Sequence record: PZ445134.1
Direction: 5' to 3' (one strand)
Source of the DNA: a phage
Length of the DNA stretch: 64,000 nucleotides
Shown here: positions 1 through 64,000 of the stretch, piece after piece
Layout: the number at the start of each line of letters is the position of its first letter
Position numbering within the stretch: position 1 is the stretch's first letter
Program-made: the position numbers and the translations under genes
The notes under the pieces: generated by a model
Told to the model about the DNA's origin: nothing
The model's database searches: none
Seen by the model: the letters and a program-made list of their open reading frames with translations, nothing else

Positions 1-348
1 GAACAAAGCATTCAAATTAAATTGTCTATTCAATCGAGCATCAATTGAATCACCTAGCGCCGTCACAGCTACAAAATTATAGTCTTCTTTTAGTTTATTG
101 ATAACACGAAGAGCATCCGAATAAGGCGCTAAGTAACGAATAAAATCAGAGCGATTATATTTTTCTATTAATTGTTTACCGAGGTTATCGTCGGTATTGA
201 ATAGTTTACCAGGAGAAATAAATTTTTCGTCCTGAATCATTTTTAAAATATGTTCTAATGGAAGATTATATTTTTGGGCAAAATAAGGAAGTCCAGATTG
301 CCAGCTTAAACATACACCATCAATATCAGTCAAAATAGTAGGTTTCAT
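1..348 (-). CDS. HAD-family hydrolase-like protein (N-terminal part; 3' end lies outside window)
   Basis: Minus-strand ORF, ATG at 348-346 overlapping stop of downstream gene (ATGA); translation MKPTILTDIDGVCLSWQSGLPYF... with DxDG HAD motif I; open to position 1. Confidence 0.5.
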   Translation of the reverse strand, partial: MKPTILTDIDGVCLSWQSGLPYFAQKYNLPLEHILKMIQDEKFISPGKLFNTDDNLGKQLIEKYNRSDFIRYLAPYSDALRVINKLKEDYNFVAVTALGDSIDARLNRQFNLNALF

Positions 349-797
349 AAAGAGTCTCTTAATAGGTTTAACACATCAATAAATTCAGCTTCGGTTAGTA
401 TTGTATCATCTTTTGTTAGGTGGCTGGCCATGCTGTGCTTCAAAATTTTTCCTTTAGAGGCTTGTAAGGCATCACGAAACCCCTTGTTTTGGATCGCGGC
501 TTCAAAATATGCATTTGTGTATAATTCTTTCCACGCTTCGGAGTATCTTGAAAATGGAACTCCTAACCAGAAGAGAGTCCCACGGTCCTGAGCTCTTGCA
601 TAAGACCTTCCGGCTTGCTGTGCAGCCAATCCAGACAACCTAAATATACGTTTTTGTTGTTCAACATTTTTCACCTTACATCCTTGGAGAAATCCTTCAA
701 GTCCTCCGAATTGAATACCATCCATAACAAAAGGCCATTGAGCAAAGTTACTTAATGCACATGACGGCCATGGAAAATTGCTTCTGATTTCAATCAT
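345..797 (-). CDS. NADAR/YbiA-like (DUF1768-type) protein, 150 aa
   Basis: Track ORF; motif SNFAQWPFVMDG...EGFLQGCK matches the YbiA/NADAR N-terminal signature (SNFA.WP...DG....E...Q..K) as I recall it; C-terminal WG motif not seen. Confidence 0.5.
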   Translation of the reverse strand: MIEIRSNFPWPSCALSNFAQWPFVMDGIQFGGLEGFLQGCKVKNVEQQKRIFRLSGLAAQQAGRSYARAQDRGTLFWLGVPFSRYSEAWKELYTNAYFEAAIQNKGFRDALQASKGKILKHSMASHLTKDDTILTEAEFIDVLNLLRDSL

Positions 798-988
798 AGT
801 CTTTTAAGGCTTTTGATAATTTCTAATTCAGAACTCATGCGAACGTCTTCAGTTCCATCGACCCATAGGACGGTGTAGGCTTCTTTAATTTGAGTATTAC
901 CTAATTTAAAAGCAGGTAGAACCTTTGAAATCATTCCAGGAATACCTATGCCTTTTAACTGGACCGTTTGCGATAAAAATAGTTGCAT
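794..988 (-). CDS. hypothetical protein, 64 aa
   Basis: Track ORF, ATG start, 4-nt overlaps with both neighbours (operon-like coupling). Confidence 0.5.
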   Translation of the reverse strand: MQLFLSQTVQLKGIGIPGMISKVLPAFKLGNTQIKEAYTVLWVDGTEDVRMSSELEIIKSLKRL

Positions 989-1308
989 TAGAACCTCATC
1001 TGGAAACCGTGTGATTTAACATTACCACCGTAGATGTCAGAGGTGTTGACTTCACGGGCGGCACTAGGGTCGATATTGATATCGTGGTTGAGCTTAGTGA
1101 TTGCTAAGGTATCACGACCGTTAACAGTACGGAATTCTACCGGGCATACAACATCAGCATAAGCCTTAATAGATTCACGAGTAGGTTGTTTGTCGGCAGG
1201 AACGTCTTTACCTGCTTTAGAGAAAACAACTTCACAGAAATTTTTACGAGTATCGAAATAAGTGGTCATAAACATAATATTTTCCTCAAAGGAGGCCGAA
1301 GCCTCCAT
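988..1308 (-). CDS. hypothetical protein, 106 aa
   Basis: Track ORF in the gene 30.x-equivalent block; coupled to neighbours. Confidence 0.55.
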   Translation of the reverse strand: MEASASFEENIMFMTTYFDTRKNFCEVVFSKAGKDVPADKQPTRESIKAYADVVCPVEFRTVNGRDTLAITKLNHDINIDPSAAREVNTSDIYGGNVKSHGFQMRF

Positions 1309-1316
1309 TTTTAAGA

Positions 1317-1682
1317 TTAGATATCGAATTCGTTAAGAACTACATCAAAGATTGCTTCGAGATGTTCAGGTTTAGCTCGGTTACTCAGGATATGACGAAT
1401 CCAAGTTTTAACCAGAAGTTTACGATTAACACCGTTCCAGCAAGGATGAGTACCTAAATCACGTTGACGGAAATCATCATCTAATGCAATTTTGAAGTTG
1501 GAACCTTCCATCGTGATTGAAACCGTGATGCCATTTTCAAATCGCATATAAACGTAATTAGGAGTCATATACTGCTCAATTTCGCATACTGAACCGTTAT
1601 TATGCTTCCATAAGCAAATTGTATCGATAGAACCAGCAATACCGTTAGAAACATATTTACGTTCGAAGTTGATGTAGTTCAT
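1317..1682 (-). CDS. hypothetical protein, 121 aa
   Basis: Track ORF; GGAG Shine-Dalgarno upstream; early promoter at 1724-1752. Confidence 0.6.
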   Translation of the reverse strand: MNYINFERKYVSNGIAGSIDTICLWKHNNGSVCEIEQYMTPNYVYMRFENGITVSITMEGSNFKIALDDDFRQRDLGTHPCWNGVNRKLLVKTWIRHILSNRAKPEHLEAIFDVVLNEFDI

Positions 1683-1723
1683 TTTATTCTCCAGATGTTT
1701 AAGTTGTTTGTTGGTACAGGTCT

Positions 1724-1752
1724 ATAGTAACACATCCTACAGGAGAGTAAAC
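1724..1752 (-). promoter_or_regulatory. T4-type early promoter
   Basis: minus strand GTTTAC, 17 nt, TTACTAT; precedes SD/ATG of the 121-aa gene. Confidence 0.5.
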
Positions 1753-1788
1753 ATCTTTTTAAACTTTTTCTGCCCTAAACGCACAAAA

Positions 1789-1806
1789 GGGAGACCGAAG
1801 TCTCCC
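1789..1806 (-). terminator. tetraloop hairpin terminator
   Basis: GGGAGACCGAAGTCTCCC perfect 7-bp GC-rich stem, followed by UUUU on the minus transcript. Confidence 0.6.
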
Positions 1807-1811
1807 TAAAA

Positions 1812-1991
1812 TTATGCAACAACCTTTCCAAAACGAGAAGCATCATCTCGAAGAACTGCACGTGCTCTGCGCATGATCTTCTCAACTGTTTGATTAATAC
1901 GAGAGTTCGACCCACGCTTGTATCCAGCGCGTTTAGAGGTACCATCAACTTTCTTTTCTACTGCTTTCTTTGCTTTAGCTTGTTTTGCCAT
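1812..1991 (-). CDS. small basic protein, 59 aa (MAKQAKAKKAVEKK...)
   Basis: Manually translated minus ORF (ATG 1991-1989, TAA 1814-1812), below track size cutoff; hairpin terminator immediately downstream at 1789-1806; weak SD. Confidence 0.4.
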   Translation of the reverse strand: MAKQAKAKKAVEKKVDGTSKRAGYKRGSNSRINQTVEKIMRRARAVLRDDASRFGKVVA

Positions 1992-2260
1992 TATAAATTC
2001 TCTTTAAATGAAAATGCAGGACTTATTGACATTGCCTGCTCAAGCCCTCAAGGGGAACATAGGTTTTGGATATTTAACGACAGGGATAACCATAAACCCG
2101 TCATCATACCGACCACGACTTAGACAGATAACCTTTTTCTGACGCGTGATAGTACAAAATACATTCAAGAGGTACACCGTAAAATTGTCGGGGCGGTACT
2201 TCTAAAACATACCGATTCGCAAATCGATAATCAGACAATTCGACGGCTCCTCGATTTAAC

Positions 2261-2509
2261 TTACTTCAGGGTAATAACAAAATGACGAACTGCTTTACGT
2301 GCTGCAGAAGCCAGAGGCTTAGCATATTTCAATTCATCTTTCTGAACCAGGATATCGCGAAGATCGGCTTGTGCTGGATTCAGATGTTTGAAATACTGTA
2401 AGATTTCAAGAGCTTCGGCTTCAACATCAATAGATGCGCCGTAATTGTCATGGCCATTATTCCATGCATGGCGTTGCAGTTCAAGAGCGTGTTGTAATTG
2501 TTTAATCAT
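2261..2509 (-). CDS. rIII: lysis inhibition accessory protein rIII
   Basis: 82 aa; near-identical over most of its length to my recollection of T4 rIII (MIKQLQHALELQR...KAVRHFV.TLK). Confidence 0.9.
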   Translation of the reverse strand: MIKQLQHALELQRHAWNNGHDNYGASIDVEAEALEILQYFKHLNPAQADLRDILVQKDELKYAKPLASAARKAVRHFVITLK

Positions 2510-2633
2510 TTTAAATTCTCAATTCGAGATAATACTTAGTAGCCACGTTCTTCTGAATTTCACTTTCTTTCGACAAGTCTCTCAGTTGTAGGCTACCGCT
2601 TAGAAGAGTGTTCTCTTCATATAGTTATTTATA

Positions 2634-2966
2634 TCACTTATAAAGACATGGAATAGCTTTATAGTGGCATGTTACGAATTTCTGTTTAATTTCTTTAGGT
2701 TGTTTAAGTCCCAAAGCCACAAATGGATGTGGAACATTTCGAATTTGTCCAACTGGTAGTGGAGTCAAATCACCGACTTCAACAAAACCTTCAGGAACAT
2801 CAGGACCTACAGAATGAACTACACATAGTTCAGGAACTTCACCTTGAACACGTTTACCAATCACAAGTCCTGATTCGGTAACTTCTTCATCACCTGCTTG
2901 AGCTGGTTCAGAAACCAGAATGACATATTCACCAACAGCACGAATTGGGAGTTGTACTTCAGACAT
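2634..2966 (-). CDS. 31: gp31 co-chaperonin (GroES analogue)
   Basis: 110 aa; matches recalled T4 gp31 sequence ([34 protein letters not shown]...). Confidence 0.9.
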
Positions 2967-3023
2967 CTTATTTCCTTGTTGTTTGACGATAGATTAATAA
3001 TACTATACTATTCGTAAAGCATA

Positions 3024-3332
3024 TTACATAAGAAGCAAACGTTCCACCGGAGTACCATCAACCGAAATTACTTTATCAAGGCGGAAAGAACGCCACTGAC
3101 CTAACTTGGTGTCGAATGCTCGAACTGATTCACGAGGTTCATAACGAACTTCTGTTGCCGGATTGTTATTTTCATATTTGACTTCAAGTTCATCGCGCGA
3201 AGCAAACATAGTGCGTACCTCACCGTTAGCCTTTTCAAATACAACACAATGAACGCCTACAGACAGAATAGTTTTAATACGTTCACGAAGAACCATAGTT
3301 TCTTGTTCAGTTAAAATCATATTATTCACCAC
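3024..3332 (-). CDS. hypothetical protein, 102 aa
   Basis: Track ORF between cd and 31 (T4 cd.x position). Confidence 0.55.
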   Translation of the reverse strand: MVNNMILTEQETMVLRERIKTILSVGVHCVVFEKANGEVRTMFASRDELEVKYENNNPATEVRYEPRESVRAFDTKLGQWRSFRLDKVISVDGTPVERLLLM

Positions 3333-3903
3333 AAAAGTTTCGGATTTGTTCCCAATTCAGAGAACGAAGATTATTACGAGAGTACTGAATTACTTCAATA
3401 CCGGCTTGTTTTAGAATGTCTGCCCAATTTTCAGGAGATCTGTCATATAATTCTGCGTATACAACCTTTTTAATACCTGACTGCGTAATAGCTTTAGTGC
3501 AATCAGGACACGGAGAAAGCGTCGTATATAACGTAGCACCTTCAATAGAATTACCTTTACGAGCTGCAAACAAAATTGCGTTCAATTCCGCATGGATTTC
3601 GTTATTAGCAGACCATGCACTATGAGCGGCCCGATGTTCTTTAGCCAAAACAAAATTATCTGCCCGTCCAAATGCTGTAGTGCCTTCTTTATGACCAGCA
3701 ACGATGACCGGGCTTGGTTTATTCTTCAACCAACCGTTTTCGGATGCATGTTCGCAACAGTTTGTACCACCTGAAGGAGAGCCATTATAACCTGTAGAAA
3801 TAATGCGTCCATCTTTTTCAATGACGGCACCAACTTTCCATGAACAACATTTTGATTCTTGAGAAATCAGATATGCAATCTGAAGGTATGTGCTAGCTTT
3901 CAT
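3322..3903 (-). CDS. cd: dCMP deaminase
   Basis: 193 aa, same length as T4 Cd; cytidine/dCMP deaminase zinc motifs HAELNAI and SPCPDC. Confidence 0.9.
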   Translation of the reverse strand: MKASTYLQIAYLISQESKCCSWKVGAVIEKDGRIISTGYNGSPSGGTNCCEHASENGWLKNKPSPVIVAGHKEGTTAFGRADNFVLAKEHRAAHSAWSANNEIHAELNAILFAARKGNSIEGATLYTTLSPCPDCTKAITQSGIKKVVYAELYDRSPENWADILKQAGIEVIQYSRNNLRSLNWEQIRNFCGE

Positions 3904-4895
3904 TATTGAACCTTATTAATATAAGTTAACAGCTCTTTAGTTTGTTCCCAACTGATGCACGCATCGGTAATGGAAACGCCATAGGACATATTATCAGAAA
4001 TTTTTTGATTTCCTTCATGTAGGAATGATTCTATCATAATTCCTTTGACCAAATCATTAGCTGCTAAATTTTTACCAATACCAATTTGATTGCTATAATA
4101 CCCATCAGCGTTTGCATGGCTACAGTCAACCATTACATAATGATTCAGACCTAATGCACTTGCTTTGTTAGAAGCTTCTTGAATATCAGAAGAATGATAG
4201 TTCGGGCCGTTAGTCCCGCCACGCAATACGATATGCGTATTCTGATTACCTTCAGCTTCAACAATGCCTACAGTACCATCGACGTCCATACCCATATACC
4301 GATGAGGCCAGGCGGCACTATACATCGCGTCTGTAGCTACTTTAATAGAACCATTGGTTGCGTTCTTGAAGCCTACGCACATCGGTAGACCTGAAGCAAT
4401 TTCACGATGTGTCTGACTTTCAGTCGTACGGGCGCCAATAGCAACCCATGAGAAAATACCAGAAAGATACTTAATCGTGAATGGGTCTAATACTTCAGTT
4501 GCTAATGGAAGTCCCATACGTAGAAGTTTACGACACAATGTTCGTGCAACTATAAGACCGTGGTTCATATCAAAACTTCCGTCAAGATATGGATCATTTA
4601 CAAGACCTTTCCAACCTACGGTAGTTCGAGGCTTTTCAAAATAAACGCGCATCACTAACAGAACATTAGGAAGACGAGTTTGAAGTTCAGCCAGACGTTT
4701 GCCATATTCAACAGCAGCAATAGGGTCATGAATTGAACAAGGACCTACAACAATAAGTTTGCGTGGGTCTTCACCGTTCATAATCGAATTAACTTGTTCG
4801 CGATGAGAAGCCACTTGTGATGCGTAAGCTTCCGACAAAGGAATAATCTCAGCCAGTTCTTTTGGAGAAATAAGTTTTCTGATGACAGGTAACAT
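3903..4895 (-). CDS. 3-deoxy-7-phosphoheptulonate (DAHP) synthase, class I AroG-type
   Basis: 330 aa; motifs RVYFEKPRTTVGWKGL and GARTTESQTHRE.ASGL are hallmark AroG/AroF segments; AAGGA SD; start/stop overlap with cd. Confidence 0.85.
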   Translation of the reverse strand: MLPVIRKLISPKELAEIIPLSEAYASQVASHREQVNSIMNGEDPRKLIVVGPCSIHDPIAAVEYGKRLAELQTRLPNVLLVMRVYFEKPRTTVGWKGLVNDPYLDGSFDMNHGLIVARTLCRKLLRMGLPLATEVLDPFTIKYLSGIFSWVAIGARTTESQTHREIASGLPMCVGFKNATNGSIKVATDAMYSAAWPHRYMGMDVDGTVGIVEAEGNQNTHIVLRGGTNGPNYHSSDIQEASNKASALGLNHYVMVDCSHANADGYYSNQIGIGKNLAANDLVKGIMIESFLHEGNQKISDNMSYGVSITDACISWEQTKELLTYINKVQ

Positions 4896-5015
4896 AACAA
4901 TCCTTAGGAGATATAAACAGATTCTGATTCAACAATACCTTTAACCGGATTAGACAGGCTAAGTTGGTAGTGCTCAGATTTATGACCATTCTCGATAGTA
5001 ATGAGATAACTCTCA

Positions 5016-5252
5016 TTATAGTGTTCCATATACTCGAGTTGCTTCAACAAGACCATCACTGCCTAATTTAAGATTAGTAATTTGGTCACCATCTTTAGGA
5101 TTAACGATTATGAGAAAAGAACGAGGAGATTCTTGAATAACTCGTAATGTTGCATCCTGGAAACGTTCAGACACTTTATTGATGAGTGCTTGAGCGAATT
5201 CTTTTACTTTAATCTGAAATTCGTGTACTGTAATTGGATTTTCACTTAGCAT
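5016..5252 (-). CDS. hypothetical protein, 78 aa
   Basis: Track ORF; early promoter 5281-5310 upstream. Confidence 0.5.
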   Translation of the reverse strand: MLSENPITVHEFQIKVKEFAQALINKVSERFQDATLRVIQESPRSFLIIVNPKDGDQITNLKLGSDGLVEATRVYGTL

Positions 5253-5280
5253 TTCGATTTCCTCATTTGTTGGTAGAGTT

Positions 5281-5310
5281 ATAGTATCACAACTCTACTG
5301 TGTTGTAAAC
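5281..5310 (-). promoter_or_regulatory. T4-type early promoter
   Basis: minus strand GTTTAC, 18 nt, TACTAT. Confidence 0.5.
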
Positions 5311-5586
5311 TTAAATTGCAAAACATTTAATTTCTTGTGAATCGAAATCAACCTCACATTGAATTACTAGATCAGCGTCAAGTCCAAACACAACAATCAC
5401 ATGAGCCGAGCTTGGCAACAGTGTAACAGACACAGAATCCACTTGGTCCGGCACCAGCGTATTCAAAACGTAAAGTAGTTCAGAGTGGATCTTAAGCTCG
5501 GTGGCCGTATCCGGCTTATCAAAGAAATGATTTGCGATAATCTGACTAAAAACTACCTTTACAATTTCAGAATATTTAGGGAACAT
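5311..5586 (-). CDS. hypothetical protein, 91 aa
   Basis: Track ORF in pseT-cd intergenic block. Confidence 0.5.
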   Translation of the reverse strand: MFPKYSEIVKVVFSQIIANHFFDKPDTATELKIHSELLYVLNTLVPDQVDSVSVTLLPSSAHVIVVFGLDADLVIQCEVDFDSQEIKCFAI

Positions 5587-5593
5587 AATTACC

Positions 5594-5818
5594 TCAGTGT
5601 ACAGTATTTACTTTAACTCGAACAACAAATTGCTCGGTCGGTTCGCCTACAGGAACAAACTCTACATGATATTCGCCTTTGTAACGAGTATTCAGGTCGT
5701 TACGAATTTCGGTAAGCTTGTTGATTAATGTAGAACTCATATTAAGTCCCACTAATTTACGAAGCATTTTGTATGCTTCATCTTCGATTTCACGATGTTT
5801 ATCGTACATAGTTTTCAT
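5594..5818 (-). CDS. hypothetical protein, 74 aa
   Basis: Track ORF. Confidence 0.5.
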   Translation of the reverse strand: MKTMYDKHREIEDEAYKMLRKLVGLNMSSTLINKLTEIRNDLNTRYKGEYHVEFVPVGEPTEQFVVRVKVNTVH

Positions 5819-5964
5819 TTAACCATTCAATTGCCTGGTCGACGTTATCAAATATACTGCCGTCCAACCATTCTTCATGTTCATAGTCCAGCACATCAAT
5901 ACCGAACCGTCCATTTACTAAAGGCCATACTACAAACAAATATTCTTTATGCTGTTCGATGGCC

Positions 5965-5990
<26 letters not shown>
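5799..5990 (-). CDS. hypothetical protein, 63 aa (start lies inside copy 1 of the 77-bp tandem repeat)
   Basis: Track ORF; ATG 5990-5988 preceded by TAA derived from duplicated pseT 3' end. Confidence 0.45.
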
Positions 5991-7153
<1,163 letters not shown>

Positions 7154-7154
<1 letters not shown>

Positions 7155-7453
7155 TATTTTATTCCTAAGAAAGTTTCAAGAATACGAATGTTATGCTCGC
7201 GCCGGTCTTTATTAATTTCAGCAACGTTTTTATTAATTGACGTACTTCTAACGTTTGAAGAAATAAATTTAATCATATGACTTTTGAGTTGTTGCAAATC
7301 CAACCCTTTTTCTTTAGCAGCTTTACGAAGAGCTTTACCTGCTTCATCTAGTGCCTTTGCAGCATCTTTGTCATAGATGTCAAGTGACGTTCCACGGCAG
7401 ATATCAATATACTCATCAGACCGTTTGATGTAATTCTCTAGTAATGTTTTCAT
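7154..7453 (-). CDS. hypothetical protein, 99 aa
   Basis: Track ORF; early promoter 7482-7511 directly upstream. Confidence 0.55.
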
Positions 7454-7481
7454 TTAGATTTCCTCAATTATCCATAGGAGC

Positions 7482-7511
7482 ATTATACTCTGCTCCCGAG
7501 AGTTTGTAAAC
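7482..7511 (-). promoter_or_regulatory. T4-type early promoter
   Basis: minus strand GTTTAC, 18 nt, TATAAT. Confidence 0.6.
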
Positions 7512-7735
7512 TATTTTACTAAAGATTCGATATACTCATGAAGAGCTTTAGTTGCTACTGCCCACTTATTCTGATATTCATTTTTCAGATTAGCACGAGA
7601 CTGAACTAACAAGCGGTCGTTAGTCGGAGGCAAAGATTCTAATCGTTGAATCTGACGGCCATAAATCATAGCCGCCATTTCAGAGTCATAGATAAGTCCT
7701 TTAAGGTATTCATGCTGTTCTTTAGTCATTGGCAT
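7511..7735 (-). CDS. hypothetical protein, 74 aa
   Basis: Track ORF. Confidence 0.5.
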   Translation of the reverse strand: MPMTKEQHEYLKGLIYDSEMAAMIYGRQIQRLESLPPTNDRLLVQSRANLKNEYQNKWAVATKALHEYIESLVK

Positions 7736-8016
7736 TTTTCCTCTTTTAAACCACTACGATAATAACATAACATAGTCTTCTGGTCATGTACATATCTTTT
7801 TACGTCGTTTAACCAGATACGAAATTCTTGAGAGTCTTCAAATGGCATTCCAACCCACGGATTACCATCAATAACCTTTACTTGCCATTTCTGGTTATAT
7901 TCAACAATAGATTCTGGCCATGGCGGATGTAAAGTTTCTTTAGGGCTTAAGGGCACATCCTGGGCACATCCGGCTAAAATGCCAATAGATAATACAACTG
8001 CGGTTAATTTAATCAT
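7726..8016 (-). CDS. putative lipoprotein, 96 aa
   Basis: N-terminus MIKLTAVVLSIGILAGCAQ has signal peptide plus lipobox (LAGC). Confidence 0.55.
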   Translation of the reverse strand: MIKLTAVVLSIGILAGCAQDVPLSPKETLHPPWPESIVEYNQKWQVKVIDGNPWVGMPFEDSQEFRIWLNDVKRYVHDQKTMLCYYRSGLKEEKCQ

Positions 8017-8369
8017 TCTGAGAGCTTCCTGAGGTCTTCTGCAAAGGAATCGAAGGACCTGTTGATTTGTTTTTCGACCAATCCTGGTTTACTTGCCACC
8101 ACGTTCTTCTTCTTCGAATCCTTACGGAGCTTTTCATTTTCGGCCTTAAGTTGGTCAACTAAAACACGGTTCTTATAAGTCATTTCTTCGATTGACTGAT
8201 ATTGAACCTTGAAGTCGTCTAATACTTTAGCATTGTTTTTAGCTGTCTCTTTGACAGAAGCTAATTCAGTATTCAACGAATCAACTTTGTTGTTTAAGAC
8301 AACTATTGTTACCGTAGAAGCTAGAGCAAAAGCTGCTACTATAGCATAAATCGGATTTACTTTAAGCAT
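8013..8369 (-). CDS. membrane-anchored coiled-coil protein, 118 aa
   Basis: Hydrophobic N-terminus (IYAIVAAFALASTVTIVVL) followed by charged heptad-like region. Confidence 0.55.
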   Translation of the reverse strand: MLKVNPIYAIVAAFALASTVTIVVLNNKVDSLNTELASVKETAKNNAKVLDDFKVQYQSIEEMTYKNRVLVDQLKAENEKLRKDSKKKNVVASKPGLVEKQINRSFDSFAEDLRKLSE

Positions 8370-8857
8370 GTTTTAATAATCTCAATGATTTCATCTCGGG
8401 ATAATCCATTGATAAGAACGGTTTTCGGACCATCACACTGGATTTTGTACGATTCAAACAATACACACAACTCTTCTGCTGTATGATACGGACTTGAAAT
8501 TCCGAGGCGGTTGAATTTGTCGGTAAGAGGGTCGCAAATAATGTAGAATTTTATACCTGCGATATGTACGTTTGGTTGACTAATATTAATGAACACATTA
8601 GCGTCATATTTAGTCAAATTATTTTGAAGAAATTCTACCATGGCATTAACTGCTTCTGGCATCGCTTCACGTTTCTCTTCGGTGTAACGTGTTGAATATT
8701 CCTTTTGCTTTAACTTCTTTTTAAGATTTTTGGCCAGTGTAACACGTAGGTCAGTAAGATAGCCAACTGGACGTCCTTTCTTAAAGACTCGGATTCCATC
8801 TGTAGAATCACCAAATGCTGCCACAACCATATCATTAGTAATCAATTGCATATTCAT
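8357..8857 (-). CDS. alc: Alc (blocks transcription of cytosine-containing DNA)
   Basis: Position between pseT and rnlA as in T4; 167 aa from the ATG at 8857, which has a GAGGAG SD and lies downstream of promoter 8888-8917; track ORF extends to 8920 (187 aa). Confidence 0.7.
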   Translation of the reverse strand: MNMQLITNDMVVAAFGDSTDGIRVFKKGRPVGYLTDLRVTLAKNLKKKLKQKEYSTRYTEEKREAMPEAVNAMVEFLQNNLTKYDANVFINISQPNVHIAGIKFYIICDPLTDKFNRLGISSPYHTAEELCVLFESYKIQCDGPKTVLINGLSRDEIIEIIKTCLK

Positions 8858-8887
8858 AATTTTCTCCTCGTGTTGTTGATAAAAGCC

Positions 8888-8917
8888 ATAGTAACACCTT
8901 CCTTGGTGTTTGTAAAC
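8888..8917 (-). promoter_or_regulatory. T4-type early promoter (upstream of alc, inside rnlA 3' end)
   Basis: minus strand GTTTAC, 18 nt, TACTAT. Confidence 0.5.
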
Positions 8918-8919
8918 CA

Positions 8920-10053
<1,134 letters not shown>

Positions 10054-10071
10054 TCAGTTAGTTTTTTTTAA

Positions 10072-10101
10072 ATTGTACCACAATCCTTGTGGTATGTAAA
10101 C
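10072..10101 (-). promoter_or_regulatory. T4-type early promoter (rnlA)
   Basis: minus strand GTTTAC, 18 nt, TACAAT. Confidence 0.55.
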
Positions 10102-10511
10102 TACTTTTTCTTATGTTGGATATTCCAAGGCGGGTTGAACTTTTTGATAAAAAGTGGTTCTTCAAGGTCCATTGTTGCGATGGCCATTGAACCAAGTTCG
10201 TTAGTGACTGAAAGGTCAAAACATTGGCGGGCCCAGAATTCAACCTTTTTGCCTTGCATTAAGGCATCCAAAATCATAAGTGATTTTCTTGAATCTGAAG
10301 TCTGGTCTTTTCGATTTATGGCTGTTCGATAATAGTTAATGCGTTTCTTTAAATTCTTGGTTTTACCAATATACACAAGTTCGTCATCTATAGCAATAGC
10401 GTATATGACATTTTTCTTATTAGGGGCATCAATGGTTTTAATTGTTGCATCTTCTAATAGCTCCAATTCTATATATTTAATAAAGGAATATTCGGCGGCA
10501 ATATCTTTCAT
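10101..10511 (-). CDS. denA: endonuclease II (GIY-YIG)
   Basis: 136 aa, same size and map position as T4 DenA; GIY-YIG-like VYIGKT...R motif. Confidence 0.8.
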   Translation of the reverse strand: MKDIAAEYSFIKYIELELLEDATIKTIDAPNKKNVIYAIAIDDELVYIGKTKNLKKRINYYRTAINRKDQTSDSRKSLMILDALMQGKKVEFWARQCFDLSVTNELGSMAIATMDLEEPLFIKKFNPPWNIQHKKK

Positions 10512-10519
10512 AATAAAGT

Positions 10520-10533
10520 GGGACCGAAGTCCC
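10520..10533 (-). terminator. hairpin after nrdB
   Basis: GGGACCGAAGTCCC; sits between nrdB stop and denA start. Confidence 0.5.
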
Positions 10534-10537
10534 GTCC

Positions 10538-11716
10538 TTAGAAATATTTTTTGTATGAATTGATTACATTTTGGTCTACATCATTATCAATTTGTGCGAC
10601 AAGATAAGAACTGATTTCAACTTCCTGAGGAGCTGCTTGAACTAAATCAGAGTTCAGATATTCACGAATCCAAGGATATGGATGCTTGGTCGGAGCATCA
10701 GTGATTGGGCAGGGTAAACCACACTGTTTCATACGAGACACAGTCAAGTAATCAACAAAAGCACACATACTCTGCGTATTGATACCTGGACATGTACCGT
10801 CTTTAAAGAGGTGTGCAGCCCATTCCTTCTCTTGTCTATTTACTTCCATAAAAATGTCAACTGCTTCTTGTTCACATTCTTTAGCAATTTGAACCCACTC
10901 ATCACCATCAGTACCAGATTGAAGTTGACGGATAATGTACTGAGTACCCTTGAGGTGGAGTTGTTCGTCACGAGCAATGAACTTCATAATCTTTGCATTA
11001 CCTTCCATAATTTCCATATTTTTATGGAAGTTGAAAGTACATGCAAATGATACGTAAAAACGAATAGCTTCTAAGGCGTTGATAACATGCAAACAGAGAT
11101 AAAGAGACTTCATTAAATCACGCTTAGCAGCGGCTTCTTGCTTAATAGCACGTTCTAATTGAAGGTCTGCATTAATTGACGCTTTGGCTAGTTCCGTGAA
11201 TTCTTTCTGGTTTTCCCAATGGCGAGTCTTGACTAGAACATCATCGTAATATTTACCTATTGATTCAGCTCGTTTCATGATTGCTTCGTCTAATACAATC
11301 TCATCAAATACCTTAGATGGATCGGTATAAAGATTTCGCATAATATGAGTATACGAACGAGAGTGAATAGTTTCACTGAATGTCCATGTTGCAACCCACG
11401 TATCTAATGAAGGGTCAGAAATCAGTGCCATAAGTACCGCAGATGGGGCCCTGCCTTGGATAGAATCTAATAATGATTGATATTTAAGATTGTTTGTAAA
11501 GATGTCCTGTTGGAACTGAGGAAGCTTATTGAACTGCGCAGAGTCCAACATCAAGTTTACCTCTTCAGGACGCCAGAAAAACGACAATTGCTTTTCAATA
11601 AGTTCTTCGAAAACTTTATGACGCTGAATATCATACCGTGCGAGGCCAAGACCAGAACCAAAGAACATCGGTTCATTCAAAACATCGACTTGTTGCGTGT
11701 TAAAAACTGTACTCAT
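10538..11716 (-). CDS. nrdB: ribonucleotide reductase small subunit
   Basis: 392 aa; diiron-tyrosyl R2 family features; uninterrupted (no intron). Confidence 0.92.
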   Translation of the reverse strand: MSTVFNTQQVDVLNEPMFFGSGLGLARYDIQRHKVFEELIEKQLSFFWRPEEVNLMLDSAQFNKLPQFQQDIFTNNLKYQSLLDSIQGRAPSAVLMALISDPSLDTWVATWTFSETIHSRSYTHIMRNLYTDPSKVFDEIVLDEAIMKRAESIGKYYDDVLVKTRHWENQKEFTELAKASINADLQLERAIKQEAAAKRDLMKSLYLCLHVINALEAIRFYVSFACTFNFHKNMEIMEGNAKIMKFIARDEQLHLKGTQYIIRQLQSGTDGDEWVQIAKECEQEAVDIFMEVNRQEKEWAAHLFKDGTCPGINTQSMCAFVDYLTVSRMKQCGLPCPITDAPTKHPYPWIREYLNSDLVQAAPQEVEISSYLVAQIDNDVDQNVINSYKKYF

Positions 11717-11770
11717 TATATTTTCTCACTTAGTTATAACTCATCCATGAGTAAATTATAATCAAAAGTC

Positions 11771-14026
11771 TTAAAGCTTACAAGCAGAACAATCTTCAGC
11801 TTTAGGTGTTTCTAATTCATAGTCATCTGTGCCTGACCCATCACGAGTGTTATGATAGTAGAGGTTTTTTCCGCCAAAGTACCAGAAGTAAAGCAGATCG
11901 TCAAGCATTACCGACATTGGCACTTTACCTTTCTCAAATACTGCAGGGTCATAGTAAGTATTAGCAGAAGCAGATTGGCACACCCATTTCAACATGATAG
12001 CAACTTGGGTCAAATAAGGTTTATTACCTTTCTTAGCAAGTTTCCACGCGTAGTCGTAAAGATTCATGTTATGTTCGATATTAGGAACAACCTGTCGGAA
12101 GTTGCCTTCTTTAGATTCTTTAATACTTACTGGACCGCGTGGGGGCTCAATCCCGTTTGTAGAGTTTGATACTTGACTGCTTGACTCACATGGCATGAGT
12201 GCAGACAACGTCGAGTTACGAATTCCATGTTCTTTGAGTTCAGCTCGAAGTTCTTCCCAGTCACAGACGTAGTTCGGGGCTGCGATTTGGTCAATCTTTT
12301 TATTGTACCAGTCGATAGGTAATTCGCCTCTAGACCATTTAGTGTCTGAATAATACTCGCAAGGTCCTTTTTCTTTGGCGAGTTTGATTGAAGCTTTAAT
12401 AAGGCCATATTGCAATCTCTCAAACAATTCATGAGTCAAATCGTTAGCGTCTTCATATGAAGCAAAGTTAGAAGCTAACCATGCAGCATAGTTCGTCACA
12501 CCGACACCGAGATTTCGACGCTTTTTAGCTTTTAAAGCTTCTGGAACCGGATAATCTTGATAGTCTAACAGGTTATCAAGTGCACGTACTTGTACTTCAG
12601 CAAGTTCATTAATTTTATCTTGGTCTTGCCAATCAAATTTATCTAATACAAAAGCAGATAACGTGCATAAACCAATTTCAGCATCAGGACCATTCACATC
12701 ATTAGTTGGAATAGCGATTTCACAACATAAGTTACTCTGACGAATTGGAGCTTTTTCACGAATAAATGGAGTGTAGTTATTCGTGTTATCAACAAACTGT
12801 GGATAAATTCGAGCAGTACCAGAACGTTCAGTCATGAACAATTCAAAGAGTTCTAGTGCTTTGATTCTTTTCTTTCTGATTGTCGGGTCTTTTTCAGCTT
12901 TCTCATAAAGCTCACGGAATTTATCTTGATCTTCAAAGAACGAGTAGTATAGTTCGCCTGACATTTCGTGAGGGCTAAATAAAGTAATATAATCATTTTT
13001 ACCAAGGCGTTCCATCATGAGGTCATTAATCTGAATTCCGTAGTCCATATGTCGAATACGGTTTTCATCCACGCCTTTGTTATTTTTCAGAACTAATAGG
13101 TTCTCTACTTCTAAGTGCCACATCGGATAATACGCTGTAGCAGCACCACCACGAATACCACCTTGAGAACAAGATTTTACTGCAGTTTGGAAATGTTTCC
13201 AGAACGGAATAACACCCGTATGTCGAACTTCGCCCATACCGATCTTAGAACCTTCTGCACGAAGCATACCAACGTTGATACCGATACCAGCTCGTTTAGA
13301 AATATATTCAATAATTGATGCTGAAGTTTTGTTAATAGATTTTAACGAATCACCGGCTTCAATAACTACACAACTAGAGAACTGGCGAGTCGGAGTACGA
13401 GCACCTGCCATAATTGGGGTTGGCAATGAAACTTGATGAGTAGAAACGGCATCATAAAAACGAATAATATGTTTCAAACGGTCATGAGTTTCGTCTTGAT
13501 GTAAGGCCATACCAATAGCCATGATAGCAAACTGTGGAGTTTCATAAATCTTCCCAGTTGTTTTATCTTTAACTAGATATTTTTCTTTAAGCTGCATAGC
13601 ACCAGCATAAGTCAGGTCAAAGTCTCGTTCATGTTTAATCTGTGAATCGAGATAAATGATTTCTTCTGCTGAATATTGAGACAACAACTCAGGGTCGTAT
13701 TTACCTTCATTAACACAGTAAGAAATATGGTCGATAAAAGCAGGCGGTTCAAACTGCCCGTATACATCTTTACGAAGTGCAAACATTAATCCTTTAGCGG
13801 CGACATACTGATAATCAGGTTCTTCGACAGAAATCAAGTTAGCTGCAACTTTAATACAAATCTTCTGAATATCTTTGGTGCTCATCCCGTCGACAAGATG
13901 GGTTTTAATTTCTTCGTACAATTCATATGGGTCAATTTGTGTTCCTTCACATTGCCAAGTTAAAACTTGAATAATTTTCTGTGCATCAAAATTTTGGGAT
14001 ACCCCACTGCTCTTAATTACTTGCAT
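11771..14026 (-). CDS. nrdA: ribonucleotide reductase large subunit
   Basis: 751 aa class Ia R1; C-terminal CxxC redox pair (CSACKL); GAGGAAT SD. Confidence 0.93.
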   Translation of the reverse strand: MQVIKSSGVSQNFDAQKIIQVLTWQCEGTQIDPYELYEEIKTHLVDGMSTKDIQKICIKVAANLISVEEPDYQYVAAKGLMFALRKDVYGQFEPPAFIDHISYCVNEGKYDPELLSQYSAEEIIYLDSQIKHERDFDLTYAGAMQLKEKYLVKDKTTGKIYETPQFAIMAIGMALHQDETHDRLKHIIRFYDAVSTHQVSLPTPIMAGARTPTRQFSSCVVIEAGDSLKSINKTSASIIEYISKRAGIGINVGMLRAEGSKIGMGEVRHTGVIPFWKHFQTAVKSCSQGGIRGGAATAYYPMWHLEVENLLVLKNNKGVDENRIRHMDYGIQINDLMMERLGKNDYITLFSPHEMSGELYYSFFEDQDKFRELYEKAEKDPTIRKKRIKALELFELFMTERSGTARIYPQFVDNTNNYTPFIREKAPIRQSNLCCEIAIPTNDVNGPDAEIGLCTLSAFVLDKFDWQDQDKINELAEVQVRALDNLLDYQDYPVPEALKAKKRRNLGVGVTNYAAWLASNFASYEDANDLTHELFERLQYGLIKASIKLAKEKGPCEYYSDTKWSRGELPIDWYNKKIDQIAAPNYVCDWEELRAELKEHGIRNSTLSALMPCESSSQVSNSTNGIEPPRGPVSIKESKEGNFRQVVPNIEHNMNLYDYAWKLAKKGNKPYLTQVAIMLKWVCQSASANTYYDPAVFEKGKVPMSVMLDDLLYFWYFGGKNLYYHNTRDGSGTDDYELETPKAEDCSACKL

Positions 14027-14113
14027 ATATTCCTCAGTATAGGTTGATAGACATTACTCCAAACGGGATAGTATTTATCCCGTTAATTTATTATACACTT
14101 TTAAACTGAAGCG

Positions 14114-14368
14114 TTAATTATCATCAGCAATAATTTCTTTGTATTCTTTAGGTGTCAAGACTGTGATATCGAAATAAACCAATGGTTCTTTTTCTATACC
14201 GTAACCACCACAAAATTCACGATATTCATAAATTCGTTCGTGTGAATAGCAAATAAATCGTTCACCTTTAACTGTGATTTCACTATTCGGTGAAGGGATA
14301 TCCAGTTCACTTGGATTTTTCATTTCAAAAATTGTGGTGCCATATGAATTAATAAAACGTAAAATCAT
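14114..14368 (-). CDS. hypothetical protein, 84 aa
   Basis: Track ORF between td and nrdA; stem-loop at about 14063-14088 follows it. Confidence 0.5.
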   Translation of the reverse strand: MILRFINSYGTTIFEMKNPSELDIPSPNSEITVKGERFICYSHERIYEYREFCGGYGIEKEPLVYFDITVLTPKEYKEIIADDN

Positions 14369-15229
14369 TTATACCGCCATTTTAGCTTTGATAGTTGGAT
14401 GAGATTCGTAATTTTTAAGAACGAAATCAGAATGTGTCATCGTTCCAGTAACCCAGTCCATTTGGATTTTTGTAGGCCAATTCTCAAAATTACTAGGCCA
14501 ATTAATTTCAAGAGAACATAGCTCTTTAGGTTCACGACGAAGAACTTCTTTGCATTGTTCTACATGATTGCTGTAGATATGCGTGTTGCCGCCTGAGAAC
14601 ACTAAATCACCCGGGATAAGGTTACACATCTTCGCTACAATATGAGTCAAGGCAGCGTACGAGGCAATGTTGAACGGCAGGCCCAAGAAAACATCTACAC
14701 TGCGTTGATACCATTGTAAATCAAGATGACCATTACGCACATTAAATTGATAGAACATATGACAAGGAGGAAGAGCCATTTGGTCAATTTCGGCCGGGTT
14801 CCATGCAGAAACTATTTGACGACGATCATTAGGAAGAGCTTTAATACGGTCGATAGTTTTGACCAATTGGTCTACACCGCCGAAATCACGCCATTGCTTA
14901 CCATAAATAGGACCAAGTTCGCCGCTATGATATCCAAGGTCTTTTGCCTGATTTTCATAGTTGTCGTCCCAAATAGTTTTACCTTGAATAAGACTACCAT
15001 GAGTACGAATACGCAAATCATTAACATTGGTAGAACCAGACATGAACCACAGCAACTCAGCAATACAAGCTTTCCATGCTAATTTCTTAGTTGTTACTGC
15101 AGGAAATCCTTTAGTAAGGTCCCATCTCAATTTAGTTCCGAATAGAGCAATAGTGCCGGTACCTGTACGGTCGTCTGTTTCATAGCCATTTTCTAAGATA
15201 TCTTTAATCAAATCTTGATATTGTTTCAT
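14369..15229 (-). CDS. td: thymidylate synthase
   Basis: 286 aa, same as T4 Td; ends HPTIKAKMAV; continuous ORF, no group I intron. Confidence 0.92.
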   Translation of the reverse strand: MKQYQDLIKDILENGYETDDRTGTGTIALFGTKLRWDLTKGFPAVTTKKLAWKACIAELLWFMSGSTNVNDLRIRTHGSLIQGKTIWDDNYENQAKDLGYHSGELGPIYGKQWRDFGGVDQLVKTIDRIKALPNDRRQIVSAWNPAEIDQMALPPCHMFYQFNVRNGHLDLQWYQRSVDVFLGLPFNIASYAALTHIVAKMCNLIPGDLVFSGGNTHIYSNHVEQCKEVLRREPKELCSLEINWPSNFENWPTKIQMDWVTGTMTHSDFVLKNYESHPTIKAKMAV

Positions 15230-15244
15230 TTAACACCTATATAA

Positions 15245-16442
<1,198 letters not shown>

Positions 16443-16460
16443 TTTTATTTGATAGGGCTA

Positions 16461-16489
16461 CTATAACATAGCCCTATCTTGTTATAAAC
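16461..16489 (-). promoter_or_regulatory. T4-type early promoter
   Basis: minus strand GTTTAT, 17 nt, TTATAG, embedded in a 10-bp-arm inverted repeat (GATAGGGCTA/TAGCCCTATC). Confidence 0.45.
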
Positions 16490-16881
16490 TACTTTTTAAA
16501 AGTTTTTTGCAAAAGTTTGATGATTTCGTCGACGTTGGTTTCATCTACGATACAATGGATTTTTGTTACACCTAAAGCTATACCTTTGTTAGTAGATTGA
16601 GGCTTTACTAAATCTACCTCAGTAAAGTATTTGAACTCGTCAGGATAAATCTCAAAATAAGTTTCAATTTCACCACCGGCAGAACATACAGTACCGTCTT
16701 CCATAGTTACACTTACTACGTTTGACGTATCGCTATCATAATCAGGTTCCATTCCGTTTACAACAAAACTAGGCCCGTGGAGTTCAATCAATTTTAACAT
16801 CTTAGCGTTATTGTGTGGTGCTTCTTGAACAAAGTCGTCTTTAAACAAAGGGTTAATGATATAAGATTTTCCAATTTCCAT
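16489..16881 (-). CDS. hypothetical protein, 130 aa
   Basis: Track ORF trimmed to internal ATG 16881 (MEIGKSY...), which has a GAGGAAA SD and removes an 89-nt overlap with the upstream gene. Confidence 0.55.
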   Translation of the reverse strand: MEIGKSYIINPLFKDDFVQEAPHNNAKMLKLIELHGPSFVVNGMEPDYDSDTSNVVSVTMEDGTVCSAGGEIETYFEIYPDEFKYFTEVDLVKPQSTNKGIALGVTKIHCIVDETNVDEIIKLLQKTFKK

Positions 16882-16891
16882 TTTGATTTCC

Positions 16892-17143
16892 TCATTTGTT
16901 GATGTGTTGTAATAAAGATTCTGCAAACATCTCATATGATTCCAGGTGTTCTTCTTTAATGCGAACTGCATGATTATCACCCGAAGAATAGAACATCTGT
17001 ACGATAAGAGCTTCGTAATCAGACGAAATACATGCTACGTTTTCCGGCTTCAGGCATTCATTGTATGTAGCAACCGGGTCAGTGAAAGCTGCAACGTTTT
17101 TGCTACCGCAGTAATCCATACTTCTTTGAATAATAAAAATCAT
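16892..17143 (-). CDS. hypothetical protein, 83 aa
   Basis: Track ORF; GAGGAAA SD; promoter 17174-17202. Confidence 0.5.
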   Translation of the reverse strand: MIFIIQRSMDYCGSKNVAAFTDPVATYNECLKPENVACISSDYEALIVQMFYSSGDNHAVRIKEEHLESYEMFAESLLQHINK

Positions 17144-17173
17144 TTTATTTTCCTCTCATTTGTTGATAAGTCT

Positions 17174-17202
17174 ATAGTATCATGTTTAAATGAAAAGTAA
17201 AC
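17174..17202 (-). promoter_or_regulatory. T4-type early promoter
   Basis: minus strand GTTTAC, 17 nt, TACTAT. Confidence 0.55.
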
Positions 17203-17233
17203 AACTTTTTCAGCAATTTACAGATACTCAAAA

Positions 17234-17251
17234 GGGAGACCGAAGTCTCCC
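17234..17251 (-). terminator. tetraloop hairpin terminator after gene 32
   Basis: GGGAGACCGAAGTCTCCC, same sequence as 1789-1806, followed by UUUU. Confidence 0.6.
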
Positions 17252-17257
17252 AATTTA

Positions 17258-18157
17258 TTATAGACCAGCTAACAGGTCATCGAGGTCGCCATCGTCAGAA
17301 GACGAGGAACTCATGAAGTCATCTTCAGTTTTTGCAGAACTAAAGGCTTCCATGTCTTTATCAAAATCGTCAAGGTCAGAAGCAACTTTATCAGCAACAG
17401 AAGCTGCTGCGGCTGCTGCACCACCAAGAGCGGCAGTACCAAGAACTTGTTTAAATTTAGTATTCAATTCTTCAAACGATTTGAACTTATCTTTAGAAGT
17501 CATTTCAGAAAGGTCAACCATTTGTTCGAACAATTCTTTCTGGAAAGATTCATCATCAATGTTTGGAATCGCAGATTGATTCAGGAATTTAGATTCGTCG
17601 TAATTACTGAAACCAGAAACCTGTTTAACTTTCAGCACAAAGTTAGCACCTTCCCATGGGCAAGTTACATCAACAGGAGTTTCACCCATTTCGGTATCGA
17701 CTGCAATCATTGCATTGATTTTGTCCCAAATCTTTTTACCAAAACGGTATTTGAATACTTTACCTTCATTATCTGGAGCTTGTGGGTCTTTAACAACCAG
17801 GATATTAGCCCAATAAGAAGTTTTACGTTTCAGTTGAGAATATTCTGTTTTGTTTGTATTGTACAGATCATTTTTACTAATGTACTGACATACCGGACAA
17901 GAGTCATAATCGCCGTGTGTAGATGAACAGGTTTCAATATACCATTTGCCGTTTTTCTTGAACCCGTGGTTAACAAGAATTGCAAACGGAAGTGCGTCAT
18001 CTGTTTTTGCCGGCAGGAAACGAATTACCGCTTGACCATTACCGGATGCATCGAGTTTCAGCTTCCATTCACCTTTATCTTCTGAAGAGAAACCTTTGTT
18101 ACCATTCAGTTTAGCCATCTGAGCTGCGAGGTCTGCGGTACTTTTACGTTTAAACAT
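17258..18157 (-). CDS. 32: single-stranded DNA-binding protein gp32
   Basis: 299 aa; matches recalled T4 gp32 N-terminus ([35 protein letters not shown]...) and acidic C-terminal tail. Confidence 0.93.
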
Positions 18158-18235
18158 TTTATTTGCCTTTATTTAGATTATTAATTAAATTTTACAGTTG
18201 GTTGCTACGACACTTATACCTCGTAGCTGGTATGT
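18158..18235 (-). promoter_or_regulatory. gene 32 leader: AU-rich tract plus upstream hairpin (candidate autoregulatory translational operator)
   Basis: mRNA-sense run UUAAAUUAAUUAAUAAUCUAAAUAAAGG immediately 5' of the gp32 start; stem GCTACG/CGTAGC at about 18203-18228. Confidence 0.4.
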
Positions 18236-18237
18236 TT

Positions 18238-18245
18238 TATTTATA
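18238..18245 (-). promoter_or_regulatory. late promoter TATAAATA (gene 32)
   Basis: exact TATAAATA on minus strand about 80 nt upstream of the gp32 ATG. Confidence 0.4.
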
Positions 18246-18274
18246 CGGTAATTCTACCACACAAGAAATAAAGC

Positions 18275-18928
18275 TTAATACTTACATGATTTGATTGTTT
18301 CTATGAACAATTTCTTAGCAGCATTTCCATCGATTTGAAGTATTTTTCGATACGCCTTTAATTTGGTAGAATAATTTTGCCAGACTAAGTTATCGGTGAG
18401 TTCGTCGTGCTTATCTATAATATTCAAAAATGAGTCCAACAATAAGAAAGTCTCAAATGAAATTATATTGCTTTGTAGCAATTTGAATATGTAGCTCGAC
18501 TGAACGTTGTTATTATAATCAAATATCTCTTGAAGCGCACTAACTTCAACTTTCTTACTGAAATAGTAGATGTTACGTACGTCTTCAGCAAACGTCTCCT
18601 TGGCTTGTTTGAGACGTCCAATATATTCCCTATAGAAAACTAATGCATCAGCGTCTGATATCTCACCAATCCATGCGTCTTGGTTAGCAACTAAGTTGCT
18701 TATGAATATCAAGGTGAGTTCCTTCAATTTATATTTCTCTGCTAGTTTTTCAAAGAAATATTTATCTCGGCGTTTTTGATACGCATTATCCGAAACACGC
18801 ATGCACCAGTTATATTTGATTACGTCATACCGACCACCAAAGTGGTTTTTGCACATCAAATATAGTTTGTATACCGATTTTCCGTTAATATAACGTTCTC
18901 CGTCAGGAGGCATGCGTATTTTAATCAT
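18275..18928 (-). CDS. 59: helicase loader gp59
   Basis: 217 aa, same as T4 gp59; near-identical blocks (KYFF.KL.EKYKLKEL.LIFISNLVANQDAWIG). Confidence 0.92.
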   Translation of the reverse strand: MIKIRMPPDGERYINGKSVYKLYLMCKNHFGGRYDVIKYNWCMRVSDNAYQKRRDKYFFEKLAEKYKLKELTLIFISNLVANQDAWIGEISDADALVFYREYIGRLKQAKETFAEDVRNIYYFSKKVEVSALQEIFDYNNNVQSSYIFKLLQSNIISFETFLLLDSFLNIIDKHDELTDNLVWQNYSTKLKAYRKILQIDGNAAKKLFIETIKSCKY

Positions 18929-19263
18929 AATAAGAAATCTAACGTATTAGTTTTTTCACCACGAGCAACTGATGGGCGAAGCATGTTTTCGTCAATTGCT
19001 TCGCTTGTAATTTTTTCAACAATTCCTGTAGGAATAAATTTAGCAAATTGTGTTTCTGGAATAGAATTTTCTTCCAAGAAAGCAGTTGTTGCTTCTAAAT
19101 AAGACATACCAAATTGTTCAACCATGGATTCGATAATGAATCCGTTTTCTTGTCGGTCAAGCAATTTAGCGATATCATCTTTATCGTGTTTTACTGCTAA
19201 TTCTTGTTCAGATAAACCGGCCTCATCAACCGGCTTAATATCACTTAGTGAAAACTGTGTCAT
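18925..19263 (-). CDS. 33: late transcription co-activator gp33
   Basis: 112 aa; matches recalled T4 gp33 (MTQFSL.DI.PVDE.GLSE.EL...TNTLDFLL). Confidence 0.9.
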   Translation of the reverse strand: MTQFSLSDIKPVDEAGLSEQELAVKHDKDDIAKLLDRQENGFIIESMVEQFGMSYLEATTAFLEENSIPETQFAKFIPTGIVEKITSEAIDENMLRPSVARGEKTNTLDFLL

Positions 19264-19510
19264 AAAGCTCGACTACCTCTTCGTTTTCAGCTTCAAATTG
19301 GTCACGAGCGTCTTTATGATAAAGAGCTAACAAACGATTAAACATTTTTCCATCGACGCCAAGCTCTTCTTTAGCACGAGTACGAATGTCTTTAATCAGT
19401 TCATTATAACCAGAAATTTTAAGTTTGTTATCGGAAGCTTCCTTGACTAGTTTAGCCAGTTCTTCACCATGCACATCTTGATTAAATTCAACTGCTTCTT
19501 TCTTAGCCAT
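19241..19510 (-). CDS. dsbA: double-stranded DNA-binding protein DsbA
   Basis: 89 aa from ATG 19510 (MAKKEAVEF...), GAGGT SD; matches recalled T4 DsbA; track ORF starts 18 nt further upstream. Confidence 0.88.
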   Translation of the reverse strand: MAKKEAVEFNQDVHGEELAKLVKEASDNKLKISGYNELIKDIRTRAKEELGVDGKMFNRLLALYHKDARDQFEAENEEVVELYDTVFTK

Positions 19511-19517
19511 GTTTACC

Positions 19518-20435
19518 TCAGAATTCATTAATTACACTTGTTAATTTAGAAAGACCAGATTTTACAAAGTATGAATAAATCTTGCCTTTAGGTTGTTGTT
19601 TATATGAGTTATAATACTCTATAATGGTTGAAGCAATATTATCAGGGATATAATCAAAATCAATGAGAACCAAATTTTCTTGGTACCGTTTATATTCTTC
19701 TGCACTTAATAATACTTCAGCTTGAGAACGGTCGTTGGCAATTGCTTCAATGATCGTTGTTTTCATGCTCGGAGTTCGTTCGCCTTCAACTCGAGTAAAC
19801 CAGAAATCACCACGAACTCGAACAGACGCAACACCATCTTTACGGTCACCTTTAAGAATTTTAGTCATGCAATCAATTTCGGCAGAACCGTTCTTAATTT
19901 TAACCCATTTTTTCTGTGGTGGCGACCACTGTTTAACGTTAGGATATTTGTGTAATTGTGTAAAGTCACCATCTGATGCAACAATACATACCTTATGTCC
20001 AGCTAATGACAAATATTTAGTTAATACACCGATATGGTCATCCGCTTCATACTTGTCAATATCCATTACAACGTATGGCATGTATTTCTTAATCTCATCA
20101 ACAACTTGACGGAGCGCAGTAAAATATCCTTCCCAATCCCACTTTGAAGCTTCACGATCGGTTTTACGATTTTTCTTGTAATAGTAAGCAAAGTCACGAC
20201 GCCAATAACCTGAAGTAGCATTATCCATACACAATACAAATTTTGTATAGCCTTGCTTACGGAACATCACTACGTTTTTACGAATTGAATTCAAGATTAC
20301 ATGGCGAACCATTGGAACGGTAATTTTATCACCATCTTCAAAGTTGTTTAATGCAGCTGCCAATGCAATGTTACTAAAGTCTGCAAGCGCAATACCTTCT
20401 TTGTAATCTTCATCCAACATCATTTCTAAATCCAT
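19518..20435 (-). CDS. rnh: RNase H (5'-3' exonuclease)
   Basis: 305 aa; matches recalled T4 Rnh throughout (MDLEMMLDEDYKEGI...SYFVK.GLSKLT..INEF). Confidence 0.92.
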   Translation of the reverse strand: MDLEMMLDEDYKEGIALADFSNIALAAALNNFEDGDKITVPMVRHVILNSIRKNVVMFRKQGYTKFVLCMDNATSGYWRRDFAYYYKKNRKTDREASKWDWEGYFTALRQVVDEIKKYMPYVVMDIDKYEADDHIGVLTKYLSLAGHKVCIVASDGDFTQLHKYPNVKQWSPPQKKWVKIKNGSAEIDCMTKILKGDRKDGVASVRVRGDFWFTRVEGERTPSMKTTIIEAIANDRSQAEVLLSAEEYKRYQENLVLIDFDYIPDNIASTIIEYYNSYKQQPKGKIYSYFVKSGLSKLTSVINEF

Positions 20436-20513
20436 ATGAACCTCTTGTTCAGTTAGTCAACTTAGACCATAGTAACATACTAGTTCGAAAGCGTAAATAG
20501 TCTTTTACTCATT

Positions 20514-20521
20514 TATAAATA
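20514..20521 (+). promoter_or_regulatory. late promoter TATAAATA (gene 34)
   Basis: exact TATAAATA 35 nt upstream of the gp34 ATG. Confidence 0.65.
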
Positions 20522-20555
20522 GTAAAATAGAACACATAATGATAAGAGGACTACC

Positions 20556-23500
20556 ATGGTTGACATCAAACGTAAGTTCAGGGCCGAAGATGGTCTTGAC
20601 GCAGGCGGTGATAAGATAGTTAACGTTGCGCTTGCTGACCGCACAGTTGGCACCGATGGCGTGAACGTTGACTTTTTGGTGCAAGAAAACACCGTACAGA
20701 ATTATGACGAGACGCGCGCGTATACAAAAGATTTTATTGTTCTTTATGATAATCGTTTTTATCAAGCTTTAAGCGATATTCCAGCTCCGGCAGGCCCTTT
20801 CTCTTTGGCTAAATGGAAGGCAACTCGTACAGATGCAGAATGGATTACAGTTCAAGGCGGAGATTTCCAATTATCAGTAGGTAACTCTATTGCGGTTGAT
20901 ACTTCAGCTGGCACTGATATTAATTTCACTTTGCCTCAAAATCCTTTAGATGGCGATACAGTTATTTTGTCTGATATTGGCGGTAGAGTAGGCTATGTAA
21001 AAGTTCAAATTACTGCAGCGGCTCAAAGTATTGTAAACTTTAGAGGACAACAGGTTCGTTCAGTTTTAATGACGCACCCAAAATCTAAAATGGTCTTCAT
21101 TTTTAGCAACCGCCTATGGCAAATGTATGTTTCTGATTACGAACGTAATGCAGTCACAGTAACTCCTGCTAAGCCATATCAAGCACAACCTAACGATTTT
21201 ATCATTCGACATTTTACATCAGCCGCTCCTATTAATATTACATTGCCTCGTAATGCTAATAATGGCGATATTATTAATTTAGTGGATTTAGACAAATTAA
21301 ACCCATTATATCACACAATTGTCAAAACTTACGATGATACAACTTCTATACGAGAAGCTGGTGTTCATGTAGCAGAAGGACGTAATACTGCGGAAGCATT
21401 CTTTGTTTATGATTCTGCCAATAGTTTATGGCGTGTTTGGGAAGGTGACCAGAAATCTCGTTTACGTATAGTTCGTAATGATACTGATTTACGCCCTAAT
21501 GAAGAAGTTCTTGTTTTTGGAACTGATAATAATACAATCTCGACGGTAAATCTTACTTTGCCTACAGATATTTTGTCTGGCGATACTGTTAAAATATCGT
21601 TGAATTATATGCGTAAAGGGCAAACTGTAAAAATTAAAGCTGCTGAAGGCGATACAATTGCTAGCAGTATTTCTTTATTACAGTTCCCAAAACGTTCTGA
21701 GTATCCACCTGATGCACAATGGGTTTCTGTTAGTGAGCTGGAATTTAATGGTGATACTTCGTATGTACCTGTACTTGAGTTATCTTATATAGAAGATTAT
21801 TCATCTGAAACAAAATATTGGGTAGTTCAACAAAACACCGTAACCGTCGAACGAGTCGATGCATCTAGCAATAACACTCGAGCTCGTTTAGGTGTTATTG
21901 CTCTTGCTTCTCAAGAGCAAGCAAATGTCGATTTAGAAAATGCTCCTGGTAAAGAACTGGCTATTACTCCTGAAACATTAGCAAATCGTACAGCAACTGA
22001 AACTCGTCGTGGTATTGCTCGTATTGCAACAACTGCACAAGTTAACCAGAATACCGATTTTGCATTCCAAGACGACTTGATTATTTCTCCTAAGAAATTG
22101 AACGAACGTACAGCAACTGAAACCCGTAGAGGTGTTGCTGAAGTTGCAACTCAGGCTGAAACTAATGCTGGAACAGATGACACCACTATTATTACTCCTA
22201 AGAAATTGGATGCCCGTCAAGGTTCTGAAGTTTTATCCGGTATTGTAAAATACACATCTACGACTGGTACTACAGCTGCTACTATTCGCGGTAATGCTGG
22301 GACTAACGTTTATAACAAAGCCGTAGATAATTTAACTATTTCTCCAAAGGCTCTTGACCAGTATAAAGCTACCCCTACTCAGCAGGGTGCAGTAATTCTT
22401 GCTATTGAAAGTGAAGTTATCGCTGGCGAATCACAAGCCGGTTGGGCTAATGCTGTAGTGACCCCTGAAACTCTGCATAAGAAAACTTCTACTGATGGAC
22501 GTATTGGTTTAATTGAAATTGCTACGCAAGCAGAAACTAACACTGGAACTGATTATACTAGAGCAGTAACGCCTAAGACGTTAAATGATAGGAAAGCTAC
22601 GGAAGGATTATCTGGCATAGCCGAAATTGCTACGCAAGTTGAATTTGATACTGGAACTGACGATACTCGTATCTCGTCTCCACTGAAAATTAAAACTCAT
22701 TTTGATTCTTCTGACCGTACCAGTGTTAATTCTGATTCCGGACTTATTGAAGAAGGAACCTTGTGGAACCATTATACTCTTGATATTTCTAAAGCAAATG
22801 AAACACAACGCGGTACACTTCGCGTAGCGACCCAGGCAGAATCTAATGCAGGAACTTTAGATGATGTTCTTATTACTCCTAAAAAGCTTTTAGGGACTAA
22901 GTCCACTGAAACGTCTGAAGGCGTGATTAAGGTTGCTACTCAGGCTGAAACTGTAACAGGAACTTCTGCTAATACTGCTGTATCACCTAAGAATTTAAAA
23001 TGGATTGTTCAATCAGAACCATCATGGACTGCTACTACGGCAATTCGTGGATTCGTTAAAACTTCATCTGGTTCTATTACATTTGTCGGTGACGATACTC
23101 AAGGTAATACCCAGGATTTGAATCTTTATGAGAAAAATAGTTATGCTATTTCTCCATATGAATTAAACCGTGTACTTGCTAACTACTTACCGTTGAAAGC
23201 TAAAGCAGCTGATAGTAATTTGTTAGATGGTCTAGATTCTCTTCAGTTCATCCGTAGAGACATCGACCAGACGGTTAATGGTTCTTTAAGTTTTACTAAA
23301 CAGACCAACCTGAGTGCTCCTTTAGTATCTACAAGCACTGCTTCTTTTGGTTCCGAAGCATCTGTTACTCGTAGATTAACTCTTAATGACTCTAGCGGTT
23401 CCGAAATAATTTTCACTAAAGGAACCCAATCTCTTAGTAATAAAGAGAATTTCGTTGTTAGAGCATGGGGTAATAGCGCTACAGATGGTGCCCGTGATAC

Positions 23501-24389
23501 AGTATTTGAAGCGGGTGACGAAACCGGATACCATTTCTATTCTCAGCGCGCTGCTGATAATAGAGTATCATTTAATATTAATGGAACACTTTATTCAACA
23601 GGTATTGTTTCTACAAATGGATTAAATGTTACAGGTGTTTCTACCTTTACCGGGCCTATTAGTGCTACAGGCGAAATTGTTTCTAGTTCTCCTATTGCAT
23701 TCAGAGCTATTAACGGTAACTATGGTGTTATGCTTTATAATGCTGGTAACAGTTCTTATATTGCATTAACTAACTCAGGTGACCAGACCGGGACGTTTAA
23801 TAACTTACGCCCGATCACGATTAACAATGCCACAGGATTAGTTCGTCTTGACAACGGCGTTCAAATCACAAGTGGTGCAACAATAACTACCGGTGGGTTA
23901 ACTGTAAATAACAGAATTATTTCTAACGGCGTTAAAACTGCCACTGTTTATACCGATAAACCAACAGCTTCTACTGTAGGTTTTTGGTCTATTGACATTA
24001 ACGATTCTGCTGTATATAGCCAATTCCCTGGATACTGGACGCGTGATAACAAAGGTAACCGTGACCAAGAAATTAAATATCCTGGTACTTTGACTCAATT
24101 TGGTAATAGCTTAGATTCGCTTTATCAGGATTGGATTTGTTATCCTACAGGTGCAAATGGTGGTAGTATTCGTTATACTCGTACCTGGCAGAAAAATAAA
24201 GATGCTTGGACTTCATTTGCAATGGTATTTGATAGTGGCAACCCACCTTCACCTAGCGATGTCGGTGCTATCCCATCTGATAATGCTGTTATTGGAAACC
24301 TTACTATTCGAGACTTCTTACAATTAGGAAATGTGAGAATTGTTCCGGACCCGGTTAACAAAACAGTTAAATTTATATGGGTTGAATAA
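20556..24389 (+). CDS. 34: long tail fibre proximal subunit gp34
   Basis: 1277 aa; first gene of the plus-strand late module; late promoter TATAAATA at 20514-20521 and AGAGGA SD. Confidence 0.93.
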   Translation: MVDIKRKFRAEDGLDAGGDKIVNVALADRTVGTDGVNVDFLVQENTVQNYDETRAYTKDFIVLYDNRFYQALSDIPAPAGPFSLAKWKATRTDAEWITVQGGDFQLSVGNSIAVDTSAGTDINFTLPQNPLDGDTVILSDIGGRVGYVKVQITAAAQSIVNFRGQQVRSVLMTHPKSKMVFIFSNRLWQMYVSDYERNAVTVTPAKPYQAQPNDFIIRHFTSAAPINITLPRNANNGDIINLVDLDKLNPLYHTIVKTYDDTTSIREAGVHVAEGRNTAEAFFVYDSANSLWRVWEGDQKSRLRIVRNDTDLRPNEEVLVFGTDNNTISTVNLTLPTDILSGDTVKISLNYMRKGQTVKIKAAEGDTIASSISLLQFPKRSEYPPDAQWVSVSELEFNGDTSYVPVLELSYIEDYSSETKYWVVQQNTVTVERVDASSNNTRARLGVIALASQEQANVDLENAPGKELAITPETLANRTATETRRGIARIATTAQVNQNTDFAFQDDLIISPKKLNERTATETRRGVAEVATQAETNAGTDDTTIITPKKLDARQGSEVLSGIVKYTSTTGTTAATIRGNAGTNVYNKAVDNLTISPKALDQYKATPTQQGAVILAIESEVIAGESQAGWANAVVTPETLHKKTSTDGRIGLIEIATQAETNTGTDYTRAVTPKTLNDRKATEGLSGIAEIATQVEFDTGTDDTRISSPLKIKTHFDSSDRTSVNSDSGLIEEGTLWNHYTLDISKANETQRGTLRVATQAESNAGTLDDVLITPKKLLGTKSTETSEGVIKVATQAETVTGTSANTAVSPKNLKWIVQSEPSWTATTAIRGFVKTSSGSITFVGDDTQGNTQDLNLYEKNSYAISPYELNRVLANYLPLKAKAADSNLLDGLDSLQFIRRDIDQTVNGSLSFTKQTNLSAPLVSTSTASFGSEASVTRRLTLNDSSGSEIIFTKGTQSLSNKENFVVRAWGNSATDGARDTVFEAGDETGYHFYSQRAADNRVSFNINGTLYSTGIVSTNGLNVTGVSTFTGPISATGEIVSSSPIAFRAINGNYGVMLYNAGNSSYIALTNSGDQTGTFNNLRPITINNATGLVRLDNGVQITSGATITTGGLTVNNRIISNGVKTATVYTDKPTASTVGFWSIDINDSAVYSQFPGYWTRDNKGNRDQEIKYPGTLTQFGNSLDSLYQDWICYPTGANGGSIRYTRTWQKNKDAWTSFAMVFDSGNPPSPSDVGAIPSDNAVIGNLTIRDFLQLGNVRIVPDPVNKTVKFIWVE

Positions 24390-24397
24390 GAGGTTAT

Positions 24398-25522
24398 ATG
24401 GAAAAATTTATGGCAAGGTTTGGACAGGGATACGTCCAAACGCCGTTTTTATCGGAAAGCAATTCAGTTAGATTTAAGCTAAGTATAGCGGGTTCATGCC
24501 CGCTTTCAACAACTAATCCGTATATTTTGTTCCAAAACGAGCCTTTAGGGTTGCAGTCTTTTGGTATTGGACTAAATGTTAGGGTGATAAATCCGGAAAA
24601 TGGAACTATAGTTGATAGTAAATTATACAATTTTGCGCCTACAAATAATGCAACTTCAGCTGCATTTATTTCGTTTGTTAATACATACGCAGATAATTTC
24701 ATTTTCGCATTTATTTCTAATAACAAATTTAATTTGCCGCCGGAAATAATTGAATGGTTTAAAGCTGCTGGGAGTTCAGTTATACCGTCAATTGAAGTTG
24801 CTAGTCTTGTTGATATTTCATATTCAGCGTTTTATGTTTCAGGTAAAAATACTATTGCATTAGAACACATAAAATACAGTAATAAGAAAACAATTTCTGA
24901 TTACGCAACTCCATTAGATATTGTATATGACTCTATTGCTGATATAGGTGCTACCGGCTATCCTAGACGTACATATGAAGCTCTAGAAACGTTTTTATCT
25001 CATGTTGGAAGAACTAACAATGAAATAAAAAGGATGCCTACATCATCCCTTGTTACTCCTATCGCAAACTATGGATTAAAGCCTACAGATTTTCTTTATT
25101 TGAAATTTCAATTAATGGCTGATGAAGAATTATTAGAGGAAGGAACCACAAGACTTTCAATTCGTTTCTTTAAGTCTCCATCTAGCTCTCCTATATCATC
25201 TAAAGATATAAACTTTGATGGAACTGCCGGGGAGTGGAAGCTATATGAAGAATACGTTGAAATACCAGCTGAAGCTGATGGCTTTACAGTATATTGTTAC
25301 CGTACGGCCTCAGTCGGTCAAGGTGGACTAAGAAATGTTATTTTCACTGAAGTATCATGTAACGGAAGTATAGCAAAACCAGCCGAGTTTGGTATAAACG
25401 GTATTCGTGTTAATTACATTGATGAATCATTAACCGGTAATGATATAATGGACTTGCCTACTCAGTTATCTAACGACACAGGTAAGGTATTTGGGCAGGA
25501 ATTTAAAGAGTACACAGAATAA
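24398..25522 (+). CDS. 35: long tail fibre hinge connector gp35
   Basis: 374 aa; position and size as T4 gp35; AAGAGG SD. Confidence 0.9.
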   Translation: MEKFMARFGQGYVQTPFLSESNSVRFKLSIAGSCPLSTTNPYILFQNEPLGLQSFGIGLNVRVINPENGTIVDSKLYNFAPTNNATSAAFISFVNTYADNFIFAFISNNKFNLPPEIIEWFKAAGSSVIPSIEVASLVDISYSAFYVSGKNTIALEHIKYSNKKTISDYATPLDIVYDSIADIGATGYPRRTYEALETFLSHVGRTNNEIKRMPTSSLVTPIANYGLKPTDFLYLKFQLMADEELLEEGTTRLSIRFFKSPSSSPISSKDINFDGTAGEWKLYEEYVEIPAEADGFTVYCYRTASVGQGGLRNVIFTEVSCNGSIAKPAEFGINGIRVNYIDESLTGNDIMDLPTQLSNDTGKVFGQEFKEYTE

Positions 25523-25540
25523 AGGAGGCTTCGGTCTCCT
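25523..25540 (+). terminator. hairpin after gene 35
   Basis: AGGAGGCTTCGGTCTCCT followed by TTTTCG. Confidence 0.5.
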
Positions 25541-25547
25541 TTTCGCG

Positions 25548-25555
25548 TATAAATA
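25548..25555 (+). promoter_or_regulatory. late promoter TATAAATA (gene 36)
   Basis: exact TATAAATA between the post-gp35 hairpin and the gp36 SD. Confidence 0.6.
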
Positions 25556-25581
25556 CTTTAATATTAATAAGGAGACACGAA

Positions 25582-26238
25582 ATGGCCGATTTAAAAGCCG
25601 GAAGTACAGTTGGTGGTTCCGTCATATGGCATCAAGGCAATTTTCCTTTAATGCCAGCTGGCGATGACATCCTATATAAAACATTTAAATTATACACCGA
25701 ATATAACAAGCCAAAAGCGGCTGATAACGATTTCGTATCTAAAGCAAACGGTGGGACATATCTCAAAAAGGTAATCTTTAACGAAGGTGTTGCAGTCAAA
25801 ACAACAGATGACCAAACGAATGGTATTTTTTCTGGTGGTGGTGACGCCGCGACATTCGACCAAACAAACATGGATATTGTTTCGTGGTATGGTATTGGGT
25901 TTAAATCATCTCAAGGTACAGGTGAAAGAACTGTTGTAATTGATACTCGCACCGGTAATATAAGTTCTAAAGGCGTTATTGAAGCATCTCAATTCAGAGC
26001 CACAACGTTAGCACCTTTAAATAATTACGACCTTACTCGCAAAGATTATGTTGATAGTCAAATAAATACAGTTAATGCTAATGCAAACAGTCGTGTACTC
26101 CGTTCAGGAGATACGATGACCGGCGCGCTAACCGCCCCAAACTTTTTCTCACAGAATCCTGCATCTCAACCCTCGCATGTTCCACGATTTGACCAAATTG
26201 TTATTAAGGATTCTGTTCAAGATTTCGGCTATTATTAA
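25582..26238 (+). CDS. 36: long tail fibre distal connector gp36
   Basis: 218 aa; late promoter 25548-25555; AAGGAG SD. Confidence 0.88.
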   Translation: MADLKAGSTVGGSVIWHQGNFPLMPAGDDILYKTFKLYTEYNKPKAADNDFVSKANGGTYLKKVIFNEGVAVKTTDDQTNGIFSGGGDAATFDQTNMDIVSWYGIGFKSSQGTGERTVVIDTRTGNISSKGVIEASQFRATTLAPLNNYDLTRKDYVDSQINTVNANANSRVLRSGDTMTGALTAPNFFSQNPASQPSHVPRFDQIVIKDSVQDFGYY

Positions 26239-26246
26239 GAGGACTT

Positions 26247-29200
26247 ATGGCTACTTTAAAACAAATACAATTTAAAAGAAGCAAAACTGCAGGAGCACGT
26301 CCTGCTGCTTCAGTATTAGCCGAAGGTGAATTGGCTATAAACTTAAAAGACCGTGTACTTTTTACTAAAGATGACCAAGGAAATATTATTGATCTGGGTT
26401 TTGCTAAAGGTGGTAGTATTGACGGGAATGTTATTCATACTGGCAATTATAACCAAACTGGCGATTATACTTTAAATGGAACCTTCACTCAGACAGGTAA
26501 TTTTAATTTAACTGGTATTGCTCGAGTAACTCGCGATATTATTGCCGCCGGGCAGATTATGACCGAAGGCGGAGAACTTATTACAAAAAGTTCAGGTACA
26601 TCACATGTTCGTTTTTTCGATGGCAATAGCCGCGAACGTGGCATTATCTTTTCGCCAAATAATGCTGGAGCGACCACTCAGGTAGTTAATATTCGCGTAC
26701 AAGATTATGCCGCTGATAGCGAAAGCATTTATGCGTTTTCAGGCAACGGTGTATTTTCTTCACCTGAAGTATCGGCACGGAAATCTATTTCGTCTCCACA
26801 AATTCTGACCAATAAAGTTATTACAGATGGGAAGAAGACAGGCGATTATGATATCTATTCATTAGCAAATAACACTCCATTGGCAGAAAGCGAAACGGCT
26901 ATTAACCACCTCCGCGTTATGCGAAATGCCGTAGGATCTGGTATATTCCATGAAGTTAAAGATAACTACGGGATAACCTGGTACGCCGGTGACGGGTTAG
27001 ATGCCTATCTTTGGTCGTTTACCTGGTCCGGTGGATTGAAAGCAGGCCATTCTGTTTCTATAGGTCTTCCAGGTGGCTCTAAAGGATACTCTGAACTAGG
27101 GACTGCTTCGATTGCTCTTGGTGATAATGATACCGGATTTAAATGGCATCAGGACGGATATTTTCATACAGTAAACAACGGAACAAGAACTTTCGTTTAC
27201 GGTCCTGCGGAAACACAAAGCCTTAGAAAAATGGTTATGGGTTATTCTCCGGATGGGATTCTTATGACAACGCCACCGACAGAAAACTATGCATTAGCCA
27301 CTGTTGTTACTTACCATGATAATAACGCGTTTGGAGATGGTCAGACTCTTTTGGGATATTATCAAGGCGGTAACTATCATCATTATTTCCGCGGCAAGGG
27401 TACCACAAACATTAATACTCATGGCGGTTTGTTAGTTACTCCAGGTAATATTGATGTTATTGGCGGTTCTGTTAATATTGATGGTCGTAATAATGCTTCT
27501 ACGCTGATGTTTAGAGGTAACACAACTGGTAGCAGTTCAGTTGATAATATGACAATTTCTGTATGGGGTAATACGTTTACTAATCCTAGTGTAGGTAATC
27601 GTAAAAATGTCATGGAAATTTCTGACGCAACTAGCTGGATGAGTTATATTCAAAGACTTACTACCGGTGAAGTAGAAATGAACGTCAATGGTTCATTTGA
27701 ATCATCCGGTGTTACTGCTGGAAATAGAGGAGTTCACACAACAGGCGAAATTTCATCTGGAGCAGTTAATGCGCTTCGCATTTGGAATGCAGATTATGGA
27801 GCCATTTTTAGACGTTCAGAAGGCAGTCTTCATATTATTCCAACTGCTTACGGTGAAGGTAAACATGGCGATATCGGTCCACTTCGCCCGTTTAGTATGG
27901 CTTTAGATACTGGTAAAGTTACTATTCCAGATTTACAATCAAGTTACAATACGTTTGCTGCTAACGGTTATATTAAATTTGTTGGTCATGGAGCGGGTGC
28001 CGGCGGTTATGACATTCAATATGTTCAAGCAGCTCCTATTTTCCAGGAAATTGATGATGATGCTATAAGCAAATATTATCCTATTGTTAAACAGAAGTTT
28101 TTAAACGGCAAAGCTGTTTGGTCTTTAGGTACTGAAATTAATTCGGGTACATTCGTTATTCATCATCTGAAAGAAGATGGTTCACAAGGCCATACGTCTC
28201 GTTTTAATCAAGACGGTACTGTTAACTTCCCAGATAACGTTTCTGTCGGCGGTGGTGAAGCTACTATTGCTCGCAATGGTAATATCTGGTCTGATATCTG
28301 GAAAACGTTTACTTCAGCAGGCGACGTAACTAATATTCGCGATGCAATAGCTACTCGTGTTGCTAAAGAAGGCGATACGATGACCGGCACTCTTTGGATT
28401 AATAAAGATGCTGCCGGAATAGTTCTTAATCCTCCTTTGGCTAGTGATTCGTCATTTATTCGTTCTGATACGGCCGGGGCCAATAATTGGTATATTGGTA
28501 AAGGCGGTGCCGACAATGGTCTAGGTTTTTACAGTTACATTACACAAGGCGGTGTATACATAACAAATAACGGCGAAATATCGCTTTCTCCTCAAGGTCA
28601 AGGAACATTTAATTTTAATAGAGACCGCCTTCATATAAACGGTACACAATGGGTTGCGCATAAATCTGGCGCCTGGGGTGACCAATGGGGTTTAGAAGCT
28701 CCTATATTTGTAGATTTTGGATCCGTCAGCAATGACTGCTATTATCCTATTATTAAAGGAAAATCTGGTATTACTAACGAAGGATATTTTTCCGGCGTAG
28801 ATTTTGGTATGCGACGCATTACTAATAACTGGGCACAAGGTATTATTCGTGTAGGTAACCAGGAAAATGGCCATGACCCACAAGCTATATATGAATTCCA
28901 TCATAACGGCACTTTTTATTCTCCTAACATGGTTAAAACCGGCGCAAGACTATCAGCTGGTGGTGGTGACCCGGTATGGACTGGACCATGTCTTGTTATT
29001 GGTGATAATGACACTGGCTTAGTATGGGGTGGCGACGGTCGAATAAATATGGTTGCCAATGGTATACATATTGCAAACTGGGGAGCAGGCTATCAATCTC
29101 ATCCTGGGCTTTGGGATTCAACCGGCGCTTTTTGGACAGAAACTGGAAGAGCTATCGTTTCTCATGGGCATCTCGTTCAGGCAAATGATAGTTATTCAAC

Positions 29201-29561
29201 GTATGTCCGTGATGTTTATGTCCGTTCTGATATTCGCGTTAAAAAAGACCTTGTTAAATTTGAAAATGCTTCTCAGAAGCTTTCTAAAATTAACGGTTAC
29301 ACTTATATGCAGAAGCGAGGCCTAGATGAAGAAGGCAATCAGAAATGGGAACCTAACGCAGGTTTGATAGCTCAAGAAGTTCAAGCTATTTTACCTGAAT
29401 TAGTTGAAGGTGACACTGATGGCGAAGCTTTACTTCGTTTGAACTATAACGGTGTAATTGGTTTAAATACAGCTGCAATCAATGAGCATACTGCAGAAAT
29501 TGCAGAACTTAAGTCAGAGATTGAAGAGCTTAAAAAATTAGTTAAATCATTGTTAAAATAA
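26247..29561 (+). CDS. 37: long tail fibre distal subunit gp37, with C-terminal intramolecular-chaperone-like domain
   Basis: 1104 aa; C-terminal about 113 aa (SDIRVKKDL...GLIAQEVQAILPELV...LRLNYNGVIGLNTAAINEH...coiled coil) resembles autoproteolytic chaperone domains of phage fibres. Confidence 0.9.
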   Translation: MATLKQIQFKRSKTAGARPAASVLAEGELAINLKDRVLFTKDDQGNIIDLGFAKGGSIDGNVIHTGNYNQTGDYTLNGTFTQTGNFNLTGIARVTRDIIAAGQIMTEGGELITKSSGTSHVRFFDGNSRERGIIFSPNNAGATTQVVNIRVQDYAADSESIYAFSGNGVFSSPEVSARKSISSPQILTNKVITDGKKTGDYDIYSLANNTPLAESETAINHLRVMRNAVGSGIFHEVKDNYGITWYAGDGLDAYLWSFTWSGGLKAGHSVSIGLPGGSKGYSELGTASIALGDNDTGFKWHQDGYFHTVNNGTRTFVYGPAETQSLRKMVMGYSPDGILMTTPPTENYALATVVTYHDNNAFGDGQTLLGYYQGGNYHHYFRGKGTTNINTHGGLLVTPGNIDVIGGSVNIDGRNNASTLMFRGNTTGSSSVDNMTISVWGNTFTNPSVGNRKNVMEISDATSWMSYIQRLTTGEVEMNVNGSFESSGVTAGNRGVHTTGEISSGAVNALRIWNADYGAIFRRSEGSLHIIPTAYGEGKHGDIGPLRPFSMALDTGKVTIPDLQSSYNTFAANGYIKFVGHGAGAGGYDIQYVQAAPIFQEIDDDAISKYYPIVKQKFLNGKAVWSLGTEINSGTFVIHHLKEDGSQGHTSRFNQDGTVNFPDNVSVGGGEATIARNGNIWSDIWKTFTSAGDVTNIRDAIATRVAKEGDTMTGTLWINKDAAGIVLNPPLASDSSFIRSDTAGANNWYIGKGGADNGLGFYSYITQGGVYITNNGEISLSPQGQGTFNFNRDRLHINGTQWVAHKSGAWGDQWGLEAPIFVDFGSVSNDCYYPIIKGKSGITNEGYFSGVDFGMRRITNNWAQGIIRVGNQENGHDPQAIYEFHHNGTFYSPNMVKTGARLSAGGGDPVWTGPCLVIGDNDTGLVWGGDGRINMVANGIHIANWGAGYQSHPGLWDSTGAFWTETGRAIVSHGHLVQANDSYSTYVRDVYVRSDIRVKKDLVKFENASQKLSKINGYTYMQKRGLDEEGNQKWEPNAGLIAQEVQAILPELVEGDTDGEALLRLNYNGVIGLNTAAINEHTAEIAELKSEIEELKKLVKSLLK

Positions 29562-29563
29562 TA

Positions 29564-29580
29564 GAGGGGCTTCGGCCCCT
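29564..29580 (+). terminator. hairpin between genes 37 and 38
   Basis: GAGGGGCTTCGGCCCCT (UUCG loop), directly after the gp37 stop. Confidence 0.5.
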
Positions 29581-29591
29581 TGGAGGTTTAT

Positions 29592-30365
29592 ATGGCAGTT
29601 GAAGGACCGTGGGTAGGATGGTCTGCAAGGGTACAGACTGGAGATCCTTGGATGGGTGGTGCCGCACAGAGATTAAGAATGGGCATTCCGTTCTGGATGA
29701 GTAATATGATAGGTCGATCTGTTGAAGTAATTCACACACTTGGAGCAGACCATAACTTCAATGGTCAATGGTTCCGAGATAGATGTTTTGAGGCAGGCAG
29801 TGCACCTATAGTGTTTAATATCACTGGAAATTTAGTATCATATAGTAAAGATGTTCCATTATTCTTTATGTATGGCGATACACCAAATGAATATGTTACT
29901 TTGAATATTCATGGTGGTGTTCATATGTGGGGCCGAGGTGGTAATGGTAGCGTAAATGGAAGCCCAGGCACAAATGGCGGCGATGTAATCCAAAATGATA
30001 TCGGCGGAAGACTTCGTATTTGGAACTACGGCGTTATTGCATCAGGTGGCGGTGGCGGTGGTGCAGTGTCGTTAAAGAATAGCTGGCCTGCAAATTCTAC
30101 AGCAGGTGGCGGTGGTGGTAGACCATTTGGCATCGGCGGTGGCGGCGTTAATTGGCCTGGTGGTAATGCTAGTTATGACGGTCCAGGTGGTGGTGGTGGT
30201 ACAAGTCAATATGGCGGTGGGCGTGGCGGTGATGCTGGAGGTTGGGGCGGAGATGGATGGGGTAAGAACTTGTCCAGATCTGGCGGTGGTGCTCCTGGCA
30301 GAGCAGTATTCGGAAGTTCACCGTCATGGGGTGCTACAGGCACAATCTACGGCTCCTGGATTTAA
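29592..30365 (+). CDS. 38: tail fibre adhesin gp38 (T2-type, glycine-rich motifs)
   Basis: Start set at ATG 29592 ([10 protein letters not shown]...) after GGAGG SD (track begins at an upstream TTG); conserved N-terminal region then poly-Gly motifs separating variable segments. Confidence 0.85.
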
Positions 30366-30383
30366 ACGATAATACCTCTCAAT

Positions 30384-30391
30384 TATAAATA
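30384..30391 (+). promoter_or_regulatory. late promoter TATAAATA (holin t)
   Basis: exact TATAAATA 20 nt upstream of the t ATG. Confidence 0.6.
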
Positions 30392-30410
30392 TTGATAAAT
30401 GGGAGGTAAT

Positions 30411-31070
30411 ATGGCAGCACCAAAAGTATCATTTTCGCCTAGTGATATTTTATTTGGGTTGCTAGACCGCATTTTCAAAGATAACGCCTCTGGAAATATT
30501 CTTATTTCAAGAGTTGCTGTTGTAGTTCTTTTGTTCCTAATGGCACTAATATGGTACAAAGGGAATATTTTTATGGATTATTACGTGAGGTCTAAATATG
30601 ATACTTACACAGAAGTAATTCAAAAAGAAAGAAATACACGATTTGAATCTGCGGCTTTAGAGCAACTACAAATAGTCCACGTCACATCAAGGGCGGATTT
30701 TAGTTCGGTGTATTCTTTCAGACCTAAAAATCTAAATTATTTCGTCGACCTTATTGCGTATGAAGGTAAGTTACCTAGCACAGTAACTGAAAAATCTATG
30801 GGAGGATTTCCTGTTGATAAAACGACAGCAGAATATTCAGTCCATTTAAGTGGACTTCACTTTACTTCTAAAACAGATTTTGCTTTCTTACCTACCAAAT
30901 CAAAAACTCCGGAACTGGCGTATATGTATAGTTGTCCTTACTTCAATTTGGATAACATATATGCTGGAACTGTTTCTATGTATTGGTATAAGGGGTCGGA
31001 TGTGTTAAATGAAGAACGCTTGGCTGCAATATGCAACCAAGCAGCAAGGATATTAGGGCGGGCTAAATAA
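30411..31070 (+). CDS. t: holin T
   Basis: Start at ATG 30411 (MAAPKVSFSPSDILFG...) after GGGAGGT SD; matches recalled T4 holin; late promoter 30384-30391. Confidence 0.92.
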   Translation: MAAPKVSFSPSDILFGLLDRIFKDNASGNILISRVAVVVLLFLMALIWYKGNIFMDYYVRSKYDTYTEVIQKERNTRFESAALEQLQIVHVTSRADFSSVYSFRPKNLNYFVDLIAYEGKLPSTVTEKSMGGFPVDKTTAEYSVHLSGLHFTSKTDFAFLPTKSKTPELAYMYSCPYFNLDNIYAGTVSMYWYKGSDVLNEERLAAICNQAARILGRAK

Positions 31071-31343
31071 TTAGTTGTTAGAATACATCGTCAAATGGCG
31101 ATAAATATTTTCAAAACCTTCATTGAATTCACTAATCAGTGTTTTCTTTTCTTCGGCAGTTAAATTTGTAATTAGTTTTCTGAACGAATTCTGATTTAGC
31201 TGCCGACCATCTTTTTTAATTCCAATCTCATTCAAGAATCCGATGAAATTTGCTCGGTCTTCAACAATATCTTCCCTCGAGAATTTAATCAAAATAGAAG
31301 CAACCGTAATAATTTCACGTACAATTTCAATATCTTTATTCAT
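31071..31343 (-). CDS. asiA: anti-sigma70 factor AsiA
   Basis: 90 aa; near-identical to recalled T4 AsiA (MNK.I..VREIITVASILIKFSREDIVE.RANFI.FLNEIG...). Confidence 0.92.
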   Translation of the reverse strand: MNKDIEIVREIITVASILIKFSREDIVEDRANFIGFLNEIGIKKDGRQLNQNSFRKLITNLTAEEKKTLISEFNEGFENIYRHLTMYSNN

Positions 31344-31389
31344 AACGTTTTATTCATTCCATTTTGTTGATATGAGTATAGTACCATTA

Positions 31390-31551
31390 TCAGTGTTGAT
31401 TGTAAACAGCTTTTTCTACACTTTTAACGTAATCAGTGTAGTCTTCCTGTTCATACGAGTGTAAGGCCAAGAACGTGGCTAATAGTTCATTATAGACTAA
31501 AGCCTCACGCTCACGTTCTGCCTCTACTACGTTCTGAAGATTATGGCTCAT
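31390..31551 (-). CDS. hypothetical protein, 53 aa
   Basis: Track ORF trimmed to ATG 31551, which has an AGGAA SD and avoids a 65-nt overlap. Confidence 0.4.
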   Translation of the reverse strand: MSHNLQNVVEAEREREALVYNELLATFLALHSYEQEDYTDYVKSVEKAVYNQH

Positions 31552-31840
31552 ATCGTTCCTTATAACTATCAATGTAGTCCTGTATGTCAAAGAATGACAT
31601 TTCATATTCTAGGGCATTAAGAGCCCGTTCTTCAGTATAGTCAGAACCAAATACGATAGTGATTTCACCAGGCTTCATATGATTGAAATCGACACTAAAA
31701 GGAATACGAGAACATACTTCGTCTGCCATATCTGCAACAACACTACGATACACTTCTCGGTTAACCTGATAAAGCTCTGAGAGTTCTTCACAACGAATAA
31801 CAAGTTCAGTGGCAGGTTTTTCTTTGATTTTAGTAAACAT
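31541..31840 (-). CDS. hypothetical acidic protein, 99 aa (arn-position)
   Basis: Track ORF trimmed to ATG 31840 (MFTKIKEK...) with AGGGTA SD; upstream track extension is low-complexity. Confidence 0.5.
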   Translation of the reverse strand: MFTKIKEKPATELVIRCEELSELYQVNREVYRSVVADMADEVCSRIPFSVDFNHMKPGEITIVFGSDYTEERALNALEYEMSFFDIQDYIDSYKERYEP

Positions 31841-31923
31841 AGTCTTTACCCTTATGTTTTTGTTTGCGTTTAGATTGAAGTTCTGATTTCTTCTTGTCCT
31901 TATGAACAGAAGCCTTATTGAAA

Positions 31924-32142
31924 TCATGTTTTGCTACAAGATTGTTCATAATGCTTTATAACCTCATTTAGACATTTATCGGTAAAAGAAAACTTTTTAG
32001 CCACAGAACATTCGATAATGTGCTCTTTCAAATCTTTAGAGTCGGTATATCCCATCTCAGTAATAAAGCGGCGAATTAAAGCTTTATTCTTATCATTAAC
32101 AGAATTAAAATAATCTACTTTAGAATCAATTATTCTCATCAT
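31924..32142 (-). CDS. hypothetical protein, 72 aa
   Basis: Track ORF, coupled to neighbours. Confidence 0.5.
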   Translation of the reverse strand: MMRIIDSKVDYFNSVNDKNKALIRRFITEMGYTDSKDLKEHIIECSVAKKFSFTDKCLNEVIKHYEQSCSKT

Positions 32143-32407
32143 CTAATTTCCTTAATTGATATTGCAACGAGCTAATAATTTCTTCGTTCATTTTAATATA
32201 CATATCACGCAAGAAAGGTTTTAACCCATCACGAATAATTGCTAATGTATCACCTTTACATAAATTAACCAAATAAGGATGATCTAAAGCATCCCAACCA
32301 GGCTGATTAGCATACATACCATAGTTTTCTTCCATCATATGATTAAGACGTTTGATATCTTGGATACGTGATTCAATAGCATCTTTCTGGAGTTGTTTAA
32401 TATTCAT
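32126..32407 (-). CDS. hypothetical protein, 93 aa
   Basis: Track ORF. Confidence 0.5.
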   Translation of the reverse strand: MNIKQLQKDAIESRIQDIKRLNHMMEENYGMYANQPGWDALDHPYLVNLCKGDTLAIIRDGLKPFLRDMYIKMNEEIISSLQYQLRKLDDENN

Positions 32408-32868
32408 TAATAAAGGTCCTCTGAATAAAGTTCTTTCTCACTTCCGCCACGTTCAATACGCACCTGTCCAGCATACGTTGCAATAATCATTGCTTCTTCA
32501 CGAGTCCAGTAATTAGAGTATTGGTCGATAAAGCCTTGGTCGTCACCACAAACTTGTTGCGAGACTAATTGAGGACCAACTATATCAAGTACTTCAGCCA
32601 TATCTTTAGAGTAATGACGAACTCCAGGAATAACCAGAGTTCCACCACTCTTCAATTTAAACCTATTAGCTGCACATACTATAACACGTTGAACTTTTTG
32701 GTCATTATTCCAATAGCACGTTTGCCAACAGATTTCAGGAACTTCATTCATTATATCATCAGCAGAATAATTATAACCGTAGGACTGGAATTTTTCTGCT
32801 AGACTTTCAGGAGTCTCACGAGACAAGGCCAAATCTAATAGCTCTAAACGTTCTTTAAATGATTTCAT
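32407..32868 (-). CDS. hypothetical protein, 153 aa
   Basis: Track ORF; globular-looking with conserved-type motifs (VIVCAANRF...[11 protein letters not shown]...QGFID...REEAMIIA) but no family recognised. Confidence 0.55.
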
Positions 32869-33209
32869 TTAAACCATTCCTTAATACGTTGCCAAATAGA
32901 TTTTTGTGCTTGTTTATTTACACCAATCGAACGAATAACAGGTTGTGACTGCTGATATTCTTTATAATCTTCTTTATAGATTTCGTAAGCTGCATCAACA
33001 AATGAACTGATCGCTGCCATAAAGTTTTTACGTATACCGCCAGGAGCTACTCCATTAGGGAATTCAGAATTTTCGCGAATAATTAAATATAACCCAGCTT
33101 TAACTTTAACTATAGTTCCAAGATAAGCCCCGTGGTACCAAATATCCCATCCTTCCTGAGTAGGTTCTGCACATTTACGAAGTTCGTTAATAATATTCAG
33201 CTTATTCAT
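32865..33209 (-). CDS. hypothetical protein, 114 aa
   Basis: Track ORF. Confidence 0.55.
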
Positions 33210-33219
33210 TATGTATTCC

Positions 33220-33852
33220 TCACAGTACGTTAGTTACAAGGGTAATGATTTCTTTGGACACATTAGGGAAGTCAATGTAAGTATATTTACCACCGATCTT
33301 AATCTTAACATCATTTTCAAGAGAAGTAAACAGCTTTGATTCAGTTTCTGACATGTTGTATGCAAAGATTCTAAGAGAACCATTTCGACGAATTTCGATC
33401 TGACGAATACCTAGAACTCGTTTTGCAAATCGAACTTCCAAGTTACTACGGTTTTCACCAATTTCTTTAACTTCAACTTTATCTTTAATATTTTCAAAAA
33501 CAAAGTTTGCTAGTTCATGCATTTCAGGAGTAACTCCACGTGCTTTTCTGGTGTTACGTTTCTGAAGAAGTTCTGGAGCATTTTCTTGGGCAAAGAGGTC
33601 TGCAGCTTTTTGGATAATATCCATTGCTTCGCCTGTTGCTATAAGTCCATCACCAGATTTTTCGACTAAACCTTTCTTAATCAATACACCAATGTTAGAG
33701 TTAACAACTGATGCATTGTATTCCGCTTCCAGAGCTTCACGGACATTGGCAGCAGTGGTGAAGTTGTTCTTAATGATATAAACCATTATTGCAGCAGTTT
33801 TTTCATTCAGAGCGTTTTCAGAAGCTTTGATGATGTAAGTAACTTTAGACAT
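33220..33852 (-). CDS. motA: middle transcription activator MotA
   Basis: 210 aa; matches recalled T4 MotA (MSKVTYIIKAS...NSNIGVLIKKGLVEKSGDGLI.TGEA...); early promoter 33890-33918. Confidence 0.9.
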   Translation of the reverse strand: MSKVTYIIKASENALNEKTAAIMVYIIKNNFTTAANVREALEAEYNASVVNSNIGVLIKKGLVEKSGDGLIATGEAMDIIQKAADLFAQENAPELLQKRNTRKARGVTPEMHELANFVFENIKDKVEVKEIGENRSNLEVRFAKRVLGIRQIEIRRNGSLRIFAYNMSETESKLFTSLENDVKIKIGGKYTYIDFPNVSKEIITLVTNVL

Positions 33853-33889
33853 TTTATTTCTCCAAATTAGTATTTGTTTTGATAGGTCT

Positions 33890-33918
33890 ATAATATCATG
33901 TTTGAAGCAAAAGTAAAC
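33890..33918 (-). promoter_or_regulatory. T4-type early promoter (motA)
   Basis: minus strand GTTTAC, 17 nt, TATTAT. Confidence 0.6.
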
Positions 33919-33955
33919 TTTATTTTGGGCTCTTTTTCAAAAGCCCTGGTAAAAT

Positions 33956-34171
33956 TTACAAACTCATTTCTTTAATAAGGCTAATAAGTTTTGCCTTTTT
34001 AGAACGAAGCTTTTCTAAATGATGTCCATTTGAACCACGAACCACTAAAGAATTGATTTCAACTTCTAAGAAATTTAATTCTTCAACAAGTGCTTTACGT
34101 GGAGCATTCATACCAGGTTTAACTTTACCAAAACGAGTAGTTGTGTTTTGGGTTAATTTCATTTTAGACAT
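33956..34171 (-). CDS. hypothetical basic protein, 71 aa
   Basis: Track ORF; own copy of the motA-type promoter at 34211-34239. Confidence 0.5.
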   Translation of the reverse strand: MSKMKLTQNTTTRFGKVKPGMNAPRKALVEELNFLEVEINSLVVRGSNGHHLEKLRSKKAKLISLIKEMSL

Positions 34172-34210
34172 TTTATTTCTCCAATTTGGTTGTTTTGTTT
34201 TGATAGGTCT

Positions 34211-34239
34211 ATAATATCATGTTTGAAGCACATGTAAAC
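34211..34239 (-). promoter_or_regulatory. T4-type early promoter (duplicate of motA promoter module)
   Basis: minus strand GTTTAC, 17 nt, TATTAT; about 38 nt identical to 33873-33910. Confidence 0.6.
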
Positions 34240-34265
34240 TGTTTTGTGAGAAAAAATGCACAAAA

Positions 34266-34283
34266 AGGAACCCGAAGGTTCCT
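34266..34283 (-). terminator. hairpin terminator
   Basis: AGGAACCCGAAGGTTCCT with U-runs on both sides. Confidence 0.5.
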
Positions 34284-34387
34284 TACTTTTTAAAGTGAGC
34301 TGCTATTAAACCTATAGCTAAGCCCGTTGCCAGGCCTAGGATAACAGCAAAGATACAGAGTAACAAGAACTCGACTCCAAGGCTCAT
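34283..34387 (-). CDS. hydrophobic micro-protein, 34 aa
   Basis: Manual translation MSLGVEFLLLCIFAVILGLATGLAIGLIAAHFKK; ATG overlaps gp52 stop (ATGA); hairpin 34266-34283 immediately after. Confidence 0.35.
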   Translation of the reverse strand: MSLGVEFLLLCIFAVILGLATGLAIGLIAAHFKK

Positions 34388-35709
34388 AGAGCCTCCAAGT
34401 CTTTAGTGTACTCTGTCACAACATCAGTAGACTTCCAATACTCATTTTCTTCTTTCTTAGCTTTAGCTTCTTCTGCCAGTTTACGCGCTTCGTCGGAAGT
34501 GATATGGAAGATGTTAAGGCCTACCAGTTTATCGACATGTTCTTTATACATTTCGATTTGTGCTAGCTCTTCAGTCAAAGCTTTACGAGTCTTGCCCTGA
34601 ATCACAATTTCACCGTTGATAACTTTTTTGATGAAGTGTGCCTTAGCAAAAGCAAGTTTAAATGCTTTTTCGGATTCAAGGATTTTGTTGTCAATACGTT
34701 TCTGAACGTAAGTCTTACGGACTTCAACAAAATCTTTGATTAAGTCCACTACGTTATCGTAGACAGCTAATTTACCCTTTTCATTAATCACTGTGATATT
34801 TTGTGAACGACGTTCGATGAGACTAAAATCTTTCATGATTTTTTCATGACGTAGCTCTTCATCATCAGGAAGCGAGTACTCTTTACGGAACTTCACTTTA
34901 AACCCAAAGCCGTGTTCACCACAATCATCTTCCCATGAGATTAGACCTTTGTCTTCCAATGGGTCAAGAACCTTACTCACATATGTTTCACGGTCGAATT
35001 TATATGGGATTTCAGTTATCTGCATTTGAGTGCGAGATGTGAACTTATATGTTCCGTGAATCTCATAACGTCCATCAACTTCATGTACTTCACCACGGAA
35101 TTCCGGGAATTCAACTTTTGGCTTAGTGACATTTTTACCTTGAAGAGCTTGTAATACAGCCTTTTTGACTGATTTAAAACTATGAGGCAGAATATTTGTT
35201 GCGTAACCGGTTGCAATACCAGAGACACCATTCAAAAGAACTGTTGGAATAATAGGAAGATAGAATTTTGGTGGAATGTGTTCTTTATCTTCATGAGCTG
35301 GAGCATATTCAGTATCTTTATATACGTTATAGAAATTTTTACTTACACGAGCAAAAATATAACGAGATGCTGCAGCTTTTTGGACTGTTCTAGAACCAAA
35401 GTTGCCTTGGCCATCTAACAGTGGATAGTTGTTGTTCCATGTGTTAGCCATCAATGCACCTGCATCTTGTGCAGAAGATTCACCATGGTGATAACCTAAA
35501 TCTGCAACACCGCCTGCAATTGACGCAAGTTTATGAAATTTTTCTTTATTACCACGAGCCAAATCTAACGCACGATGAACCACAAAACGTTGAACCGGCT
35601 TAAATCCATCAATCATGTTTGGGATTGCACGGTTTTCAACGGTGTACATCGCATATGCTAAGGCTTCGTTATCAATAATACTTTTTAGATTACGAGAATT
35701 CAATTCCAT
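34384..35709 (-). CDS. 52: DNA topoisomerase II medium subunit gp52
   Basis: 441 aa; matches recalled T4 gp52 (NRAIPNMIDGFKPVQRFV..RALDLARGNK.KFHKLASIAGGVADLGYHHGE). Confidence 0.93.
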   Translation of the reverse strand: MELNSRNLKSIIDNEALAYAMYTVENRAIPNMIDGFKPVQRFVVHRALDLARGNKEKFHKLASIAGGVADLGYHHGESSAQDAGALMANTWNNNYPLLDGQGNFGSRTVQKAAASRYIFARVSKNFYNVYKDTEYAPAHEDKEHIPPKFYLPIIPTVLLNGVSGIATGYATNILPHSFKSVKKAVLQALQGKNVTKPKVEFPEFRGEVHEVDGRYEIHGTYKFTSRTQMQITEIPYKFDRETYVSKVLDPLEDKGLISWEDDCGEHGFGFKVKFRKEYSLPDDEELRHEKIMKDFSLIERRSQNITVINEKGKLAVYDNVVDLIKDFVEVRKTYVQKRIDNKILESEKAFKLAFAKAHFIKKVINGEIVIQGKTRKALTEELAQIEMYKEHVDKLVGLNIFHITSDEARKLAEEAKAKKEENEYWKSTDVVTEYTKDLEAL

Positions 35710-35713
35710 AATT

Positions 35714-35854
35714 TTACCATACTAGTGAATGAATAGCCATAATAACATCGGAAATAAAAAGCACAACTTGAATTATCCCGAACATTACTCCATAATACAG
35801 CGCTACCAATAAAGCAGCAAGGGCTAACGAGTAGCCCAAGATTTTATTAATCAT
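35714..35854 (-). CDS. hydrophobic micro-protein, 46 aa
   Basis: ATG 35854 (MINKILGYSLALAALLVALYYGV...) overlaps the stop of the upstream 53-aa ORF; track version starts at a TTG at 35902. Confidence 0.35.
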   Translation of the reverse strand: MINKILGYSLALAALLVALYYGVMFGIIQVVLFISDVIMAIHSLVW

Positions 35855-36008
35855 TTTTAATCGTCTTAAGTAAACCGACAAAAGTAGAAAGAACCCAACC
35901 AATAAGCAGAAAACTTAAGAATATCGGACCAGGGGCCCACACACCTAAAAAGAAGCAAACCGAACAGACTATAGCCGTAATAAGTTCAATAAAAACTACG
36001 ATAATCAT
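35847..36008 (-). CDS. hydrophobic micro-protein, 53 aa (ac/stp position)
   Basis: Manual translation MIIVVFIELITAIVCSVCFFLGVWAPGPIFLSFLLIGWVLSTFVGLLKTIKND; GAGGAAA SD. Confidence 0.4.
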   Translation of the reverse strand: MIIVVFIELITAIVCSVCFFLGVWAPGPIFLSFLLIGWVLSTFVGLLKTIKND

Positions 36009-36094
36009 ATTTTCCTCATTAGCGTCCGAAGACGCCTTTAGTTTTAAGATTGTTACGATAGAACTGCATCACATGTTCGTTATGGAAATACTCA

Positions 36095-36541
36095 TTAGTA
36101 AGCCTGCAGGATGAATTTAAAGTTATCAGCCAACATACGGTTCATTTCAGTGAGTGTTTGATATTCTGATGTATGATTGCGAGTGAATGCCAGAGCCAAT
36201 TGACCTTTACCATAACCAGTGGTCAGCGGTTTCATGTTCTTAGCTGCAACAAAGATTACATCGTATTCAATATTGTTAGTGCCCATAGTACGGGCTAGTT
36301 GCGAACGACCTTGACGAATGTGAGAAAGAATTGCATCCAACCCTTGTTTAGAACGTTGACGTCCTACAAAGAATCGTGCTGCTACTTGTCGCCAATCAGA
36401 TGAACCTTTAACAAAGAAGTAAAAACCTTCACGAGAACGAAACTCTTTAGAAACTTCAGAACCGTATTCGCCATTACGAACTACTGCAACAACTTCACCA
36501 CCAACTGCCAGAAGGTCTTTACGAGTTAAATATTTAGACAT
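36095..36541 (-). CDS. ndd: nucleoid disruption protein Ndd (probable)
   Basis: 148 aa (T4 Ndd 151 aa); map position between 52 and denB; GAGGAA SD; promoter 36586-36615. Confidence 0.6.
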
Positions 36542-36585
36542 GCTAATTTCCTCAATTGATTAATGTTTTTGTAATCCATGAGAGC

Positions 36586-36615
36586 ATTATACTCTGCTCT
36601 CAAGAGTTTGTACAA
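36586..36615 (-). promoter_or_regulatory. T4-type early promoter (ndd)
   Basis: minus strand TTGTAC, 18 nt, TATAAT. Confidence 0.5.
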
Positions 36616-36617
36616 TT

Positions 36618-36818
36618 TTATTCGGTTATATCAGAACGTTCAAAAAGCTCTTCAACAGTTAAACATTCGGTGTCATCCTCAATAAAGAATCGGGTCCAAC
36701 ACGTTGGGGCGATGCAGTTATGAGTTTGGCCAGCTATAGAAGCTACACGAATAAGCTGCTGGCCATTATTCAGGACAAATTTTTCACCAATTTCAACATC
36801 TTTAAAAAGCTTAGCCAT
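36618..36818 (-). CDS. hypothetical protein, 66 aa
   Basis: Track ORF; promoter 36847-36876. Confidence 0.5.
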   Translation of the reverse strand: MAKLFKDVEIGEKFVLNNGQQLIRVASIAGQTHNCIAPTCWTRFFIEDDTECLTVEELFERSDITE

Positions 36819-36846
36819 TTTGTATTCCTCATGTTTTGATAGGACT

Positions 36847-36876
36847 ACTATACCATAATCCTACCTTGATGTAAAC
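36847..36876 (-). promoter_or_regulatory. T4-type early promoter
   Basis: minus strand GTTTAC, 18 nt, TATAGT. Confidence 0.5.
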
Positions 36877-36878
36877 AA

Positions 36879-36989
36879 TTAAATTACATTAAAATATGTT
36901 AAAGCCAACCATGTTCCAGTGAACGAACATGCGATGTAAAAACCCGTATCGCAAATTGTTCTTAGTACAATAAGAAGTGCATTTTTCAT
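36879..36989 (-). CDS. hydrophobic micro-protein, 36 aa
   Basis: Manual translation MKNALLIVLRTICDTGFYIACSFTGTWLALTYFNVI; ATG overlaps stop of the upstream 28-aa ORF. Confidence 0.3.
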   Translation of the reverse strand: MKNALLIVLRTICDTGFYIACSFTGTWLALTYFNVI

Positions 36990-37072
36990 AAGTACCTCAA
37001 TACAATTGAAAATATTATACAAATCATAGGGATACTAAGCAACCATATTCCGATCCACATTTTAGAACTCAT
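36986..37072 (-). CDS. hydrophobic micro-protein, 28 aa
   Basis: Manual translation MSSKMWIGIWLLSIPMICIIFSIVLRYL; ATG overlaps stop of the 87-aa gene (ATGA). Confidence 0.3.
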   Translation of the reverse strand: MSSKMWIGIWLLSIPMICIIFSIVLRYL

Positions 37073-37332
37073 ATCTCAACTTCCGCGAGTTCCATATATC
37101 CTTTGTTGATAACCTCTTTAAGGTCTTTAGAAAGAATAACATTAAAATGGTCGTTCATATGTCCATTAACTAAACGAGTTATTTCGGCTTCAGATGACAT
37201 ATAAGGCACGTCTGAGTCCCAATGAGATAGACCCAAATGGGTATAAATCATCCCTTCGTCATCTGCAGTGTTGTACATTGAAACAAATTCGCCTGTTACT
37301 TTATGTTTTGCGTAGAAAAATTTAAATTTCAT
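37069..37332 (-). CDS. hypothetical protein, 87 aa
   Basis: Track ORF; promoter 37359-37388. Confidence 0.5.
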   Translation of the reverse strand: MKFKFFYAKHKVTGEFVSMYNTADDEGMIYTHLGLSHWDSDVPYMSSEAEITRLVNGHMNDHFNVILSKDLKEVINKGYMELAEVEI

Positions 37333-37358
37333 GATGTTATCCTCTTTTAGATAGGACT

Positions 37359-37388
37359 ACTATATCATAGTCCTACTTAGTTGTAAAC
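37359..37388 (-). promoter_or_regulatory. T4-type early promoter
   Basis: minus strand GTTTAC, 18 nt, TATAGT. Confidence 0.5.
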
Positions 37389-37400
37389 ACTTTTATGAAA

Positions 37401-37958
37401 TTAAAGATGAAGATACCAGCCGTTGTAGTTGCTCTTGCGGACGATTTTCTTTAGGTCTTCATGGTCTCCCACGAACTTTATAGAATAAGAGAAGACGTCA
37501 GGTGAGGTTTCTTTGACATTCAATATAATAATACAGTCTGCAACTCGATGATTCAGGAATGGCCCTATGTTGATTCCGTTGCCACCCGGATAATCACCAC
37601 TGTATCCTGTGGTAACAGAAATCCATTTAGAATCCATCTGATGTGTCTTGACTTCTACACGAATTCCACAATATTTGGGATGGGCTAACACGTCCCATGC
37701 ATACGTGTACGGGTCTTCTACGTCTTCAATACCTTTATTAACATATCCGTCTAGCCAATTTGCTACTACATACTCTGCAAAGACCGCAACCTTACAACGT
37801 CGAACTACATCTTCTTTGTTTTGGTCAGGATTTTGGCTCAGGGAATACCGAGCAGTGTCAGCAATCTTCACCTTCATTTCACTAGTCAAAAACTCATTCG
37901 ACAGGATAAATGTCGGAAGATTCTTCAGTCTCAACAGTCCCAAGTTCGTCTTTACCAT
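37401..37958 (-). CDS. denB: endonuclease IV (probable)
   Basis: 185 aa from ATG 37958 (MVKTNLG...), which has a GAGGT SD, same length as T4 DenB; map position between rIIB and ndd; track ORF extends to 38021. Confidence 0.5.
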   Translation of the reverse strand: MVKTNLGLLRLKNLPTFILSNEFLTSEMKVKIADTARYSLSQNPDQNKEDVVRRCKVAVFAEYVVANWLDGYVNKGIEDVEDPYTYAWDVLAHPKYCGIRVEVKTHQMDSKWISVTTGYSGDYPGGNGINIGPFLNHRVADCIIILNVKETSPDVFSYSIKFVGDHEDLKKIVRKSNYNGWYLHL

Positions 37959-38181
37959 AGATACCTCTGATGTGTAGTTCGCCAAAATAAATGCGGTCTC
38001 CTTCTTCAAGATAGTTAGCATCTACCGGTGGGATTTCAATAACAACTTCGTCGCATTCTAACCAGCCGTAGTGTGCATCACCAGGATGTTTTACCAATTT
38101 AGCGCAATAAACTGATTTACACTTATGATGACCACGAAGATTAGCAATTTTGGATTCTGATACGTCAAATGGATGAATCAT
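37894..38181 (-). CDS. hypothetical protein, 95 aa
   Basis: Track ORF; single Met, so it overlaps the denB start by 65 nt. Confidence 0.4.
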   Translation of the reverse strand: MIHPFDVSESKIANLRGHHKCKSVYCAKLVKHPGDAHYGWLECDEVVIEIPPVDANYLEEGDRIYFGELHIRGIYGKDELGTVETEESSDIYPVE

Positions 38182-38202
38182 AATTACCCCTAAAGAAAAA
38201 AA

Positions 38203-38217
38203 GGGACCGAAGTCCCC
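38203..38217 (-). terminator. hairpin after rIIB
   Basis: GGGACCGAAGTCCCC preceded by A-run on plus strand (U-run on minus transcript). Confidence 0.55.
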
Positions 38218-38222
38218 AATTA

Positions 38223-39158
38223 TTATTCTGCAAATAATTCAGTAACGTCTGAAATTACTTCATAACGACAAGTACGCATCTTAGCATCACCATAGTCAAC
38301 CGGGATGGATACAACATCACGTGGATGAACTTTAACCTTAACAACTTTATCTGAGCTTGAACCAAAGTGGCGAATATAAGATTTAGCACAAACGTGGAGA
38401 CCGCGAGAACAGGTTTGAGTATCATCGTCGTTAACTCGAGTACGAGGCATTGAAACAACTTTACCTGGGGAGTTATCAAATGTGCCGCTATAGCAATCTA
38501 AATAGTCTTTACGAACTACTTTCCACGCATAGAAATGCCCATCTTCAGTGATTTCAATATCGTTTGCAACCAAGAAGTCGAATAAACGTTGTACAGCTTT
38601 TTCACTTGGGTTTTCTAACAGGTTTTCAAGGAACGGCAGATAGAATTTAAAGTCTTCGCCTTTTTCCATGGAATCAATAATACGATTAACCAGTCCTGAA
38701 CGAATTTCTATACCTTGATAAAATAAACTACCACCTTCAATAGTAACATTACCATCAACAAACTTACTAATAGCTTTCTTGATGTTAATAAGTTCGACAG
38801 CTTTACTAAGGTTTCCTGCGACCAGATTAGCTTTAATTTCTTCAAAATTTGCATGACTTGATGGGGTCGCATTGTATGCTACGCGTCCTTCAATAATTGA
38901 AATAAATTTAGATGACGCGTTCCATACGATTTCTGGACGATGTCCGCCGATAATAGGTTCATCATTTTCTGGAACCTGTTCTTCGTCTTCAAATTCAGCG
39001 GCTTTCTCTTCAGCTTTAAAATTCTTAACAATCTTACGAAGAGTGTCAGTGGAAATATTGAAGTAATCAGCAATTTCCTGACGAGTCCATTGGCCTGATT
39101 TAACCAGATCGTAAGCTTCTAACTGTTCTTCTTGAGACAAGCATTTAATATTGTACAT
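38223..39158 (-). CDS. rIIB: rIIB membrane-associated protein
   Basis: 311 aa; matches recalled T4 rIIB, especially the C-terminal half (DDDTQTCSRGLHVC.KSYIRHFGSS.D.VVKVKVHPRDVVSIP). Confidence 0.92.
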   Translation of the reverse strand: MYNIKCLSQEEQLEAYDLVKSGQWTRQEIADYFNISTDTLRKIVKNFKAEEKAAEFEDEEQVPENDEPIIGGHRPEIVWNASSKFISIIEGRVAYNATPSSHANFEEIKANLVAGNLSKAVELINIKKAISKFVDGNVTIEGGSLFYQGIEIRSGLVNRIIDSMEKGEDFKFYLPFLENLLENPSEKAVQRLFDFLVANDIEITEDGHFYAWKVVRKDYLDCYSGTFDNSPGKVVSMPRTRVNDDDTQTCSRGLHVCAKSYIRHFGSSSDKVVKVKVHPRDVVSIPVDYGDAKMRTCRYEVISDVTELFAE

Positions 39159-39167
39159 AATGTTTCC

Positions 39168-41381
39168 TTATTTGGCTGCTTCCACAGCCTTCATGAATTT
39201 AACGATTTGAGCGACTTGTTCTTTAGAAAGAGTACCACGTCGTCCCATGTATTCTGACACAATATGATAATTGGTTTCGAATTCAATAACCATTTTATCA
39301 TCATTATCGTAAGCATTATCTTTAAGCTTATCGAAAATTTTAGCACACAATTCTAACTTCCTGTTCAGGTCTCTGTTAGTAGCACCTGAGAATCGATTCC
39401 ATCCCCAACGATTATTTACTGATGAGAGTTTTGCAAAATCTTTACTGATTTCTTTGTTCTTAGAGCTAAAATACTTACTAAGGAAGTTAAGCTCTTCATT
39501 ACGAGTAATATGATTCAAATAAGGCTGTGCTCTACGACTTGGTGATACATACTCATCATAATCCACTTTATCAATTAGCGTAATATAGTCATTAATTGAT
39601 TTTTCGAACAAGCATTCTACTTCACCAAGTTTACGAACTTTCTTAGCGATCTGTGGACGGACTACAGTGAACTCTTTAATACCTGACAAATCAGCAATAC
39701 GGGTCAAGAAATTAGAGTCATAGTTCAACCAACCTTTATCTGCGTCAAGACATTCGGCATTAGAACGATTACGAACTATAGCATAACCTTGGATTTCATC
39801 AGCTTCACTCGCTGGAATAAAGAGATCTTCTGATACCCAAACATCGTTTTCATTCTTAAAGAACCGATGAGCACTCGGGGATTTAGGACGAGGCCCATTA
39901 GAACGAGTCTTGACTTCAATCCATGGCTTAACGATTTGTAAAAGCTCTGAAGTCTTGTACATGTTAATGGTGTCGCCATCAAAGATAACTTTAAGGCGTT
40001 CCAGAAGTTTCATTGCATCTTCGTCTGTAGGGTCAACGAATAGTACGCTTTTACCAAAACCGCGTGGAACTTTACCGGTTAATTTAACCTCGTCTTTAGA
40101 CATTTCAATTGAATTAAGAGCTCGCATTAATGGAACACGTCCCTTAACGTCGTCAATAACAATTTCAACGTTTTTAATGTTAATGCCAATCAGACTGTTA
40201 ATTGAAATAGTTGCAGATGAGCTACCACTTTCACGAATACGACGAAGACGAGGGTCTTCAATGATATCGTATACGACGCCGAGATTACACCATTCAGGTC
40301 CCATTTTAAAACGTTTGTACAACTCAGAATAAGTTAGTTGTTCTTTAGAGTATTTCAGTGATTCAATATTAGACCCGGCCTTTTCCATGTATTTACGAGC
40401 TGTATAGCCAAGAGAATCAATTTCACGGAACACATGACGCGGGTATTTACAATCAATCCATTTCTTAGAATCTTCAGCGAACAATTTAGCATCGATTTCT
40501 GCAACGCGTTTATGGATATTTGCTACTGTACGTTTATCAAATGACAATGCTTCACGAGACGGGGCTACATCTAGTTCACCCATAGGGAATTTAATATAAG
40601 CTGTAGTGCATCGCGTCATCATCCATGTTTGTTCTTTAATAACACTTCCAATTGGATATACAATACCACCATAAACAGCCATGATATTACCACGTTCACC
40701 CCATGGAGCTTCCTTGGCTAAATAAACATCATCGAATTCCGGGAAGTATTTAATATCTTTAACACCACGAACTTCTGCAATATCACCTAGAGGACGCATA
40801 ACATATGCAATTTCAGATGCGAACTTTTCAAAATCTTCTGGGTTAACAGGCACAACTACTTCAACGCCGGTCCGGTCATCAGGACCCATCTTATCTACAA
40901 AGGTTGGCTTAATCTGTGGACCTGTGTCATCTTGATAAATTACATAACCACGAACTTCACCGTTGTGATAAGACGTAAGGTTAAACGTATCGGTATATGC
41001 TAGTGGAGCTTTAGAACCGAGACCGAATCCACCAATGAAATCGTTACTCGATGTTTTAGTTGAAGCAAAATATGAGTTATAGATTCCTGGCTCTTCGTCA
41101 TTACCTCGAATGGTGAAATCACTCATACCAGGACCAAAGTCTCGAACTACAAAACGTGGATCTAAACGACCTGGCGCCTGAACAATAAACTTATCAGTGC
41201 AACCATTAAGAATTTGTCCATCGATACAGTTTGTGATTAATTCACGTACACAAGCCAATTCTTTGTTTGTATAAAGGTCGTTAGACAAAATCTTATAAAC
41301 TTTGCTATTGCCTTGAATAGTAAATGCTGTGCTCTTACCGCCTGAACCAATAATCGTTTCTTTAGCCGTTTCAATAATCAT
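39168..41381 (-). CDS. rIIA: rIIA protein (GHKL ATPase-like N-terminus)
   Basis: 737 aa; N-terminal third matches recalled T4 rIIA (LYTNK...VRELITN.ID...FGPGMSDF...FIGGFGLGSK). Confidence 0.93.
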   Translation of the reverse strand: MIIETAKETIIGSGGKSTAFTIQGNSKVYKILSNDLYTNKELACVRELITNCIDGQILNGCTDKFIVQAPGRLDPRFVVRDFGPGMSDFTIRGNDEEPGIYNSYFASTKTSSNDFIGGFGLGSKAPLAYTDTFNLTSYHNGEVRGYVIYQDDTGPQIKPTFVDKMGPDDRTGVEVVVPVNPEDFEKFASEIAYVMRPLGDIAEVRGVKDIKYFPEFDDVYLAKEAPWGERGNIMAVYGGIVYPIGSVIKEQTWMMTRCTTAYIKFPMGELDVAPSREALSFDKRTVANIHKRVAEIDAKLFAEDSKKWIDCKYPRHVFREIDSLGYTARKYMEKAGSNIESLKYSKEQLTYSELYKRFKMGPEWCNLGVVYDIIEDPRLRRIRESGSSSATISINSLIGINIKNVEIVIDDVKGRVPLMRALNSIEMSKDEVKLTGKVPRGFGKSVLFVDPTDEDAMKLLERLKVIFDGDTINMYKTSELLQIVKPWIEVKTRSNGPRPKSPSAHRFFKNENDVWVSEDLFIPASEADEIQGYAIVRNRSNAECLDADKGWLNYDSNFLTRIADLSGIKEFTVVRPQIAKKVRKLGEVECLFEKSINDYITLIDKVDYDEYVSPSRRAQPYLNHITRNEELNFLSKYFSSKNKEISKDFAKLSSVNNRWGWNRFSGATNRDLNRKLELCAKIFDKLKDNAYDNDDKMVIEFETNYHIVSEYMGRRGTLSKEQVAQIVKFMKAVEAAK

Positions 41382-41393
41382 ATTTTTCTCTCA

Positions 41394-41594
41394 TCACAAG
41401 TTACGTTTAAAAATTTCTGCTACTTCAAGAAGTTCTTCTTTAGTAGCTGTATCGGTTTGTATTTTATATCGAATTTCTTTAAAGCGTTCTTTAAAAGACT
41501 CTGCCGACTCGATATCAAAAAATCGTTGGATAAGCCGGAATTCCCGGAGCACCGCTTTATCAAAAAGGTCCAAGTCCACGTTATATGTTCTCAT
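41394..41594 (-). CDS. hypothetical protein, 66 aa (rIIA.1 position)
   Basis: Track ORF. Confidence 0.5.
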   Translation of the reverse strand: MRTYNVDLDLFDKAVLREFRLIQRFFDIESAESFKERFKEIRYKIQTDTATKEELLEVAEIFKRNL

Positions 41595-41686
41595 AATATT
41601 CTCTTCAGTAGATTCCTAGGGCACTATTACTAAAGACCATATAATCTATCATCTTATGTGTAATAGCGCCTCAGGCTATTCAGGAT

Positions 41687-42787
41687 TTACGCTGTGAAGA
41701 TTTTATCCCACATCGCAACAACTGCATCTCGGTTATACTTCTTCCATACTGCTTCAGCACGTTTAACTCGAGCTTCGTATGTGTCAGTGAATTCTAATAC
41801 AGCTTTTGTGTAAAGCGCAACTACTTCTTTCTTAGGAGTAGAGGAATCAATTTCTACACGCACAGTATCTGGGTCGTATTCGAATGTCGCATGAGGATAA
41901 TCCTTAAAAACTAACTGGATTACAGGGACACCTTTAGAAATGGCTTCAATAGAACTATTCTCTACTGTACCTGTGTCAGGACACGTATTAATAAGTGCTT
42001 TAGCTGTTTTAAGACGTTCCATGATTTCACTGTGTGGAGCATCAATAATAACAGGATATTTAGCTGGTGGTGCCCATTTACTAGGACAGTATCCTGCACC
42101 GTTTTCGCCTAGTGCTTTAATCGCTTCAAGAGCAACATCGGCGCGACGCATTTTAGTGTCATAACGTTGTGCACTAATAATCAGATCAGTCGCCGGAAGA
42201 ACTTCAGGTTTCTCATTCAAACAAATAACCGGATAATCTTCGGCTTCAAACAACGGATTTGCTCGCCAATAATCATAATCAATTTTGTCAGTCAGAGCTG
42301 AAGTCATATGGCAATATTTACGTTCAAATTCACGGAAGGCTTTAGTAGGAGCATAACTCTTACCACCATTCTTATGAATTTGAATAGTCTGGTCCCAAAT
42401 TTGAACAATGCCACGAGATACCGGTTCAAATGGTGTTGCCATAAAATTCTTATGAACTTTAGAGAGACCTGCGTCTTTAATTGCCTGAACGGTTAGTTTA
42501 GTCGGTTCCATAGTAACAACAAAATCGTATTCATGGATGCCGGCTAGTTCAACAATCTTACGAGCCATAGTATAACTCATACCTAGACTGAATTTAGTCA
42601 GATGACCAACAGGATGGTGTGTAACTTTCCAGTCACCAAACGTGTCATTATCAAAGCCGATATAATCAATATCAGCACCAATAGAAACTAAATATTTCAA
42701 CACATTTAAATGTACTGCTTCAAGGCCACCTTGTACACGGTCAGGATTAAATGGGACTGCACGAGATGGGATAAACATAACTTTCAT
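41687..42787 (-). CDS. putative glycosyltransferase (GT-B-like), 366 aa
   Basis: N-terminus MKVMFIPSRAVPFNPDRVQGGLEAVHL and C-terminal ENSSIEAISKGVPVI resemble GT4-type donor-binding motifs; sits between rIIA and gene 39. Confidence 0.45.
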   Translation of the reverse strand: MKVMFIPSRAVPFNPDRVQGGLEAVHLNVLKYLVSIGADIDYIGFDNDTFGDWKVTHHPVGHLTKFSLGMSYTMARKIVELAGIHEYDFVVTMEPTKLTVQAIKDAGLSKVHKNFMATPFEPVSRGIVQIWDQTIQIHKNGGKSYAPTKAFREFERKYCHMTSALTDKIDYDYWRANPLFEAEDYPVICLNEKPEVLPATDLIISAQRYDTKMRRADVALEAIKALGENGAGYCPSKWAPPAKYPVIIDAPHSEIMERLKTAKALINTCPDTGTVENSSIEAISKGVPVIQLVFKDYPHATFEYDPDTVRVEIDSSTPKKEVVALYTKAVLEFTDTYEARVKRAEAVWKKYNRDAVVAMWDKIFTA

Positions 42788-42813
42788 AATTAAGCCTTAT
42801 TAAAATTAAAATG

Positions 42814-42831
42814 AAGCTCCCGAAGGAGCTT
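42814..42831 (-). terminator. hairpin after gene 39
   Basis: AAGCTCCCGAAGGAGCTT overlapping the gp39 stop codon. Confidence 0.45.
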
Positions 42832-44647
42832 AGGACATCCATTCTTTACGAAGTTCTGAATCGTCACCCAACAACATTTCAAAGAGTTCTTTCCAATTTT
42901 CAGGAAGTTTAACTACGTCGTACACAGGGTTCTGAATCATTTCACGATATTCTGACTTTTCAAGGGAGCCTAATCCCTTGATGTATCGAATACTATGCTT
43001 AGGAAGTGTATCTTTAGCTTCTTCATACTCAGCTACAGTATAAAACCATTTTTGAGTTTTGCCAATTTGTGCAATAATTACAGGCGTTTTAACAAAGCGA
43101 ATACGTCCTTGTTCAAACAATTCGGGCCAATTACTAAAGAAAGCAAGCAAAGCTGGATAAATACTTCCAAGACCGTCATGATCGGCATCGGTCATAATTG
43201 CAATATTACGATAGTTTGTATTCTCTGCCTTTTCACCAAGAATAAGACCTGTGATAGCACAGATATCAAAGAGCTCTTTATTCTTCATCATATCAGCATA
43301 TGACATACCCCAGCTATTCATCACCTTACCACGTAATGGGAATCCGCCGTGTAGTTCACGGTCACGAACATCAATGAGATAACCAATTGCAGAATCACCT
43401 TCTGTTAAGAACAATGTCGTATCTGCATCTTTACCACATTGGTTAGCTTTAATATGTTTATGAACCTTAGCTTTAGTTGCCTTTTTAGCTGCTTTAGTTT
43501 CTGCAGCCTTTTCTGCTGCCAATTTACGAGCTAATGCTGCTTCAACAATAGGCATAATCAAGGCTTCGTTTTTAAGAAGCGCCTGAGCAATTTTCTTAGC
43601 ATCTAATTGGATATGATTACGAATATCACCATACGTTGACGTTAAACGTTCTTTAGTCTGAGAATCAAAACGCATGTTGCTCATGTCTCTAATAAACATC
43701 AACATTGTGAGACATTCTTTAACACGAGCTTTAGTGACTTCAATACCCTTATATTTCTTTTTAATACCCGGCAAAAGATGTTCGCAGATATCATCCATTA
43801 CACATTCAACATGATGACCACCATTTTTAGTATGGATGTTATTCACATAAGTTAAATGACGAAAGCCATCTGGTGATGTTGTGAATGCTATAGAGACTTT
43901 ATCATTTTCTTGAATGATGTTATCTTCGCCAAATTGTTTAGCAAATCGTTTAAAATTACCATCAACCTTTTTACCATTAAATGTGAACTTGATATCAGGA
44001 TAAACGACTGCCAATGTTTGAAGTCGGTCTAAAGTAATATCTAAATAAATTTGAGATAAATTATGTTCTTCAAATGAAGAGAAATCAGGAGTGAAGATTA
44101 CTTTAGTGCCTTTACCTTTAGATTTCTTAGATGACCATGATTTGTTTTCCATTCCGTTTGAACAGTTAACAGTGATTTCATTTTCGCCATCTGACGTGAT
44201 GCCTGTAAACAACGTAGAGAAGATATTAGTTAAACTACTCCCGACGCCGTTCATACCACCGGTTTTACGTTCAGAGTCATCACCAAAGTTACCACCGGCC
44301 TTTGGAATAGTCCAGGCTGCTACAGGCCCAGGAATTTGTTCACCATTTTGGTCGGTGACCATTGCTTGAGGAATACCACGTCCGTTATCTTCAACAGAAA
44401 CTTGATTATTTTTAATTTGCACATCAATTTTATTTGCAAACTTAAATGATGTACGAATAGCTTCATCAACCGAGTTGTCAATAATCTCATCGATTAATTT
44501 AACCAGACCAGGAACATATTCAACTTGTTGATATTTACCAAACAAAAAACGCTCGTGGGCTTCTTTGGCCGAAGAACCAATATACATGCCACTTCGTTTC
44601 TTAATATGTTCTACATCTGACAATACCTTAATTTCATTTTTAATCAT
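42830..44647 (-). CDS. 39: DNA topoisomerase II large (ATPase) subunit, single 605-aa gp39 with no separate gene 60
   Basis: GyrB-type ATPase and TOPRIM content in one uninterrupted ORF; GAGGAGAC SD. Confidence 0.92.
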   Translation of the reverse strand: MIKNEIKVLSDVEHIKKRSGMYIGSSAKEAHERFLFGKYQQVEYVPGLVKLIDEIIDNSVDEAIRTSFKFANKIDVQIKNNQVSVEDNGRGIPQAMVTDQNGEQIPGPVAAWTIPKAGGNFGDDSERKTGGMNGVGSSLTNIFSTLFTGITSDGENEITVNCSNGMENKSWSSKKSKGKGTKVIFTPDFSSFEEHNLSQIYLDITLDRLQTLAVVYPDIKFTFNGKKVDGNFKRFAKQFGEDNIIQENDKVSIAFTTSPDGFRHLTYVNNIHTKNGGHHVECVMDDICEHLLPGIKKKYKGIEVTKARVKECLTMLMFIRDMSNMRFDSQTKERLTSTYGDIRNHIQLDAKKIAQALLKNEALIMPIVEAALARKLAAEKAAETKAAKKATKAKVHKHIKANQCGKDADTTLFLTEGDSAIGYLIDVRDRELHGGFPLRGKVMNSWGMSYADMMKNKELFDICAITGLILGEKAENTNYRNIAIMTDADHDGLGSIYPALLAFFSNWPELFEQGRIRFVKTPVIIAQIGKTQKWFYTVAEYEEAKDTLPKHSIRYIKGLGSLEKSEYREMIQNPVYDVVKLPENWKELFEMLLGDDSELRKEWMS

Positions 44648-44669
44648 GTTGTCTCCTCGTTATGAAGGT

Positions 44670-44697
44670 ATTCTATCATCCGAAATCTAAAGCAAAA
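44670..44697 (-). promoter_or_regulatory. candidate MotA-dependent middle promoter (gene 39)
   Basis: minus strand MotA-box-like TTTGCTTTA, 13 nt, TAGAAT, about 20 nt upstream of the gp39 SD. Confidence 0.4.
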
Positions 44698-44712
44698 AGG
44701 GCCGAAGCCCTT
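44697..44712 (-). terminator. hairpin after the 148-aa gene
   Basis: AAGGGCCGAAGCCCTT. Confidence 0.45.
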
Positions 44713-45157
44713 ATTTAAATTTAATTTTCTGAAGTGCATCAATTGCAGCCAAACGCCCTTGTTCACTTTTAACTGTAATGACCACATCACCTGATACGAT
44801 CACCGAACCATCAACAAATTCTACAGAGCCTTTTTTGAAATCGACAGATGTATCTGGTTCCGGAACTTCTTCAAAGAATTTAAATTCTGCACCATAAATC
44901 AGAATATCACCTTGCATACTATGAATAGTTCGGCCATAATCGCCTACGGCTTCTACAGCAATCACTGAAACACCATGACCAATCATCTCTTCCACAATAA
45001 AATCTTTGGACAATAAAGTAGTATGCAGATTAGTATTAAGACGTTTACCAGTCGTATTAAGAATTCTCAAGAAATTATCTTCCTGTCCTTTGATAATACG
45101 ATATTTCTTACCAACTTCAAAACCTTTAAAATCTTTAAAAGCCGTATTAAAAGCCAT
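44711..45157 (-). CDS. hypothetical protein, 148 aa
   Basis: Track ORF; hairpin directly after its stop. Confidence 0.55.
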   Translation of the reverse strand: MAFNTAFKDFKGFEVGKKYRIIKGQEDNFLRILNTTGKRLNTNLHTTLLSKDFIVEEMIGHGVSVIAVEAVGDYGRTIHSMQGDILIYGAEFKFFEEVPEPDTSVDFKKGSVEFVDGSVIVSGDVVITVKSEQGRLAAIDALQKIKFK

Positions 45158-45159
45158 AA

Positions 45160-45339
45160 TTAACCCTTCTTAAGTAAGTCGTAAAAACCACCATTCACAT
45201 GTTTAGGAGCAGAAACCCGACGAGTAGACAGACGATGACATTCAGGGCAAACATCGTTTTCTCGTTCAGAAATCCTTTTAATTTTTTCATATTCATGACC
45301 ACAATCTTCAGATTGGCATTTATAGTCGTATAACGGCAT
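45160..45339 (-). CDS. FmdB-family zinc-ribbon protein, 59 aa
   Basis: Manual translation MPLYDYKCQSEDCGHEYEKIKRISERENDVCPECHRLSTRRVSAPKHVNGGFYDLLKKG; two CxxC pairs. Confidence 0.55.
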   Translation of the reverse strand: MPLYDYKCQSEDCGHEYEKIKRISERENDVCPECHRLSTRRVSAPKHVNGGFYDLLKKG

Positions 45340-45341
45340 TA

Positions 45342-45752
45342 TTATTCCTTAAAGTGAGCTTTCAACATTTGATACAAAGACCATGCCTGGTCGTTATTTT
45401 TGATAGTAATCGTCATCGCAGGAAATTCAGACAATTCGTCAAGTTCATCAGAATCTTGCTCTTCAGACGCTTGATATGGATTTTCAACTTCGTCAAAGAA
45501 CTCTGCTTCATTCGTGGAGAGCCAGATAAAGTTTTCATCAAGGATATCACCGCCTGTCGCGTATCCAACCGTGCCAGTAGATGTCACAATTTTAGTAGGA
45601 CGGCCAAGATGGTCAACATCTAATACTTTAAATGGTTCCATGCCAAGACGTCGTGCATAAATCCCATTATCAGTGTGGTCTTTAATAAACTCTTCTCGGG
45701 CACGTTTATCTATAAATTGGTACCATGAGTTAACGCGGAATTTATTAGCCAT
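45342..45752 (-). CDS. hypothetical acidic protein, 136 aa (goF position)
   Basis: Track ORF trimmed to ATG 45752 (MANKF...), overlapping the upstream stop (TAATG). Confidence 0.5.
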
Positions 45753-45979
45753 TAGTAAGTTTCCTTCCAATAAGTTGTACCGTTTTCAGTGATTTCACGG
45801 AAGATACCATAGATAGGCATTTCATCACCGAGTTTTTCGTAAACGTAAACCACTTCGGTGTAGCATAAAAATTCGGTCCAGTTTTTCTGTACAACAACTA
45901 AATCAGGATTAAACAGAACATCTTCAAACTCATCGATGTTTGAATCGGTAGTTACGTTTTTAATGATTTGACGTTTCAT
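45752..45979 (-). CDS. hypothetical protein, 75 aa (cef position)
   Basis: Track ORF trimmed to ATG 45979 with GAGGAG SD; longer track start lies inside promoter 46008-46036. Confidence 0.5.
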
Positions 45980-46007
45980 AATATTCTCCTCTTGTTTTGA
46001 TAGGTCT

Positions 46008-46036
46008 ATAGTATCATAGACCATAGTTGTTGTACA
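46008..46036 (-). promoter_or_regulatory. T4-type early promoter
   Basis: minus strand TGTACA, 17 nt, TACTAT within palindrome GGTCTATAGTATCATAGACC. Confidence 0.45.
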
Positions 46037-46561
46037 TCATTTTAGCAAAATAAAATCAACTTGTTCTGCCAATGAACGTCTAAACATTAATTGACAACTT
46101 CCGAGGATGAAATCAGGTGCTTCATAGACCGCGATGTAGTATCCTTTAGCTTTCAAGAGTTCAACATCCACCTGGTCATCAAACCATGCATAAACCGCAT
46201 CAACACTTTCAAATCCAAAATAGAACCCTTTAGCCCAATCTTCACTCAATTCAAATGTGTGCTCAATTCTATAGTATCTTAAGATATTTTGTTCAAGGAG
46301 TTTGTCTTCGTTTACTGTAGGACGATTAGGGACATTATAGTTGTCGCCGTGATGGTAGAAGTTACCTGAGAGTATTCCATGCTTATCAAGGAACTCCCAT
46401 GTTTCTTCAGAGTTGTCGGTGCCCGACCAACCGTATGGCGAGCGAGGTTCTTTATTCCAAGAGGTTTCCCAAATTCTGACGGCTTTACCGTCTTCGATAG
46501 CAATTCCTGGCAATGATTCACATTGAGTACAAAAACTACGTTCTACGCGGTAAACTAACAT
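46037..46561 (-). CDS. hypothetical protein, 174 aa
   Basis: Track ORF; GAGGAGAATAAT SD; promoter 46588-46616. Confidence 0.55.
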   Translation of the reverse strand: MLVYRVERSFCTQCESLPGIAIEDGKAVRIWETSWNKEPRSPYGWSGTDNSEETWEFLDKHGILSGNFYHHGDNYNVPNRPTVNEDKLLEQNILRYYRIEHTFELSEDWAKGFYFGFESVDAVYAWFDDQVDVELLKAKGYYIAVYEAPDFILGSCQLMFRRSLAEQVDFILLK

Positions 46562-46587
46562 ATTATTCTCCTCTGGTTGATGTGGTT

Positions 46588-46616
46588 ATAATATCAAAAC
46601 CAGAGGAGAAGTAAAC
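46588..46616 (-). promoter_or_regulatory. T4-type early promoter
   Basis: minus strand GTTTAC, 17 nt, TATTAT, flanked by 11-bp inverted repeat CTCCTCTGGTT/AACCAGAGGAG. Confidence 0.55.
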
Positions 46617-46620
46617 AACT

Positions 46621-47040
46621 TTATGCAAAAGACGCTGGACAATATTTTTTGATTTGGAACTCAGGAACTACCATGAACTGACCAGCGAAAACGATGTTAT
46701 AAAGCTTAACACCATCTTCTACCCAACGGTCGCTAATAAATCCGGCGATTTGCTTAGTTTTCCATGGAGACCCATCAGTTGCAGCAGCAATAGTAAATTC
46801 ATGGTCTTTTACAACTAAAACTGATCTGCATAGTCCCCATTTGAACGCTTTTTCTTCTGGTTCAATGAATTGGCTTTTAACATAACCAATATTACCATCG
46901 GCGTCACGAACTTTAACTTCGTTACGTCCAAAAACCGGATCACTCACAGAAAGAACTTCAACCAACTTCCCGGCAACTTTAGAGCGAGAAGCAACAGATA
47001 CATATACGTAATCACCTGTAGAGAGATTTACAATATTCAT
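46621..47040 (-). CDS. hypothetical protein, 139 aa, paralogue of adjacent 151-aa ORF
   Basis: Shares SRSK.AG.LVEV, FKW.LC, GFISD.WVEDG.KLYNIVF.G.F.VV blocks with 47050-47505. Confidence 0.55.
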   Translation of the reverse strand: MNIVNLSTGDYVYVSVASRSKVAGKLVEVLSVSDPVFGRNEVKVRDADGNIGYVKSQFIEPEEKAFKWGLCRSVLVVKDHEFTIAAATDGSPWKTKQIAGFISDRWVEDGVKLYNIVFAGQFMVVPEFQIKKYCPASFA

Positions 47041-47049
47041 AATAATTCC

Positions 47050-47505
47050 TTAAGCTTTACGAGGAGACACATAGCGAGTGATTTCAGATTCTTTAACAAC
47101 TCGGAAGTCACCTAAGAATACGATATTGTATAACTTTTCACCATCTTCAACCCATTGGTCACTAATGAAGCCACACATAGTATCAGTTTTGCTTGGATAA
47201 CCATATTCGTCGATGAAGTCAAATTCTTTATCAGTCTGGAATTCAACACCTTTACACAAGGCCCATTTGAACTGTACATTAGGCTCATTGGAAGCAGAAT
47301 GAGCGCTCACAGGATTTTCCAAGAATTTAGGACTTACATAAGCGAACTGAACATCTTTTTGCCCAAAGTTATAAATGATTCGAACTTTAACTTCTTTAAT
47401 GCGTCCCATGCCATTTGTGCGAAGTCCCACCACTTCAACCAATCGTCCTGCAGCTTTAGAACGAGATACAGGCGATACATACTTAATTTCACCAATAGTA
47501 ATCAT
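47050..47505 (-). CDS. hypothetical protein, 151 aa, paralogue of adjacent 139-aa ORF
   Basis: See 46621-47040; promoter 47535-47564. Confidence 0.55.
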   Translation of the reverse strand: MITIGEIKYVSPVSRSKAAGRLVEVVGLRTNGMGRIKEVKVRIIYNFGQKDVQFAYVSPKFLENPVSAHSASNEPNVQFKWALCKGVEFQTDKEFDFIDEYGYPSKTDTMCGFISDQWVEDGEKLYNIVFLGDFRVVKESEITRYVSPRKA

Positions 47506-47534
47506 AATTTCTCTCTCTTTGTTAAATTGAATTT

Positions 47535-47564
47535 ATTATACTCCAACCATCCTTGGTTGTAAAC
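47535..47564 (-). promoter_or_regulatory. T4-type early promoter
   Basis: minus strand GTTTAC, 18 nt, TATAAT. Confidence 0.6.
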
Positions 47565-47569
47565 TGATT

Positions 47570-48247
47570 TTATCGCTGTTTTACACTTAACGGGTCAGGA
47601 TTCTCAGGGACATCTTCAAGGCCAAGCGCATAACGCTGAGCATATTTTAACATCAAAATATCTTTAGCACAATCATGAATACTATCATGGGCAATGAATC
47701 CTTTTAACGTACCTATCGGTAATGGACACATACTTAATCCTCGTGTCAACGAGTAAGCTTCGATTGCCGTACGAATATCGCGTTGAGCCCAGAATTTAAC
47801 CGGTTCTAATTTATCAGTATCAATCTCTGGTTCAGGAACACCTTCATCACGATAGAGATCACGAATCAAATCGACCAAGATCGGGAAGTCAAAGCTCATA
47901 CCACGACACCACATCTGTGATTTCCATTGGTCAACTTTATTAGCTCGGCAATAATCTAAAAAGATTTTAATGCCTTCAAGCGTAGTGACATCGTCTTCAG
48001 ACGGAGCCAAGTTTTTACGTGCTTCAGCCGATTGTTCTTTCCACCATTTCATAGTGGATTTAGCGAAAACTCGCTTCCCTTTCTGAGAAGCTAAATTAAA
48101 TTTAATTCGCTTACCTCGTTGAACAAGTTCTTCAAATGATTCAACAACTTCAGGGTCGGAATTATATGCAATAACCGCAAGGTCAATAACAGCCGCTTTT
48201 GATGTATTGCCGAATGTTTCAAAATCTATAATAACATCAGTGCTCAT
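47570..48247 (-). CDS. dexA: exonuclease A (DnaQ-like 3'-5' exonuclease)
   Basis: 225 aa; N-terminal IIDFETFG exonuclease motif; map position next to dda. Confidence 0.88.
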   Translation of the reverse strand: MSTDVIIDFETFGNTSKAAVIDLAVIAYNSDPEVVESFEELVQRGKRIKFNLASQKGKRVFAKSTMKWWKEQSAEARKNLAPSEDDVTTLEGIKIFLDYCRANKVDQWKSQMWCRGMSFDFPILVDLIRDLYRDEGVPEPEIDTDKLEPVKFWAQRDIRTAIEAYSLTRGLSMCPLPIGTLKGFIAHDSIHDCAKDILMLKYAQRYALGLEDVPENPDPLSVKQR

Positions 48248-48256
48248 AATTTTCTC

Positions 48257-49570
48257 TCAAATAAAATGGACGTCAAACCGACCACGAGTTGTGCCAACAT
48301 ACAATAACTGTTTAGCTAATTCTGAATCGGCATAATGGATACACGGTGTATAAACAAAGGCCGTGTCAACAGACATACCCTGGGCCTTATGGAAGGTTGA
48401 TACTGGTAGTGCCTTCACCTTAGTGAACATACGTTTAGCATCCCAGAATTCGTTCCATGGAGCTTTACCACCTTTATTCCAAAATTTGTATGTTTCTGCG
48501 GTTTTAGCCAAAAACAAATTGAATTTATAAAGCTCTTCTTCAGAAGAAATAACCTTTATATCTTCGCGGATGTATTCTTCATCATCCCCATATGTTTCTA
48601 CTGTAAGATTCCAGTATCGTATCATATATTCACCTGAAACACCACGTGCTTTAACGAATGTAGACGTTTCTACAGCATCTCGAATACGAACGAATTGGCC
48701 GTTATTGAAAAGCATTTCGGTCATATTTTTACCATCTAGCTTATATGTCTTAGTAAATGGTTCTTGTAGAACAATGACTTCGTCTTTAACAAATGGTTTT
48801 TCTGTTTCAAGAAGTTTTCGGCGAATAATTGAATTTAACTTGTCCACCGACTTATTTGTGAATGCCATCATTCGATTTTCGAAAAGGTCTTCAGGAGTTT
48901 TAACGACGTTAAAATAGTTCATCATATACGATTTAAGGTCTGTATATCCATGAACACCGTGCCCATCAACTACTTTATCGTAAATCCATTTGCCGTTACG
49001 AATATCAGTCGCAACATCAATAATTGGTGCATTGCTACGTTTAACTTCTGTAAGGTTGCATTGCACGAAGTCTTTGTGTGTGAAGAAAGGACTTAGATAC
49101 GCAGTTGATTCGCCTGGGTCTACCGGACGAATCTGGCATCGGTCGCCGATTCCAATTACTGTACACCATTTAGGGATACTAGCTAACATTATTTTAAACA
49201 GAGAACGGTCGCACATTGATGCTTCATCAAATAACAGTACACGACACAAGGCTAAGTCGGGAACCTTTTTCTGTTCAAACAATACGTTTTCTTCGTATGT
49301 AGTCGGGTTGATTTTAAGAATGCTATGAATAGTCGATGCTTCTTGACCTGCGAGTTTGCTTAGAACCTTTTTAGCAGCATGTGTAGGGGCTGCTAAAATA
49401 ATACCTGATTCTCCAGAAGAAATAAGGGCTTCAACGATGAATCTAGTAAGGGTTGTTTTACCTGTACCAGCAGGCCCGTTAATAGTTACGTGATGTTTCT
49501 TTTCTTTAATAGCTTTCATAACAACGTTGAAGGCGTTTTTCTGGCCTTCGGTCAAATCATCAAATGTCAT
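48257..49570 (-). CDS. dda: Dda DNA helicase (SF1B)
   Basis: 437 aa; matches recalled T4 Dda (MTFDDLTEGQKNAFN.VMKAIKEKKHHVTINGPAGTGKTTLT.FI). Confidence 0.93.
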   Translation of the reverse strand: MTFDDLTEGQKNAFNVVMKAIKEKKHHVTINGPAGTGKTTLTRFIVEALISSGESGIILAAPTHAAKKVLSKLAGQEASTIHSILKINPTTYEENVLFEQKKVPDLALCRVLLFDEASMCDRSLFKIMLASIPKWCTVIGIGDRCQIRPVDPGESTAYLSPFFTHKDFVQCNLTEVKRSNAPIIDVATDIRNGKWIYDKVVDGHGVHGYTDLKSYMMNYFNVVKTPEDLFENRMMAFTNKSVDKLNSIIRRKLLETEKPFVKDEVIVLQEPFTKTYKLDGKNMTEMLFNNGQFVRIRDAVETSTFVKARGVSGEYMIRYWNLTVETYGDDEEYIREDIKVISSEEELYKFNLFLAKTAETYKFWNKGGKAPWNEFWDAKRMFTKVKALPVSTFHKAQGMSVDTAFVYTPCIHYADSELAKQLLYVGTTRGRFDVHFI

Positions 49571-49878
49571 CGTAAAGTCCCTGCAATTGGAATACTAACA
49601 ATACGGCCTGTGTCCAGGATTCGTTGATACAATTTTTGCGTCTCCGCATCTAGTTTAATGCGTTTCATTTCAAGCTTATTAAACCAGAACTTACGCGGAG
49701 TTTCGACCATTCTTAGAACTCCCATTTTTAAATCTGTTTTATACTGTGTTTTCAAAGTATCAAAAACTTTATCTGCAATATCCTTTCTAAAAAATACTGC
49801 AGGACGATGCTCATCAAGTGGAACCGGGACAGTAAATCCTTCCATATCTCGATAAACTATTGCATATACATAAACCAT
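49567..49878 (-). CDS. hypothetical protein, 103 aa (dda.1 position)
   Basis: Track ORF, coupled to dda. Confidence 0.55.
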   Translation of the reverse strand: MVYVYAIVYRDMEGFTVPVPLDEHRPAVFFRKDIADKVFDTLKTQYKTDLKMGVLRMVETPRKFWFNKLEMKRIKLDAETQKLYQRILDTGRIVSIPIAGTLR

Positions 49879-49880
49879 AA

Positions 49881-50627
49881 TTAACCTTTAATCAGTTGGA
49901 ATAATGATGCGCTAAGTGGTAGGCCACGTTTCAATTTTAATTTACCAATGAAACCAATCTTTTCAAAACGTTGCAGACCTTGGATAACTTTATCATATGT
50001 ATCGAAAAGCGATTCAGCGTCAGTTAATTTAGTTTTAGTTTTCCAGTCAGAGCCTTTAAGAAGAACGTTGAGTTTAGTAAGTTCATGTCCTTCCGCTTGA
50101 TGTGAGCCGTTAATGCGTGCTTTCAAAGCAACAATTCTAAGTTTAGATTCGTTAGATAAAGGTTGATTTTTCATCATGTTCGCCATATGCTTAACACGAT
50201 TTTCACGTTTTGCTCGGATTTTTAAAATAGTACCATAAACCTTTTTAATTTGGGCCCATTTCTTCTCGTCGAGATTAAGTTTCTCTACTTTACGGGCAGA
50301 AGGATTAGCGATACGCCTTGCAATGGCATCACGTTTCTCAATAAGTTCTTCTAATGTTAAATCAGAACGAGCCGTGTTATATTTTTTCTTAACTGGGATA
50401 ACATTACCTTTAATGTAGCCGATATCGTTATTAAAACGTTCTAAGGATAATTTCTCACCTTCAACAGAGTTATTGAAAGATTCACCTGAGTAAGCGCAGA
50501 CCTTTTGATCAAGAATGTTTTTAAGGTAATTAAAGTCTAAGTTAAAATCCTTAGAGCGTCTCTTCGCAGAAGCTCTAGTGTGGTCAAGACGACGATTGAT
50601 TTTGTTAATTTTATTATTTGATAACAT
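49881..50627 (-). CDS. srd: Srd-like protein (probable), 248 aa
   Basis: Map position between dda and modA and size as T4 srd; basic protein; AGAGGAAA SD; promoter 50678-50706. Confidence 0.5.
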   Translation of the reverse strand: MLSNNKINKINRRLDHTRASAKRRSKDFNLDFNYLKNILDQKVCAYSGESFNNSVEGEKLSLERFNNDIGYIKGNVIPVKKKYNTARSDLTLEELIEKRDAIARRIANPSARKVEKLNLDEKKWAQIKKVYGTILKIRAKRENRVKHMANMMKNQPLSNESKLRIVALKARINGSHQAEGHELTKLNVLLKGSDWKTKTKLTDAESLFDTYDKVIQGLQRFEKIGFIGKLKLKRGLPLSASLFQLIKG

Positions 50628-50677
50628 AATATTTTCCTCTGTCTTACGGACGTTAAGGTCATTTAGCTGATAAGCTT

Positions 50678-50706
50678 ATAATATCATGCCCTCAGGTAGT
50701 GTACAC
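50678..50706 (-). promoter_or_regulatory. T4-type early promoter (srd-like gene)
   Basis: minus strand GTGTAC, 17 nt, TATTAT. Confidence 0.45.
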
Positions 50707-50780
50707 TCTTTTTTCGTAAAATGCTTTAATTTTTTATGTGTTATAATGGTTCTGAGTTCCATCCGGTTATTCCAATCCGG

Positions 50781-51389
50781 TCAGTAACCGACAATAGACA
50801 GATTCCAGATTGTATAACGCCCATCTTGAATAATAGAATCTACACGCAGTGTAGTCCCTATAGGGAGCATAAATTCACATTCGTCAGATATAAGTCTAGC
50901 ATTAGACCGTCTTGTCGCTTCAGGGAAAGCTCCATTGAACTCACAAGATGGTGCAGCCAGAATCATATTAAGCATATGTTCACGGAAGTTGAAAGCAAAT
51001 GGTGCATCTTTGATGCAGAACATATTAAATGTTCCATAAAAATTATATGAAGCGAAGTTACGTGCTACACCAAACACCGGACTAAAGCTCATTACTCTGT
51101 CAAATTTAATAATACTACCAATGCCTTTATCATCGAGTGTGGCCATAGTTTTCTTAGAGATTCCACGATACATTGTCTCAGGAACAGAAGACGTCCAATT
51201 TCTACGAACAATTGCACTTAAATCTTGTTGGATGCTGTCTGGCTTGTTTTCCATACATTGCCATAGTACACTTTGTTCAATGTCGCTGAATTGCTCATCG
51301 ATTTTGTACTGAAGCATATCTTGATAATCCGGGCATTGAGCACGTCGAACCATTTCTTCAATTTCACACTCGTTATACGGCATAAACAT
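50781..51389 (-). CDS. modA: ADP-ribosyltransferase ModA
   Basis: 202 aa; paralogous to the next ORF; R-S-E ART features (YRG, S-x-S/ARNF, E-x-E region); T4 map position. Confidence 0.8.
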   Translation of the reverse strand: MFMPYNECEIEEMVRRAQCPDYQDMLQYKIDEQFSDIEQSVLWQCMENKPDSIQQDLSAIVRRNWTSSVPETMYRGISKKTMATLDDKGIGSIIKFDRVMSFSPVFGVARNFASYNFYGTFNMFCIKDAPFAFNFREHMLNMILAAPSCEFNGAFPEATRRSNARLISDECEFMLPIGTTLRVDSIIQDGRYTIWNLSIVGY

Positions 51390-51417
51390 TTAGATTTCTC
51401 CTGTGGTTGATAAAGGT

Positions 51418-51447
51418 ATAGTATCATCATCGGAAGAGTTTGTACAC
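51418..51447 (-). promoter_or_regulatory. T4-type early promoter (modA)
   Basis: minus strand GTGTAC, 18 nt, TACTAT. Confidence 0.45.
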
Positions 51448-52028
51448 TAAAAATTCAACATTTTCAAATGAATGATTTTGTATAATCGAGATAAAGGGTC
51501 ATATTCTAAGTCTTCAATTTTCACAATCTCAAATCTAGAGATACCTGAGGCCATGTACTCTTGTTCAGATTCAATCATATCTAGGACATCGATACGAGTT
51601 TCTTCCATAACATGCTTAGGGTTCTTTCCGGCAAGTACAATGTTAACCATGTTTTGGTAGTAATCAAAAATGAATGGAGCATTCCTGAGACTAAGAATAG
51701 TGTACGTCTGATATTCCCAGCTCCCGGAGAATTGACGAGCTGTACTGAAATCAGTTGTGAACGATGTTACTCGTCCAGGAGACCAATGACATCCAACAGA
51801 AAGAAGGGAAAGACGTTCTACTTCTTCTGGAGTTACACCGCGGTAGAGTTCTACTGGTACTGTAGAAGTCATATGCTTACGAACAAGATGGTCTAATTCA
51901 TAGTGGAAATCCGGGTCTTCCTTAGAATCAGTGCAAGCCCAGAGAATGTTTTGTTCTTGGCGGGTGAATTTGCTATCAATCAGATTTGTTAGGTATTCAC
52001 GTTCTTGAAGTTCAGATTGACATGTCAT
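51447..52028 (-). CDS. modB: ADP-ribosyltransferase ModB
   Basis: 193 aa; paralogue of modA (..ILW.C...K.D......L...VR...TS.VP...YRG..); promoter 52056-52084. Confidence 0.8.
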   Translation of the reverse strand: MTCQSELQEREYLTNLIDSKFTRQEQNILWACTDSKEDPDFHYELDHLVRKHMTSTVPVELYRGVTPEEVERLSLLSVGCHWSPGRVTSFTTDFSTARQFSGSWEYQTYTILSLRNAPFIFDYYQNMVNIVLAGKNPKHVMEETRIDVLDMIESEQEYMASGISRFEIVKIEDLEYDPLSRLYKIIHLKMLNF

Positions 52029-52055
52029 GATAGACCTCCATTTAAAGATAAGCCT

Positions 52056-52084
52056 ATCATAACACGAGAGGAGGGAATGTAAAC
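52056..52084 (-). promoter_or_regulatory. T4-type early promoter (modB)
   Basis: minus strand GTTTAC, 17 nt, TATGAT. Confidence 0.5.
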
Positions 52085-52248
52085 TACTTTTTAAGCTTTC
52101 CTACTAAAGGTCCATCAGGGCCGGGTTGTTCTAACATGAATAAGGATGCTTTAAAAAGCAATGTCAGCCCTTTCACCATTCGATACCATGTCTCAAAGTC
52201 TTTTTCCTTGATTTCTAGTAAGAATTTCTCTTTAAATTTCTCTTTCAT
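52084..52248 (-). CDS. hypothetical protein, 54 aa
   Basis: Manual translation MKEKFKEKFLLEIKEKDFETWYRMVKG...; ATG overlaps stop of upstream ORF (ATGA). Confidence 0.35.
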   Translation of the reverse strand: MKEKFKEKFLLEIKEKDFETWYRMVKGLTLLFKASLFMLEQPGPDGPLVGKLKK

Positions 52249-52433
52249 TTCCAAGGACTCCATGGTGGAGGGTCGTCATAATAAGAGGCAAGGTCTTTCA
52301 GGGCTTCAACAGGTAAACTAAAGCCGTGACGTTGTATAATACTATCTAGTTCATCAACAAGTTCACTACGATGCACTTTAGGAGCCTCAACTTCGGGCTC
52401 ATCAAACATACTCATCAAGTCCATATTATTCAC
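52245..52433 (-). CDS. hypothetical acidic protein, 62 aa
   Basis: Track ORF. Confidence 0.45.
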   Translation of the reverse strand: MNNMDLMSMFDEPEVEAPKVHRSELVDELDSIIQRHGFSLPVEALKDLASYYDDPPPWSPWK

Positions 52434-52890
52434 CGAGATAAAAACTAGCAGGTTCAGAGAATGTTTCTAGTGCTACGCCTTTTGTCTTAAAAAATTTCCA
52501 AATAGCTCGTTGCAAATGGATTAAATCTGCTAATGATGTAATAAAGTATTTTTTAGCAAAATACTTATGGTCTCGTTTTTCAAACAAATCTAAACGCTTT
52601 TCTGGATTCACATAAACGGCATTTTCCGTAGATTCATAACCTAAGTCCTTTATGCCTTCTTCAAGACTAAATGGAGAATTTTTAGAATGAGTAATAGCTC
52701 CAACTCGCTCTACACGAATTTTGTAACCTTTAGGAATCTGCAATTTGCAGAATTCTTCTACGATATATTGCGGATTATTTAGACTTTTGTTAATGAGAAT
52801 AGCTATTTCTAGTGGAGTCTTATCTTCTACTGGTATATGTTTAAACGACTTGGCTTCAAGCAAATACATTTTAAATAACATAGCATCCAT
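52426..52890 (-). CDS. hypothetical protein, 154 aa (mrh position)
   Basis: Track ORF. Confidence 0.55.
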   Translation of the reverse strand: MDAMLFKMYLLEAKSFKHIPVEDKTPLEIAILINKSLNNPQYIVEEFCKLQIPKGYKIRVERVGAITHSKNSPFSLEEGIKDLGYESTENAVYVNPEKRLDLFEKRDHKYFAKKYFITSLADLIHLQRAIWKFFKTKGVALETFSEPASFYLGE

Positions 52891-53096
52891 TATAATTTCC
52901 TCGATGGTTCACCCATATAAAGTTTTACAATACGTTCGCCTTCATCTTCGATGAGCTTCTCTTCGTGTTTCTGGAATTCTTTAGCCATATTCTCTTCAAG
53001 AACATCCAGCCAATCTTCCGGACCGACACCATCGTCCCAGCTTTTAAACCATCTTACCACTCTGTTCATTCGCAGCTCCCTGAGCTTGAACCACAA
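52890..53096 (-). CDS. hypothetical protein, 68 aa
   Basis: Track ORF. Confidence 0.45.
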   Translation of the reverse strand: MWFKLRELRMNRVVRWFKSWDDGVGPEDWLDVLEENMAKEFQKHEEKLIEDEGERIVKLYMGEPSRKL

Positions 53097-53314
53097 TCAG
53101 AATAACTTGTCCCAGAATCACCAGGCCAAGACGATACGTATGAATGATTATAATCGGAAGAGCTTGAAGCATTAACCTGTTTTGTTTTTGGACGAACAAC
53201 TTCTTCCATCATTCCGTCGCCGATATATTCCCAACTTTTTTCGTGTGTATCAGGAATAGGCATCATACCTTCGCCTGGTTTAACAGCAAACAACTTCTTC
53301 AGCATCGTAAGCAT
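53066..53314 (-). CDS. hypothetical Ser-rich protein, 82 aa
   Basis: Track ORF trimmed to ATG 53314 with GAGGAA SD; start uncertain. Confidence 0.4.
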   Translation of the reverse strand: MLTMLKKLFAVKPGEGMMPIPDTHEKSWEYIGDGMMEEVVRPKTKQVNASSSSDYNHSYVSSWPGDSGTSYSDCGSSSGSCE

Positions 53315-53507
53315 TAATTGTTCCTCGAACAAAACGAACACCACCATCGTCCCAACGGATTTCGGCGTTAAATTTGACGTCTTCACCATCCATCATGAAT
53401 GAGTGTACGACTACATCATCGTAATATCCAAGACCGTATTTCAACGAAACTTCTTGAGCAATCAAAGCACCTAATGTGTTATTAGGTTTAATCCAACGAT
53501 TTAACAT
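53280..53507 (-). CDS. hypothetical protein, 75 aa
   Basis: Track ORF trimmed to ATG 53507 with AGAGGAGA SD; longer version would include promoter 53536-53565. Confidence 0.45.
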   Translation of the reverse strand: MLNRWIKPNNTLGALIAQEVSLKYGLGYYDDVVVHSFMMDGEDVKFNAEIRWDDGGVRFVRGTINAYDAEEVVCC

Positions 53508-53535
53508 ATTGTTCTCCTCTTGAGTAAGTAAGAAT

Positions 53536-53565
53536 ATCTTAACACAGTTTTTAGTGTTTGTAAAC
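53536..53565 (-). promoter_or_regulatory. T4-type early promoter
   Basis: minus strand GTTTAC, 18 nt, TAAGAT. Confidence 0.4.
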
Positions 53566-53580
53566 TGTAGAAACAAAAAA

Positions 53581-53600
53581 AGGAATCCCGAAGGATTCCT
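53581..53600 (-). terminator. hairpin terminator after soc
   Basis: AGGAATCCCGAAGGATTCCT followed by UUUUUUGUUU on the minus transcript. Confidence 0.6.
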
Positions 53601-53608
53601 TAAATTAT

Positions 53609-53845
53609 TTAACCACTTACTGGTGTAGGGGTAAACATTGCAGCATTCTTAGTTTTCCAATCAGCTGCATCAGAAACTACAGTAGAATATGCTGCCTTTT
53701 CTGATGGAAAGATTTGGTAATGAGAATCTGCAATCCGATGTTCGTTTGAATAAATCTCAAACGGCACAGAAACTTCCATACCTTTAACTTCTTTGCCTTC
53801 ACCAGCAGGATGCGTAAAGGTTTTGATGTTTACATAACCACCCAT
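53609..53845 (-). CDS. soc: small outer capsid protein Soc
   Basis: 78 aa; matches recalled T4 Soc (GYVNIKTF...HYQ.FPSEKAAYSTV); minus-strand late promoter 53877-53884 just upstream. Confidence 0.88.
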   Translation of the reverse strand: MGGYVNIKTFTHPAGEGKEVKGMEVSVPFEIYSNEHRIADSHYQIFPSEKAAYSTVVSDAADWKTKNAAMFTPTPVSG

Positions 53846-53876
53846 AATTAACTCCTTTGTTGTTTAATTACAGGTG

Positions 53877-53884
53877 TATTTATA
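53877..53884 (-). promoter_or_regulatory. late promoter TATAAATA (soc)
   Basis: exact TATAAATA on minus strand between gp56 stop and soc start. Confidence 0.6.
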
Positions 53885-53890
53885 ACTTAA

Positions 53891-54412
53891 TCAGTAACCA
53901 TTATCCTGGCGTTCAAAGTTGTGTTGGTTTTTCAAGTAGTAAAGTTTAAAGATTTCTTCAGCGGAAAGACCCAGACCTTGGAACATGTTCAGGACAAAGT
54001 GGAGGATATCAATCATCTCGAATTTAATTTCAAGCTGGTCTTCAGGAGACAGTTCATCGATACGACGATTTCGATATTCAGCGTGTTGCGCCTTCCACGG
54101 TTTCCATACAGAGCTAGCGGCTTTTTCACCATTGCTCATACCACCAAGTGAAGTCAGCAGTTCACGGAATTCATCATCAATATAATCTTTCTGATTACGC
54201 AGCCAATCAACAACATCGCCAGCAGTGGCTAATTCATCAGGATGTTTGTTATGTTCAGGCTTGTCATTTGCCAGACGAACCTGTAAAGATTTCTGCATAT
54301 CAAGCATTACCTGCAGAGGGTCTTTATCTTCGTGAATCAGAGCATTAAAATAAGCTTCTTCTGCTTTATCAACACCAGAAATAAGTTGTGAACATTCGTT
54401 AAAGTGTGCCAT
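53891..54412 (-). CDS. 56: dCTPase/dCTP pyrophosphatase gp56
   Basis: Start ATG 54412 (MAHFNEC...) with AAGGAAA SD; near-identical to recalled T4 gp56 (GGMSNGEK.ASSVWKPWKAQHAE...LSPEDQLEIKFEMIDILHFVLNMFQGLGLSAEEIFKLYYLKN). Confidence 0.9.
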   Translation of the reverse strand: MAHFNECSQLISGVDKAEEAYFNALIHEDKDPLQVMLDMQKSLQVRLANDKPEHNKHPDELATAGDVVDWLRNQKDYIDDEFRELLTSLGGMSNGEKAASSVWKPWKAQHAEYRNRRIDELSPEDQLEIKFEMIDILHFVLNMFQGLGLSAEEIFKLYYLKNQHNFERQDNGY

Positions 54413-54502
54413 TATTTTTCCTTTCAATTTAGTATAAGAGAAGTTAATTCTAACATTAATTTTATAAAGCGTAATAAATAATAAGGTAACTAAGGAGATA
54501 TT

Positions 54503-54700
54503 ATGTTTAAACTTCCATCGTTAATCAACGCTATTAAAGGCAATAAAAAGAAAACTGCTATCGCTGCAATAGTTGTAGGTGGCATTATTTCATGGAACTT
54601 CGGGATTGCGCCATTGTTAGTTGCCCATGGTGTTATGGTTCCTTCTGTTCCATTGGATACTGTAGTTGATTTGGCCTTTGCTATTATAGGGCTTGTTTAA
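54503..54700 (+). CDS. small membrane protein, 65 aa (plus strand)
   Basis: Strong TAAGGAGA SD 5 nt before ATG; two hydrophobic segments; occupies the 56-61 interval. Confidence 0.55.
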   Translation: MFKLPSLINAIKGNKKKTAIAAIVVGGIISWNFGIAPLLVAHGVMVPSVPLDTVVDLAFAIIGLV

Positions 54701-55719
54701 ATCTTAGAATAATGAGATAATCTCATTTTAGCATGCAACCCACTTGAAATATTCTGTTTCATATATTCTAAAATTTCTTGTGGTGTTGCATTTTCTTTCA
54801 TTACCATATCATTCACATCCTTTGATCTCCACGGAGCTCGGTCCCAGAACATGACACGTTCGCCTGCATCAACTAATCGCTTCATGCGAGCTATAGTATC
54901 CGGATGCCTAGGTTCATTATCCATCACCCATACCCGACGTTCTTTAAATGGTACCACATCTAAATCTATTGAGCCGCCTGTAATAGCGATTGCATTGGGT
55001 ATGAATAAACTATCAATAGGGCCTTCCATTACCCAGACGTCTCCTTCCTTAACACGTTCAACACCATAAATTTTTGTTGCAGACTCAAACGCTTTAATAG
55101 TGATATATTTCTGAGGAGCATCTTTACGAAGTGCACGTCCTTGGAATGACTCAGCCTTCCCATCTTTATTAAAAATAGGAATCACTAAACGTGGTTCGGG
55201 AATCTCTTTCTTATACGTACCAGGTTGAATCTTGTTGACCAATTTAGGCCATTCTAATGTGAACCATAATCTGTTCCATGATTCTTTAGGAATGCATCGA
55301 GACTTAACATATTTCACAATAGGATGCTCTTCAGGCAGCTTGTCCAGACGAGAACAAGACGGCAAAGAATTTATAGTCTTTTTCTCTGGCTCTGGCTTAG
55401 CTTCAGGAACCTTTTCAATCTTTGGTTCCATTCTAGCTTTTTCTTTACGAACTTCCATTAGATATTCGCGATAAAGCTCTTCATCATACTCTTTTAAGTA
55501 TCCGGAAATTGTATTGTGGTATTGACAATTATAGCAATGTACATTACCAGGAGTACCGCCATAATACCATCCGCGAGCTTTCATTGCATCTGTCTGGGAA
55601 TCGCCACAAACTGGACATCGAAATGTTAATTTAAATGTGCTTGAATTATTGATTTGTCTAAAACGAGGTAGGTGAGAAAACGCACGATAAGCAAATTCAT
55701 TATCTATCCATTCAGCCAT
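54697..55719 (-). CDS. 61: DNA primase gp61
   Basis: 340 aa; N-terminal zinc ribbon (CPVCGDS...CYNCQYH) and TOPRIM-like core; T4 map position. Confidence 0.9.
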   Translation of the reverse strand: MAEWIDNEFAYRAFSHLPRFRQINNSSTFKLTFRCPVCGDSQTDAMKARGWYYGGTPGNVHCYNCQYHNTISGYLKEYDEELYREYLMEVRKEKARMEPKIEKVPEAKPEPEKKTINSLPSCSRLDKLPEEHPIVKYVKSRCIPKESWNRLWFTLEWPKLVNKIQPGTYKKEIPEPRLVIPIFNKDGKAESFQGRALRKDAPQKYITIKAFESATKIYGVERVKEGDVWVMEGPIDSLFIPNAIAITGGSIDLDVVPFKERRVWVMDNEPRHPDTIARMKRLVDAGERVMFWDRAPWRSKDVNDMVMKENATPQEILEYMKQNISSGLHAKMRLSHYSKI

Positions 55720-55758
55720 AGTATTCTCCAGAGGCCTTAAATTAATAAGGCCATCATA

Positions 55759-56253
55759 TCACAACTTATTAATATTTACTTTAATTCGCTTTCTTTTCTT
55801 GGAAGGAATTTGTTCTGGACCTTTATTTACGACTGCACCTGTAGTTGTTCCTGATGCAATAGCTTGAGGACTACCGCCTGAATCACCAGCAACCATATCC
55901 TCAAATAAAGGGAGTTCTTTAAATATTTCTTTCTGTTGTTCTTCCGTAATGTTATAGCGTGAAGCTACAGCACTCCAGGCAGACATCATTGAGGCCATTC
56001 CATTAAGACCTGGAACAGTGCTCATCATTCGCTTCATTGAACGAACTGAAGCATGAAAAGGTGTATAAGCCGCTTTCTCTTCGGGAGTAGAAGGACGTTT
56101 AAGAACACTTCCACGTTCATCGATGATTTTGGCTTCGTATGCTTTCCATTCGGTAAAAGGTTTTTGCATTAGTCGAATAAACTTATATGCATAAACAGAA
56201 TCTATTGCAGTGTTAATAATACCCATAGGTACCTCCTGAGTATATTTAATCAA
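55759..56253 (-). CDS. hypothetical protein, 164 aa (61.1 position)
   Basis: Track ORF; C-terminal basic tail KKRKRIK. Confidence 0.55.
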   Translation of the reverse strand: MIKYTQEVPMGIINTAIDSVYAYKFIRLMQKPFTEWKAYEAKIIDERGSVLKRPSTPEEKAAYTPFHASVRSMKRMMSTVPGLNGMASMMSAWSAVASRYNITEEQQKEIFKELPLFEDMVAGDSGGSPQAIASGTTTGAVVNKGPEQIPSKKRKRIKVNINKL

Positions 56254-56443
56254 TTACACAGATTGCTTTGTCACCATTTATATCTGTGACTTCATATGTA
56301 GTGCCTTCATACTGCGGAATATTCCAAATTACACCATCATTAGCTTTTACGCTAATATGGTATTGGTGTTTTGAAACAACTTCATAATCTTCAAAACTTG
56401 TAAAAACACTAATTTTAGAACCAGTGCAAATTGCAGTAGTCAT
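56246..56443 (-). CDS. hypothetical protein, 65 aa
   Basis: Track ORF. Confidence 0.45.
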   Translation of the reverse strand: MTTAICTGSKISVFTSFEDYEVVSKHQYHISVKANDGVIWNIPQYEGTTYEVTDINGDKAICVID

Positions 56444-56444
56444 T

Positions 56445-57104
56445 TTAACCTCGATTCATAAATGCGTTAAATATTTGGTCATCAACAGAAATTTCTAATT
56501 CGACTTCAATTGTTTCAGCCTTTTCTTCAGGTGGTAATTCGTATCCACACACTACAATTTTTTCATCGATATCAAAATATACAGAAGCAATACGATTAAT
56601 GTTACTTTCAGTTAAGTCTAAATCAACATCAACATCTTTTTGACCTACACTTAAAGGATAACTAATACGGGTTATTTTATTATCTTTAACAAAGAGTCCA
56701 CCGACATACTCTGTACTATGTTTGAAGCTTACACGTTTCCGAAATGAAAGATATGATGCATCTTTACCGTGAGCTCGGCTCATAGGACATAATGAATAGC
56801 TAGAATAAGAGATGTCAAATCCTACACCTTCAATATGAGCCAACGCGTCATGATTAAACCAATTATAATCATATGCCAAATCCATTATATTGTAATATGT
56901 GAAAGGCACTGGATTAACATCATACGTTGTACCTTTAAAATCTGCCCAGGCAACGATTTCGTTATCTTTAACAATTACAAAAATTACACCAATATGGTAT
57001 CCGTTATTATTTTCATTCGGCGTTATATTATAACATTGTGCATTAGGAAATTTACCATATTTAAATGGTGCGTTTTTGTGCATGTAATAAATCATATTAT
57101 TCAC
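56445..57104 (-). CDS. hypothetical protein, 219 aa
   Basis: Track ORF. Confidence 0.55.
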   Translation of the reverse strand: MNNMIYYMHKNAPFKYGKFPNAQCYNITPNENNNGYHIGVIFVIVKDNEIVAWADFKGTTYDVNPVPFTYYNIMDLAYDYNWFNHDALAHIEGVGFDISYSSYSLCPMSRAHGKDASYLSFRKRVSFKHSTEYVGGLFVKDNKITRISYPLSVGQKDVDVDLDLTESNINRIASVYFDIDEKIVVCGYELPPEEKAETIEVELEISVDDQIFNAFMNRG

Positions 57105-57390
57105 CTGTGATTTCGGTTACGATATCTTTGTTATCGAAATTAGGGTCACAATACAAAACATAGTTGTACTGCATGATACCGCCAGACTTAAGTTGTCCAA
57201 CAACTTTATTAACCATATTAGGACGGTCTCGTTTAGTGATGTTCATGATATCAGAGAAGATTTGTTGTTCAACATCTTCTTGATTTGCAGTCATTGACCA
57301 CTCACAGAGGTCTTTATCATAACCTGCTGTAACTGGAGCTGGTGCACATGATACTGCAAGTAAGATTGCTGCCAATGATAACTTTTTCAT
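57097..57390 (-). CDS. sp: spackle periplasmic protein Sp
   Basis: 97 aa with signal peptide; matches recalled T4 Sp (AGYDKDLCEWSMTA.Q..VE.QI..DIMNI.KRDRP...SGG.MQYNYVLYCD.NF.NK); promoter 57420-57449. Confidence 0.85.
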   Translation of the reverse strand: MKKLSLAAILLAVSCAPAPVTAGYDKDLCEWSMTANQEDVEQQIFSDIMNITKRDRPNMVNKVVGQLKSGGIMQYNYVLYCDPNFDNKDIVTEITGE

Positions 57391-57419
57391 TTTAACTCCT
57401 TAGTTGATTTGATAGGACT

Positions 57420-57449
57420 ACTATACCATAGTCCATCTATAATGTAAAC
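57420..57449 (-). promoter_or_regulatory. T4-type early promoter (sp)
   Basis: minus strand GTTTAC, 18 nt, TATAGT. Confidence 0.5.
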
Positions 57450-57453
57450 AACT

Positions 57454-57702
57454 TTATTCTTTTTCGCGAATAATAATTACTTGTTGAGGCTGCTGGGCAG
57501 ATTTCTTTTCGGCAACGATAGACCAAATTAAAGTTCCAATCCAACCAATCATCGTCCAGTTAAAGAGTAAAGATATAAAGAAGATTGCTGTTGTGCTTTT
57601 TGTGCCACGAATAAGTGCGATTACCCAAGGCAACATGTAAATGATGATTGAACCAATACCTGCGATTAAAACTGCTACTGAACTAGCTACGAATAATTCC
57701 AT
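57454..57702 (-). CDS. small inner-membrane protein, 82 aa (superinfection-immunity-like?)
   Basis: Two TM segments with LLFNWTMIGWIGTLIWS motif reminiscent of Imm-type proteins; promoter 57731-57760. Confidence 0.5.
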   Translation of the reverse strand: MELFVASSVAVLIAGIGSIIIYMLPWVIALIRGTKSTTAIFFISLLFNWTMIGWIGTLIWSIVAEKKSAQQPQQVIIIREKE

Positions 57703-57730
57703 GTTAATTTCCTCTTGATTTGTTATGTTT

Positions 57731-57760
57731 ATAATATCTTGTTTTAACTTTGGTGTAAAC
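57731..57760 (-). promoter_or_regulatory. T4-type early promoter
   Basis: minus strand GTTTAC, 18 nt, TATTAT. Confidence 0.55.
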
Positions 57761-57763
57761 CAA

Positions 57764-58132
57764 TTAATTAAATTTGTTTAAACGTTCAATACACTGGACG
57801 TAGTTATTTGCGATTTGTTTCTGGGTGGGCTCTTTACCAGTTGTTTCAACATAGCGAATGAATGCGATTTCAGTAGCCTGTAGACAATGTTCTTTAACGC
57901 GTTGTTCTTTTGACAATGCTACAGTATCAGAGTCACGATAACGTTGAGCATGGGCATCAGCTTGAATCATTCGATTACCTACAGTAACCGGGTCTTCCAC
58001 TTCAACTTTAGGTTGGTCATACTGTTTAACATTCGGATTGTAAATCAGTTGGCCAACGTTATTAGGGATAAAGCCATGGGCACCACATCCGGTTAATCCA
58101 AATACCATTGCTAAAGCGATTAATTTTTTCAT
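57764..58132 (-). CDS. putative lipoprotein, 122 aa
   Basis: Signal peptide plus lipobox (MKKLIALAMVFGLTGCGA); promoter 58161-58190. Confidence 0.55.
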   Translation of the reverse strand: MKKLIALAMVFGLTGCGAHGFIPNNVGQLIYNPNVKQYDQPKVEVEDPVTVGNRMIQADAHAQRYRDSDTVALSKEQRVKEHCLQATEIAFIRYVETTGKEPTQKQIANNYVQCIERLNKFN

Positions 58133-58160
58133 TTCAATTTCCTCTGTAGTTGATAGAAAG

Positions 58161-58190
58161 ATAGTAACACAGTATGTGGTGCTTGTAAAC
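58161..58190 (-). promoter_or_regulatory. T4-type early promoter
   Basis: minus strand GTTTAC, 18 nt, TACTAT. Confidence 0.5.
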
Positions 58191-58192
58191 AG

Positions 58193-58405
58193 TTATTTTA
58201 AACTTTTGCGAAATTTGCGTTTTTCTTGACGAATCTGTCGTTTAGTCGGACGTACAGCAAATTTAACGAAGTCCACTTTGCCGTGTGGAAACTTTTCAGA
58301 TGCTTCACAGTCCATCATTAGTTCCCATCCTTCCAGAATAAGAGCTTTCCATTGTGTAGTTGATGCAAATTCGTATGTTGATGGTTTAAACACAGTTGAA
58401 TACAT
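58193..58405 (-). CDS. hypothetical basic protein, 70 aa
   Basis: Track ORF trimmed to ATG 58405 with GAGGA SD, removing a 44-nt overlap. Confidence 0.45.
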   Translation of the reverse strand: MYSTVFKPSTYEFASTTQWKALILEGWELMMDCEASEKFPHGKVDFVKFAVRPTKRQIRQEKRKFRKSLK

Positions 58406-58406
58406 A

Positions 58407-58598
58407 TTATCCTCTGAAATCAGCTTCAAAAACTTTCTCGTCATTAACAAATGCTTTAACTAATGCGTTGTTCACTTCAGCAAGTTGTACCGTAACCCAC
58501 TCGATTTCTTCGCGATCACCTGATAACATAATATCTTTAGTGAACATCTCGCCGCTTTTAAACCAACCTATAAAAGTAACTTTAGTTAATTTGCTCAT
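58407..58598 (-). CDS. hypothetical protein, 63 aa (Dmd-size, coupled to upstream Arr-like ORF)
   Basis: ATG 58598 overlaps stop of the 105-aa ORF (ATGA); size and map position near gene 41 recall T4 dmd, but sequence identity could not be verified. Confidence 0.4.
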   Translation of the reverse strand: MSKLTKVTFIGWFKSGEMFTKDIMLSGDREEIEWVTVQLAEVNNALVKAFVNDEKVFEADFRG

Positions 58599-58912
58599 AT
58601 TTCCTCGCAAAATGCCCATTCAGCGTGATAAACTGTAGCACCTTTAGTATCATTCATTTGAACTACGTCTACCGGAGAAATTACTCGATAGAGACGTGGT
58701 TCACCTCCGTAAGAGCGTGCTGCTCGTCCTGCATAAATCTTTGCTAAACCGATATCTTCAGTAAAGAATACCCGATCCAAGTTTTTCTTACGTCCAGTTT
58801 CAGACAGAACTCCTGTTTCTTCAGGAGGACAAAGCATGTTTTCGATGTTAGCTGAACTACTTGAACCGTGATAAAAAATCTTAAATTCTGCTTTACAATC
58901 AATGGTTTTCAT
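58595..58912 (-). CDS. small H-G-S motif protein, 105 aa; Arr/Tpt1-like ADP-ribosyltransferase fold candidate
   Basis: Motif series FYHGSSSS ... VFFTEDIGLAKIYAG ... YRVISPVDVV resembles the H-G-T/S, beta-strand and Y-x-V-x-P signature of Arr/KptA-clan enzymes; promoter 58939-58967. Confidence 0.4.
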   Translation of the reverse strand: MKTIDCKAEFKIFYHGSSSSANIENMLCPPEETGVLSETGRKKNLDRVFFTEDIGLAKIYAGRAARSYGGEPRLYRVISPVDVVQMNDTKGATVYHAEWAFCEEI

Positions 58913-58938
58913 TTTGTTCTCCAGTAGTTGATAGGTCT

Positions 58939-58967
58939 ATAATAACACAACTACTGGAGAAGTAAAC
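58939..58967 (-). promoter_or_regulatory. T4-type early promoter (Arr-like operon)
   Basis: minus strand GTTTAC, 17 nt, TATTAT, flanked by inverted repeat CTCCAGTAGTTG/CAACTACTGGAG. Confidence 0.55.
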
Positions 58968-59342
58968 TTAAAAACGTAATTTAGATACATCTACGTTGAT
59001 TTCGCTTTGGTTTGCGTCGTATGCAATTAAACGAACAGCTTTAGATGGGTCATTCAATGCATAGAAATGATGGAACATTGCTCGAACGATATCACCATTT
59101 ACGAGTTCTACCTGGATAGGAGAACCTTTTTCGAGTTGGAAATGTTCATAAGCTTTGATGGTTCGCAGATAATCAAGTTTTTGATTTCCGGCTCCAACAA
59201 TTTGTACGATACGTTTGCCCATGTTTTCCATACGAGATACAATAGTTTTAGGAGCAAGAATAACGTAGGTTGCCAGCGGAGAAACTACTTCAACAGTTGT
59301 GTTTTCGGTGATTGCAGTAAAAATTGCTTGAGACATATTCAT
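58968..59342 (-). CDS. hypothetical protein, 124 aa
   Basis: Track ORF; promoter 59372-59401. Confidence 0.5.
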   Translation of the reverse strand: MNMSQAIFTAITENTTVEVVSPLATYVILAPKTIVSRMENMGKRIVQIVGAGNQKLDYLRTIKAYEHFQLEKGSPIQVELVNGDIVRAMFHHFYALNDPSKAVRLIAYDANQSEINVDVSKLRF

Positions 59343-59371
59343 AGTGTTTTCCTCTTGGTTTGTGTAAGTAC

Positions 59372-59401
59372 ATCATATCATGCCTAGAGGAAGATGTAAA
59401 C
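59372..59401 (-). promoter_or_regulatory. T4-type early promoter
   Basis: minus strand GTTTAC, 18 nt, TATGAT. Confidence 0.5.
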
Positions 59402-59408
59402 CCCGAAA

Positions 59409-59424
59409 GGAGACCGAAGTCTCC
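59409..59424 (-). terminator. hairpin after gene 41
   Basis: GGAGACCGAAGTCTCC with T-run on the plus side. Confidence 0.5.
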
Positions 59425-59430
59425 TTTTTA

Positions 59431-60873
59431 TTAAAATTTTAACTCATTGGCTAAGCTATCTAGGTCAGCACGTGTTGTTTTGGCTTTACCTACGCGTTCC
59501 GTACGATTCACCTCTGCCTGACGCATCTGGGCACCTGCGTTTTCATTTACTGTGTTAGGTGTGTTCATGCCTTCTTGCTCAATCTCAACCCATTTCTGGT
59601 TGCCTTTACGTACACCCATCAGGAATTTATTCCACTTATTCTTATCACCATACCGTGATTTGATTTGTTTGATAAGTTGTTGTTCAGCTTGTGCAAGTTC
59701 TTCGGTTTCAATTACGGCCAACATGAAATCTGCCGTTGCTGGTAAACCTGCTGATTCTGCAATATCGCTCATGTTCATATCCGAAGCATCCCATGCTGCA
59801 CGTCCTACTTGAGCTGCAGTCCATAGAACTGTTTCAGATTCTACTGCTAATGCACGAAGTTCTTCTGCGATAGCTTTAACTAATGTGTAGCTATTTTCAG
59901 TGTAAACTCTGATACGACAAGACCCACAAATACCTAAGTAATCAACCATGATTACAGATGGCACAAAGTTCTTCTTGAGTTTCAATTCATTAAGCAATGC
60001 ACGGAATGTATTAGCATTAGCTCCGCCAGTAGGATACTGTTTAACTACTAAACGTCCTAATGTTGTTTTTGAACGCCATTTTTCCATCTTGGCTTTATAT
60101 TCAGCATAAGATACGTTACCATCATCGATATCATCGAGCGATACGTCAAGCATGTTTGCATCTATACGCTTAGCACAAACTTCTTCAGCCATTTCCATAG
60201 AAATATAAAGAACGTTATGACCTGTTTGAAGATAATCTGCAGCAAGTGAACAAAGGCCTAAAGATTTACCGACGTTAACACCGGCCATTAAAACATTCAG
60301 TGTACCAGTTTCAGCACCACCTTTAGTGATTTTATTCAGAATGTTTAATTTGAACGGGACCTTACGTGCTTTGTTCAGATAAGAAAGCCAGCGTGCTTCA
60401 TAGTCTTCCATCCAGTCATGTCCAACATAACTATCAAACGAAATTGAAAGTGCTTGACGCATAATATCAGGAATAGCTCCTACGTCAGGCATTTTCTTGT
60501 TACGTTGTTCTGGAGGTAGTTCAGCATTAGACTGAATCTCAATGATTTTAGACGTAGCATTATACATCGCTTTTTGCTGGACATATTTCTCAGTTTCTTT
60601 AACCAACCATTCATGGTCTTCAGGAGTATCAGCCAATTTTTCAATTAGGTCTGAAGTTCCTTTATATTCTGCTTCAGTTAAAGAACTGTTATCTAAAGCC
60701 ACCTTTAATGCATTGATAGACGGCATTGCATTATATTCGTTAACGTGGCTCTTTATAATTTTAAAGACATTTTTTGCCGGTCCACGCTCAAAATACTCAG
60801 AATCCATATAAGGCCAGACCTTAGAAAAATAAGCCTGGTCATATACTAGATGAGACAAAATAATTTCTACCAC
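59431..60873 (-). CDS. 41: replicative DNA helicase gp41 (DnaB family)
   Basis: 480 aa; matches recalled T4 gp41 (MVEIILSHL...LNVLMAGVNVGKSLGLCSLAADYLQ); GTG start with AAGGAG SD. Confidence 0.93.
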   Translation of the reverse strand: MVEIILSHLVYDQAYFSKVWPYMDSEYFERGPAKNVFKIIKSHVNEYNAMPSINALKVALDNSSLTEAEYKGTSDLIEKLADTPEDHEWLVKETEKYVQQKAMYNATSKIIEIQSNAELPPEQRNKKMPDVGAIPDIMRQALSISFDSYVGHDWMEDYEARWLSYLNKARKVPFKLNILNKITKGGAETGTLNVLMAGVNVGKSLGLCSLAADYLQTGHNVLYISMEMAEEVCAKRIDANMLDVSLDDIDDGNVSYAEYKAKMEKWRSKTTLGRLVVKQYPTGGANANTFRALLNELKLKKNFVPSVIMVDYLGICGSCRIRVYTENSYTLVKAIAEELRALAVESETVLWTAAQVGRAAWDASDMNMSDIAESAGLPATADFMLAVIETEELAQAEQQLIKQIKSRYGDKNKWNKFLMGVRKGNQKWVEIEQEGMNTPNTVNENAGAQMRQAEVNRTERVGKAKTTRADLDSLANELKF

Positions 60874-60882
60874 GATAACTCC

Positions 60883-61242
60883 TTAAAAGAATTTAAATTT
60901 TTTCTTGGTCCGTTCATTAAAAGCTTGTTGTACTTGCATTGTAACACATTTTTCAACATGTGGTGCAAGTTCTGCTTTTCTGTCCTGGTCAAGAACTGCA
61001 AAGTCCATTACGATTTTACCATCAACCCAGTCTAGTTTTGTAATATAGACTATATGATGAGAACCATCTTCAAGTGTAATCAGAATCTCTTGAATGACAT
61101 TTTCCATTGCTGAACGGATAATTTTAAGAGATTCATTAAACACTCGTTCTTTGCGAATGTCTTCCCCTTCCGAAGAAGGGGATTCATCAACGATTTCTAG
61201 ATTTAAATCATCGAGATTATTCATCGAAATCTTCCATTTCAT
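60883..61242 (-). CDS. 40: gp40 head-vertex assembly protein (probable)
   Basis: Map position between 41 and uvsX; start set at ATG 61242 (track begins at TTG 61245; alternative ATG at 61224 has a better SD). Confidence 0.55.
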   Translation of the reverse strand: MKWKISMNNLDDLNLEIVDESPSSEGEDIRKERVFNESLKIIRSAMENVIQEILITLEDGSHHIVYITKLDWVDGKIVMDFAVLDQDRKAELAPHVEKCVTMQVQQAFNERTKKKFKFF

Positions 61243-62389
61243 CAAGGTCGTTTTCTATATCTGCTGCAGACGGAGCATCAGAAGTTTTAACCGGAACTTT
61301 AGTTGTTGCTTTGCAATTAATAAGGTCATTAACAGCATCATCAACTTCTTTAATAGAAGAGATAGCACCTAGTTTATATTTAGTTTCAATTGCATCTCGG
61401 AAAGGTTTGTGTTTAAACAACGGCCCCCAGAATTCTACACAATCAGTAGCTTTAGCACGCCATGATTTTTCTTCACGAATCATTTCGCCTGTTTCTTCGT
61501 CAAGGAATTCACGAGCATACCAACCAGCTTTAGGCTTAACTACAAAACCAATTTCAGTTGCCATTTCTAACAAGCCACTGAATGGGTCGATACCACCATC
61601 AAAATTAACAGTGATCGGGAAAGTAGATTTTTCTTTAACGGTGCGAGATTTTTCTGCTTTCAACGTGAAGTCATAACCGGTCAATTCTGTACCTTCTTTA
61701 ACCTGACGTTTAGAGATAAAAAATACCGTGTTGGCAGAATAAAGAATACCTGTACCACCACCCATAATCTCTTTAGGATACAATCCGCCAATTTCCATTG
61801 CTGTATGGTTAATTGCAACACATGGAATATCTTTAATAGTCAGATAAGGAGTCACAATGCGGAACAGAGATTTAAGTGCCTTAGCACGAGACATATCACC
61901 TACGACTTTCTCGTTCAATGCATCTTCAGTTTCTTTCTTAGATGCAGTATTACCGATTGAATCGATAAAGATAATAACTTTATCACCGCGTTCAATCGCG
62001 TCAAGCTGATTAGTCATATCAACTTTAAGTTGTTCGACAGATTGAATCGGAGTATGAACTACACGGTCTAAATCAACACCCATTGAACGAAAATAAGATT
62101 CTGAAGCACCAAATTCTGAATCATAGAACAAACAAATTGCATCTTTATATTTCTTCATATATGCTGCAACCATGGTCAGCCCAAACAACGTTTTAAAGTG
62201 TTTAGAAGGAGCAGCAAAAATAGTTAAGCCTGATTGCAACCCGGCATTCAGTGCACCACCTAATGCAATATTCAACATCGGAATACGAGTAGGGACTTCA
62301 TCACGATTATTAAACAGCTTAGACTTAGTCAAGTCTGCAGTCATTTTAGAAGTAGAAGCTTTAATCAGACGAGATTTTAAATCAGACAT
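61217..62389 (-). CDS. uvsX: UvsX recombinase (RecA-like)
   Basis: 390 aa; matches recalled T4 UvsX (MSDLKSRLIKASTSK...FYDSEFG...REFLDEETGEMIREEKSWRAK). Confidence 0.93.
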   Translation of the reverse strand: MSDLKSRLIKASTSKMTADLTKSKLFNNRDEVPTRIPMLNIALGGALNAGLQSGLTIFAAPSKHFKTLFGLTMVAAYMKKYKDAICLFYDSEFGASESYFRSMGVDLDRVVHTPIQSVEQLKVDMTNQLDAIERGDKVIIFIDSIGNTASKKETEDALNEKVVGDMSRAKALKSLFRIVTPYLTIKDIPCVAINHTAMEIGGLYPKEIMGGGTGILYSANTVFFISKRQVKEGTELTGYDFTLKAEKSRTVKEKSTFPITVNFDGGIDPFSGLLEMATEIGFVVKPKAGWYAREFLDEETGEMIREEKSWRAKATDCVEFWGPLFKHKPFRDAIETKYKLGAISSIKEVDDAVNDLINCKATTKVPVKTSDAPSAADIENDLDEMEDFDE

Positions 62390-62488
62390 TGTATTTTTCC
62401 ATAGGCATCATTATATTTTACTCATGTTTAAAAGATAAGACGATTATATACTAAGGGCTATACAGCATTTAAAACTTTAAACAGGCTC

Positions 62489-63037
62489 TTAACGAGCCCA
62501 TTTGATAATTTCTGTAATCAAATTATTACGTTCGCTTGCATTAAATCCTATAACTTTGTTAGCACCATCATGATTAAGTAATTGATACGTTTGGATTTTG
62601 TTATGAATTGCAAACTCTTCAAAATATGAAATGACTGTATTAAAACCGAATGAAGACAAAGTAATAAGGTCGTCTTCAAAACTTTCAGTCATTTCGTTAC
62701 GTGTTAAAATAATTGTGAACACATCATGGTTTTGGCAAAGACGAACATAATCCTGTTCATAAACGTCAAGAACCGAGTCCACATCTTGTCGAATACGTCC
62801 ATAAACCCAGTTACTAATATATCCACGGTCTAACAGATAAATCTTAGTAGGGTCTAAATAATTCAACATCGTTTCGAAACAGCCAACTTCATTTCGAGAT
62901 TTAACATCGAAACGTCCATCAACTGTTCGTTTAGGGAAATCAATCTTTACATATCTTTCACTAATTTCCATTATGTCATTAATGAAAGTTGTTTTACCAG
63001 CATTATCCGGGCCATCTACTAAAATAATTTTAGCCAT
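62489..63037 (-). CDS. P-loop nucleotide kinase-like protein, 182 aa
   Basis: Walker A MAKIILVDGPDNAGKTT and downstream LLDRGYISNWVYG (DRY/DRH-like) as in thymidylate/deoxynucleoside kinase families. Confidence 0.5.
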   Translation of the reverse strand: MAKIILVDGPDNAGKTTFINDIMEISERYVKIDFPKRTVDGRFDVKSRNEVGCFETMLNYLDPTKIYLLDRGYISNWVYGRIRQDVDSVLDVYEQDYVRLCQNHDVFTIILTRNEMTESFEDDLITLSSFGFNTVISYFEEFAIHNKIQTYQLLNHDGANKVIGFNASERNNLITEIIKWAR

Positions 63038-63038
63038 T

Positions 63039-63938
63039 TTATTCCTCGATTACGACATCTTCATATTTAGGTATATTATACGGTGAAGAAATTAAAGCAT
63101 TAAAGTAGATGAACTCACCAAGACCTGGATGGAATACTTCTTCAGGATTTTCGAAATATTGAATCTTCGGTCTTCCTTTAAGAATTTGATAGTACTCAGT
63201 TTTAGTTGGTTTAAAAATTCGAATCAGCGCTTCTTCAGGATACTTATTTCTGTCGAAGCTATTATTTGGATCGGTTATATAAAGCGGTTGACCTAATTGA
63301 ATTGCACATTCAACCACTTGTTCAAAACGATAACACGGGTCACTAATTCGAAATGGATGAAAAATACCATCTAGATGAATAGGAGCCAAATCACCTACAA
63401 GACGCTGCATGATGGAAGGACGTATAACTTTCTGGGTTACGATAATCTTATTACCATCTGCACCAGCGTTAACCAGCACTTCTTTTTGACGTTCATTCAA
63501 CACAGTAGTTTGAAGTGAACGATTAACCGACAACATGTCGGTTTTTAAGAATTCGTCAATGTAAAAACGTGGTTTATTAGGGTCTGCAGTGATATTGAAA
63601 TTGAATTCTACATCAAAAGCGCCGTCATATCCAGTGATATCTGTGATTAGAAAATCACAATCATAATAAGAAATTAATGAATCAACCACAAATTCATTTT
63701 CAGACCAGAAATATTTACGAGTGTTATACGCGTTATCTTTATACCATAATGGAACAAACTTAAATTCTGGGAAAAGACGTTCGCATTCTTTAATATCAGA
63801 TGCATTACGTGGATATGTAATCACATCACCCGGATTAGCACGGTGCAAATGAAGTTGGAAGTTGCCATCCTTAAGGATAGCATACTGTCCAGTTTCATAA
63901 GACCGCATACTCAAGATAGGTACGCGGAAAATAGCCAT
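63039..63938 (-). CDS. hypothetical protein, 299 aa
   Basis: Track ORF; lies where T4 carries beta-gt; no similarity to recalled T4 beta-glucosyltransferase. Confidence 0.55.
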   Translation of the reverse strand: MAIFRVPILSMRSYETGQYAILKDGNFQLHLHRANPGDVITYPRNASDIKECERLFPEFKFVPLWYKDNAYNTRKYFWSENEFVVDSLISYYDCDFLITDITGYDGAFDVEFNFNITADPNKPRFYIDEFLKTDMLSVNRSLQTTVLNERQKEVLVNAGADGNKIIVTQKVIRPSIMQRLVGDLAPIHLDGIFHPFRISDPCYRFEQVVECAIQLGQPLYITDPNNSFDRNKYPEEALIRIFKPTKTEYYQILKGRPKIQYFENPEEVFHPGLGEFIYFNALISSPYNIPKYEDVVIEE

Positions 63939-64000
63939 TAGTCAAGGAATCCTTTAACATAATCAAAATCACGTTCAAACACATGGGCACTTACCATGGT
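63938..64000 (-). CDS. C-terminal end of an upstream gene (partial; 5' part outside window)
   Basis: Open minus frame ending ...TMVSAHVFERDFDYVKGFLD with TAA overlapping the next ATG (TAATG). Confidence 0.3.
   Translation of the reverse strand, partial: TMVSAHVFERDFDYVKGFLD

Follow-up and report, generated by a model that had tools for sequence, protein, structure and literature searches.

Background

The gp30.3 protein of phage T4 was renamed AdfN (anti-DarT factor NADAR) by Johannesman et al. 2025, and it has been found to be both necessary and sufficient for DarTG1 resistance in T-even phages (PMC11825919). Deletion of adfN left T4 and T2 unable to form plaques on DarTG1 cells, and ectopic adfN rescued RB69 on DarTG1 (PMC11825919). 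In vitro, the T4 enzyme hydrolyses guanine-ADPr and not thymine-ADPr (PMC11125620), and DarTG2, which modifies thymine, is unaffected by T4 AdfN (PMC11825919). Truncation of the C-terminus lowers the activity of AdfN (PMC11825919). In uninfected cells T4 AdfN is unable to replace DarG1, and T5 and Bas25 are barely helped by it (PMC11825919); thus hydrolase activity alone does not fully account for how the protein works in vivo. As cited in PMC11125620 and PMC11543638, the NADAR prediction had been made bioinformatically by de Souza and Aravind in 2012, and the function of AdfN/gp30.3 is therefore already known, from bioinformatics in 2012 and from experiments in 2023-2025. The phage NADAR group is defined by a His in the last beta-strand, where the YbiA type has a Glu and the DarG1 type an Asp (PMC11125620, PMC11543638). 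E. coli YbiA gives no protection against DarT1 in vivo.

In this study we analysed a gene of this kind in the window, by which we mean the whole stretch of 64,000 nucleotides of phage DNA (sequence record PZ445134.1). The original prediction, which was made from the letters alone, had taken it for a NADAR/YbiA-like protein that might reverse DNA ADP-ribosylation and act as an anti-defence factor. Our main conclusion, to which we give a probability of about 0.92, is that the gene encodes an orthologue of T4 gp30.3/AdfN, a stand-alone, core-only NADAR-fold hydrolase against DarT1 modification. The orthology, the fold, the conserved residues, the intact frame and the synteny were obtained here; the enzymatic activity and the anti-DarTG1 function come from the literature on the T4 protein.

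Results

The adfN gene lies in the gene 30.x block

According to the ORF list, a single ORF of 150 aa, running from ATG to TGA on the minus strand, fills the interval from 345 to 797 exactly (Table 1). The other ORFs within this interval are of 44 to 53 aa on the plus strand and of at most 34 aa in the alternative frames of the adfN strand. At its end, the adfN stop codon shares an ATGA at 345-348 with the start codon of the gene 30.2 orthologue, and at its start the ATG of adfN overlaps the stop codon of the 64-aa ORF in an ATGA at 794-797. With such overlaps at both of its ends, adfN is thus part of a tightly packed, co-oriented block.

The genes of this block stand in the order ligase, 30.1, 30.2, 30.3, 30.4-like, 30.6, 30.7, ..., rIII, 31, 31.1 and cd, which is common to T4, SF, RB69 and Escherichia phage vB_EcoM-RPN187 (Mosigvirus; RPN187 below), and adfN is found between 30.2 and the 30.4-like genes. 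The location in the gene 30.x block that had been predicted is borne out by this order, the same as in T4, RB69 and RPN187. The DNA around adfN is 97.5% identical to that of RPN187 and 80-90% identical to that of most T4-like phages. A Pfam search of the neighbours revealed no domain in the RPN187 30.2 orthologue or in the ORFs 794..988, 988..1308 and 1812..1991. Scanning of positions 1..3000 for promoters gave 5 sigma-70-like sites, as compared with 7.9±2.7 in shuffled sequence, and the terminator scan of 1..3000 found no terminator on the adfN strand.

We also considered the internal out-of-frame ORF 30.3' (75 aa) annotated in T4 as a possible part of the feature and rejected it, the longest alternative-frame ORF on the same strand here being of 34 aa. 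The lack of a counterpart of 30.3' (3128..3355 in the T4 region compared) argues against 30.3' as a conserved gene.

Two other observations were made on this part of the window. An equivalent of gene 30.8 seems to be missing at 1683..1811, between the ORFs 1317..1682 (30.7; PF06919) and 1812..1991 (30.9-like), where a CDS of some 330-370 nt is present in RPN187, SF, RB69 and T4. The alignment of positions 1..3000 of the window with RPN187 falls into two parts and takes up 3445 bp of the latter, and this implies that about 445 bp have been deleted here. Farther along, a gene for a DAHP synthase, annotated in phage SF as phospho-2-dehydro-3-deoxyheptonate aldolase, was found; it is an auxiliary gene of the shikimate pathway, and none was seen among the T4 features compared.

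Table 1. Features of the adfN locus and other genes of the window discussed in the text
Feature	Position	Strand	Basis
adfN (gene 30.3 orthologue), full-length; 150-aa NADAR-fold predicted DNA ADP-ribosylglycohydrolase	345..797	minus	PF08010 and T4 orthology
Gene 30.2 orthologue, 5' part, runs off the window	1..348	minus	sequence; synteny with T4, RPN187 and RB69
64-aa ORF upstream of adfN, positional equivalent of 30.4/30.5	794..988	minus	RPN187 gp207 at the same position
NADAR signature S16-N-F-A ... D26-G ... E34-x3-Q38-x2-K41	675..752	minus	aligned to YbiA residues 29-55
Predicted catalytic Glu E34 (T4 E36), codon	696..698	minus	alignment
Predicted catalytic Lys K41 (T4 K43), codon	675..677	minus	alignment
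H121, phage-NADAR histidine of the last beta-strand, codon	435..437	minus	conservation; predicted strand 119-122
C-terminal alpha-helix, residues 136-150 (EAEFIDVLNLLRDSL), intact	348..392	minus	model helix 136-149; RB69/T4 alignments
DAHP synthase, 330 aa, directly after dCMP deaminase	3903..4895	minus	PF00793, E=1.7e-74
adfA (gene 61.2) homologue, second anti-DarT factor	56445..57095	minus	PF23813 AdfA, E=1.8e-118

The product of adfN belongs to the gp30.3 family

The Pfam hmmscan gave a sole match, to PF08010 (Phage_30_3, 'Bacteriophage protein GP30.3'), with an E value of 3.9e-69 and a score of 231.3 bits (cut-off 36); the match runs over model positions 2-138 of 138 and covers 139 residues. 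In the PHROGs collection the protein matched phrog_652 (E=1.4e-51), which has no annotated function. By BLASTP, 141 of 149 residues (95%) are identical to T4 gp30.3 (AF158101 128307-128765). Using tblastn, adfN was detected in 1511 phage records, spanning phages of Escherichia, Klebsiella, Aeromonas, Acinetobacter and Vibrio, and in all except seven of them (1504) at least 80% of the gene is covered. Its occurrence in these 1511 records makes it clear that the ORF is a genuine gene. When 1.84 billion cluster representatives were scanned in full with HMMER, 721 relatives came out at E<=0.001.

The annotation of the gene in the databases is uneven. Its closest relatives in GenBank label adfN 'hypothetical protein', and the RefSeq record of phage SF (NC_055749.1) leaves an apparently intact 30.3/adfN unannotated (1848..2296 of the SF region compared). 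Several database copies of 126 aa begin at the residue equivalent to M25, so that the SNFA motif is missing from them, and other copies are fragments fused to domains of neighbouring genes (PF11097, PF06919). These short or fragmentary copies may be start-codon miscalls, or else natural alleles with an N-terminal frameshift, analogous to the C-terminal one of RB69.

Among the distant PF08010 domains, seven proteins from the HMMER scan showed tandem duplications or fusions to ASCH, GDSL lipase, LGT (prolipoprotein diacylglyceryl transferase) and an FtsW/RodA-like membrane domain. Such partners are unexpected for a DNA de-ADP-ribosylase, and this suggests that cellular members, which may act on other substrates, exist in the 'phage' subfamily as well.

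Profile comparison and structure prediction place AdfN in the NADAR superfamily

As direct library matches to NADAR failed, the NADAR link had to rest on profiles and fold. The Pfam NADAR family (PF08719) showed no match to the protein even at E<=10, because the protein is in the phage gp30.3 subfamily (PF08010), outside the YbiA subfamily, and TIGR02464 scored it at 13 bits, where 73.7 would have been required. When the single sequence was compared by phmmer with the PDB sequences, only YbiA (2b3w) was found, with an E value of 0.23 and by way of the SNFA...E-x3-Q-x2-K stretch; an hmmsearch of the same sequences with a 10-sequence family profile again returned only YbiA (E=8.7e-4). The comparison of profile with profile was clearer. 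Against a YbiA/NADAR family alignment built from homologues of MG1655 YbiA, the 10 sequences of the gp30.3 family gave a probability of 93.8% in hhalign (E=1.7e-7), and an alignment of 60 gp30.3 sequences, the members of which are at most 42% identical, gave 97.7% (E=2.3e-12) over 140 columns. Bridging sequences were seen in both directions, as some YbiA homologues are labelled both PF08010 and PF08719 and some distant PF08010 domains give sub-threshold matches to the PF08719 NADAR family. In the profile search that had been proposed along with the original prediction, PF08719 stayed unmatched, and the match came from PF08010 and, through hhalign, from YbiA.

The AlphaFold2 model computed from the family alignment had a mean pLDDT of 80.8 and a pTM of 0.78, residues 1-20, which include the SNFA motif, being of low confidence (pLDDT 47-55). 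The model displays the YbiA fold, a helical core flanked by small sheets that is superposable on solved NADARs, and sequence-profile homology connects the protein with bona fide NADAR/YbiA proteins. Foldseek against viral predicted structures returned gp30.3-like phage proteins first, followed by dozens of giant-virus and phage proteins that bear the name NADAR. These results for the allele in the window reproduce those published for T4 AdfN (PMC11825919). We concluded from three independent tests, the profile-profile comparison, the predicted fold and the catalytic residues, that the product of adfN is a member of the NADAR superfamily. The reservation attached to the original prediction, that the protein might turn out identical to a 30.x protein of T4 with a known but unrelated fold, has no force here, since its 30.x counterpart in T4, gp30.3, is itself a NADAR.

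The N-terminal signature is conserved and the C-terminal part differs from YbiA

The N-terminus reads C13-A-L15-S16-N-F-A-Q-W-P-F-V-M-D26-G27 ... E34-G-F-L-Q38-G-C-K41, and its signature can be aligned position by position with E. coli YbiA FSNFAAWPIKVDGKTWPTSEHYFQAQK. The SNFAxWPxxxDG...ExxxQxxK motif on which the original prediction had been built is thus present at the N-terminus, and it lies within the hhalign alignment with YbiA described above. The phmmer, hmmsearch and hhalign scores given above show that this match goes beyond chance. In an alignment of 60 diverse family members, S16, N17, E34, Q38, K41 and H121 are each at least 90% conserved, and H121 is invariant in one family alignment.

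The C-terminal part was predicted to diverge and to lack the usual WG motif, and the alignments agree with this. Opposite the YbiA segment E125-H-T-x-N-D130-x-Y-W133-G-D-G-G they place K120-H121-S-M-A-S-H-L-T-K-D-D, in which there is no W-G, and the ADP-ribose contacts D130 and W133 of YbiA have no counterpart in the protein. In all alignments H121 stands opposite H126 of YbiA, and E125 of YbiA stands opposite K120 or a gap. As it pairs with YbiA H126, the His adjoins the Glu column and lies outside it; this offset fits the published wording, in which the residues are 'thought to correspond'. In the model and the alignments, a beta-hairpin is inserted at about residues 70-86 of the phage protein relative to YbiA.

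These differences bear on whether the protein could be a housekeeping N-glycosidase of the YbiA type, which would have no role in defence and would destroy reactive intermediates of the riboflavin pathway, the function that has been proposed for YbiA of E. coli. We rejected membership of the YbiA subfamily, since the protein scores below both curated thresholds (PF08719 and TIGR02464) and lacks E125 and D130-x-x-W133-G. E125, D130, W133 and G134 are invariant in the YbiA set, and for the T4 orthologue both a clear DarTG1 phenotype and DNA de-ADP-ribosylation activity are on record; a housekeeping role of this kind is accordingly extremely unlikely.

The protein also differs from DarG1. The DarT1-associated DarG1 proteins (BC4488-type NADAR; G. 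lovleyi 8bat, E. coli C7) have N-terminal extensions and a catalytic Asp in the last strand, whereas the phage protein consists of the core alone and has a His in that strand. Nor is it a DarG1 linked to DarT, because there is no toxin gene adjacent, the neighbours being the 30.2 and 30.4-like genes without Pfam domains.

The allele in the window is intact, unlike that of RB69

With T4 AdfN the protein shares 95% identity over 149 of its 150 residues, the PF08010 domain, the ATGA overlaps, the flanking genes, the E, K and H residues and an intact C-terminal helix. It differs (window/T4) at I2/L4, P9/R11, K49/R51, R53/G55, E87/P89, I118/V120, M123/I125 and H126/G128, and its N-terminus is two codons shorter; moreover, the phage is a relative of Mosigvirus, whereas T4 is a Tequatrovirus. 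The orthologue of RPN187 has S-G where the protein in the window has S125-H126.

The gp30.3 of RB69 has the same genus-level background and is 96% identical over the shared part. It differs by a 1-nt insertion of T after ...ILT, by which ...ACC GAA... becomes ...ACT TGA... and the last 15 residues are lost. RB69 is sensitive to DarTG1 because its gp30.3 is truncated (PMC11825919). The allele in the window might likewise be decayed or weak and give no protection; the phage would then either depend on AdfA or be sensitive to DarTG1. Its relationship to Mosigvirus, the genus of RB69, its eight substitutions relative to T4 and the N-terminally short (126 aa) and fragmentary copies in the databases are in keeping with this. 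However, alignments with RB69 and T4, made for both DNA and protein, showed that the T insertion with its frameshift is absent from the allele, that the frame is open to the stop codon of T4, and that the last 23 residues (128-150), and with them the C-terminal helix, are identical to those of T4 AdfN; S16, N17, E34, Q38, K41 and H121 are also all kept. We therefore consider a decayed allele very unlikely. A Mosigvirus-like phage with the intact allele would be expected, from these comparisons, to be DarTG1-resistant, unlike RB69.

The window encodes a second anti-DarT factor, AdfA

The window also contains a homologue of adfA, the product of which is 97% identical to RB69 AdfA and 68% to T4 AdfA. 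Both AdfA and AdfN are anti-DarTG1 factors of T-even phages, but the two proteins are unrelated, and AdfA works by binding DarT1. At RB69 position 164 the AdfA of the window has Arg, as in RB69. AdfA with Arg-164 has been reported to be unable to neutralise DarT1, for which R164H, as in RB69 escape mutants, or the natural His of T4 is needed. If the published rules transfer, the phage would counter DarTG1 with AdfN instead of AdfA, which is the opposite of evolved RB69.

Discussion

Given the 95% identity and the conservation of all key residues, we assign the mechanism of T4 AdfN to the allele in the window, and we infer from it both the enzymatic step and the phenotype. The phage would make AdfN during infection. 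DarT1 released from the DarTG1 toxin-antitoxin system of the host would ADP-ribosylate guanines in the phage DNA and so block replication, and AdfN would cleave the N-glycosidic bond between ADP-ribose and guanine, by which unmodified DNA would be restored. AdfN would thus act as an 'orphan antitoxin', an enzymatic mimic of host DarG1 that works without binding the toxin. In the protein, E34 and K41 of the SNFA...E-x3-Q-x2-K motif are predicted to hold the distal ribose of ADP-ribose, H121 in the last strand would occupy the place of the acidic residue of other NADARs, and the C-terminal helix 136-150, intact here, would be needed for full activity.

The proposal that the protein is a NADAR reverser of DNA ADP-ribosylation with an anti-defence function is supported by the publication of the 95%-identical T4 AdfN as such and by the NADAR link that we derived again here. 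Its target was originally given as DarT-type toxins; on the literature for T4 AdfN, this holds for DarT1, which modifies guanine, and fails for DarT2, which modifies thymine.

The protein might instead bind DarT1 stoichiometrically, in the manner of AdfA or AdfB, rather than act by catalysis. The T4 mutants E36A and K43A have lower activity and abolish the rescue in vivo only partly (PMC11825919), and the partial rescue kept by these catalytic mutants would agree with binding. However, no contact between T4 AdfN and DarT1 was seen in the two-hybrid assay, and purified T4 AdfN strips ADP-ribose from DarT1-modified DNA while E36A does not (PMC11825919), which leaves binding in place of catalysis hardly probable at all.

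A further question is whether DarT1-modified DNA is the main substrate of AdfN. Its main substrate might be guanosine-ADPr on RNA or the products of other ART toxins (YarT-like, pierisin/ScARP-like), the anti-DarTG1 effect being one facet. G-ADPr made by ScARP on DNA is hydrolysed by every NADAR family, the T4 enzyme among them, NADARs also act on G-ADPr in RNA, AdfN has its full effect only in T-even infection, and non-DNA enzymes (LGT, GDSL lipase, FtsW/RodA-like) occur as fusion partners of distant PF08010 domains. Against this, T4 and T2 become sensitive to DarTG1 once adfN alone is deleted, and C-ADPr is listed as reversed by the NADAR and YbiA types and not by the phage type. We regard another main substrate as unlikely, and retain DarT1-modified DNA as the main substrate.

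Because AdfN fully works only in T-even infection and is unable to replace DarG1 in uninfected cells, AdfN could also have a partner encoded by the phage. The candidates would be the translationally coupled 30.4-like ORF (794..988) and gene 30.2 (1..348), the ATGA coupling of adfN with both flanking genes being found here as well as in T4. The conserved adjacency and coupling would speak for such a partner, which seems quite improbable nonetheless.

Conclusions

Phage AdfN is a clear example of a virus that undoes the DNA modification made by a host toxin with an 'orphan antitoxin' enzyme, as published for T4 gp30.3 in 2023-2025. The understanding of the system is unchanged by the present analysis, the value of which lies in annotation and in a prediction: the intact adfN predicts resistance to DarTG1 despite an AdfA of the inactive Arg-164 type. 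The predicted DarTG1 resistance would be useful in the choice of therapeutic phages.

Follow-up and report, generated by a model that had tools for sequence, protein, structure and literature searches.

Gene order and insertion site

The window is a stretch of 64,000 nucleotides of phage DNA (sequence record PZ445134.1). On its minus strand, positions 3903..4895 hold an ORF of 330 amino acids plus stop codon with an ATG start, as reported in the first-pass annotation; the product is a type I-alpha DAHP synthase (DAHPS) of the phage clade phrog_5045. A longer N-terminus from an upstream start was considered and rejected: the ORF begins at the first start codon past an in-frame stop, and the same start is found across the clade. 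The Shine-Dalgarno sequence AAGGA (4901..4905, minus strand) lies 5 nt upstream of the ATG, and a ribosome binding site is annotated at the equivalent place in phage Mizar. The downstream neighbor is cd, encoding dCMP deaminase (3322..3903, minus strand; Pfam dCMP_cyt_deam_1, E 1.6e-26). The TAA stop of the DAHPS gene and the ATG of cd overlap in TAATG at 3901..3905, the arrangement behind the translational coupling proposed previously. The resident upstream gene is cd.2 (DUF7320; 5016..5252, minus strand; Pfam E 1.5e-35; phrog_1504). The earlier placement between pseT and cd holds for the cd side only, as cd.4, a homologue of RB69ORF227c, cd.3, cd.2 and a 120-nt spacer separate the gene from pseT (6067..6966). 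In T4, cd.1 occupies the slot between cd.2 and cd and no DAHP synthase is found there, as had been stated. The place beside cd is conserved across six annotated phage genera, and a deeper metagenomic T4-like contig has it too.

Upstream of cd.2, at 5270..5309 (minus strand), an early-promoter-like sequence, GTTTACA-17-TACTAT, lies within an 8-bp perfect inverted repeat; the T4 early promoter Pe133295 sits in the corresponding gap between cd.3 and cd.2. No terminator-like site was found on the minus strand from this promoter-like site to cd. A cd.2-DAHPS-cd transcript is likely to start at the promoter-like site, the presence of which suggests that DAHPS is probably transcribed early.

The cassette that carries the gene is 1113 bp long and is bounded by the direct repeat ATAATGA, with the left copy at 5013..5019 and the right copy, which includes the stop codon of DAHPS and the start codon of cd, at 3900..3906 (both minus strand). 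In-silico removal of 3900..5012 yields the empty junction of cd.2 and cd as in mar005P1 and RB69, the latter having the exact empty site. The spacer contains an ORF of 41 amino acids (4904..5029, minus strand) that matches phrog_15876 over its full length and positions 44-76 of phrog_1504 (E 1.8e-5), and is the remnant of a foreign cd.2, from its 3' half. Its identity is 44-54% to the cd.2 C-termini of Kanagawavirus and Marfavirus, whereas that to the resident cd.2 is 28%; the observed score was reached by none of 500 shuffles. The foreign cd.2 relic upstream of the gene shows phage-to-phage import of the cassette, of which the relic is the scar.

Family assignment and catalytic residues

The identification as DAHP synthase made in the first-pass annotation was borne out by Pfam, NCBIfam, PDB sequence search and fold search alike. 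The ORF matches PF00793 (DAHP_synth_1) with E 1.7e-74 and passes the equivalog TIGR00034 (type I-alpha DAHP synthase, aroFGH, EC 2.5.1.54) with 426.6 bits at a cut-off of 173.2. The best PDB sequence match is E. coli AroF 6agm (E 1.6e-104). The phrog_5045 profile, the family label of which is auxiliary metabolic gene, spans residues 1-330 (E 1.3e-181). The AF2 model (pLDDT 93.2, pTM 0.92) is a (beta/alpha)8 barrel with an N-terminal extension and an internal beta-hairpin (strands 198-203 and 209-214), and a fold search with it returned the DAHPS structures 4hso, 8e0x and 1kfl at TM 0.96 and rmsd 1.3-1.5 A. The ORF is a real, full-length, phage-encoded type I-alpha DAHP synthase.

Residue counts were taken from an alignment of 26 members of the T4-like phage clade with 100 other homologues. 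The metal ligands are Cys53 in the motif GPCSIHD (AroG Cys61; 4725..4745), His260 (AroG His268; in 4110..4127), Glu289 (AroG Glu302; in 4026..4037) and Asp311 (AroG Asp326; in 3957..3971), all on the minus strand and each invariant in 26/26 phage and 100/100 other sequences. The substrate-binding motif RVYFEKPRTTVGWKGL (residues 83-98; 4602..4649, minus strand) contains Arg83 and Lys88-Pro89-Arg90-Thr91, equivalent to R92 and K97-P98-R99-T100 of AroG. The PEP and erythrose-4-phosphate residues Arg92, Lys97-Pro98-Arg99-Thr100, Arg165, Lys186 and Arg234 (AroG numbering) are all present and clade-invariant. In total, each of the 12 residues for catalysis or substrate binding is the same in all 26 clade members, so that the loss of catalytic residues, against which the assignment was to be checked, was not seen at any position. 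The active site is intact by sequence, and the enzyme is predicted to be catalytically competent, forming DAHP from PEP and erythrose-4-phosphate.

The motif RVYFEKPRTTVGWKGL and a second one, GARTTESQTHREIASGL (residues 154-170; 4386..4436, minus strand), had been described as near-verbatim AroG segments. Both are there; they are universal to type I-alpha enzymes and not specific to AroG, and GARTTESQTHREIASGL is nearer to AroF. The identity of the phage protein is 51% to AroF and 48% to AroG (44-51% over the three E. coli isozymes). The AroG equivalog NF006723 scores 362.8 bits, below its cut-off of 568, which rules out membership in AroG, whereas the AroF-type subfamily model NF009395 is passed with 454 bits at a cut-off of 343. 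At AroG position 211 the window protein has Gly202, and Gly is found in 26/26 of the clade; the Ser of AroG at this position is the Phe-type specificity residue, a role known from switch mutants of yeast and Neisseria. The label AroG-type was accordingly dropped, AroF being the closest isozyme.

KDO8P synthase, named in the first-pass annotation as the alternative to be checked, was ruled out. PF00793 covers both enzyme types, and in one phage genome paper lipopolysaccharide is mentioned in connection with the domain (PMC8022965). Regarding NCBIfam, only DAHPS models and no KdsA models were among the matches at E ≤ 0.001; the top PDB sequence and fold matches were all DAHPS, the latter at the rmsd given above, and the protein has both the metal-binding Cys and the KPRT motif for erythrose-4-phosphate. 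RB69, which carries arabinosyl-hmC, the DNA modification typical of this genus, is without the gene, one point against the earlier suggestion that the enzyme may feed a sugar or modification pathway. A KDO8P synthase, or an enzyme of another sugar phosphate feeding lipopolysaccharide or DNA-sugar modification, is thus extremely improbable.

Distribution and origin

Homologues were found in 213 phage records, and near-identical genes are annotated in approximately 140 Mosigvirus genomes. The window is 97.9% identical to Mosigvirus PHB12 over 6.5 kb, and its protein is 99.7% identical to those of ST0 and PHB12. Phages with a phrog_5045 gene annotated as 'phospho-2-dehydro-3-deoxyheptonate aldolase' comprise ST0, HX01, JS09, ATK47, PEi20, vB_Kpn_F48, EcS1, CHI14, PM2 and KLB31; the window gene shares with them the common slot upstream of cd and is itself no different. 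The gene is absent from RB69, mar005P1, moha and JK42. RB69 is a standard laboratory phage, and since it is without the gene, DAHPS is dispensable under laboratory conditions. For the two Kanagawavirus DAHPS genes compared, dN/dS was 0.145; the gene is under purifying selection.

Clade members outside the near-identical group share 56-77% identity with the window protein, and the closest cellular proteins, from diverse phyla, do not exceed 55%. In a neighbor-joining tree the T4-like phage proteins form a single clade in 28/30 bootstraps, and this clade does not branch from within enterobacterial AroF. The GC content of the gene is 40.6%, compared with 52% for E. coli aroF and aroG. (The contig of Acinetobacter phage MD-2021a was judged bacterial from its cob genes and is uninformative; two unverified faecal 'Bacteriophage sp.' contigs without annotation were left out.) Judged from its sequence relationships, the gene is a member of an old clade found in T4-like phages only, contrary to the host origin implied in the first-pass annotation. 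A recent moron derived from E. coli aroG or aroF, to which the apparent near-verbatim likeness of the conserved motifs would point, is refuted by the low identity to all three isozymes, the GC content and the phylogeny, and its probability is negligible.

The gene has been catalogued before, and for the relative in Klebsiella phage KLB31 a 2025 paper proposed that it serves as an auxiliary metabolic gene in the supply of aromatic amino acids (PMC11845039). In the literature searched, phage DAHPS received passing mentions only (PMC8022965, PMC11845039), with no experimental or regulatory-site study and no analysis of the clade's regulatory site, origin or insertion scar.

Inhibitor pocket and proposed function

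The N-terminus had been reported to lack the first ~20 residues of host AroG. By alignment, approximately 8 residues are missing (AroG residues 2-9), and the remaining ~12 of the 20-residue length gap are accounted for by deletions in internal loops and by a C-terminus that ends earlier. The number of residues ahead of the metal Cys is 48-52 in the phage clade and 58-95 in cellular homologues. The suggested bearing of the shortened N-terminus on feedback inhibition found support, as the columns of the N-terminal cap (AroG D6/D7, AroF N7/N8), by which each subunit covers its partner's inhibitor site, are deleted in 26/26 clade members.

The wall of the inhibitor pocket is rewritten in the segment DPFTIKYLSG (4458..4487, minus strand), with Ile141 and Lys142 for AroG Pro150 and Gln151, and Gly146 for Asp155. 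Regarding the phage clade, position 150 (AroG numbering) is I in 25/26 members (P in 90/100 other homologues), position 151 is K in 25/26 (Q in 98/100) and position 155 is G in 25/26. In GLPMC (4377..4391, minus strand), Pro171 stands in place of the Ser that contacts the inhibitor (AroG S180, AroF S181), with P in 26/26 members and S in 97/100 others. In HRYMG (4290..4304, minus strand), Tyr200 replaces AroG Phe209 (Y in 26/26, F in 98/100), next to the AroF-like Gly202. The canonical inhibitor-contact set of the N-terminal cap and P150, Q151, S180 and F209 is not conserved, the cap being deleted and the four residues replaced by I, K, P and Y. From the Tyr-site set of AroF (Asn8, Pro148, Gln152, Ser181), Pro148 alone is kept; Asn8 is deleted, Gln152 is replaced by Lys and Ser181 by Pro. 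The parts of the pocket that are retained comprise Asp146, the AroF-type Pro148 and Gly212; the model also keeps the beta-hairpin and the greater part of the N-terminal extension.

Under a numbering offset of 15 residues, Lys142 of the phage enzyme may correspond to the lysine of yeast ARO4 Q166K; this equivalence was set aside as evidence. ARO4 Q166K is a feedback-resistant allele (PMC5879953). In E. coli, the inhibitor is contacted by Q151/Q152 and S180/S181, a salt bridge of D155 stabilizes the site, and AroG P150L, S180F, F209A and F209S are feedback-resistant (PMC9529685); Tyr-insensitive enzymes resulted from AroF Q152I and Asn8Lys (PMC11843938). The N-terminal extension and the beta-hairpin form the Phe site, and also build the dimer interface (PMC4735112). 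Feedback-resistant alleles such as AroG P150L, S180F, F209A/S and D146N and AroF P148L, Q152I and N8K were engineered or selected. The phage clade is likewise altered at positions 150, 151/152, 180/181 and 209 and at N-terminal position 8. It differs in that several changes occur at once and were fixed by natural selection, in that its Ile, Lys, Pro, Tyr and deletion are not the published ones, in that Asp146 and the Pro at AroF 148 are unchanged, and in that resistance is predicted.

A loss of the pocket general to viral DAHPS was rejected. Among 70 non-T4-like DAHPS genes from IMG/VR contigs, mostly giant-virus bins, 68 keep P-Q-D-S-F and none has the full pocket signature; the genes L034 and L035 share P180 and Y209 and nothing else of it.

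Compared with E. coli AroF (PDB 6AGM/6AGL), the phage protein is alike in full-length identity, metal ligands, substrate residues, specificity Gly and fold. It is unlike AroF in that ~9 N-terminal residues including Asn8 are missing, in having I/K/G/P/Y at AroF 151/152/156/181/210, and in loop deletions of five and three residues and a shorter C-terminus. An ordinary extra Tyr-regulated AroF-like enzyme, which would add capacity and still be feedback-inhibited, would agree with the best matches (6agm and NF009395), the Tyr-type Gly at AroG 211, the retained Asp146 and AroF-148 Pro and the regulatory hairpin in the model. It is considered unlikely, as five inhibitor-site positions and the N-terminal cap are changed and, at several of these sites, one change alone is enough to abolish inhibition of the E. 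coli enzymes.

Because the cap is missing and substitutions are fixed at five pocket positions, the enzyme is predicted to be feedback-resistant. The explanation that we moderately favor is a catalytically competent DAHPS, probably early, and predicted to be uninhibited by Phe, Tyr or Trp. Early transcription of the gene would begin at the promoter-like site ahead of cd.2; with host transcription off, the host DAHPS isozymes would no longer be inducible and would still be feedback-inhibited, whereas the phage enzyme would be insensitive to the host pools of the three amino acids. The remaining enzymes of the host would carry carbon on to chorismate, and the end product that matters may be either the aromatic amino acids that go into phage proteins or cofactors made from chorismate (e.g., folate). 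We infer early expression, lost feedback inhibition and benefit to the phage alike. Part of the pocket, the hairpin and the greater part of the N-terminal extension are retained, which counts against this explanation, although these elements also build the dimer interface. Further points against it are the absence of the gene from RB69, mar005P1, moha and JK42 and the conservation, rather than decay, of the replaced pocket residues, a pattern that a retuned pocket would show as well.

Such a pocket, responding to another effector (e.g., a nucleotide-pool or phage-specific metabolite) and coupling the entry of the shikimate pathway to another phage process, is seen as distinctly unlikely. V144, I150, K151, G155, P180 and Y209 are nearly invariant in spite of the divergence within the clade, which is not decay-like, and the gene keeps its position beside cd, which in T4 is annotated as an allosteric enzyme. 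However, none of the results points to a ligand, the conservation could equally come from packing and dimer-interface constraints, and the adjacency to cd may be inherited synteny only. Doubtful to a high degree is the more specific proposal that the T4-like DAHPS are an allosterically rewired type I-alpha branch, in which a new effector would tie chorismate and folate entry to phage DNA-precursor synthesis; it is consistent with the fixed position beside cd.

The favored deregulated enzyme would resemble the T-even early-region products of cd, td, frd and nrdAB in duplicating a metabolic step of the host. Those serve nucleotide synthesis, whereas DAHPS opens an amino-acid and cofactor pathway, being the first of seven steps and the only one encoded by the phage. 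DAHP synthase controls the flux into aromatic biosynthesis, and the engineering of aromatic overproducers starts by removing its feedback inhibition. If the clade is naturally feedback-resistant, T-even-type phages would override a host amino-acid checkpoint with one enzyme, and the clade would offer a ready-made, evolution-tested deregulated DAHPS, its changes combined in a way that mutagenesis has not yielded. Exact empty sites occur in 11 Mosigvirus records, compared with the ~140 that have the gene, and this natural polymorphism provides near-isogenic phages for gauging the contribution of the gene.

Identity and neighbourhood of the DAHP synthase gene

The minus-strand ORF at 3903..4895 is ATG-initiated, comprises 330 codons and carries an AAGGA ribosome-binding site 5 nt 5' of its start codon. 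The encoded protein is a type I-alpha DAHP synthase (DAHPS) with E. coli AroF as its nearest isozyme. It matched the Pfam model DAHP_synth_1 (E 1.7e-74, residues 36-323) and exceeded the NCBIfam cut-offs for the aroFGH equivalog (426.6 vs 173.2) and the AroF-type subfamily NF009395 (454 vs 343); the cut-offs of the AroG (362.8 vs 568) and AroH (385.2 vs 463) models were not reached, and no KdsA model was among its NCBIfam matches. The closest solved relative was AroF (6agm, E 1.6e-104), with AroG at 1e-91; sequence identity was 51% to AroF, 48% to AroG and 44% to AroH. An AlphaFold2 model built from 46 sequences (mean pLDDT 93.2, pTM 0.92) agreed closely with solved enzymes of this type (TM 0.96, rmsd 1.3-1.5 A), internal beta-hairpin included. 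None of the four metal ligands and eight PEP/E4P-binding residues is missing. From family models, structures, identities and active-site residues together, both a KDO8P synthase and the AroG-type enzyme proposed in the first-pass annotation were therefore rejected. The ORF itself, its identification as a DAHP synthase and the two peptide motifs quoted there (residues 83-98 and 154-170) were confirmed; in the alignment no catalytic residue is lost and KDO8P synthase is not the best homolog. The protein is predicted with near certainty to be an active DAHPS.

Flanking genes were named via Pfam and annotated relatives. The minus-strand order is rnlA, alc, pseT.3, pseT.2, pseT.1, two small ORFs, pseT (6067..6966), cd.4, a homolog of RB69ORF227c, cd.3, cd.2 (5016..5252), a 120-nt spacer, the DAHPS ORF, cd (3322..3903), 31.1, 31 and rIII. 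The gene therefore adjoins cd and not pseT, so that its earlier placement 'between pseT and cd' needs to be narrowed, four genes (cd.4 to cd.2) intervening on the pseT side. The overlap with cd was verified: the TAA stop and the cd ATG share one base (TAATG, 3901..3905). In T4, as had been noted, this slot holds no DAHPS, cd.1 being located there instead.

A promoter-like GTTTACA-17 nt-TACTAT site lies upstream of cd.2 on the minus strand (5270..5309), its spacer and -10 element within an 8-bp perfect inverted repeat (GTAGAGTT/AACTCTAC). The region is not enriched in promoter-like matches relative to shuffled sequence (13 found vs 12.9 expected), and the case for this site therefore rests mainly on its position, which matches that of the T4 early promoter Pe133295. 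No terminator-like site was found on the coding strand between this site and cd, and the DAHPS gene is likely expressed with the early nucleotide-metabolism genes. The site also resembles the promoter-stem-loop (PeSL) motifs of T4-like phages, for which a role in module shuffling has been proposed.

The window is part of a Mosigvirus (RB69-like) genome (97.9% identity to phage PHB12 over 6.5 kb). A tblastn search located the protein in 213 phage records (identity of at least 95% in 140), most being annotated as phospho-2-dehydro-3-deoxyheptonate aldolase or 3-deoxy-7-phosphoheptulonate synthase; it matched phrog_5045, a family labelled as auxiliary metabolic gene, from end to end. It is mentioned in two papers: one gives a domain note for phiC120 (PMC8022965), and in the other the copy of Kanagawavirus KLB31 was proposed to contribute to aromatic amino-acid synthesis (PMC11845039). 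The searched literature yielded neither biochemical work on a phage DAHPS nor an analysis of its regulation. The observation is real but, since the gene had been annotated and catalogued before, ordinary as a gene call; it is the analysis of the regulatory site that extends the existing annotation.

The inhibitor-binding site

Twenty-six members of the phage clade (T4-like phage DAHP synthases, phrog_5045) were aligned with 100 other homologs and compared in AroG-numbered columns. The catalytic columns are invariant in both sets. The metal-binding Cys is preceded by 48-52 residues in the clade vs 58-95 in 99 of the others (52 in P0031, a protein of Providencia phage PSTCR6), and the columns of Asp6/Asp7 (Asn7/Asn8 in AroF), present in the others, are deleted in 26/26. 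Phe144 is replaced by Val (26/26; others variable, Phe in 47/100), Pro150 by Ile (25/26; Pro in 90/100), Gln151 by Lys (25/26; Gln in 98/100), Asp155 by Gly (25/26; Asp in AroF, AroG and AroH), Ser180 by Pro (26/26; Ser in 97/100) and Phe209 by Tyr (26/26; Phe in 98/100). (Note that two of the non-canonical residues counted among the other homologs belong to the phage proteins P0031 and Aeromonas phage HJ05.) The signature was present in 10/10 T4-like loci from IMG/VR and missing from 68/70 other DAHPS genes of viral databases.

P150L, S180F, F209A and F209S make AroG feedback-resistant; the inhibitor main chain is bound by Gln151/Gln152 and Ser180/Ser181, and the salt bridge of Asp155 is stabilising (PMC9529685). 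Across the tight dimer, the Phe site is built from the N-terminal extension together with the hairpin (PMC4735112). Tyr-insensitive enzymes resulted from AroF Q152I and from Asn8-to-Lys, the latter written 'AroG' in the review (PMC11843938); judging by the alignment, Asn8 and Tyr sensitivity fit AroF. As the changes in the clade fall on these published positions, we infer that the phage enzyme would be incapable of canonical Phe or Tyr binding, and feedback insensitivity is predicted with moderate confidence. What counts against lost inhibition is that Asp146, an AroF-type Pro148 and Gly212 are retained, as are the hairpin and the greater part of the extension; some regulation might still be possible through these elements, or they may persist solely as parts of the dimer interface. 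The hint at altered feedback in the first-pass annotation was thus sharpened, by cap loss and pocket signature, into a specific testable prediction; its figure of about 20 missing residues is corrected to about 8.

Carbon enters the shikimate pathway under the control of DAHP synthase, and strains engineered for aromatic compounds build on the fact that a deregulated copy is by itself enough to increase flux. A role is therefore proposed in which a feedback-blind phage DAHPS would keep chorismate synthesis going, to the benefit of the phage after host transcription shut-off, when the host isozymes would be not inducible and still inhibited; the gain could come via aromatic amino acids or via chorismate-derived cofactors such as folate.

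Other viral DAHP synthases were also seen. Aeromonas phage HJ05 (L012, OQ594355, 79 kb) encodes at 3899..5062 a 387-aa enzyme (37% identity) with a long N-terminus and a pocket that is non-canonical too (A150, H151, P180, V209, A211), adjoining an Acb2/Tad1-hairpin anti-defence-type protein, with a methyltransferase nearby. A 262-kb jumbo viral contig (L034, IMGVR_UViG_3300028829_003504) encodes at 2971..4020, between a topoisomerase IB-like gene and thymidylate kinase, a 349-aa enzyme with a normal-length N-terminus, whose nearest relatives are in the T4-like clade (48-50% identity); it shares P180 and Y209 with the clade, has N151 and H155, and was placed weakly as its sister (10/30 bootstraps). 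Type I-alpha DAHPS genes whose regulatory residues are canonical occur in dozens of giant-virus metagenome bins (IMG/VR GVMAG contigs, L038-L101); about a dozen of these ORFs reach 630-680 aa, which suggests C-terminal fusion to another domain. These bins may contain contaminating cellular DNA, and their genes are regarded as viral with reserve.

Distribution, age and probable import into Mosigvirus

In each of six annotated genera (Mosigvirus, Kanagawavirus, Marfavirus, Kagamiyamavirus, Winklervirus and Bragavirus) the gene follows cd.2 or an equivalent gene and precedes cd, sometimes with one or two small ORFs between, and a metagenomic T4-like contig that branches more deeply shows the order pseT-x-DAHPS-cd as well. 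Among 5.8 billion database proteins the best matches were 23 proteins of 57-98% identity plus P0031, all T4-like where the source was named or the contig examined; below them identity reached a plateau of 50-55% with cellular proteins of unrelated phyla. In a neighbour-joining tree of 126 sequences the phage proteins formed one clade (28/30 bootstraps). The GC content of 40.6% is like that of the neighbouring genes, vs 52% for E. coli aroF/aroG, and dN/dS between two Kanagawavirus copies was 0.145. DAHPS is an old, selected, phage-resident gene; recent pick-up from a host was rejected on clade, plateau and GC content. Between DAHPS and cd, Kagamiyamavirus EcS1 (L009, 4483..4818) and Winklervirus CHI14 (L010, 4498..4839) have an ORF that matches T4 cd.1 in size (about 112 aa), so that DAHPS and cd.1 may coexist in these phages. 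The 13-kb record CAKLQH020000056.1 (L013), labelled 'Acinetobacter phage MD-2021a', has aroF beside cobS, cobT and ribazole phosphatase and looks like a bacterial chromosome.

Mosigvirus is polymorphic for the gene. In 11 records (L001, L015, H141-H151), among them the type phage RB69, mar005P1, moha, JK42, JK36 and ECO111 5-P, cd.2 directly abuts cd; since RB69 lacks the gene, it is dispensable in the laboratory. Filled and empty sites differ by an exact block of 1113 bp (3900..5012). It is delimited by the direct repeat ATAATGA, within which the stop-start overlap falls, and its removal restores every base of the empty site. The spacer, at the block's left end, contains a 41-codon minus-strand ORF (4904..5029) that resembles cd.2-family proteins in their C-terminal half (phrog_1504, E 1.8e-5), with 44-54% identity to the C-termini of Kanagawavirus and Marfavirus cd.2 and only 28% to the adjacent Mosigvirus cd.2; none of 500 shuffles reached the observed alignment scores. 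The Mosigvirus enzyme is closest to that of Kanagawavirus (77% identity). The ORF appears to be what remains of a foreign cd.2 gene's C-terminal half, and the spacer is read as the scar of an import from a T4-like phage with the order cd.2-DAHPS-cd, the left breakpoint of which would lie inside the donor's cd.2. In phage Mizar a hypothetical protein is annotated at the position of this ORF. The approximately 140 records with the gene and the 11 with the exact empty site provide a natural near-isogenic set for gauging its contribution.

Follow-up and report, generated by a model that had tools for sequence, protein, structure and literature searches.

[quoted passage not shown] The processed T2-type fibre that carries a gp38 adhesin belongs to textbook knowledge (Drexler 1986, Riede 1987, Trojet 2011, Dunne 2018). 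A preliminary description of this DNA had placed a module of this type, with its chaperone-like gp37 end and its glycine-rich gp38, at 29200-30365; the end of this span coincides with the end of gp38, while its start falls 26 nt upstream of the chaperone domain. In our analysis the locus very probably encodes, in module and in mechanism, the T2-type receptor-recognition tip of the long tail fibre of an RB69-like (Mosigvirus) phage.

Organisation of the tail-fibre genes

The window belongs to a Mosigvirus (RB69-like) T-even phage, with an identity over 24 kb of 95.8% to Mosigvirus FL31 and 95.5% to RB69. Its tail-fibre genes are ordered 34-35-36-37-38-t. In particular, gene 38 lies directly 3' of gene 37 and upstream of the holin gene t, an order common to RB69, FL31, JS10, RB51, T2 and T6. 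The features of this part of the locus are the following:

25548..25555, + strand: T4-type late promoter box TATAAATA, located by pattern positions upstream of gene 36
26247..29561, + strand: gene 37, distal long-tail-fibre subunit, 1104-aa precursor (open reading frame and gp37 homologues annotated in RB69, FL31, JS10 and RB51)
29564..29581, + strand: intercistronic hairpin with a 7-bp stem and a UUCG tetraloop (-16.9 kcal/mol, z -2.3)
29582..29586, + strand: Shine-Dalgarno GGAGG of gene 38, 5 nt before the ATG, read from the sequence
29592..30365, + strand: gene 38, T2-type tail-fibre tip adhesin, 257 aa (Pfam, PHROG, PDB, AF2 model)

A pattern search detected no second late promoter box between the one at 25548 and position 30384 and, because this box is the sole one, genes 36, 37 and 38 are probably carried by a single late transcript, in analogy with T4. 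The hairpin occupies the space from the gene 37 stop to the gene 38 ribosome-binding site, and it is kept in T2, T6 and Bas46 with different stem sequences. The start of gene 38 is assigned to the ATG at 29592, not to the TTG at 29580 proposed by the ORF lister, because the Gp38_N match begins from that methionine, homologues are annotated with 257 aa and the GGAGG stands 5 nt upstream. Local GC content reaches 0.48-0.50 in the glycine-rich gp38 region, against about 0.35-0.41 in the flanks.

The C-terminal chaperone domain of gp37

The distal end of gp37 can be divided as follows:

28989..29225, + strand: gp37 distal tip, residues 915-993 (alignment to 6F45_A, E 9.4e-47)
29226..29558, + strand: intramolecular chaperone (IMC) / Peptidase_S74 domain, S994-K1104, 111 aa (Pfam PF13884, S16 IMC, predicted fold)
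29226..29243, + strand: predicted autocleavage/catalytic motif S994-D-I-R-V-K999 (conservation and S16 cleavage register)

Residues 994-1053 match the Pfam family Peptidase_S74 'Chaperone of endosialidase' (PF13884) with an E-value of 2.5e-12 and 47.3 bits, against a gathering cut-off of 22 bits, and a match at E 1.7e-32 links the final 111 residues to the equivalent region of the S16 gp37 construct (PDB 6F45). Wherever the domain matches a PHROG family, the match lies at the C-terminus of a tail-fibre profile. The MyRF ICA (7DC3) is reached at E 0.013 by sequence search and at E 8e-6 (prob 1.0) by Foldseek with the predicted model, which also retrieves the endoNF IMC 3GW6 (prob 0.87-0.97); the model represents a single chain of a domain that is trimeric, with a mean pLDDT of 68 and values of 72-95 across the domain itself. 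With the IMC domains of endosialidase, T5 pb1 and MyRF (PF13884; 3GW6, 7DC3) the gp37 domain shares the HMM match, the Ser-Lys dyad and a beta-hairpin core followed by the long C-terminal helix in which it terminates. Identity to these proteins is, however, 12-26%, and the domain of the window would serve a fibre tip that is later capped by a separate adhesin. The family matches place the C-terminus of gp37 among the self-cleaving intramolecular chaperones (S74), and the predicted fold fits an S74 chaperone with moderate confidence. The chaperone-like character ascribed to the gp37 end in the preliminary description is therefore retained, while its length becomes 111 aa in the S16 register instead of about 113.

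Specifically, gp37 carries the cleavage motif DVYVR^SDIRVK with the Ser994/Lys999 pair, which we take to be the Ser-Lys dyad of MEROPS family S74. The S, D, R and K of this motif are invariant in 7 T-even gp37s, and the equivalents of S994, D995 and K999 are invariant in 10 further, more distant homologues. In the S16 system (PDB 6F45; Dunne et al. 2018) a gp37 beta-helical tip is likewise followed by an autocleaving IMC, the E-value of 9.4e-47 applying to tip and IMC; the last 113 residues of S16 gp37 autocleave at DLNVS^SDRRIKK, exposing the gp38 docking surface (PMC7917993). Moreover, the gp37 proteins of T2 and T6 are proteolytically processed and then capped by gp38 (PMC3157838). In analogy with the S16 register, gp37 of the window is predicted to be cut between R993 and S994, which would release a piece of 111 aa (S994-K1104) and leave a mature gp37 of residues 1-993. 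The distal tip that would become terminal has its homologue in the S16 gp37 beta-helix tip known from a crystal structure, which bears the gp38 docking pockets (Dunne and Leiman, PMC6851490); it differs from S16 by an 11-residue insertion, and the predicted cut follows R in the window, where S16 has S. T2 has the same arrangement of a C-terminal SDxRxK chaperone domain with gp38 directly next and a 37-38 hairpin, but its gp37 is 1341 aa long with a predicted released piece of 99 aa, compared with 1104 aa and 111 aa here.

It could be argued that the chaperone-like domain has degenerated, no longer cleaves and is kept on gp37, with gp38 attached elsewhere or not at all. This is most improbable, as gp37 keeps an intact Ser-Lys dyad and SDxRxK motif, both of them invariant, and the gp38 prongs that need an exposed gp37 end are conserved. 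In addition, few parts of the locus are as well conserved as the IMC-coding stretch, with at least 90% identity in every RB69-type relative, which argues for purifying selection. Removal of the domain by autocleavage is thus the preferred reading.

gp38 and its predicted attachment to the fibre

Following cleavage, the new gp37 end would be available to gp38, whose attachment region is:

29592..29723, + strand: gp38 N-terminal attachment domain, residues 1-44 (Gp38_N match; Trp prongs W7, W20, W35)

The protein matches the Pfam family GP38 (PF05268) over profile positions 1-218 of 218 (E 3.7e-81, 272.6 bits), an E-value that excludes a chance match, and Gp38_N (PF21721) over positions 1-40 of 40 (E 6.2e-20, 71.4 bits), the gathering cut-off being 25 bits in each case. 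It also matches PHROG 2056 (4.9e-105) and, among PDB sequences, 9V85 (1.8e-75) and 6F45_D (7e-47). The AF2 model (pLDDT 92.5) superposes on PP01 gp38 (9V85) with a TM of 0.94 normalised to the target, an rmsd of 1.2 A and 65% identity, and on S16 gp38 (6F45_D) with a TMq of 0.85 and an rmsd of 2.5 A; no PDB fold other than these two was found for the model at E<=0.001. The modelled fold is predicted to combine a beta-helix with a polyglycine-II sandwich. S16 gp38 has the same Trp-prong N-terminal domain, beta-helix and polyglycine-II sandwich, but it is about 45% identical, with 26% in the loops, and S16 binds Salmonella OmpC. PP01 gp38 (PDB 9V85; Terasaki et al. 2026), the best structural match, has the same five-loop layout A-E; it differs in binding OmpC of O157 and in its loops D and E, which have other sequences and are longer than those of the window gp38.

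Residues 1-44 are 100% identical to RB69. The tryptophans W7, W20 and W35 are invariant in a 7-sequence gp38 alignment, and among 73 homologues these three residues and the glycines of the glycine-rich motifs (GRM) are invariant or nearly so, W7 and W20 being at least 90% conserved. In gp38 the Trp prongs of the N-terminal domain provide the attachment to gp37 (PMC6851490). The glycine content rises from 12.7% in residues 1-110 to 36.7% in residues 111-257, with six runs of at least three Gly in the protein, and the GRM columns G114-G117, G152-G156, G173-G176, P178, G180 and G183 are invariant in the 73 homologues, with variation in between. The poly-glycine motifs separating variable segments that had been noticed in the preliminary description are borne out by these counts and, on both its family matches and its model, gp38 is a T2/T6/S16-type adhesin in which conserved glycine-rich motifs alternate with hypervariable loops, as that description had proposed.

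These matches bear on the opposite mechanism, known from T4, in which the gp37 C-terminus would itself be the receptor-binding tip and gp38 a mere assembly chaperone outside virions. T4 is homologous in gp34-gp36, in the gp37 N-terminus and in locus organisation, and some records call the homologous gene 'distal long tail fiber assembly catalyst', a label inherited from T4. In contrast to the window, T4 gp37 has its own receptor-binding needle domain and no S74 domain, and T4 gp38 is an unrelated chaperone outside the virion. When all PDB sequences were searched with full-length gp37 (phmmer, E<=1), the T4 needle domain was not matched and S16 gp37, T4 gp34 fragments and MyRF were the only hits, the gp37 end being an S74 chaperone domain. 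Similarly, gp38 has no Pfam match to the T4 gp38 chaperone family, the adhesin families PF05268 and PF21721 alone being found at E<=0.01, and its structural matches are likewise adhesins only. Moreover, the RB69 record's own note names T2-subfamily gp38 as the adhesin. We give a T4-type mechanism practically no credence; it is excluded at the sequence level, and the adhesin-type mechanism favoured from the outset is upheld.

In the adhesin-type mechanism, genes 36, 37 and 38 would probably be co-expressed from the late promoter at 25548 and gp37 synthesised as a 1104-aa precursor, whose S994-K1104 domain would join three chains and template the folding of the trimeric beta-helical tip. The IMC domain would then remove itself by Ser994/Lys999-dependent autoproteolysis at R993^S994, uncovering three hydrophobic pockets at the new gp37 end. 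By homology, a single gp38 monomer would dock in these pockets via W7, W20 and W35 and remain in the virion, and its glycine-rich motifs, as polyglycine-II helices, would form a sandwich from which five hypervariable loops face the cell surface. The loops would bind an outer-membrane porin reversibly as primary receptor, most probably OmpF for the allele of the window, as in RB69, RB51 and FL31.

Receptor loops and receptor choice

The loops of PP01 gp38 were mapped onto the protein by alignment:

29949..29966, + strand: loop A equivalent, residues 120-125, SVNGSP
30072..30101, + strand: loop B / HVS2, residues 161-170
30141..30155, + strand: loop C equivalent, residues 184-188
30180..30224, + strand: HVS3 / loop D region, residues 197-211
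30249..30269, + strand: loop E / HVS4, residues 220-226, GDGWGKN

The closest gp38 relatives are those of MN04, JS10 and RB69, 95% identical. The RB69, RB51, FL31, JS10 and MN04 proteins as a whole have 257 aa, are 91-95% identical to the window gp38 and share the gene order and Q206, but differ from it at 13-23 aa. The 14 differences from RB69 all lie in residues 120-226, 12 of them in or beside loops A, B, D and E. The specificity domain (residues 111-257) is 90% identical to RB69 and RB51, and 90-95% to the RB69/RB51/JS10/MN04 group, versus at most 59% to all others compared; in the loops, identity is 77% to OmpF-verified adhesins and at most 44% to Tsx, OmpA and OmpC adhesins. RB69 depends on OmpF, with FhuA and the LPS core also reported as needed (PMC3157838), and RB51 is OmpF-dependent (bioRxiv 10.64898/2026.04.02.716166). 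FL31 shows OmpF/TolC dependence, with only about a 1 log loss on ompF deletion (PMC12032242). Codon 206 of the window gp38 is CAA (Gln), whereas the single change Q206L switches RB51 from OmpF to OmpW (bioRxiv 10.64898/2026.04.02.716166). On specificity-domain identity and Q206, the OmpA/OmpF/LPS-type specificity first suggested can be narrowed, with some uncertainty, to the OmpF-using RB69/RB51 subgroup, and OmpF itself is rather likely to be the primary receptor. The residual uncertainty stems from the novelty of the loop D/HVS3 allele.

Among the RB69-type alleles compared, five changes are unique to the window: Q162K, A201G, Y203G, F207Y and N211R, in or adjoining loops B and D. In loop B/HVS2, K162 accompanies the PANS motif common to JS10, MN04 and the window. 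The OmpF-group HVS3 sequence PGGAGYTSQFGGGNGG is not found in the window gp38, from which it differs at 4 positions, and the HVS3 variant of the window is carried by no cluster representative. In loop E, K225 aligns with Y230 of PP01, which cross-links to OmpC (PMC12892980). By its sequence affinities the gene is a mosaic, JS10-like in HVS2 and RB69-like at the N-terminus. Receptor identity is the weakest step of the scheme, with loops 77% identical to OmpF-verified adhesins and four unique changes beside Q206.

A possibility is that the same T2-type module, with its new loop B/loop D (HVS2/HVS3) allele, targets a receptor other than K-12 OmpF, such as OmpW, another porin or a divergent OmpF of a non-K-12 host. 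The position of the five substitutions and the effect of Q206L by itself in RB51 speak in its favour. The HVS3 DNA differs at about 15 of 51 nt from RB69, FL31, RB51, JS10 and MN04, including the synonymous Ser205 AGT/TCC, a divergence that points to acquisition from an allele lineage not yet sampled. In addition, no INPHARED record exceeds 90% identity to the 3' 326 nt of gene 38, while on either side the DNA agrees with RB69 and FL31 at 99-100%; a 15-billion-sequence collection does not contain the exact protein, and the HVS3 k-mer occurs in none of IMG/VR, the JGI metagenomes and the GTDB genomes. On the other hand, Q206 itself is kept amid the HVS3 substitutions that surround it, the RB69/RB51/JS10/MN04 group is by far the nearest in the specificity domain, and F207Y and Q162K restore the residues found at the same positions of T2 gp38, which also uses OmpF and shares 50% identity with the window gp38 over the whole protein and 56% over the loops. 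Phylogeny-based prediction of gp38 receptors, moreover, is published to work well. A receptor other than K-12 OmpF is thus unlikely, albeit with a real chance, and OmpF remains the preferred assignment.

The architecture and mechanism of the module are already known for T2/RB69-like phages, and its sole new element is, on the sequences compared, the previously unsampled gp38 allele. That the loop B/loop D combination (K162, G201, G203, Y207 and R211, with Q206 kept) represents a natural retargeting variant we regard as doubtful. If true, gp38 would bind another porin such as OmpW, or else a divergent OmpF that is closed to RB69-type phages, and the allele would be the natural equivalent of the Q206L switch obtained by engineering.

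The long-tail-fibre locus and its transcription

The window contains, on the + strand, a complete T-even long-tail-fibre locus, and the phage is RB69-like in view of its identity over 24 kb to the Mosigvirus FL31 (95.8%) and to RB69 (95.5%). The interval 29200-30365, in particular, comprises the final 120 codons of gene 37, a 30-nt spacer and the entire gene 38.

Genes of the long-tail-fibre locus, with the T4-type late promoter boxes and the holin gene that follows
20514, + strand: T4-type late promoter box TATAAATA, just upstream of gene 34
20556-24389, + strand: gp34
24398-25522, + strand: gp35
25548, + strand: T4-type late promoter box TATAAATA, just upstream of gene 36
25582-26238, + strand: gp36
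26247-29561, + strand: gp37, 1104 aa
29592-30365, + strand: gp38, 257 aa
30384, + strand: T4-type late promoter box TATAAATA, just upstream of t
about 30399 to 31070, + strand: holin t, after gp38

A marginal Pfam match to ILEI, 'Interleukin-like EMT inducer', was also recorded in gp35 (residues 58-131, 30.3 bits vs a cut-off of 27).

The box TATAAATA occurs six times in the window, a number not above chance, and it is the positions alone that are suggestive. Since boxes precede genes 34, 36 and t and are absent between 25548 and 30384, hence upstream of 37 or 38, this arrangement suggests the transcription units 34-35, 36-37-38 and t, with genes 36-37-38 probably carried by one late transcript. 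A stable UUCG-tetraloop hairpin (29564-29581, GAGGGGC-UUCG-GCCCCUU, -16.9 kcal/mol, z -2.3) follows the stop codon of gene 37 and precedes the Shine-Dalgarno sequence of gene 38. Hairpins with different stem and loop sequences are found at the same place in RB69, FL31, JS10, RB51, MN04, T2, T6 and Bas46. The structure resembles a conserved element of intercistronic type, with a possible role in stabilising the mRNA or in coupling translation. No further RNA features emerged from Rfam and tRNA scans of the entire window.

Genes 37 and 38 (26247-30365) share one reading frame, in which they are separated by just TAA-TAG and eight sense codons, which is why the ORF lister let gp38 begin at a TTG (29580). 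Read-through of the double stop would join the chaperone domain to the adhesin. The true start is the ATG at 29592, because the Gp38_N alignment begins at that Met, the annotated homologues are all 257 aa long and GGAGG lies 5 nt upstream.

The chaperone domain at the gp37 C-terminus

By sequence and predicted fold, the C-terminus of gp37 belongs to the intramolecular chaperone (IMC) family, in agreement with the preliminary description, which had regarded its last ~113 residues as chaperone-like. Specifically, Pfam Peptidase_S74 ('Chaperone of endosialidase') hits residues 994-1053 (E 2.5e-12, 47.3 bits vs a gathering score of 22), while the terminal 111 residues align with the corresponding portion of the S16 gp37 construct in PDB 6F45 (E 1.7e-32) and the MyRF intramolecular-chaperone autoprocessing domain 7DC3 (E 0.013). 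In an AlphaFold model of residues 961-1104 the domain has a pLDDT of 72-95 and the part before the motif DVYVR-S994-D-I-R-V-K999 is disordered, as expected for a monomer excised from an intertwined trimer. Foldseek with this model retrieved the MyRF domain (E 8e-6) and the endosialidase 'Intramolecular Chaperone' 3GW6 (probability 0.87-0.97), with no other meaningful matches.

The S, D, R and K of the motif, which include the predicted catalytic Ser and Lys, are invariant across gp37 of RB69, FL31, JS10, Bas46, T2 and T6, and S, D and K are invariant also in remoter metagenomic homologues. In S16 gp37 the final 113 residues are reported to autocleave at DLNVS^SDRRIKK, thereby uncovering the gp38 docking surface (PMC7917993). 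In the S16 register, the protein studied here would be cut at R993^S994 with release of 111 residues, a length that leaves the earlier estimate essentially right.

The gp38 adhesin and its predicted docking

Both sequence and predicted structure place gp38 among the T2/T6-type adhesins, as had been proposed. It matches Pfam GP38 over the full profile (3.7e-81), Gp38_N (6.2e-20) and PHROG 2056, 'tail fiber protein; host specificity', together with two solved adhesins, the PP01 gp38 receptor-binding domain 9V85 (1.8e-75) and S16 gp38 6F45_D (7e-47). The AlphaFold model (pLDDT 92.5) fits PP01 gp38 at an rmsd of 1.2 A (target-normalised TM 0.94) and also superposes on full-length S16 gp38 (TMq 0.85); a structure search of the PDB with this model found no further fold under E 5. 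The suggested alternation of poly-glycine motifs and variable segments is confirmed. Glycine amounts to 36.7% of residues 111-257 but to 12.7% in residues 1-110, and there are six Gly runs, a richness that explains the local GC bump. When 73 homologues are aligned, nearly all invariant columns are glycine-rich motif residues and variation is restricted to the intervening segments. The three Trp prongs by which S16 gp38 docks on gp37 (PMC6851490) are conserved here as W7, W20 and W35.

The alternative, a T4-type mechanism, which the preliminary description had likewise disfavoured, was rejected, since similarity to neither the T4 gp37 tip nor T4 gp38 was detected. Searched at E<=1 against the complete set of PDB sequences, full-length gp37 returned only S16 gp37, T4 gp34 fragments and MyRF, with no match to the T4 gp37 needle tip, and the Pfam search gave no gp38 match to a T4-type chaperone family. 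The 'assembly catalyst' label on several relatives is a legacy annotation, as the RB69 record's own note states. The stretch of gp37 matching T4 gp34 fragments (residues 418-561) is a shared shaft domain. Its Gp34_trimer-like domain (27594-27896, residues 450-550) matches T4 gp34 structures with an E of about 1e-11, so that a shaft module is common to gp34 and gp37.

By homology with S16, T2 and PP01, the IMC would drive trimerisation of the gp37 tip before cutting itself off at the predicted site, and a single gp38 monomer would then cap the trimer via its Trp prongs. The polyglycine-II sandwich would display five loops, binding a porin reversibly before the short tail fibres engage.

Allelic variation and receptor prediction

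The gp37-IMC/gp38 system is textbook, and this locus is another allele of it, with no new principle. An exact look-up in a collection of 15 billion proteins found neither gp38 nor gp37. The nearest adhesins are those of MN04 and JS10 (94.9%) and RB69 (94.6%), followed by RB51, RB68 and FL31 (91-92%). Allelic variation is concentrated in the distal loops: all 14 differences from RB69 fall within residues 120-226, and 12 of them lie at most two residues from receptor loops A, B, D or E, as mapped via the PP01 alignment. Five residues, K162 in loop B and G201, G203, Y207 and R211 in loop D, corresponding to hypervariable segment 3 (HVS3), are unique among the RB69-type alleles examined; they flank Q206, which is kept (codon CAA).

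As for the origin of HVS3, about 15 of its 51 nt differ from the RB69-type relatives compared. Point mutation was rejected, as the same stretch includes synonymous differences (Ser205 is AGT vs TCC), and at the nucleotide level the patch resembles an import from some unsampled lineage more than a product of mutation in situ. No INPHARED record exceeds 90% identity to the 3'-terminal 326 nt of gene 38, and the neighbouring holin gene matches RB69, FL31 and Bas46 at 99-100% identity. Exact searches with HVS3 DNA k-mers gave no matches in IMG/VR or in GTDB genomes, and the single match of an HVS3 20-mer in JGI metagenomes (L010), within an ABC-transporter operon, is due to chance. SQYGG or GGGRGG is carried by none of the 90%-cluster representatives.

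Mosaicism was also observed around the adhesin gene, with a recombination junction at about 29480-29620. Upstream (28470-29480, distal gp37) identity is 96-100% to FL31 and just 49-89% to RB69; downstream (29552-29820, 5' portion of gp38) RB69 is the closer of the two, at 97-98% against 82-84% for FL31. The junction falls in the spacer and the strongly conserved sequence encoding the IMC, which together may serve as a homology patch for adhesin exchange. The gp37 shaft is mosaic as well, 28300-28620 being 98.4% identical to phage ECP52 and only 49-59% to RB69/FL31, and 26560-27320 reaching at best 93% (vB_EcoM_P8, BMB16). In addition, an odd chimeric ORF of 303 aa (P0091) was found on a 25.7-kb E. 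coli assembly contig. Its first 157 residues correspond to gp38 (attachment domain, beta-helix and glycine-rich motifs 1-2) and run straight into a gp37 tip and S74 chaperone domain (...VYCNDVYIRSDRRLKIN...). The ORF may be a chimera made at a poly-Gly tract, by assembly or recombination, or else a genuine alternative fibre tip.

The preliminary description had pointed to an adhesin of OmpA/OmpF/LPS type. The specificity domain (residues 111-257) is 90% identical to RB69/RB51, 95% to JS10/MN04 and at most 59% to Tsx-, OmpA- or OmpC-specific adhesins; the corresponding loop-window identities are 77%, 90-92% and at most 56%. RB69 and RB51 need OmpF, along with FhuA and the LPS core in the same study (PMC3157838), RB51 is OmpF-specific by genome-wide screens (bioRxiv 10.64898/2026.04.02.716166), and FL31 shows a weak OmpF/TolC dependence (PMC12032242). 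Given the closeness to the RB69/RB51 group and its OmpF data, OmpF is the best prediction from sequence, and a reasonably probable one. A primary receptor other than K-12 OmpF, a possibility raised by the new loop D/HVS3 allele, appears rather unlikely.

Q206L is reportedly both required and enough for RB51 to change from OmpF to OmpW, and the OmpW specificity of RB68 has been put down to it (bioRxiv 10.64898/2026.04.02.716166). The GenBank RB68 gp38 (L008, KM607004, 1001-1774) is identical to RB51 gp38 (L007) and has Gln at residue 206. RB68 was consequently rejected as an OmpW/L206 reference, the L206 of the preprint being that of the authors' own stock; either the deposited sequence and that stock differ, or the record predates the mutation.

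In most T-even phages host range is determined chiefly by the gp37-IMC/gp38 module, which is already understood both structurally (S16, PP01) and genetically (T2, T6, Ox2, RB51/RB68). The practical value of the locus, which supplies an OmpF receptor prediction for this phage, is modest. The aspect of interest is whether the new loop D/HVS3 variant alters porin specificity: as a natural variant beside the OmpF/OmpW switch residue, it is usable to test sequence-based receptor predictors and is a possible donor loop in host-range engineering.

Follow-up and report, generated by a model that had tools for sequence, protein, structure and literature searches.

Gene 52 of the phage analysed here is flanked by three small hydrophobic genes, orf53, orf46 and orf34, which by profile comparison are members of phage families already catalogued in related phages. 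The window (the whole 64 000-nucleotide stretch of sequence record PZ445134.1) contains the interval that in T4 reads ndd-stp-ac-52.1-52-motA.1, in agreement with the original prediction that this was the ac/stp region. The three genes are probably genuine accessory genes for inner-membrane micro-proteins, belonging to the early ndd-to-gene-52 unit of a T-even-type phage, coupled to one another and exchangeable between phages. Coupled, exchangeable accessory micro-genes are ordinary for T-even phages. The annotation of the interval is corrected accordingly: it carries 52.1, a non-Ac gene in the ac slot, a non-MotA.1 gene trailing gene 52, and an inactivated stp.

Gene order, junctions and the setting of gene 52

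The minus-strand order orf53, orf46, gene 52, orf34 was read from the sequence, with an 8-nt overlap between orf53 and orf46, a 4-nt gap between orf46 and gene 52, and an ATGA overlap between gene 52 and orf34 (table 1). The final 8 nt of orf53, ATGATTAA, include the ATG of orf46, and orf53 is preceded by GAGGA, the sole strong Shine–Dalgarno sequence from the ndd stop to the gene 52 start; a 53-aa frame with a Shine–Dalgarno sequence, overlapping the start of a 46-aa frame, was thus confirmed. The orf46 frame is without a Shine–Dalgarno sequence of its own and stops 4 nt ahead of the gene 52 ATG, and the 22 nt upstream of gene 52 (cattcactagtatggtaaaatt) contain no strong one. The 34-aa frame does begin on the gp52 stop codon, as had been noticed: its ATG overlaps the TGA, and GGAGG lies 4 nt upstream, within the 3′ end of gene 52. 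Transcription signals were predicted from consensus sequences. A promoter-like site before ndd is a candidate start of an ndd-to-orf34 transcription unit, and a terminator was predicted directly after orf34.

Table 1. Features of the ndd-to-orf71 interval and the evidence for each.
Feature	Coordinates	Strand	Evidence
Sigma-70/T4-early-type promoter-like site (TGTACA-17-TATAAT)	36586..36614	-	consensus scan, 10/12 matches
ndd (nucleoid disruption protein), 148 aa	36095..36541	-	PHROG 1102, E=2.9e-57
stp remnant	36019..36095	-	alignment with RPN187, QL01-like and IME341-like loci
orf53, 53 aa	35847..36008	-	PHROG 9347, E=3.7e-26
orf46, gp52.1 orthologue	35714..35854	-	Pfam PF24129, E=1.6e-21; PHROG 3595
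Gene 52, DNA topoisomerase II medium subunit, 441 aa	34384..35709	-	PHROG 551, E=4e-217
orf34, 34 aa	34283..34387	-	PHROG 16377, E=2.3e-21
Predicted intrinsic terminator hairpin	34265..34284	-	terminator scan: 8-bp stem, 4 GC pairs
Predicted early promoter (TTTACA-16-TATTAT with TG)	34211..34238	-	promoter scan
orf71, 71 aa, non-hydrophobic	33956..34171	-	PHROG 6200, E=2.8e-40

Translational coupling of orf53, 52.1, gene 52 and orf34 was inferred from junction geometry only. Ribosomes would load at the orf53 Shine–Dalgarno sequence and pass by termination–reinitiation into 52.1 and on to gene 52, and translation of orf34 would be coupled to termination at the gene 52 stop, aided by its own GGAGG. 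Synthesis of gp52 is then predicted to require the ribosome-binding site of orf53. The geometry, together with the hydrophobicity described below, supports the view of these frames as coupled membrane micro-protein genes.

In relatives, the 52.1 stop was always found 4–5 nt before the gene 52 ATG. With 52.1 present, nothing better than TGGTAA or TGGTGA was seen upstream of gene 52, and without it AGGAG, GGAGA or GAGGA was seen; by this comparison, gene 52 is without a strong Shine–Dalgarno sequence wherever 52.1 is present. A hydrophobic ORF overlapped the gene 52 stop in 29 of 40 T4-like loci, the other 11 having no trailing ORF. These trailing ORFs fell into at least six unrelated types (PHROG 3487, 16377 and 13762, and 26-, 23- and 77-aa types without a PHROG); position and hydrophobicity are therefore conserved in this slot, and sequence is not.

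The same pattern might mean that the micro-genes mainly serve gene 52, as coupled membrane cistrons inserted co-translationally on either side of it, setting gp52 translation levels and holding the polysome, and with it the nascent topoisomerase subunit, at the inner membrane by transertion or tethering. Such a role would account for the frequency and the unrelated origins of the trailing hydrophobic ORF, and for 52.1 being the most conserved of the micro-genes, with gene 52 lacking a Shine–Dalgarno sequence in its presence. It would also fit the membrane association of T4 gp39 and gp52 reported from old fractionation studies, for which a literature search on gp52 membrane association gave no usable source. 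We nevertheless consider it unlikely, since the amino-acid constraint on orf34 (pN/pS of 0.06) exceeds the needs of a generic anchor, the trailing ORF is missing from 11 of the 40 loci, and T4 sa-delta-9, which is without 52.1, is viable. Moreover, gp52 in the window is of Mosigvirus type and the peptides on either side of it are of Dhakavirus type, so that gp52 was not co-inherited with its neighbours. It is likewise quite unlikely that gene 52 has been placed on purpose within a coupled membrane-cistron chain (orf53, 52.1, gene 52, orf34) acting as a 'transertion anchor', a design in which synthesis of the topoisomerase subunit, and perhaps its retention, would take place at the inner membrane. 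If true, this could account for early observations that T4 replication and topoisomerase proteins are membrane-associated. The pattern itself, a coupled hydrophobic ORF of any family at the gene 52 stop in most T4-like phages together with loss of the gene 52 Shine–Dalgarno sequence after 52.1, would, provided that it is functional and not the result of a permissive insertion slot, bear more widely on how phages organise their replication at the membrane.

Identity of the small genes

The two frames upstream of gene 52 had been proposed as analogues of ac and stp. This did not hold: the 46-aa frame corresponds to gp52.1, a gene that the original prediction had not assigned to this site, and the 53-aa frame lies in the ac slot and belongs to another family. 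The orf46 protein matched Pfam DUF7396 (PF24129) over its full length (1–46) at 76.6 bits, with a gathering score of 27 bits as cut-off, and matched the PHROG 3595 profile with E=2.5e-25. The motif VLFISD.IM..SL.W, invariant in the gp52.1 family alignment, is present in orf46 immediately upstream of gene 52. By these matches orf46 is the orthologue of T4 gp52.1, and not Stp. Its N-terminal hydrophobic half is variable and its C-terminal half (QVVLFISD.IM..SL.W) almost invariant; the AF2 model of gp52.1 is a single continuous helix of 44 residues (2–45, pLDDT 96.5), not a hairpin. The 5′ half of 52.1 was imported with a cassette, which makes the sequence closer to the T4/Dhakavirus-type 52.1 than to the allele of HX01-type Mosigviruses (72% identical). 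A PDB sequence search with the 52.1 profile gave no match. Searches for function in Pfam, NCBIfam and PADLOC returned DUF7396 only, no homologue of known function was found for any of the three proteins, and in the literature 52.1 and motA.1 were found only in the context of the sa-delta-9 deletion.

Neither orf53 nor orf46 could be taken as Stp, no similarity being found in PHROG profile comparison. As judged by alignment, what is left of the real stp lies between ndd and orf53; codon 3 of this remnant has lost one nucleotide (AGTAATTTCC to AGTATTTCC). Its frame stops after 8 codons (MSISITNM), the homologous Stp gene having 25–26 aa; the overlap of its ATG with the ndd stop (TAATG) is retained, and there is no ORF of at least 20 aa at 36019–36095. 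The deletion was absent from all 385 matching phage records in which it was sought (best match 99.0% with one gap), and it may therefore be a sequencing error. On the sequence as it stands, activation of PrrC by this phage is not expected. The original prediction took Stp to be non-hydrophobic, which is borne out by its GRAVY of -1.03.

The orf34 protein matched PHROG 16377 along the entire profile (1–34 of 34). With hydrophobic residues at approximately 7–30 and a C-terminal HFKK, it is probably a single-pass membrane protein. It was 100% identical in 40 phage records, probably all of JS98/JS10/IME08-like phages (Dhakavirus), only some of which were locus-confirmed. Homology to MotA.1 was rejected (hhalign probability 1.2%, with PHROG 16377 as the only match), and the relation between the two is one of positional analogy only.

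The orf53 protein matched the PHROG 9347 profile over residues 1–53, and was 100% identical in RPN187 and 83–98% identical in Dhakavirus. A word-index protein search gave three near-identical clusters, and a HMMER search of 1.84 billion representatives gave two true relatives only (52 and 54 aa). Two long repetitive proteins also matched, almost certainly through composition alone, and the family is thus a narrow one, confined to phages. In the AF2 model (pLDDT 79), helices at 2–21 and 28–52 are joined by the turn G22-V-W24-A-P26-G, and a two-helix transmembrane hairpin is predicted. F6, G22, W24 and P26 are invariant in the family alignment, giving a conserved G-x-W-x-P turn. A Foldseek search with the orf53 model found no match. 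Homology to a 57-aa family located between ndd and stp in Dhakavirus was rejected (hhalign probability 0.4%).

No Ac homologue was found in the window, and the phage is therefore predicted to be acridine-insensitive, unless orf53 substitutes; no acriflavine sensitisation through Ac is expected. As such a substitute, orf53 would be a non-homologous functional replacement of Ac and would cause acridines to build up in infected cells, for example through a block of AcrAB-TolC, on which T4 Ac is proposed to act (bioRxiv 10.1101/2025.06.30.662393). Consistent with this, orf53 lies where ac lies in T4 and HX01-type Mosigviruses, from ndd/stp to 52.1, and both genes share the 8-nt ATGATTAA overlap with 52.1, and therefore a C-terminal -ND. 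Both proteins have 51–53 aa and two apparent hydrophobic segments, those of orf53 being seen in the AF2 model. Against this, neither sequence nor profile similarity links the two: hhalign gave a probability of 0.2%, and orf53 matched only PHROG 9347, not PHROG 2501, the profile matched by Ac of T4, HX01 and JS98. Nor is orf53 the sole occupant of the ac slot, as positional orthology would have it, since in JS98-like loci (L010, L032) a true Ac homologue (PHROG 2501, E=3.9e-20) lies beside orf53, between stp on one side and orf53 and 52.1 on the other. Enterobacter-phage-type loci carry orf53 together with a further small hydrophobic ORF. Coexistence with an Ac homologue or a second hydrophobic ORF counts against redundancy, and replacement of Ac by orf53 is regarded as improbable.

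Selection and exchange of the micro-genes

The strong hydrophobicity first noticed in the small ORFs was confirmed as extreme among those of the window. GRAVY values were 1.77, 1.77 and 1.79 (the last for orf34), compared with a mean of 0.21 (sd 0.63) for 212 ATG-ORFs of 30–80 aa in the six frames of the window; five of these 212 exceeded 1.5, and orf34, orf46 and orf53 were three of the five. For orf34, pN/pS was 0.06 in frame versus 0.85 and 5.1 out of frame, with 4, 0 and 10 variable sites at the three codon positions. For 52.1 the values were 0.31 in frame and approximately 1 out of frame, and for orf53 dN/dS was approximately 0.16–0.22 against Enterobacter-phage-type alleles, with dS saturated. 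Lack of conservation of the frames in relatives had been named as what would refute the original prediction, and the frames are conserved. As judged from these ratios, purifying selection acts on all three genes, and their end-to-end PHROG profile matches range from E=2e-21 to E=4e-26. That the ORFs are non-functional chance frames or relics in AT-rich inter- or intragenic DNA is thus highly improbable and effectively refuted by the dN/dS and pN/pS results: the ORFs are very short, orf34 is unannotated in many records (several matches show the topoisomerase gene only) and hydrophobic frames arise readily from T-rich sequence, but selection is specific to the reading frame, lengths, starts and junctions are kept across genera, PHROG and Pfam profile families already exist, and the hydrophobicity is a statistical outlier.

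The flanking genes are of Mosigvirus type: ndd showed 96% nucleotide identity to HX01 and RPN187 and 70% to Dhakavirus, gene 52 showed 97–99% to HX01-type phages and 72–81% to Dhakavirus, and motA is also Mosigvirus-type. The two micro-gene cassettes are approximately 97–99% Dhakavirus-type. On these identities, the micro-genes entered a Mosigvirus-like genome as two short Dhakavirus-type cassettes, and the locus provides a clean example of micro-gene cassettes of approximately 120 and 380 nt swapped between phage genera around an essential gene.

The predicted terminator hairpin (AAGGAACC-TTCG-GGTTCCTT, followed by TTTGTGCATTTTTT) has a stem reaching into the orf34 stop codon, of which it takes up the final two bases, and, in the alignment, was exchanged along with orf34. 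The equivalent site in phage ATK47 is annotated as a Rho-independent terminator, and an Rfam scan of both strands of the region gave no RNA family. Terminator and early promoter together form a predicted PeSL-like promoter/stem-loop cassette. PeSL shuffling cassettes of T4-type phages (Arbiol et al. 2010, PMC2839356; Comeau et al. 2014, PMC4122927) are defined as a stem-loop followed by an early promoter TTTACW-N17-TAYWAT, beside genes varying among close relatives (PMC4122927). These parts were all found in the window, with a spacer of 16 nt versus 17 in the published consensus, and polymorphism is seen in the neighbouring orf71 slot as well as in orf34. An approximately 86-nt PeSL-like near-repeat (34163–34248 and 33844–33927), inferred from cross-matches to HX01 (88%), bounds the orf71 slot between gene 52 and motA, its second copy preceding motA. 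HX01 and JS98 have orf71; RPN187 and two further loci (L005, L031) do not, and unrelated orf73 or orf75 take its place in other loci. The high turnover of micro-genes may be driven by recombination at short conserved junctions, namely the ndd 3′ end, the conserved core of 52.1, the Shine–Dalgarno/ATGA region at the end of gene 52 and the terminator/early-promoter (PeSL) element.

Proposed function and comparison with known systems

As accessory membrane micro-proteins, the three peptides would enter the inner membrane of the host a few minutes into the infection and modulate host envelope proteins there, in a dispensable and strain-specific manner. The candidates for such a target are efflux or permeability (compare Ac on AcrAB-TolC), phospholipid synthesis (compare T4 sa-delta-9, a deletion running from 52.1 as far as denB) and exclusion or defence factors bound to the membrane; these are extrapolated from the non-homologous neighbour Ac and from a multi-gene deletion. 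The sa-delta-9 deletion removes 52.1, ac, stp and ndd to denB; the phage is viable with a 50% yield, and stimulation of phosphatidylglycerol synthesis is lost (PMC6071114). This viability and a natural orf53/52.1 fusion-deletion in one locus (L036) both point to an accessory nature.

The closest known counterpart is T4 gp52.1 (NP_049876; DUF7396/PHROG 3595), which shares 43 of 46 residues with orf46, is of equal length and, like it, overlaps the preceding gene by 8 nt and is separated by 4 nt from gene 52, which follows directly; no substantive difference was seen. T4 Stp (PHROG 6763) is a 26-aa hydrophilic activator of PrrC and inhibitor of type Ic restriction. The window copy is approximately 99% nucleotide-identical to Dhakavirus and T4 stp, but it is frameshifted at codon 3 and has lost the conserved N-terminal 18 residues, which are needed for activity (PMC3014915). 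T4 Ac (NP_049877) and orf53 share slot, similar size and hydrophobicity, and the 52.1 overlap, but belong to PHROG 2501 and PHROG 9347, respectively, and coexist in JS98-like phages. T4 MotA.1 (NP_049874; PHROG 3487) resembles orf34 in position, ATGA overlap with the gene 52 stop, hydrophobicity and location upstream of a terminator and the motA promoter; it differs in length (49 versus 34 aa), and there is no PHROG cross-match.

The window element resembles PeSL cassettes in that a terminator stem-loop followed by an early promoter recurs on either side of the orf71 slot, which is variable, and in going with gene presence, absence and replacement among close relatives. The swaps themselves differ in having junctions within coding sequence: the upstream junction for orf34 lies inside the gene 52 3′ end (Shine–Dalgarno/stop region), and those of the stp-orf53 swap lie in the ndd 3′ end and within 52.1. 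E. coli AcrZ, a 49-aa protein that binds AcrB, is one of the small membrane proteins that regulate transporters, and it illustrates a way in which the micro-proteins might work, not a family to which they belong. For T4 Ac, too, binding to larger membrane proteins has been proposed as the mode of action. AcrZ-like regulators have no sequence relationship to the micro-proteins described here and are of host and not phage origin, but they share with them the size class, transmembrane helices and a likely binding to larger membrane proteins.

Coding evidence for the micro-genes around gene 52

The window belongs to a T-even-type myovirus, and every gene of interest in the interval is carried on the minus strand. 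A nucleotide search with 2.8 kb around the micro-genes matched 815 phage records, none covering >88% of the query; the closest were from Mosigvirus (RPN187, 97.7%; SF, APCEc01 and HX01, ~97%). The T4 reference order is ndd, stp (26 aa), ac (51 aa), 52.1 (46 aa), gene 52, motA.1 (49 aa) and motA.

Features of the interval, in transcription order, followed by other micro-ORFs and the exchanged segments
Feature	Position	Strand	Remarks
ndd	36541-36095	-	first in transcription order
stp remnant	36019-36095	-	in the 86-nt 'gap' between ndd and orf53
orf53	36008-35847	-
orf46 (52.1)	35854-35714	-
gene 52	35709-34384	-
orf34	34387-34283	-
hairpin	34284-34265	-	after orf34; followed by early promoter
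near-repeat, first copy	34163-34248	-	~86 nt; early promoter and 5' leader; just downstream of terminator hairpin
orf71	34171-33956	-	between promoter copies
near-repeat, second copy	33844-33927	-	~86 nt; early promoter and 5' leader
motA	33852-33220	-	preceded by second promoter copy
micro-ORF upstream of ndd	36986-37072	-	hydrophobic
micro-ORF upstream of ndd	36879-36989	-	hydrophobic
small ATG-ORF	26371-26475	+	34 aa, GRAVY 2.18
small ATG-ORF	23626-23769	+	47 aa, GRAVY 2.0
upstream cassette	35786-36095		310-380 nt; Dhakavirus type
downstream cassette	34262-34383		~120 nt; Dhakavirus type

The junctions of the original prediction were confirmed. Orf34 begins with an ATG that shares bases with the TGA of gene 52 (ATGA) and has GGAGG 4 nt upstream, and orf53, preceded by a strong SD (GAGGA), contains the orf46 start within its final 8 nt (ATGATTAA). 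The claimed hydrophobicity was borne out by GRAVY scores of 1.77-1.79; 212 ATG-ORFs of 30-80 aa were scored in six frames of the window, and these three were among the five above 1.5. The other two lie on the plus strand (see table).

When checked in relatives, all three frames were conserved, as judged by pN/pS, omega and PHROG (phage protein family) profiles. For orf34, seven distinct nucleotide alleles yielded a pN/pS of 0.06 in frame, compared with 0.85 and 5.1 out of frame, with variable sites distributed 4/0/10 by codon position; for 52.1, it was 0.31 in frame and ~1 in the others (sixteen alleles). Against Enterobacter-phage-type alleles, orf53 gave an omega of ~0.16-0.22 (dN 0.34-0.44, dS saturated). 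End-to-end PHROG matches were obtained for orf34 (16377), orf46 (3595) and orf53 (9347), with E from 2e-21 to 4e-26. All three are protein-coding genes, with products predicted to be hydrophobic and helical. They are members of known, catalogued families and their novelty is low; identical proteins occur in other phage records, where orf34 is often unannotated.

Identity of the micro-genes and of the ndd-orf53 gap

The upstream pair had been proposed as possible analogues of ac and stp. Orf53 does lie in the ac slot but is not Ac, and the second ORF is the orthologue of T4 gp52.1. Orf46 is identical to T4 gp52.1 at 43/46 residues, matches Pfam DUF7396 at 76.6 bits (cut-off 27) and, as in T4, is separated from gene 52 by 4 nt and overlaps the gene ahead of it by 8 nt; its counterpart in ATK47 was already annotated as 'gp52.1 predicted membrane protein'. 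Alignment between lineages showed a variable N-terminal hydrophobic half and an almost invariant C-terminal half (QVVLFISD.IM..SL.W), and the predicted structure (AF2) was a single continuous helix (2-45, pLDDT 96.5). The 52.1 of RPN187 has a changed C-terminus (…AIPFTSMVKLWN) reading into gene 52, the result of a frameshift or of an error in sequencing. At another T4-like locus (L036), orf53 continues into the final residues of the 52.1 region as a 70-aa ORF, apparently through a natural deletion that removed most of 52.1.

Orf53 was assigned to PHROG 9347, Ac of T4, HX01 and JS98 all to PHROG 2501, and profile-profile comparison of ten orf53-family with twelve Ac-family sequences gave a probability of 0.2%. 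The assignment of orf53 as an occupant of the ac slot distinct from Ac was decided by two JS98-like genomes (L010, L032), in which stp is followed directly by an Ac homologue, then orf53, then 52.1. The C-terminal -ND common to Ac and orf53 is due to overlap with the conserved 52.1 start. The orf53 family is narrow: matches were found in Dhakavirus, some Enterobacter/Klebsiella/Serratia T4-likes, RPN187 and the window, with only two further cluster representatives among 1.84 billion proteins. F6, G22, W24 and P26 are invariant in the family alignment, and E8 and the C15-x-x-C18 pair are retained in most members. A two-helix hairpin is predicted by AF2 (helices 2-21 and 28-52 linked by a GVWAPG turn, pLDDT 79), and its basic C-terminus (KTIKND) would place both ends in the cytoplasm. 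Two long proteins were hit many times over by the orf53 query: P0004 (2587 aa; E=6e-29) in 36 stretches and P0007 (426 aa) in 6. In both, the similarity almost certainly reflects hydrophobic repeats, not homology.

Orf34 occupies the motA.1 slot yet is unrelated to MotA.1 (PHROG 16377 versus 3487; hhalign probability 1.2%). It has a single hydrophobic stretch and a C-terminal HFKK. Versions with 94-100% identity were found in 55 phage records that are Dhakavirus by name, only some being confirmed by locus.

The sequence that separates ndd from orf53 is stp. Every base of it has a match in the stp of RPN187 and of the Dhakavirus loci, but one A of codon 3 is missing, and its frame stops after 8 codons (MSISITNM-stop). 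The functional part of Stp is residues 1-18, with most suppressor mutations at residues 4-14 (PMC3014915); since the frameshift hits this part, the window copy should be null. An in-frame ATG (Stp residue 10) overlaps the remnant's stop (ATGTGATG), so that a 16-aa truncated product via reinitiation is conceivable. The deletion was absent from all 385 matching phage records; it is peculiar to this isolate, or else an error of sequencing. In HX01-type Mosigviruses stp is wholly absent. Many Dhakavirus and other T4-like loci (e.g. L010, L011, L042) carry between ndd and stp a 57-59-aa hydrophobic ORF (PHROG 5941; conserved ...ERL/ERI... motif) that is not present in the window. Further hydrophobic micro-ORFs lie upstream of ndd, where a 28-aa ORF (MSSKMWIGIWLLSIPMICIIFSIVLRYL) resembles T4 Ndd.6 (MSSLWWCFVWLISIPVICLTFTFVMRLL) by eye and an overlapping 36-aa ORF is a hypothetical protein in the HX01 annotation.

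Proposed coupling to gene 52 and possible role

Among 40 T4-like loci, which are phylogenetically non-independent, 29 had a hydrophobic ORF beginning at the stop codon of gene 52 or shortly ahead of it. These trailing ORFs were of at least six unrelated types: MotA.1 (49 aa, PHROG 3487), orf34 (PHROG 16377), 45-46 aa (PHROG 13762), Mosigvirus 26-aa TTG, 23 aa and 77 aa. Upstream, wherever a 52.1 homologue was present, its stop preceded the ATG of gene 52 by 4-11 nt (start codon choice ambiguous in six loci), and 52.1 always overlapped the preceding gene, never with an SD of its own. The 22 nt upstream of gene 52 contained only TGGTAA or TGGTGA in loci with 52.1, and AGGAG, GGAGA or GAGGA in loci without it; no recognisable SD preceded gene 52 where 52.1 ended 4-5 nt ahead of it. 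TGG, the codon for the invariant Trp at the C-terminus of 52.1, could act together with the TAA or TAGG after it as a weak SD.

An early transcript would begin at a promoter-like site ahead of ndd and end at the terminator that follows orf34; ribosomes entering at the SD of orf53 would reinitiate at 52.1 and then gene 52, translation of orf34 would be coupled to the gene 52 end, and the micro-peptides would enter the inner membrane early in infection. With moderate confidence, we regard them as accessory modulators of host envelope proteins, because the strong family-specific amino-acid constraint speaks for specific partners, because the micro-genes are dispensable and readily swapped, a common trait of host-interaction genes, because an action on AcrAB-TolC has been proposed for the neighbouring Ac (bioRxiv 10.1101/2025.06.30.662393), and because the T4 sa-delta-9 deletion (52.1 to denB) is viable yet loses phage-induced stimulation of phosphatidylglycerol synthesis (PMC6071114). 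The main rival holds that the micro-ORFs serve gene 52, setting its translation and keeping its synthesis at the membrane. Conservation of position without that of sequence favours such a service, but the trailing ORF is missing in 11 loci, gp52 recombines freely with foreign flanking peptides in the window, and constraint within families is strong. Of most value here are the revised gene identities, the remnant of stp, the mosaic of two micro-cassettes and the pattern of coupling at gene 52.

Exchange of cassettes between phages

Identity of window segments to two phage groups
Segment	HX01-type Mosigvirus	Dhakavirus
ndd	96%	70%
stp remnant, orf53, 52.1	orf53 and 52.1 5' half essentially unalignable; 52.1 3' half 81-84%	93-99%
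gene 52	97-99%	72-81%
orf34, terminator stem	essentially unalignable	97-98%
promoter, orf71, motA	98-100%	73-87%, alignable in part only

Two cassettes, 93-99% identical to JS98/QL01-like phages, have been exchanged between phages. The upstream one is limited by the ndd stop and ~codon 18 of 52.1 and is 100% common to RPN187; the downstream one, not in RPN187, starts directly after GGAGGC (gene 52 last codons) and ends in a T-run past the hairpin. Their combination around a Mosigvirus-type gene 52 was found in no record of the phage collection. HX01-type phages differ from the window in that a 26-aa hydrophobic ORF, with its TTG start on the gene 52 stop (TTGA), replaces orf34.

In close relatives the slot holds orf71, is empty or is filled by the unrelated orf73/orf75, owing to PeSL-like repeats on both sides. 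The hairpin and the TTTACA-16-TATTAT promoter, which recurs ahead of motA, agree with the promoter/stem-loop (PeSL) shuffling element described for T4-type phages (PMC4122927).
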